Origin: a virus
Taxonomy: Duplodnaviria > Heunggongvirae > Uroviricota > Caudoviricetes
DNA: 22,088 bases
Reading direction: 5' to 3' (one strand)
IMG/VR virus record: IMGVR_UViG_2541047854_000005
The first letter of the stretch is position 1. Each line of letters starts with the position of its first letter. The position numbers and the translations under genes are program-made. The notes under the pieces were generated by a model. That model worked only from the letters and a program-made list of their open reading frames with translations. It searched no databases and had not been told where the DNA came from. This document shows positions 1 through 22,088 of the stretch, piece after piece.

Positions 1-8986: not shown

Positions 8987-9364
8987 ATGCGTGATATTCA
9001 GATGGTTCTTGAGCGTTGGGGAGCGTGGGCGGCTAATAATCATGAAGATGTGACCTGGTCGTCCATTGCCGCCGGTTTTAAGGGATTAATTCCTTCAAAA
9101 GTAAAATCTCGCCCACAATGTTGTGACGATGACGCGATGATCATTTGCGGGTGCATGGCCCGTCTGAAAAAGAACAACAGCGATTTGCATGATTTATTGG
9201 TGGACTATTATGTCGGCGGCATGACTTTTATGGCGCTTGCACGTAAGCATGGGCGATCTGATTGTTGGGTTGGCAGGATGCTTCAGAAAGCTGAGGGCGT
9301 AGTGGAGGGTATGCTGATGGTGTTGGATCTCCGATTGGAGATGGATGCTGATTGTTCGAAATAA
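8987..9364 (+). CDS. quuD: Late-gene antiterminator Q (phage-21/DLP12 type)
   Basis: [24 protein letters not shown]... matches recalled QuuD; GGAG ribosome-binding site before the ATG at 8987; lies upstream of the late terminator and lysis genes. Confidence 0.8.
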
Positions 9365-9463
9365 TTAAAGGAAAAGTTGCTGTCTGATTGTCATTAGTCT
9401 AACATTTTAAATGTTGGAATCGCAACGTAGTTATTATCATATAACAGCTTGTTTCCTGATTTA

Positions 9464-9491
9464 GCCAGCCTCCCCAAAGGCTGGTTTTTTT
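9464..9491 (+). terminator. Rho-independent terminator, tR'-like, downstream of Q
   Basis: gccagcc-tccccaaa-ggctgg hairpin followed by seven T; expected position for the Q-antiterminated late leader terminator. Confidence 0.6.
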
Positions 9492-9519
9492 CTAATAAGT
9501 ATTATTTCGGGTAGGGATT

Positions 9520-10044
9520 TTATTGTTTAACCCATAATAATTCATTGACATTGAATCCCAACTTTTGAGCGGTTCGCACATAGTCTGCTTTTACTTTATC
9601 TGGAATAGTTGGGGTCCTTGCCAGAATCCATAGGTATTCTCTGTTCGGACCACTGACAAGAGCATACTTATACTCATCATCCAGTTTGATTACATTATAG
9701 CCACCATAGAAGGGGCCAAAAAACGAAACCTTCAATGCTGCAGTTTTAGTATCTCCAGTAAAGTATGCTTTACCTTCGCTCTCGCTCCATTTATTTTTCG
9801 TTGGATCGTATCCACGGTTAAGTACACGAATCCCTCCGTCGTTCCGTTTTCCATAAGTAGCGCTGACCTGTTCCAGACCACGTTCGAACCGGTTCTCGAG
9901 GCGAGCTATTTCATACCATTTTCCGAGGTAGCGGTTGGCGTCAAAATTTGTAATCGGCTGCACACCTTTAGGTGGTGTCGGGGCCTTACATGCTATAAGA
10001 GTGAAAGAGAGTGCAATGCCAGTCAACACAGGCCATAACTTCAT
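9520..10044 (-). CDS. Blc-like bacterial lipocalin, outer-membrane lipoprotein (174 aa)
   Basis: Lipobox LIAC in the signal peptide; KAYFTG...AALKVSFFGPFYGGYNVI...YLWILARTP matches recalled Blc motifs; opposite strand to the late transcript. Confidence 0.8.
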   Translation of the reverse strand: MKLWPVLTGIALSFTLIACKAPTPPKGVQPITNFDANRYLGKWYEIARLENRFERGLEQVSATYGKRNDGGIRVLNRGYDPTKNKWSESEGKAYFTGDTKTAALKVSFFGPFYGGYNVIKLDDEYKYALVSGPNREYLWILARTPTIPDKVKADYVRTAQKLGFNVNELLWVKQ

Positions 10045-10236
10045 AATAAATCCTGTACTTTTGATAGTTGAGAGTAAGTATGAAAGATAGATGATTACGA
10101 CCGATCACTTAAAGAACTTTCATACTATATTAGGAATAGTCCATAACAGAAAAATTGTCAGTGATGACGCCAGAAAGGCAATTTATTCCGTGCACTACAC
10201 AGTTTATGTGTTAATGAATTAGTCAAGGGGGAGAAT

Positions 10237-11196
10237 ATGATAAAAAAACCTGTGATTGGAATCAGCGGTTGTTTGGCCGGTTCTGCTGTTCGTTTTGATG
10301 GTGGTCACAAAAGAGCTGACTTTTTAATGGACAAATTAGTGGAATGGGTAACATTCAGACCAGTATGTCCGGAAATGGCTATAGGGCTGCCAGTTCCGCG
10401 TCCTGCTCTACGTCTTGTGCGCTCGACGCAAGGAAATATACGGATGTGTTTCAGCCACGACCAGAATGAGGATGTGACAGAGAGAATGACAGAGTTTAGT
10501 CGTTCTTATATGGACAAATTAAAGGATGTATCGGGGTTTGTGGTTTGTGCTAAATCTCCCAGCTGTGGCATGGAGCGCGTGCGTGTCTATGATGAAAATG
10601 GTAATCGAGGTCGTAAAGATGGAGTGGGACTATTTACGAGCACTTTGATGGAAAAGTTTTCCTGGCTACCGGTTGAAGAGGATGGGCGATTACATGATCC
10701 AGTGCTTCGTGAGAATTTTGTTGAAAGAGTTTTTGCTTTGCATGAGCTCAATCACCTTTACAAGGAGAAATTATCAAGAAGAGAGTTATTAGCTTTTCAT
10801 AGTCGTTATAAGCTTCAGTTGTTGGCGCATAGTCAGGCAGGCTATAAAGATATGGGACCATTTGTGGCTGCAATACACGAGTGGGCGGACCTTGAATCAT
10901 ACTTTGAGGTGTATCGTGATAAGCTGATGGCGATTCTCAGAAAACCTGCATCACGTAAAAATCACACGAATGTGCTGATGCATATACAGGGGTATTTTAG
11001 TAACTACTTAAGTACACGCCAGCGTAAAGAGTTGAGCGAGGTTATACTTAACTATCGTTCTGGCACATTACCTCTTCTTGCGCCGTTGACTCTGCTGAAG
11101 CATTATCTGGGTGAGTATCCTAATGATTACTTGCTTACACAGAATTACTTCGATTCCTATCCGGACGAACTGGCTCTAAGACTGATGGTAAATTAA
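10237..11196 (+). CDS. DUF523 (TudS-like 2-thiouracil desulfurase) fused to DUF1722 (YbgA-like), 319 aa
   Basis: GGGGAG ribosome-binding site; N-terminus KPVIGISGCLAG...RPVCPE...CAKSPSCGMERV has the Cys pattern of DUF523; the C-terminal half resembles YbgA. Domain calls are from memory. Confidence 0.6.
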   Translation: MIKKPVIGISGCLAGSAVRFDGGHKRADFLMDKLVEWVTFRPVCPEMAIGLPVPRPALRLVRSTQGNIRMCFSHDQNEDVTERMTEFSRSYMDKLKDVSGFVVCAKSPSCGMERVRVYDENGNRGRKDGVGLFTSTLMEKFSWLPVEEDGRLHDPVLRENFVERVFALHELNHLYKEKLSRRELLAFHSRYKLQLLAHSQAGYKDMGPFVAAIHEWADLESYFEVYRDKLMAILRKPASRKNHTNVLMHIQGYFSNYLSTRQRKELSEVILNYRSGTLPLLAPLTLLKHYLGEYPNDYLLTQNYFDSYPDELALRLMVN

Positions 11197-11547
11197 TTGT
11201 ATGCGATATCATCCAAAAGGATGAGTTCCTGCATGCAGGATATTTACAATCGTAAAAACTACACTATGATACCCAGAGTGTCAGTTTGTATAAAAACTCT
11301 GTTTACGCTGAAGAAACAATTGAGATGCAACTTAAAGTTGGTAAACATGCCAGTCAAAATATATAATATTATGATTCCACGCAGCTATATATAATATAAC
11401 GGATTGGTTTAATAATTTGTCTTTGTGAGTTAAATACATAATTTTATACTTGTGATGCAATGAAATTTTCCTTATTGTTGAACTGGCGAATATTGATTTT
11501 CCACCTATACTTACCTGGTGTAACCCCAATGATATCAGGTGGATAAT

Positions 11548-12279
11548 ATGCCATACATATGTTCTATCATTTTGGTGTTGAACTCGTTTGATGTCCGAAT
11601 TGGTAAAGAAGATATTTTGTTTAAAAAAGGAAGTGCTGTTCTCATTGATTACAATTTAAAAGATTTTTTTTCATCAAATATAGATCATGTAATGATCGTA
11701 GATGTTGAAGAGAAAACAGTTAATGATTTCTTTAAAAGCAACACACTCTCACCTTTTTCTGTAAGAAGGTTTTATCCGGCATACTTGATGGTGGAATGTG
11801 AAGATTTTTCATTGTTAAAGAACTTGATTGCATGCTTGAATTGTGATGGCAGAACTGTGGATTTTGTTAGAAATCAAATATCACTTGCATGTCTTGCTAT
11901 CTTATCTTCAGAGAAAATAGTGCAAAGTTTTTTATTTGGATGTCTTAATAGTTTAGGAAGTAAAGTTAAGGCTATTATTCACACGGATATATCTGCAGCA
12001 TGGAGACTTTGTGATATATCTTCAAGACTGTATCTGAGTGAAAGTCTGTTAAAAAGAAAATTAAAGCACGAAGGCTTATCATTTAGTAAGTTAATTCTTG
12101 AAGAGCGAATGGTGATGGCGGAAAGCTTATTAAGCTACAATTTATATTCTGTTGGAAAAGTTGCTGAGATATGCGGTTATGAAAACACGTCATATTTTGT
12201 AAGTGTTTTCAGAAGGTATTTTGGTGTTCCTCCCCATCAATATTCATCAAGATTTTTTTTAGAAAAAGACATGATGTAA
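11548..12279 (+). CDS. AraC/XylS-family transcriptional regulator (243 aa from the ATG at 11548)
   Basis: C-terminal AraC HTH (ICGYENTSYFVSVFRRYFGVPPHQY); AGGTGGA ribosome-binding site before the ATG; markedly AT-rich gene. Confidence 0.8.
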   Translation: MPYICSIILVLNSFDVRIGKEDILFKKGSAVLIDYNLKDFFSSNIDHVMIVDVEEKTVNDFFKSNTLSPFSVRRFYPAYLMVECEDFSLLKNLIACLNCDGRTVDFVRNQISLACLAILSSEKIVQSFLFGCLNSLGSKVKAIIHTDISAAWRLCDISSRLYLSESLLKRKLKHEGLSFSKLILEERMVMAESLLSYNLYSVGKVAEICGYENTSYFVSVFRRYFGVPPHQYSSRFFLEKDMM

Positions 12280-12466
12280 CGTGATGCGTTTTAATGATTT
12301 TGTAATTTTCGTATTTGATAATTGTATGATGCTTTCAGCTACGCCAGAATAATCGCGGCGTTTTTCTTTTTGAATAGATGTTCAAGCCTTACGCTAATGT
12401 AACTTCTATACCTTTCCTCTTCGTTCCGAACCGTGTACACCATCCGTTATTTGCGGAGGTGAGGCT

Positions 12467-12682
12467 ATGAAATCCATGGATAAGTTAACAACGGGCATTG
12501 CCTACGGCACCTCCGCAGGCAGTGCTGGCTACTGGTTTTTACAGCTGCTCGATAAAGTCACGCCCTCACAGTGGGCAGCAATAGGTGTGCTGGGTAGCTT
12601 GGTATTTGGCCTGCTGACGTACCTGACAAACCTTTATTTCAAGATTAAAGAAGATAAGCGCAAGGCTGCGAGAGGTGAATAA
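12467..12682 (+). CDS. essD: Class II holin, phage-21 S-type pinholin with dual-start motif (71 aa)
   Basis: [24 protein letters not shown]... matches recalled S21/EssD; Met1-Lys-Ser-Met4 dual start; GGAGGTGAGG ribosome-binding site. Confidence 0.9.
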
Positions 12683-13179
12683 TGCCTCCATCATTACGAA
12701 AAGCCGTTGCTGCTGCTATTGGTGGCGGAGCAATTGCTATAGCATCAGTGTTAATCACTGGCCCAAGTGGTAACGATGGTCTGGAAGGTGTCAGCTACAT
12801 ACCATACAAAGATATCGTTGGCGTATGGACTGTATGTCACGGGCATACAGGAAAAGACATCATTCCCGGTAAAACGTATACCGAAGCAGAATGCAAAGCC
12901 CTCCTGAATAAAGACCTTGCCACGGTAGCCAGACAAATTAACCCGTACATCAAAGTCGATATACCGGAAACAACGCGCGGCGCTCTTTACTCGTTCGTCT
13001 ATAACGTGGGCGCAGGCAATTTCAGAACATCTACTCTTCTTCGCAAAATAAACCAGGGCGATATCAAGGGCGCATGTGACCAGCTACGTCGCTGGGCATA
13101 CGCTGGCGGTAAGCAATGGAAAGGCCTGATGACTCGTCGTGAGATTGAGCGTGAGGTCTGTTTGTGGGGGCAACAATGA
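12682..13179 (+). CDS. rrrD: SAR endolysin, phage-21 R-type lysozyme (165 aa)
   Basis: N-terminal signal-anchor-release segment [19 protein letters not shown]; lysozyme core; TAATG overlap with the holin stop. Confidence 0.9.
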
Positions 13180-13643
13180 GCAGGGTAACCGCGATTATCT
13201 CCGCTCTGGTTATCTGCATCATCGTCTGCCTGTCATGGGCTGTTAATCATTACCGTGATAATGCAATCGCCTACAAAGAACAGCGCGATAACAAGGCCAG
13301 TGAACTGGAGAAGGCGAACGCCACCATTACTGACATGCAGCAGCGCCAGCGTGATGCTGATGCACTCGATGATAAATACACGAAGGAGTTAGCTGATGCG
13401 AAAGCTGAAAATGATGCTCTTCGGCGCAAGCTTGATAATGGTGGTCGGGTGCTCGTCAAAGGAAAATGCCCTGTGCCATCCTCAGCCGAAACCTCCAGCG
13501 CCTCCGGCATGGGCAATGATGCCACCGTCGAACTCTCTCCAGTTGCTGGACGAAACGTTCTCGGTATCCGGGACGGAATTATCCGCGACCAAACAGCACT
13601 GAGAACGCTTCAGGAATACATCAGGACGCAATGCCTTCGATGA
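13176..13643 (+). CDS. rzpD: Rz i-spanin (155 aa from the ATG at 13176)
   Basis: [30 protein letters not shown]... with N-terminal transmembrane segment and coiled-coil region; ATGA overlap with the endolysin stop. Confidence 0.85.
13396..13602 (+). CDS. rzoD: Rz1 o-spanin lipoprotein, embedded in Rz in the +1 frame (68 aa)
   Basis: GAAGGAG ribosome-binding site; lipobox VVGC; proline-rich [16 protein letters not shown]. Confidence 0.8.
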
Positions 13644-13817
13644 TAGCGATAATTTTACTCATCATCCTTCACATCTGGCTCTGTAGACAGGGTGGTGCTC
13701 ACTTCTGGAGTGAATCCAGATTAAACATCTCATTGCTGATGCTTGATATTGAGCATTTTGCGCGCGGTAAGGGGCTGCGTTGAGATAAGAGCCAGTCATT
13801 ACAAATACCAGGATTTA

Positions 13818-13840
13818 GCCTCGCATTCGCGGGGCTTTTT
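13818..13840 (+). terminator. Rho-independent terminator after the lysis cassette
   Basis: gcctcgc-attc-gcggggc hairpin (one G-U pair) followed by five T; a second perfect 9-bp inverted repeat (aaagccact...agtggcttt) lies at 13853-13878. Confidence 0.5.
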
Positions 13841-14134
13841 ATTGCCATTACAAAAGCCACTTCCTACAGAGTGGCTTTGATAATGGCTTATACCCTACAC
13901 GGGATAACTTAACTGATATCCCTTTTAAAGGATAAAGGTATTCAAGCCTGACACATCATGCGCTGTATCGTCGCCGTATTCCCGTATTAACAGAGACCGT
14001 AGCCCGACGGGGAACTCCTTCTGCGCGAGTGTGTGGGAATAATCAAAAACGATGCACACCGGGGTTACCGGGTACACATATTTCATCATGCCAGCGAGTC
14101 CGGTTCTGGCACGGAAGAAACCGGACGTTATGAT

Positions 14135-14545
14135 TTAGTGCGGAAATATTTGTGTAGTGTTCTGAATGTTCTCAGTAAAGAGTAATGAATTATCAAAGGT
14201 ATAGTAATACCTTTTGTTTTCGTGGATATTTGTAATCCATCTGAAAACCCCTGCTGTAGCAAGATTTTTCCTGTATTCGTAAAATGATAACTCTCCTGAT
14301 TTGAATCCTTTTAAGGTGGCTTCTATAAGGCATTTATTTTTTGAAAATCTTACATTTACAACCTTACCCTGTCCTTTTATTAAAACCGTATTATCGTTTT
14401 CAAGAACAAGATGAATATTCTCTGTGGCTAAATAGTAAATGTAATGTGAGACATTGTGACGTTTTAGTTCAGAATAAAACCAGTGATAGTTTAAATTATT
14501 TCGCACTTTATCGAATATTTGTTTAAAAATGGCAACCTGAGCCAT
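14135..14545 (-). CDS. ybcV: YbcV-like DUF1398 protein (136 aa from the second ATG)
   Basis: [30 protein letters not shown]... matches the recalled lambda right-end orf / DLP12 YbcV; GGAAGG ribosome-binding site before the ATG at 14545. Confidence 0.8.
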
Positions 14546-14601
14546 TGTAGTACCTTCCATGTGATATGAGGGGTGTAGTCTGCACGATTATCTAAATTGC
14601 T

Positions 14602-14835
14602 TCAATCTGGTCTGATCTGTTTTCTGAGCAATTCAGTAATGTCACTCTTTTCTTTGTTTGCTTCAGGAGAAACTCTTTTTTCTGAGCACAGTCTCCGGCG
14701 GCAGGCTTCAATGACCCAGGCTGAGAAATTCCCGGACCCTTTTTGATCAAGAGCGATGTTAATTTGTTCAATCATTTGGTTAGGAAAGCGGATGTTGCGG
14801 GTTGTTGTTCTGCGGGTTCTGTTCTTCGTTGACAT
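14602..14835 (-). CDS. Small basic ribbon-helix-helix-like protein of the lambda right end (77 aa)
   Basis: MSTKNRTRRTTTRNIRFPNQMIEQINIALDQKGSGNFSAWVIEACRRRL; conserved position between the ybcV-like gene and cos. Confidence 0.6.
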   Translation of the reverse strand: MSTKNRTRRTTTRNIRFPNQMIEQINIALDQKGSGNFSAWVIEACRRRLCSEKRVSPEANKEKSDITELLRKQIRPD

Positions 14836-15034
14836 GAGGTTGTCCCGTATTCAGTGTCGCTGATTTGTATTGTCTGAAGTTGTTTTTACGTTAAGTTGAT
14901 GCAGATCAATTAATATGATACCTGCGTCATAATTGATTATTTGACGTGGTTTGATGGCGTAGATGCACGTTGTGACATGCAGATGATAATTATTATCATT
15001 TTGCGGGTCCTTTCCGGCGATCCGACAGGTTACG

Positions 15035-15046
15035 GGGCGGCGACCT
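15035..15046 (+). other. cosN cohesive-end site (GGGCGGCGACCT), with cosB/Nu1-binding region to about 15223
   Basis: Exact lambda 12-nt cohesive-end sequence, followed by sequence matching recalled lambda cosB up to the Nu1 start. Confidence 0.85.
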
Positions 15047-15223
15047 CGCGGGTTTTCGCTATTTATGAAAATTTTCCGGTTTAAGGCGTTTCCGTTCTTC
15101 TTCGTCATAACTTAATGTTTTTATTTAAAATACCCTCTGAAAAGAAAGGAAACGACAGGTGCTGAAAGCGAGCTTTTTGGCCTCTGTCGTTTCCTTTCTC
15201 TGTTTTTGTCCGTGGAATGAACA

Positions 15224-15769
15224 ATGGAAGTCAACAAAAAGCAGCTGGCTGACATTTTCGGTGCGAGTATCCGTACCATTCAGAACTGGCAGGAACAGGG
15301 AATGCCCGTTCTGCGAGGCGGTGGCAAGGGTAATGAGGTGCTTTATGACTCTGCCGCCGTCATAAAATGGTATGCCGAAAGGGATGCTGAAATTGAGAAC
15401 GAAAAGCTGCGCCGGGAGGTTGAAGAACTGCGGCAGGCCAGCGAGGCAGATCTCCAGCCAGGAACTATTGAGTACGAACGCCATCGACTTACGCGTGCGC
15501 AGGCCGACGCACAGGAACTGAAGAATGCCAGAGACTCCGCTGAAGTGGTGGAAACCGCATTCTGTACTTTCGTGTTGTCGCGGATCGCAGGTGAAATTGC
15601 CAGTATTCTCGACGGGCTCCCCCTGTCGGTGCAGCGGCGTTTTCCGGAACTGGAAAACCGACATGTTGATTTCCTGAAACGGGATATCATCAAAGCCATG
15701 AACAAAGCAGCCGCGCTGGATGAACTGATACCGGGGTTGCTGAGTGAATATATCGAACAGTCAGGTTAA
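15224..15769 (+). CDS. nohD: Terminase small subunit Nu1 (181 aa)
   Basis: MEVNKKQLADIFGASIRTIQNWQEQGMPVLRGGGKGNEVLYD... matches recalled lambda Nu1. Confidence 0.95.
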   Translation: MEVNKKQLADIFGASIRTIQNWQEQGMPVLRGGGKGNEVLYDSAAVIKWYAERDAEIENEKLRREVEELRQASEADLQPGTIEYERHRLTRAQADAQELKNARDSAEVVETAFCTFVLSRIAGEIASILDGLPLSVQRRFPELENRHVDFLKRDIIKAMNKAAALDELIPGLLSEYIEQSG

Positions 15770-18197
15770 CAGGCTGCGGCATTTTGTCCGCGCCGGGCTT
15801 CGCTCACTGTTCAGGCCGGAGCCACAGACCGCCGTTGAATGGGCGGATGCTAATTACTATCTCCCGAAAGAATCCGCATACCAGGAAGGGCGCTGGGAAA
15901 CACTGCCCTTTCAGCGGGCCATCATGAATGCGATGGGCAGCGACTACATCCGTGAGGTGAATGTGGTGAAGTCTGCCCGTGTCGGTTATTCCAAAATGCT
16001 GCTGGGTGTTTATGCCTACTTTATAGAGCATAAGCAGCGCAACACCCTTATCTGGTTGCCGACGGATGGTGATGCCGAGAACTTTATGAAAACCCACGTT
16101 GAGCCGACTATTCGTGATATTCCGTCGCTGCTGGCGCTGGCCCCGTGGTATGGCAAAAAGCACCGGGATAACACGCTCACCATGAAGCGTTTCACTAATG
16201 GGCGTGGCTTCTGGTGCCTGGGCGGTAAAGCGGCAAAAAACTACCGTGAAAAGTCGGTGGATGTGGCGGGTTATGATGAACTTGCTGCTTTTGATGATGA
16301 TATTGAACAGGAAGGCTCTCCGACGTTCCTGGGTGACAAGCGTATTGAAGGCTCGGTCTGGCCAAAGTCCATCCGTGGCTCCACGCCAAAAGTGAGAGGC
16401 ACCTGTCAGATTGAGCGTGCAGCCAGTGAATCCCCGCATTTTATGCGTTTTCATGTTGCCTGCCCGCACTGCGGGGAGGAGCAGTATCTTAAATTTGGCG
16501 ACAAAGAGACGCCGTTTGGCCTCAAATGGACGCCGGATGACCCCTCCAGCGTGTTTTATCTCTGCGAGCATAATGCCTGCGTCATCCGCCAGCAGGAGCT
16601 GGACTTTACTGATGCCCGTTATATCTGCGAAAAGACCGGGATCTGGACCCGTGATGGCATTCTCTGGTTTTCGTCATCCGGTGAAGAGATTGAGCCACCT
16701 GACAGTGTGACCTTTCACATCTGGACAGCGTACAGCCCGTTCACCACCTGGGTGCAGATTGTCAAAGACTGGATGAAAACGAAAGGGGATACGGGAAAAC
16801 GTAAAACCTTCGTAAACACCACGCTCGGTGAGACGTGGGAGGCGAAAATTGGCGAACGTCCGGATGCTGAAGTGATGGCAGAGCGGAAAGAGCATTATTC
16901 AGCGCCCGTTCCTGACCGTGTGGCTTACCTGACCGCCGGTATCGACTCCCAGCTGGACCGCTACGAAATGCGCGTATGGGGATGGGGGCCGGGTGAGGAA
17001 AGCTGGCTGATTGACCGGCAGATTATTATGGGCCGCCACGACGATGAACAGACGCTGCTGCGTGTGGATGAGGCCATCAATAAAACCTATACCCGCCGGA
17101 ATGGTGCAGAAATGTCGATATCCCGTATCTGCTGGGATACTGGCGGGATTGACCCGACCATTGTGTATGAACGCTCGAAAAAACATGGGCTGTTCCGGGT
17201 GATCCCCATTAAAGGTGCATCCGTCTACGGAAAGCCGGTGGCCAGCATGCCACGTAAGCGAAACAAAAACGGGGTTTACCTTACCGAAATCGGTACGGAT
17301 ACCGCGAAAGAGCAGATTTATAACCGCTTCACACTGACGCCGGAAGGGGATGAACCGCTTCCCGGTGCCGTTCACTTCCCGAATAACCCGGATATCCGGT
17401 TTGATAAATATGACGGTAGCGCAACAACTTTTCTTGGTGATGCGTATATTGATACACAAACGCTTGAAATTAATATGACAGGCGGCGCTGCCTCAAGGAT
17501 TACAGCGAGAGTCAGAAAGGACGAAGCTACCGGATGGATTTTTGCAGAGGCAACAATTCAGGCAATTGATGGGGAGTTAAAAATAGGTTCTCAGATACAG
17601 TATTCTCCTAAGCAGGGCGGGGCAACCGTATCTGGTGACTATATTTATCTGGCCACCCCACAAGTAGAAAATGGGCCTTGTGTATCATCTTTTATTATAT
17701 CAGGAACGACGGCGGCGACCCGCGCAAGCGATATAGTTACAGTTCCCATTAAGAATAATCTTTATAATCTTCCTTTTACGGTTCTTTGTGAGGTACATAA
17801 GAACTGGTATAAAACGCCAAATGCAGCGCCGCGTGTTTTTGACACCGGCGGTCATCAAACCGGAGCGGCAATTATTCTTGGATTCGGTTCTTCAGCAGAT
17901 TACGACGGATTTCCTTATTGCGATATTGGAGGAGCTAACAGACGGGTAAACGAAAACGCATTGCTTGAAAAAATGGTTATGGGGATGCGTGTAAAGTCAG
18001 ATCAGTCTACGTGCTCAGTAAGTAACGGGCGTATATCCAGCCAAACAAAAACCACATGGTCCTGTATTCAGAACACCGCAATTATCCGTATTGGAGGCCA
18101 GACTACAGCCGGGTTACGTCATTTATTTGGTCATGTCAGGAATTTCAGAATATGGCACAAGGCATTGACTGATGCTCAGGTGGGGGAGTCAATCTAA
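15744..18197 (+). pseudogene. aaaD: Terminase large subunit A fragment (codons 1 to about 551) fused in frame to a tail-fibre-like C-terminal segment (817-aa chimeric ORF)
   Basis: Residues 1-551 match recalled lambda gpA (MNISNSQVNRLRHF...GAVHFPNNPDI); from about nt 17396 the sequence diverges into a lectin-like tail-fibre-type C-terminus (...FRIWHKALTDAQVGESI); the A nuclease/ATPase C-terminus and all head/tail genes are missing. Confidence 0.85.
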
Positions 18198-18478
18198 TGA
18201 AAGATTTAACACTCAAATTTGCCGACAGGGCCGACTTTTCGGCCTTTATGGAGAGTACTGGCTATTATGATGACGAGTCGATGCAGGATGATATTCTTAT
18301 TGACGTGATAGGTAACGTGTACAAAGAAACCGGAGAACTGAATGAAGATGGCGAACCGGTATGTGTTAAGGAAGACGGATATTTTGTAAACGTGCGCATC
18401 ATTAATGATGTGAAAACACCGTCAATATTCGATGAATACGTGGTTGCTGTTGAGCATCAACTTCGTGGCTGGATGTGA
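18197..18478 (+). CDS. Hypothetical acidic protein (93 aa) between the fusion ORF and the tail fibre
   Basis: Start overlaps the upstream stop (TAATG); no motif recognised. Confidence 0.45.
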   Translation: MKDLTLKFADRADFSAFMESTGYYDDESMQDDILIDVIGNVYKETGELNEDGEPVCVKEDGYFVNVRIINDVKTPSIFDEYVVAVEHQLRGWM

Positions 18479-18487
18479 GGAAGAATA

Positions 18488-22088: not shown

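Follow-up and report, generated by a model that had tools for sequence, protein, structure and literature searches.

A lipocalin, RudS and AraC-family gene block between Q and the lysis cassette of a DLP12-type prophage and its recurrence in Escherichia coli

Introduction

The interval between the antiterminator gene Q and the holin gene S carries different cargo in phages that share the same family of Q. It holds an nmpC/lc porin gene in DLP12, PA-2-like phages, 4A7 and Chlobot, and stx together with tRNAs in 933W. Other genes carried by temperate phages have been described individually. The lipocalin gene blc is listed as a frequent moron of lambda phages, present in more than 50% of those of the infant gut (Mathieu et al. 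2020, PMC6969025). RudS_vir, an enzyme of phage 1H12, lowers the 4-thiouridine (s4U) content of tRNA, as shown with overexpression (Jamontas et al. 2024, PMC11417400). The same study reported that overexpressed RudS reduces the growth delay caused by UVA, and that RudS_vir has the lowest activity on tRNA among the tested RudS enzymes and gives the best growth on free 4-thiouracil. We take this to mean that tRNA may not be its sole or main substrate. Both this study and a 2026 review describe E. coli as being without RudS. Finally, PatE and PsrB have known roles as prophage AraC-like regulators (PMC10877973).

Here, we analyse a stretch of 22,088 nucleotides of prophage DNA (the window) in which homologues of these three kinds of genes lie together between Q and the holin gene.

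Results

Content and limits of the block

Positions 9520-12279 of the window encode a Blc-type lipocalin lipoprotein on the minus strand, a TudS(DUF523)-DUF1722 fusion protein and an AT-rich regulator of the AraC family. The block is limited upstream by an antiterminator of the Q21/Q933W family and the terminator 3' of its gene, and downstream by a phage-21-type holin. The features of the region are the following:

8984..9364, plus strand: Q antiterminator, 126 aa, Q21/Q933W family (PF06530, E 2.5e-51)
9377..9405, plus strand: candidate late promoter pR' (TTGCTG-N17-TAACAT, by eye)
9463..9494, plus strand: strong intrinsic terminator, candidate tR' (9-bp stem and U7 run; dG -14.9 kcal/mol, z -3.6)
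9520..10044, minus strand: blc-like gene for an outer-membrane lipocalin lipoprotein, 174 aa (Lipocalin_2)
10045..10236, no strand: divergent blc/rudS intergenic region, presumed to hold the genes' own promoters (GC 0.339)
10237..11196, plus strand: rudS, TudS(DUF523)-DUF1722 fusion, predicted tRNA 4-thiouridine desulfidase, 319 aa (both Pfam domains)
11197..11238, plus strand: stable stem-loop directly 3' of rudS, which may stabilise the RNA or terminate transcription in part (dG -20.8 kcal/mol, z -4.96)
11548..12279, plus strand: AraC-family regulator gene (araC), 243 aa, prophage PatE/AppY/YdeO group (HTH_18, HTH_AraC)
11664..11671, plus strand: T8 homopolymer in araC, codons ~39-42, frameshift hot spot (length variants among related loci)
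12341..12370, plus strand: weak terminator-like hairpin 3' of araC and 5' of the holin gene (dG -8.1 kcal/mol, z ~0)
12467..13643, plus strand: lysis cassette of holin (P21-type), endolysin and Rz (Phage_holin_2_1, Phage_lysozyme, Phage_lysis)

Domain searches recovered the three open reading frames of the initial annotation, at the same coordinates and with the domains it had named. Its placement of the block in the slot used by nmpC and stx also holds, since the corresponding interval contains nmpC in DLP12 and tRNAs with stx2 in 933W. Homology with the DLP12 of K-12, where this same interval holds nmpC, breaks at position 9346 (in quuD, 18 nt before the stop codon of Q) and resumes at 12456 (essD). 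The phages 4A7 and Chlobot have an nmpC-type porin gene in the position of the block, which is thus present in some and absent from other close relatives at one and the same site, as is typical of morons. The Q protein matches the structures of Q21 (6JNX and 6P18, E 1.9e-8), and its gene has 76-78% nucleotide identity with the Q of Stx phages. The similarities extend to the layout: the gene next to Q is a leftward envelope gene (blc here, a porin gene in the porin-type slots), and the plus-strand cargo (rudS and araC here, stx in 933W) lies 3' of tR'. In contrast, the genes themselves differ from those of the porin and stx phages, and the slots share no detectable sequence.

The composition of the block is heterogeneous. 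GC content is 0.438 in blc, 0.433 in rudS and 0.318 in araC, compared with approximately 0.50 in the flanking phage genes, which points to separate acquisitions. The surrounding element is a defective DLP12-type remnant: the window has no head genes, and a near-identical relative of this prophage lacks immunity and replication genes and retains only a fragment of ren.

We also searched for other functions. PADLOC models of known anti-phage defence systems gave no match to the three block proteins, Rfam searches with a relaxed threshold yielded nothing beyond chance matches below the threshold, and a scan for tRNA genes found none. Each protein has a dedicated PHROGs family (phrog_2809, phrog_3275 and phrog_1450), all three without function. 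The trio had been presented as a combination not recognised as a described module. As a unit this stands, in that literature searches (lipocalin, YbgA, DUF1722, AraC, antiterminator, prophage) returned nothing, but two of its parts, blc and RudS_vir, were already published. As all three genes are of known types, the block is an ordinary moron cluster of known protein families.

The fusion protein is a close relative of RudS_vir

The fusion protein has an N-terminal 2-thiour_desulf/DUF523 domain (PF04463, residues 7-149, E 3e-40) and a C-terminal DUF1722 domain (PF08349, residues 192-309, E 2.5e-39), and the three conserved cysteines that had been noticed in the sequence are Cys12, Cys44 and Cys110. 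In RudS_KT, the key residues are the [4Fe-4S] ligands C17, C49 and C114 and the catalytic E51, R60, S111 and S113 (PMC11417400). The window protein keeps all seven (C12, C44, C110, E46, R55, S107 and S109), and it aligns with the TudS structure 6Z92 at the first cysteine and the CPE motif. Its closest described relative is RudS_vir (H3V29_gp66 of 1H12), with 93% identity over 319 aa. Both are TudS-DUF1722 proteins of 319 aa with identical cysteines and catalytic Glu, Arg and Ser residues, and both genes are flanked by blc and araC within the slot from Q to the holin gene. They differ by 22 substitutions and in their context, which is a defective DLP12-type prophage for the window allele and an active phage for RudS_vir. 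The fusion protein is RudS, a tRNA s4U desulfidase as judged from its sequence, and from this we infer the activity of the window allele. The [4Fe-4S] cluster held by Cys12, Cys44 and Cys110, together with Glu46, Arg55, Ser107 and Ser109, would convert s4U8 of tRNA back to U. By analogy with RudS_vir, the removal of s4U would lessen the photo-crosslinking of tRNA by near-UV light and the ensuing growth delay. The stem-loop that follows the gene (11197..11238) has no clear U tract.

The nearest chromosomal rudS (76% identity) is that of Citrobacter, where it closes an operon encoding SDR, amine oxidase, DUF1365, CFA-synthase-like, DUF2878 and DUF3833 proteins, and there is neither a blc nor an araC gene near it. 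We considered the DUF3833 protein and an unannotated 175-aa protein of this operon as lipocalin-like partners and rejected them, since they have no sequence similarity to Blc. When species-representative genomes were scanned for RudS, the matches were limited to two short contigs in a 'Candidatus Nanosynbacter' MAG. Both resemble contaminating E. coli prophage, and we discarded them as a clue to the origin of RudS, on which the scan is therefore uninformative.

The lipocalin and the regulator

The proposal that the minus-strand gene encodes a Blc-like lipocalin lipoprotein was confirmed. The Lipocalin_2 domain (PF08212, E 7e-44) covers the mature protein, and the score against the NCBIfam Blc model (NF007786, 316 bits) is above the cut-off of 267. 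Matches to the Blc chains in the PDB range from E 1e-61 to 3.5e-69, the best being 3MBT (E 3.5e-69, 64% identity). Read by eye, the N-terminus (MKLWPVLTGIALSFTLIAC-KA) contains the lipobox LIAC with Cys19, and a Lys instead of an Asp at position +2. The product thus shares with the Blc of E. coli (PDB 1QWD, 2ACO and 3MBT) the full-length lipocalin fold family, the lipobox and an above-cut-off family score; in contrast to chromosomal Blc, to which it is only 64% identical, it is encoded in a prophage and antisense to the late transcript. As for the blc moron of phages (PMC6969025), the window protein is 97% identical to the 1H12 copy (gp65). Like E. coli Blc, the protein would be an exported lipoprotein of the outer membrane with affinity for lipids such as lysophospholipids, and its gene would be transcribed leftward from its own promoter. 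The intergenic region between blc and rudS is 90% identical in the window and 1H12 alleles and has a single weak promoter-like match (10068-10095). By eye only, the motif CATACTTA, about 35 nt 5' of the blc ATG, resembles a sigma-S -10 element.

The third gene is, as initially described, a very AT-rich regulator of the AraC family. Its product has a C-terminal double helix-turn-helix (HTH_18 at residues 161-237, E 4e-14, with HTH_AraC also matched), and we adopted the RefSeq start (ATG at 11548, not GTG at 11539). It is 82% identical to gp67 of 1H12. The similarity to ECs_0287 of O157 Sakai Sp1 (54% over 235 aa, E 3e-88) is full-length and includes the N-terminal domain; given its position in Sp1/CP-933H, ECs_0287 is probably PatE. 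Identity is 32% with both AppY (over 233 aa) and YdeO (over 237 aa). An assignment to YdeO itself was rejected: the best NCBIfam match (NF007407) reaches 127 bits, below the equivalog cut-off of 348, so the protein is a relative only. Like the window gene, PatE, PsrA/PsrB (EHEC O157), AppY (DLP12) and YdeO are AT-rich genes with products of around 245 aa, and all are carried by prophages except YdeO, which is chromosomal. They differ from the window gene in two respects. PatE and AppY are found at the end of their prophages, near tail-fibre genes, whereas the window gene is between Q and the holin, and only the latter has the T8 hot spot. By homology, the regulator could act as PatE, PsrB, AppY and YdeO do and turn on H-NS-silenced genes of the host, gadE and hdeAB among them, for acid resistance.

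The T tract varies among related loci: around one-fifth of them have T7, T6 or T9 variants, on at least two sequence backgrounds, and other araC alleles interrupt the tract. PGAP labels araC as frameshifted in two complete genomes, and in a minority of loci the gene is frameshifted, a remnant or deleted. It is thus dispensable relative to blc-rudS. In the 1H12 allele, the hairpin 3' of araC has a 7-bp stem and a dG of -12.1.

Late control of the plus-strand genes

The candidate pR' was read by eye close to -10-like elements (TATTAT and TATCAT, at 9432-9440), and a consensus promoter scan did not call it. Promoter-like matches (13) are not above the background of shuffled sequences (10.2 +/- 3.1). 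A comparison of the Q-S intervals of the window, DLP12, 4A7 and Chlobot for a common late promoter or Q-binding element gave only 10-12-mers expected by chance, so pR' keeps its candidate status, and the MAFFT alignment of the regions downstream of Q was unconvincing. The terminator is about 100 nt 3' of the stop codon of Q and lacks a U tract when read on the minus strand. The Q of 933W belongs to the same family, and in that phage the annotated pR' overlaps the end of the Q gene, with qut and a terminator coming next. Judged by position, rudS and araC are on the late strand, 3' of the candidate tR' and 5' of S, with blc in the opposite orientation. Since the block follows a terminator placed like the tR' of 933W, read-through under the control of Q is plausible in intact phages.

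The suggestion that late transcription ties the expression of the plus-strand genes to induction is therefore tenable for intact relatives and fails for the window, which is a DLP12-type remnant. In a lysogen, rudS and araC are probably expressed from their own promoters. In intact relatives, they may also be swept by Q-antiterminated late transcription starting just after Q, as is stx, and in the window only the lysogen type of expression would be relevant.

Recurrence and conservation of the block

Among 5,426 complete genomes of E. coli, blc was found in 1135, the fusion gene in 1136 and araC in 1033; the whole block was present in 992 (at least 80% coverage). Overall, approximately 1,000 to 1,150 of these genomes (around one in five) are carriers. 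The block is also found in cultured temperate phages (1H12, the Lambda_ev series and IdasGreatGrand), so it is not the unusual arrangement it had first seemed. The 80 loci of IMG/VR that were retrieved via the fusion protein all have blc, most have araC, and the gene order is constant: Q, blc (minus strand), the fusion gene, araC when present, and the holin gene. The three genes thus recur together very consistently in both datasets. This co-occurrence reflects a single conserved cassette with few alleles rather than independent assembly, and is evidence of linkage but not of functional coupling.

The genes blc and rudS are very tightly linked (80/80 loci), which would also fit a functional pair and counts against a reading of the genes as independent.

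Open reading frames are intact in 63 of 63 loci for blc and in 59 of 60 for rudS. The dN/dS between alleles is 0.06 for blc, 0.11 for rudS and 0.26 for araC; these low values indicate that all three genes are maintained under purifying selection. Some strains, including BL21(DE3), have a rudS cut by IS elements.

Discussion

The best reading of these data is that the block consists of three linked, functionally independent genes of lysogenic conversion in the nmpC/stx slot. We consider it probable that it is a conserved and horizontally mobile passenger cassette of the moron type, inserted in a hot spot that lambdoid prophages of E. coli have between Q/pR'/tR' and the lysis genes, and in which the genes are most likely independent and each hardens the lysogen against a different stress. 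RudS, and perhaps the regulator, might instead serve lytic growth: expressed from pR', RudS would strip s4U and spare late translation in UV-induced cells from stalling at photo-crosslinked tRNA, or it would salvage the thiolated uracil or UMP released when tRNA is degraded. The orientation of rudS with the late transcript, between the candidate tR' and the holin gene, is in line with this idea, as are the persistence of this layout in plaque-forming or inducible phages (e.g., 1H12 and IdasGreatGrand), the reduced UVA growth delay upon RudS overexpression and the performance of RudS_vir on free 4-thiouracil, the best among the tested RudS enzymes. We regard it as unlikely, however, because rudS has kept its reading frame and remains under purifying selection in defective prophages with no capacity for lytic growth (the window and that of strain 2452), and the removal of s4U cannot repair crosslinks that have already formed. 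At the other extreme, the block might be inert baggage of a decaying prophage, with open reading frames that no longer function. The defective state of the element fits such decay, and so do the frameshifts of araC in a sizeable minority of copies and the IS insertions in the rudS of BL21(DE3) and other strains, but the carriage of the block by active phages, the dN/dS of 0.06-0.26, the complete set of RudS catalytic residues and the near-universal integrity of the open reading frames make this very improbable.

The genes could also form an integrated module, in which the AraC-family protein controls the divergent blc/rudS promoters together with host targets, switching envelope-lipid functions and the photoprotection of tRNA jointly, and the T8 tract acts as an ON/OFF switch. 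Regulators of this family often act on neighbouring genes, and a module of this kind would account for the fixed gene order and near-complete co-occurrence, for the conservation of the blc-rudS intergenic region (90%) compared with the synonymous divergence of the coding sequences (0.2-0.36 between alleles), and for the variable length of the T tract on at least two backgrounds. Yet araC differs in base composition and is the gene whose loss or frameshift is commonest in loci that retain an intact blc and rudS, the T tract is interrupted in other alleles, the homologues PatE and AppY have other positions in their prophages and no accompanying blc or rudS, and chromosomal rudS lacks such partners. 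The module thus seems to us more doubtful than a lytic role. Slightly less probable again is a switchable stress regulon, in which slippage at T8 would flip a PatE-like regulator ON and OFF to control blc/rudS and the acid-resistance regulon of the host, with the prophage RudS acting as an s4U 'eraser' in around one-fifth of natural E. coli that alters near-UV tolerance and possibly the phage yield after UV induction. Such an eraser, if real, would contradict the statement that E. coli lacks RudS.

The block is the third recurrent type of cargo, after porins and Shiga toxin, in the Q-S slot of late control regions of the Q21/Q933W type. It brings a PatE-like regulator into non-EHEC strains too. 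The presence of a nearly always intact prophage rudS in 1,136 of 5,426 complete genomes means that around one-fifth of E. coli genomes encode an enzyme that the literature denies to this species, and that natural isolates may differ, depending on their prophages, in tRNA s4U, in their response to near-UV light and perhaps in tRNA turnover.

Organisation of the prophage and its cargo slot

The element is a defective prophage of the DLP12 type, in which blc, rudS and araC lie between the Q antiterminator and the lysis cassette.

Features of the window in map order (strand where assigned)
1-504, IS1 copy
727-2155, minus, espL1/ShET2-like type III effector gene, split into ORFs of 314 and 157 aa
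then the integrase gene
then the run ybcN-ninE-ybcO-rusA-ylcG-Q, ending in the Q antiterminator (PF06530) just upstream of the block
9377-9405, best candidate promoter, chosen by eye, TTGCTG-N17-TAACAT
9432-9440, possible -10-like TATTAT/TATCAT, chosen by eye
9463-9494, strong intrinsic terminator about 100 nt past the Q stop (9-bp stem and U7 run)
9520-10044, minus, blc, 174 aa, full-length Lipocalin_2 (E 7e-44)
10237-11196, plus, rudS, 319 aa, 2-thiouracil desulfurase/DUF523 domain fused to DUF1722
11548-12279, plus, araC, AraC-family regulator, 243 aa
downstream of the block, the lysis cassette: phage-21-type holin, lysozyme, Rz
then a DUF1398 gene and nohD
15744-18197, plus, terminase fusion ORF, 817 aa, with N-terminal gpA ATPase and nuclease domains
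20346-22088, minus, KAP-family P-loop NTPase ORF, at least 580 aa, reaching the window edge

Beyond its terminase part, the 817-aa ORF runs into sequence that is annotated in relatives as part of a head spike/tail fibre. The fusion arose by a deletion that took out the head and tail genes, and it identifies the prophage as defective. Strain 2452 has a near-identical element that lacks repressor, replication and head genes and retains only a fragment of ren. In that element, emrE (SMR efflux pump) and a second AraC-type gene, ybcM, lie upstream of the nin region (L177, the strain 2452 locus, 4940-5272), and part of this stretch appears to be missing from the window. The split effector gene adjoins IS1, and its counterpart in strain 2452 is annotated as a frameshifted espL1. 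The KAP NTPase ORF matches the PADLOC candidate defence models PDC-S49 (E 7e-16).

The interval between Q and the holin is a known hot spot for cargo, since it holds nmpC in DLP12 of K-12, a leftward porin gene in phages 4A7 and Chlobot (Q genes 87-88% identical to that of the window), and tRNAs and stx2 in 933W, a phage with a Q of the same family. This bears out the initial annotation, which had treated it as a cargo site. Homology to DLP12 ends at 9346, 18 nt before the Q stop, and restarts at 12456, 11 nt short of the holin start codon (ATG); both exchange boundaries are sharp, and no element common to this slot and DLP12-type slots was found.

The Q protein matches Q21 structures (E 1.9e-8) and, by the definition of Yin et al., falls in the Q21/Q933W family; its gene and the Q genes of Stx phages share 76-78% identity. 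The 933W annotation has pR' overlapping the last Q codons, with a qut site and a terminator in the next 70 nt or so; a similarly placed pR' would account for a DLP12 exchange boundary inside the 3' end of Q. A consensus scan of 9365-9462 found no promoter. The terminator at 9463-9494 is stable (dG -14.9 kcal/mol, z -3.6). We infer that late transcription in intact relatives likely starts just after Q, and on its way to the holin would there traverse blc in antisense, then rudS and araC in sense. Downstream of rudS is a stable stem-loop (dG -20.8, z -5), and the terminator after araC is weak in the window and stronger in phage 1H12.

Identity of the three proteins

The call of a DUF523-DUF1722 fusion was correct, both domains being detected. 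TudS-DUF1722 fusions have been defined as tRNA 4-thiouridine desulfidases in a study that tested, among others, RudS_vir, gp66 of Escherichia phage 1H12 (Jamontas et al. 2024, PMC11417400). The layout of 1H12 is that of the window (Q, blc on the minus strand, rudS, araC, holin), and the two fusion proteins are 93% identical. The window protein keeps the cluster cysteines C12, C44 and C110, together with E46, R55, S107 and S109; mutating the equivalent residues abolished the activity of RudS_KT (PMC11417400). Judged by sequence, the fusion protein is RudS, and desulfidase activity was demonstrated for the 1H12 allele only, under overexpression. The drop in tRNA s4U was smaller with RudS_vir than with other RudS enzymes, and its lag on free 4-thiouracil was the shortest (PMC11417400).

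The nearest non-phage RudS, about 76% identical, is found in Citrobacter (loci L088-L093, gene at 5001-5960), where the gene is the last of a chromosomal operon (SDR, FAD amine oxidase, DUF1365, CFA-synthase-like methyltransferase, DUF2878, chalcone-isomerase-like, DUF3833) with a divergent IclR regulator gene downstream. Neither blc nor araC was found near it. Two short 'Candidatus Nanosynbacter' MAG contigs (JARKOR010000151.1, JARKOR010000135.1) hold pieces 93-100% identical to prophage RudS, most likely through binning contamination.

The lipocalin assignment was upheld by the Lipocalin_2 match and by a score of 316 bits on the NCBI curated Blc model (cut-off 267). The protein shares 64% identity with the E. 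coli Blc of known structure and has a lipobox (LIAC) with Lys at +2. In infant-gut lambda phages, blc has been listed as a moron in >50% (Mathieu et al. 2020, PMC6969025).

The regulator gene is very AT-rich, as first described, with a GC content of 0.318 compared with about 0.50 in neighbouring phage genes. The RefSeq CDS starts at the ATG at 11548, the mechanical ORF at the GTG at 11539. The protein shares 54% identity, from end to end, with ECs_0287 of Sakai prophage Sp1, which from its position we take to be PatE (Z0321, OI-8/CP-933H), and 32% identity with both AppY and YdeO. PatE and PsrB activate gadE and hdeAB and repress LEE genes (PMC10877973).

Prevalence and co-occurrence

Presence among 5,426 complete E. 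coli genomes (genomes with a match; genomes with at least 80% of the query covered)
block (9400-12400): 1,153; 992
blc: 1,135; 1,042
rudS: 1,136; 1,064
araC: 1,033; 992

The block had been called unusual, a description that does not hold for a cassette found in about 21% of complete E. coli genomes and, entire, in twelve phage records, including IdasGreatGrand (99%) and the 1H12/Lambda_ev group (88%). It occurs in several prophage backbones, among them a lambda-like prophage at ybhC in STEC309 and DLP12-like elements. In the Qin-like prophage of BL21(DE3) (L005, NC_012971.2 1588189-1589585), Q is the same and blc is intact, an IS3 insertion leaves only a 49-codon stub of rudS, and neither araC nor the lysis genes remain; BL21(DE3) was the protein-production strain of the RudS study (PMC11417400).

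IMG/VR loci retrieved through Q carry the block whenever they extend far enough. Among those retrieved through RudS, blc lies divergently upstream in 80/80, the same Q is present wherever the flank reaches it, and araC is found in nearly all, the exceptions being frameshifted, truncated or deleted copies. Co-occurrence is thus very strong across both genomes and viral loci, and, coming from one cassette with few alleles, it establishes linkage, not functional dependence.

Selection and possible roles

All three genes are under purifying selection: comparing the window allele with that of 1H12 gives a dN/dS of 0.06 (blc), 0.11 (rudS) and 0.26 (araC). The ORF is intact in 63/63 loci for blc, 59/60 for rudS and only 34/44 full-length loci for araC. 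The araC defects concentrate in a T8 tract (11664-11671). Roughly one related locus in five has a T7, T6 or T9 version, and these versions occur on two or more sequence backgrounds. In the complete genomes FDAARGOS_433 and EM10-18-28, PGAP labels the gene frameshifted; in other alleles the tract is interrupted. The length variation could be phase variation or simple recurrent loss. Together with the partnerless Citrobacter rudS and the base composition of araC, these patterns speak for three passenger genes, each acquired separately, rather than for a single pathway, and the constant pairing of blc with rudS would still allow a functional link.

We consider it somewhat probable that the block is a lysogenic-conversion cassette, from which we infer a benefit to the host: Blc would act at the outer membrane, RudS would lower tRNA s4U and with it near-UV sensitivity, and the PatE-like regulator may switch on host stress genes, while in intact phages late read-through would boost the plus-strand genes. 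That same read-through would supply RudS during lytic growth, and a role for the enzyme in the lytic cycle is an unlikely alternative; rudS is nevertheless kept intact in this defective prophage. An integrated module under AraC control, with the T8 tract as its switch, would fit the recurrent length variants and the shared cassette, and we find it doubtful, araC being the gene most often frameshifted or lost. Inert baggage, which the araC defects might suggest, is highly improbable beside the constraint on all three genes.

Every part of the block comes from a known family, and the literature on the allelic phage already covers two of them; the combination, which the initial annotation did not recognise as a described module, is treated as a unit in no paper of the literature searched. 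E. coli is said to lack RudS in both the RudS paper (PMC11417400) and an MMBR review of 2026. What this analysis most usefully adds is prevalence: about 21% of complete E. coli genomes carry this prophage rudS.

Follow-up and report, generated by a model that had tools for sequence, protein, structure and literature searches.

In-frame joining of terminase gene A to the 3′ end of a tail-fibre gene in a multiply deleted lambdoid prophage

Lambda-like terminase genes left behind in bacterial chromosomes raise the question of whether they still encode a terminase. The case considered here is a single open frame of 817 codons, starting with GTG, on the + strand of the window (the whole 22,088-nucleotide stretch of viral DNA that was analysed, IMG/VR record IMGVR_UViG_2541047854_000005). 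In NCBI its product is named 'large terminase' or 'phage terminase large subunit family protein', and a Pfam search of the 817-aa protein finds two gpA domains, both within residues 1–551, and no match beyond. An earlier note on this DNA had proposed that the frame follows lambda gpA as far as ...FPNNPDI, at about nt 17395, and then switches in frame to a tail-fibre-type C-terminus. Both parts of the proposal proved correct. The breakpoint is exact, with lambda homology stopping at 17395, and residues 552–817 correspond to Stf residues 525–790 with one substitution. As judged from sequence comparison, the frame is the front 86% of terminase gene A joined in frame to the 3′ end of a tail-fibre gene (Table 1). 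The predicted junction peptide is FPNNPDIRFDK, in the context ...HFPNNPDIRFDK....

Table 1. Features of the window that bear on the fusion (coordinates are window positions).
Feature	Position	Strand	Basis
Scar of the second deletion, ~6.7 kb lost	5563..5568	.	BLAST map of the window against 19KM1831, and annotation
Presumed cosQ core GGGTCCT (lambda 48473–48479)	15005..15011	+	Aligned with the right end of lambda
cosN and cosB (lambda nt 1–190)	15035..15223	+	Alignment to NC_001416; 15035 is lambda nt 1
nu1 (nohD-type), terminase small subunit, intact	15224..15769	+	Identity to lambda Nu1; Pfam
Chimeric ORF gpA(1–551)::Stf-like(525–790), 817 aa, GTG start	15744..18197	+	ORF listing, Pfam, alignments
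A′ segment: whole ATPase domain and truncated nuclease domain	15744..17395	+	Pfam
12-bp perfect palindrome formed by the joint	17388..17399	.	Three-way alignment; simulation
3-bp microhomology TAT at the deletion joint	17393..17395	.	Three-way alignment of window, 19KM1831 A and 19KM1831 stf
′stf segment: C-terminal half of the spike-fibre domain and entire predicted ConA-like/LamG-like terminal domain	17396..18197	+	PHROG, NCBIfam, fold search
93-aa gene, next after stf in the intact prophage	18197..18478	+	PHROG 1361, E 4.5e-45; order as in 19KM1831
346-aa tail-fibre protein with C-terminal S74 intramolecular-chaperone domain	18488..19528	+	Pfam Peptidase_S74, E 8e-14; PHROG 4563, 1–346/346
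102-aa ORF (97–99 aa in other calls), last prophage gene before the KAP NTPase	19556..19864	+	PHROG 1443, E 7e-58

The terminase half is almost unaltered lambda DNA. Megablast against phage records returned a lambda match of 99.8% identity that runs from window position 15000 to exactly 17395, which is lambda nt 2362. Between 15035 and 17395 the window differs from NC_001416 by three silent substitutions in 2,361 nt and by a 1-nt indel in cosB, a deletion at lambda nt 138; cosN and cosB are otherwise identical to those of NC_001416. Several other lambda records apparently have the cosB-deleted length, because they aligned over 1–2361 and not over 1–2362. The conserved heptamer to the left of cosN we take to be cosQ. 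Nu1 is identical to its lambda counterpart at 181/181 residues and fills the Pfam Phage_Nu1 profile (1–164/164, E = 2.5e-100). The claim that cos and Nu1 are intact was therefore right, all three cos elements being lambda-like. Both Nu1 and the A′ segment belong to the late operon and have an intact Q gene upstream of them.

At the protein level, residues 1–551 of the chimera match lambda gpA (641 aa) at 551/551 positions; past residue 551 lambda gpA continues with FDLTEAQQ... and the chimera with RFDKYDGS.... The ATPase domain (PF05876, GpA_ATPase) is complete, covering residues 47–285 and profile positions 3–237 of 247, the same span as in lambda gpA. The nuclease domain (PF20454, GpA_nuclease) is incomplete: chimera residues 322–551 cover profile positions 2–239 of 294, whereas in lambda gpA the model spans residues 322–600 and positions 2–286, so that positions 240–286 are missing from the chimera. 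The last 90 residues of gpA (552–641) are absent, and with them the C-terminal tail (~610–641). In lambda, this extreme C-terminus (~610–641) docks terminase on the prohead portal, the last 90 residues include ones required for cos cleavage, and the Nu1-binding part of gpA is the N-terminus. The frame is not a full-length terminase, since gpA ends at residue 551 of 641, and what lies downstream is not a normal terminase C-terminus: those 266 residues are a tail-fibre C-terminus.

Their parent is found in E. coli 19KM1831 (NZ_CP151026.1, 873–918 kb), which has an intact lambdoid prophage (~46 kb) integrated at the same chromosomal site; espL1/yniD lie on one side of it and KAP NTPase/thrS on the other. 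From 17393 on, the window matches the final (3′) third of the 19KM1831 tail-fibre gene, and the genes after it, at 99.9% identity. Residues 552–817 of the chimera agree with residues 525–790 of the 19KM1831 protein at 265/266 positions, the sole change being C for Y. The parent is a 790-aa 'prophage tail fiber N-terminal domain-containing protein' encoded after J and lom, which is the position of Stf. Its tail-fibre N-terminal domain (PF08400, residues 1–131 of the intact 790-aa protein) is absent from the chimera. The distal region of the family is kept: the retained 266 residues match PHROG 1419 ('tail protein') over positions 525–793 of 793 (E = 2.8e-127). The break also divides a further domain. 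NCBIfam GTA_spike_fiber covers residues 434–634 of the intact 790-aa protein (profile 1–181/182, 52 bits, above cutoff) and is matched by the chimera in its second half only (profile 93–181/182, 30–32 bits, below cutoff). The native tail-fibre frame then runs on to its own stop at 18195–18197. This stop overlaps the following ATG, an arrangement identical to that of the intact 19KM1831 prophage. There, stf is followed by the 93-aa gene, the 346-aa S74 fibre gene, a small ORF, the gene for the KAP-type NTPase and then thrS.

The earlier note had also described the new C-terminus as lectin-like. Laminin_G_3 (PF13385) matches the last 50 residues at 17.9 bits against a gathering threshold of 27.6 (E = 0.0035), a sub-threshold hit; distant homologues with 38–52% identity carry precomputed PF13385 hits and are named LamG-domain proteins. 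A sequence search of the PDB with the C-terminus gave a single marginal match, 6TB9 (the RcGTA head spike fibre Rcc01080, E = 0.008), a weak similarity, as is that to NCBIfam GTA_spike_fiber. An AlphaFold2 model of the C-terminal piece, built on a 37-sequence alignment, has a mean pLDDT of 75.7 and is nearly all β-strand with two disordered loops. A jelly-roll β-sandwich is modelled over the terminal ~155 aa. When this model was compared with the PDB using Foldseek, the 50 matches listed were nearly all pentraxins, PAPP-A, the receptor-binding region of clostridial neurotoxins or trans-sialidases (E = 1e-5 to 1e-4; TM-scores modest, about 0.4 to 0.57), entries that we take to be ConA-like jelly rolls. 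The best PDB matches are pentraxins, the LamG module of PAPP-A and neurotoxin Hc-N. The chimera C-terminus is thus like ConA-like/LamG/pentraxin domains in its modelled jelly roll, with a Laminin_G_3 score that falls short of the Pfam gathering threshold. We assign it a predicted ConA-like (LamG/pentraxin-type) fold. The description 'lectin-like' is fair at the level of the fold, by AlphaFold2 and Foldseek, and we use the label for the fold only.

The 19KM1831 prophage occupies the same site, is 98–99.9% identical to the element on either side of the joint and supplies both parental sequences. Relative to it, the element lacks 18,861 bp at the joint. They comprise the last 274 nt of A, the head genes (by the 19KM1831 annotation head-tail joining, portal, S49 protease, decoration, major capsid and FI/FII-type), every tail gene through J plus lom, and the first 1,571 nt (two thirds) of stf. 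The morphogenetic region is absent, as had been claimed: everything from W to lom is gone relative to 19KM1831. A second deletion has taken part of exo, bet, gam, kil, the repressor gene, cro, a gene with a YdaT domain, O and part of P. Unlike the element, the 19KM1831 prophage has a full A, all morphogenetic genes, lom, the 790-aa stf and the immunity/replication/red region. With a second deletion besides the 18.9-kb one, the element is a multiply deleted cryptic prophage, and since the immunity/replication/red region has been removed, we regard it as a cryptic remnant that should be unable to replicate, build particles or package itself. The second deletion, the cutting of both partners within domains and the formation of a palindrome at the joint (see below) were not part of the earlier note.

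Alignment to lambda A and to the tail-fibre gene fixes the breakpoint at 17393–17395. The window reads ...AACCCGGATAT and then CCGGTTTGAT... (in the three-way alignment, ...AACCCGGATATCCGGTTTGAT), where the parents read ...AACCCGGATAT/TTTTGATC in A and ...GGTTGCGTAT/CCGGTTTGAT in stf. The TAT at this point is common to both parents, and lies within the interval (17390–17400) in which the earlier note had suggested looking for microhomology. Both parents are in codon phase 2, the first unique base being a third codon position in each, and the fibre's own frame is therefore kept. Homologous recombination between mosaic modules was rejected because just 3 bp are common at the joint. Illegitimate recombination at short homologies, or replication slippage, leaves microhomology of this 3-bp type. 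In a random-junction simulation microhomology of at least 3 bp arose in ~5.5% of cases; the TAT is compatible with illegitimate recombination and is not strong evidence for it.

The joint has also formed a palindrome, CCGGATATCCGG, since each of the two flanks that remain is the inverted copy of the other. Neither parental break site is palindromic by itself. The palindromic joint contains GATATC, which occurs in neither parent, and two CCGG. A palindrome this long was seen in 0.28% of simulated junctions, and in 0.017% when microhomology of at least 3 bp was required too. We regard the palindrome as a post hoc curiosity, linked to no mechanism. A restriction cut with joining of cohesive ends was considered as its origin and rejected on reasoning from the alignment: GATATC is missing from both parents, and the overhangs that such a cut would imply do not complement each other.

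Such a fusion might have been made by assembly or scaffolding software, the junction joining unrelated contigs and being absent from any cell. A 400-bp query across the junction was covered in none of 5,426 complete E. coli genomes, and the 38-mer TTCCCGAATAACCCGGATATCCGGTTTGATAAATATGA that spans the joint was found in 0 GTDB species representatives, as would be expected of an artefact. Against this, the exact 817-aa protein is encoded, among the same neighbouring genes, on seven contigs that each come from a different sample and were assembled independently (six NCBI drafts plus the Logan read assembly of SRR4067478). The DNA of these carriers is 99.98–100% identical to the window over flanks of up to 16 kb, and GCA_000459675.1 is a perfect match; one of the carrier proteins in NCBI comes from E. 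coli KOEGE 40 (102a). The junction is present in one IMG/VR contig as well. The probability that it is an artefact is vanishingly small. The fusion is real. It is recent as well, and restricted to a small group of nearly identical genomes.

A comparable fusion exists in K-12. The literature searched for aaaD/DLP12 and tfaD/nohD yielded nothing but an unrelated RNA-chaperone screen, and the comparison was therefore made directly on NC_000913.3. In that genome the aaaD pseudogene (gpA 1–103), with nohD upstream, runs in the same frame into tfaD (the Tfa C-terminus), and the RefSeq TfaD CDS starts at gpA Met61, inside gpA. The earlier note had pointed to an aaaD-type fusion in DLP12, which is right in kind, K-12 aaaD being in frame with tfaD. 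Like the element, DLP12 has a lambda-type cos and a Nu1 homologue, a truncated A in frame with a gene of the tail-fibre region, and a deletion of the head and tail genes. The two also have the upstream late region in common (ybcN-ninE-ybcO-rusA-ylcG-Q, essD-rrrD-rzpD, ybcV, ylcI; 83–98% identity). They differ in the break itself. DLP12 breaks at gpA codon 103 and joins the Tfa C-terminus, whereas the element breaks at codon 551 and joins Stf 525; K-12 homology to the window ends at 16051, which is A codon 103, while the window continues as A to 17395. DLP12 has lost stf wholly, whereas the element keeps its 3′ end together with three more genes of the tail-fibre region, and DLP12 sits at argU, the element in the espL1/thrS region. 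Since breakpoints, partners and integration sites differ, the K-12 and the present fusions are independent events in related DLP12-type elements.

Other lambdoid deletion chimeras are of the same kind, with a large deletion whose right end lies inside a stf-like gene and joints at 2–4 bp of microhomology. In a portal::stf chimera (P0033/L014, GCA_048600225.1) portal codon ~184 is joined to the same fibre module, with 2 bp in common and 18,092 bp lost. Strain 2452 has, at the same chromosomal site, joints between the lysis region (rrrD/rzpD) and stf with 4-bp microhomologies. These two cases are independent of the present deletion and resemble it in the style of the joint. The same fibre C-terminal module recurs in a ParB_N::LamG chimera (P0088) and in an internal deletion whose left break is in the stf N-terminus (P0035). 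The left breakpoints thus differ from that of the element and lie at portal codon ~184, in a ParB-like gene, in the stf N-terminus and in the rrrD/rzpD region. The chimeras were found by a protein search with the C-terminal piece, which detects in-frame joints only, and the right-hand gene that they have in common is an ascertainment effect, because that piece was the query.

Very probably, the frame is the scar of one ~18.9-kb illegitimate-recombination deletion in a lambda/DLP12-type prophage, that is, ordinary decay with a non-functional product. The anatomy of the fusion, its parents, the size of the deletion and the occurrence in several assemblies are direct observations; the mechanism is one that we infer. 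A codon 551 would have been joined to stf codon 524/525 at the TAT microhomology, in frame by chance, with removal of the end of A, W, B, C/Nu3, D, E, FI, FII, Z, U, V, G, T, H, M, L, K, I, J, lom and the first two thirds of stf. If made, the chimera would keep the Nu1-binding N-terminus (placed from the literature) and the ATPase domain, and would lose the end of the nuclease domain and the prohead-binding tail. It would also carry half of the spike-fibre domain and the lectin-like terminal domain, without the N-terminal domain for tail attachment. From these losses on both sides we infer that the chimera can act neither as a terminase nor as a tail fibre. By the domain profiles both partners are cut inside domains, so what the frame encodes is most likely a non-functional product of decay, although, if expressed, it may have some activity. 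Two observations count against decay as the reading: every carrier has the 817-codon frame open and unchanged, the prior for an in-frame joint being 1 in 3, and a palindromic joint is not predicted by simple microhomology-mediated joining.

The open frame, and the fact that the joint is in frame, would also suit a chimera that has been exapted. Together with Nu1 it might exclude superinfecting lambda-cos phages in a dominant-negative way, by poisoning their terminase, or its lectin-like domain might serve in a new role. Genes of cryptic prophages are sometimes domesticated, and it is in keeping with such a fate that Nu1 and gpA 1–551 are 100% lambda-identical and have their place in the late operon after an intact Q, and that the terminal domain predicted to be ConA-like is kept whole. 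However, no PADLOC defence model matches the chimera, the break falls inside a domain on either side and so favours misfolding, and the fusion is limited to a handful of near-identical genomes and missing from all 5,426 complete ones. Moreover, the end points of further deletions in prophages of this type bear no relation to those seen here, as random decay predicts. We consider exaptation very unlikely. The same low credence is given to an action of the remnant on lambda-cos phages in the same cell, whether through poisoning of their terminase or with the chromosomal cos as a packaging start; were the latter true, DNA would be pumped by the terminase of a helper in the rightward direction, toward thrS-infC-pheST. 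The sequence at the joint invites one more explanation, namely that the deletion was directed, through a specific nuclease, a recombinase or secondary structure, by the inverted 7–10-bp match that the two break sites show (AACCCGGATA in A, TATCCGGTTT in stf). The rarity of CCGGATATCCGG among simulated junctions, given above with and without microhomology, speaks for it. But the palindrome was noticed post hoc and neither parental site is palindromic; the joints of strain 2452 and L014 show 2–4-bp microhomologies with no palindrome evident in the alignments (unscored), and a cohesive-end model around CCGG, by our own reasoning, misfits the parental sequences. No mechanism is known to us by which E. 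coli would remove the DNA lying between inverted arms and keep both arms, and a sequence-directed event has, in our estimate, only a very slim chance of being the cause.

The chimera is an ordinary prophage-decay scar with a known precedent in K-12. It provides a clean and fully reconstructed case of lambdoid prophage decay, in which both parents, the exact joint and the size of the deletion are known, and it carries little biological weight. Its practical relevance lies in annotation. Naming the protein as a terminase hides the tail-fibre origin of its last 266 residues, and such chimeras can mislead surveys of domain architecture as well as prophage-completeness callers, which would count a terminase here.

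The deletion joint itself, at which gpA residues 1-551 run in frame into residues 525-790 of an Stf-like fibre, forms a perfect 12-bp palindrome, CCGGATATCCGG (window 17388-17399), with GATATC inside it. The flanks kept on its two sides, AACCCGGATA and TATCCGGTTT, are mutually inverted, near-perfect copies. When joints were simulated with the intact prophage as template, a palindrome as long as this one arose in 0.28% of 300,000 cases.

Further chimeras with the same tail-fibre C-terminal module were found in GCA_048600225.1 (locus L014, 6001-7104) and in the proteins P0033, P0088 and P0035. They are portal(1-~184) fused to fibre (P0033, the L014 case), a ParB_N domain fused to a LamG-type fibre end (P0088) and an in-frame internal deletion of the fibre (P0035), a set biased towards in-frame joints because it was recovered by protein search. 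In K-12 MG1655 (aaaD/tfaD of DLP12, L013 17355-18098) Met61 of gpA is the start of the RefSeq TfaD CDS, so that what K-12 annotation calls a 'tail fiber assembly protein' is a chimera too, gpA(61-103)::Tfa. E. coli 2452 carries, at the same chromosomal site as the window, two deletions (L009 14555-15008) that join the lysis region to mid-stf, with 4-bp microhomologies; this is independent decay of the same prophage.

The intact relative in E. coli 19KM1831 (NZ_CP151026.1), which occupies that site, served as reference for a second deletion and for the flanking genes (see table).

Features of the window outside the terminase-fibre fusion
Feature	Window coordinates	Strand	Remarks
espL1, type III effector gene	727-2155	-	adjoins integrase; apparently split, ORFs of 314 and 157 aa
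Second-deletion scar	5563-5568		~6.7 kb missing versus 19KM1831
Cargo block	9520-12279		between Q and holin gene
KAP-type P-loop NTPase, 580 aa	20346-22088	-	between prophage end and thrS

Lost at the second scar are exo (part), bet, gam, kil, the repressor gene, cro, a YdaT-domain gene, O and P (part). Beside it lie divergent or foreign segments (window 5568-5834 and 5834-6540), within which there is a 164-aa ORF with a weak match to VasI. Over 2,361 nt, no more than three substitutions and a single indel separate the cos-nu1-A' block (window 15004-17395) from lambda, and its identity to 19KM1831 is 99.9%; the late-region segments adjoining it have just 83-98% identity to K-12 or 19KM1831. 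Immediately upstream, window 13420-15004 (ybcV, ylcI-like) stands in place of the iss/bor-type region of 19KM1831.

The cargo block encodes a lipocalin (- strand), a DUF523/DUF1722 protein of the YbgA family and an AraC-type regulator, whereas K-12 DLP12 has nmpC at this position. The espL1 gene appears to be split in the window; the annotation of strain 2452 lists it as frameshifted, that of 19KM1831 as intact. At the opposite end, the KAP-type NTPase gene, which sits in an island of 31-33% GC and also adjoins the intact prophage of 19KM1831, encodes a match to PDC-S49, a candidate defence family (PADLOC; E 7e-16).
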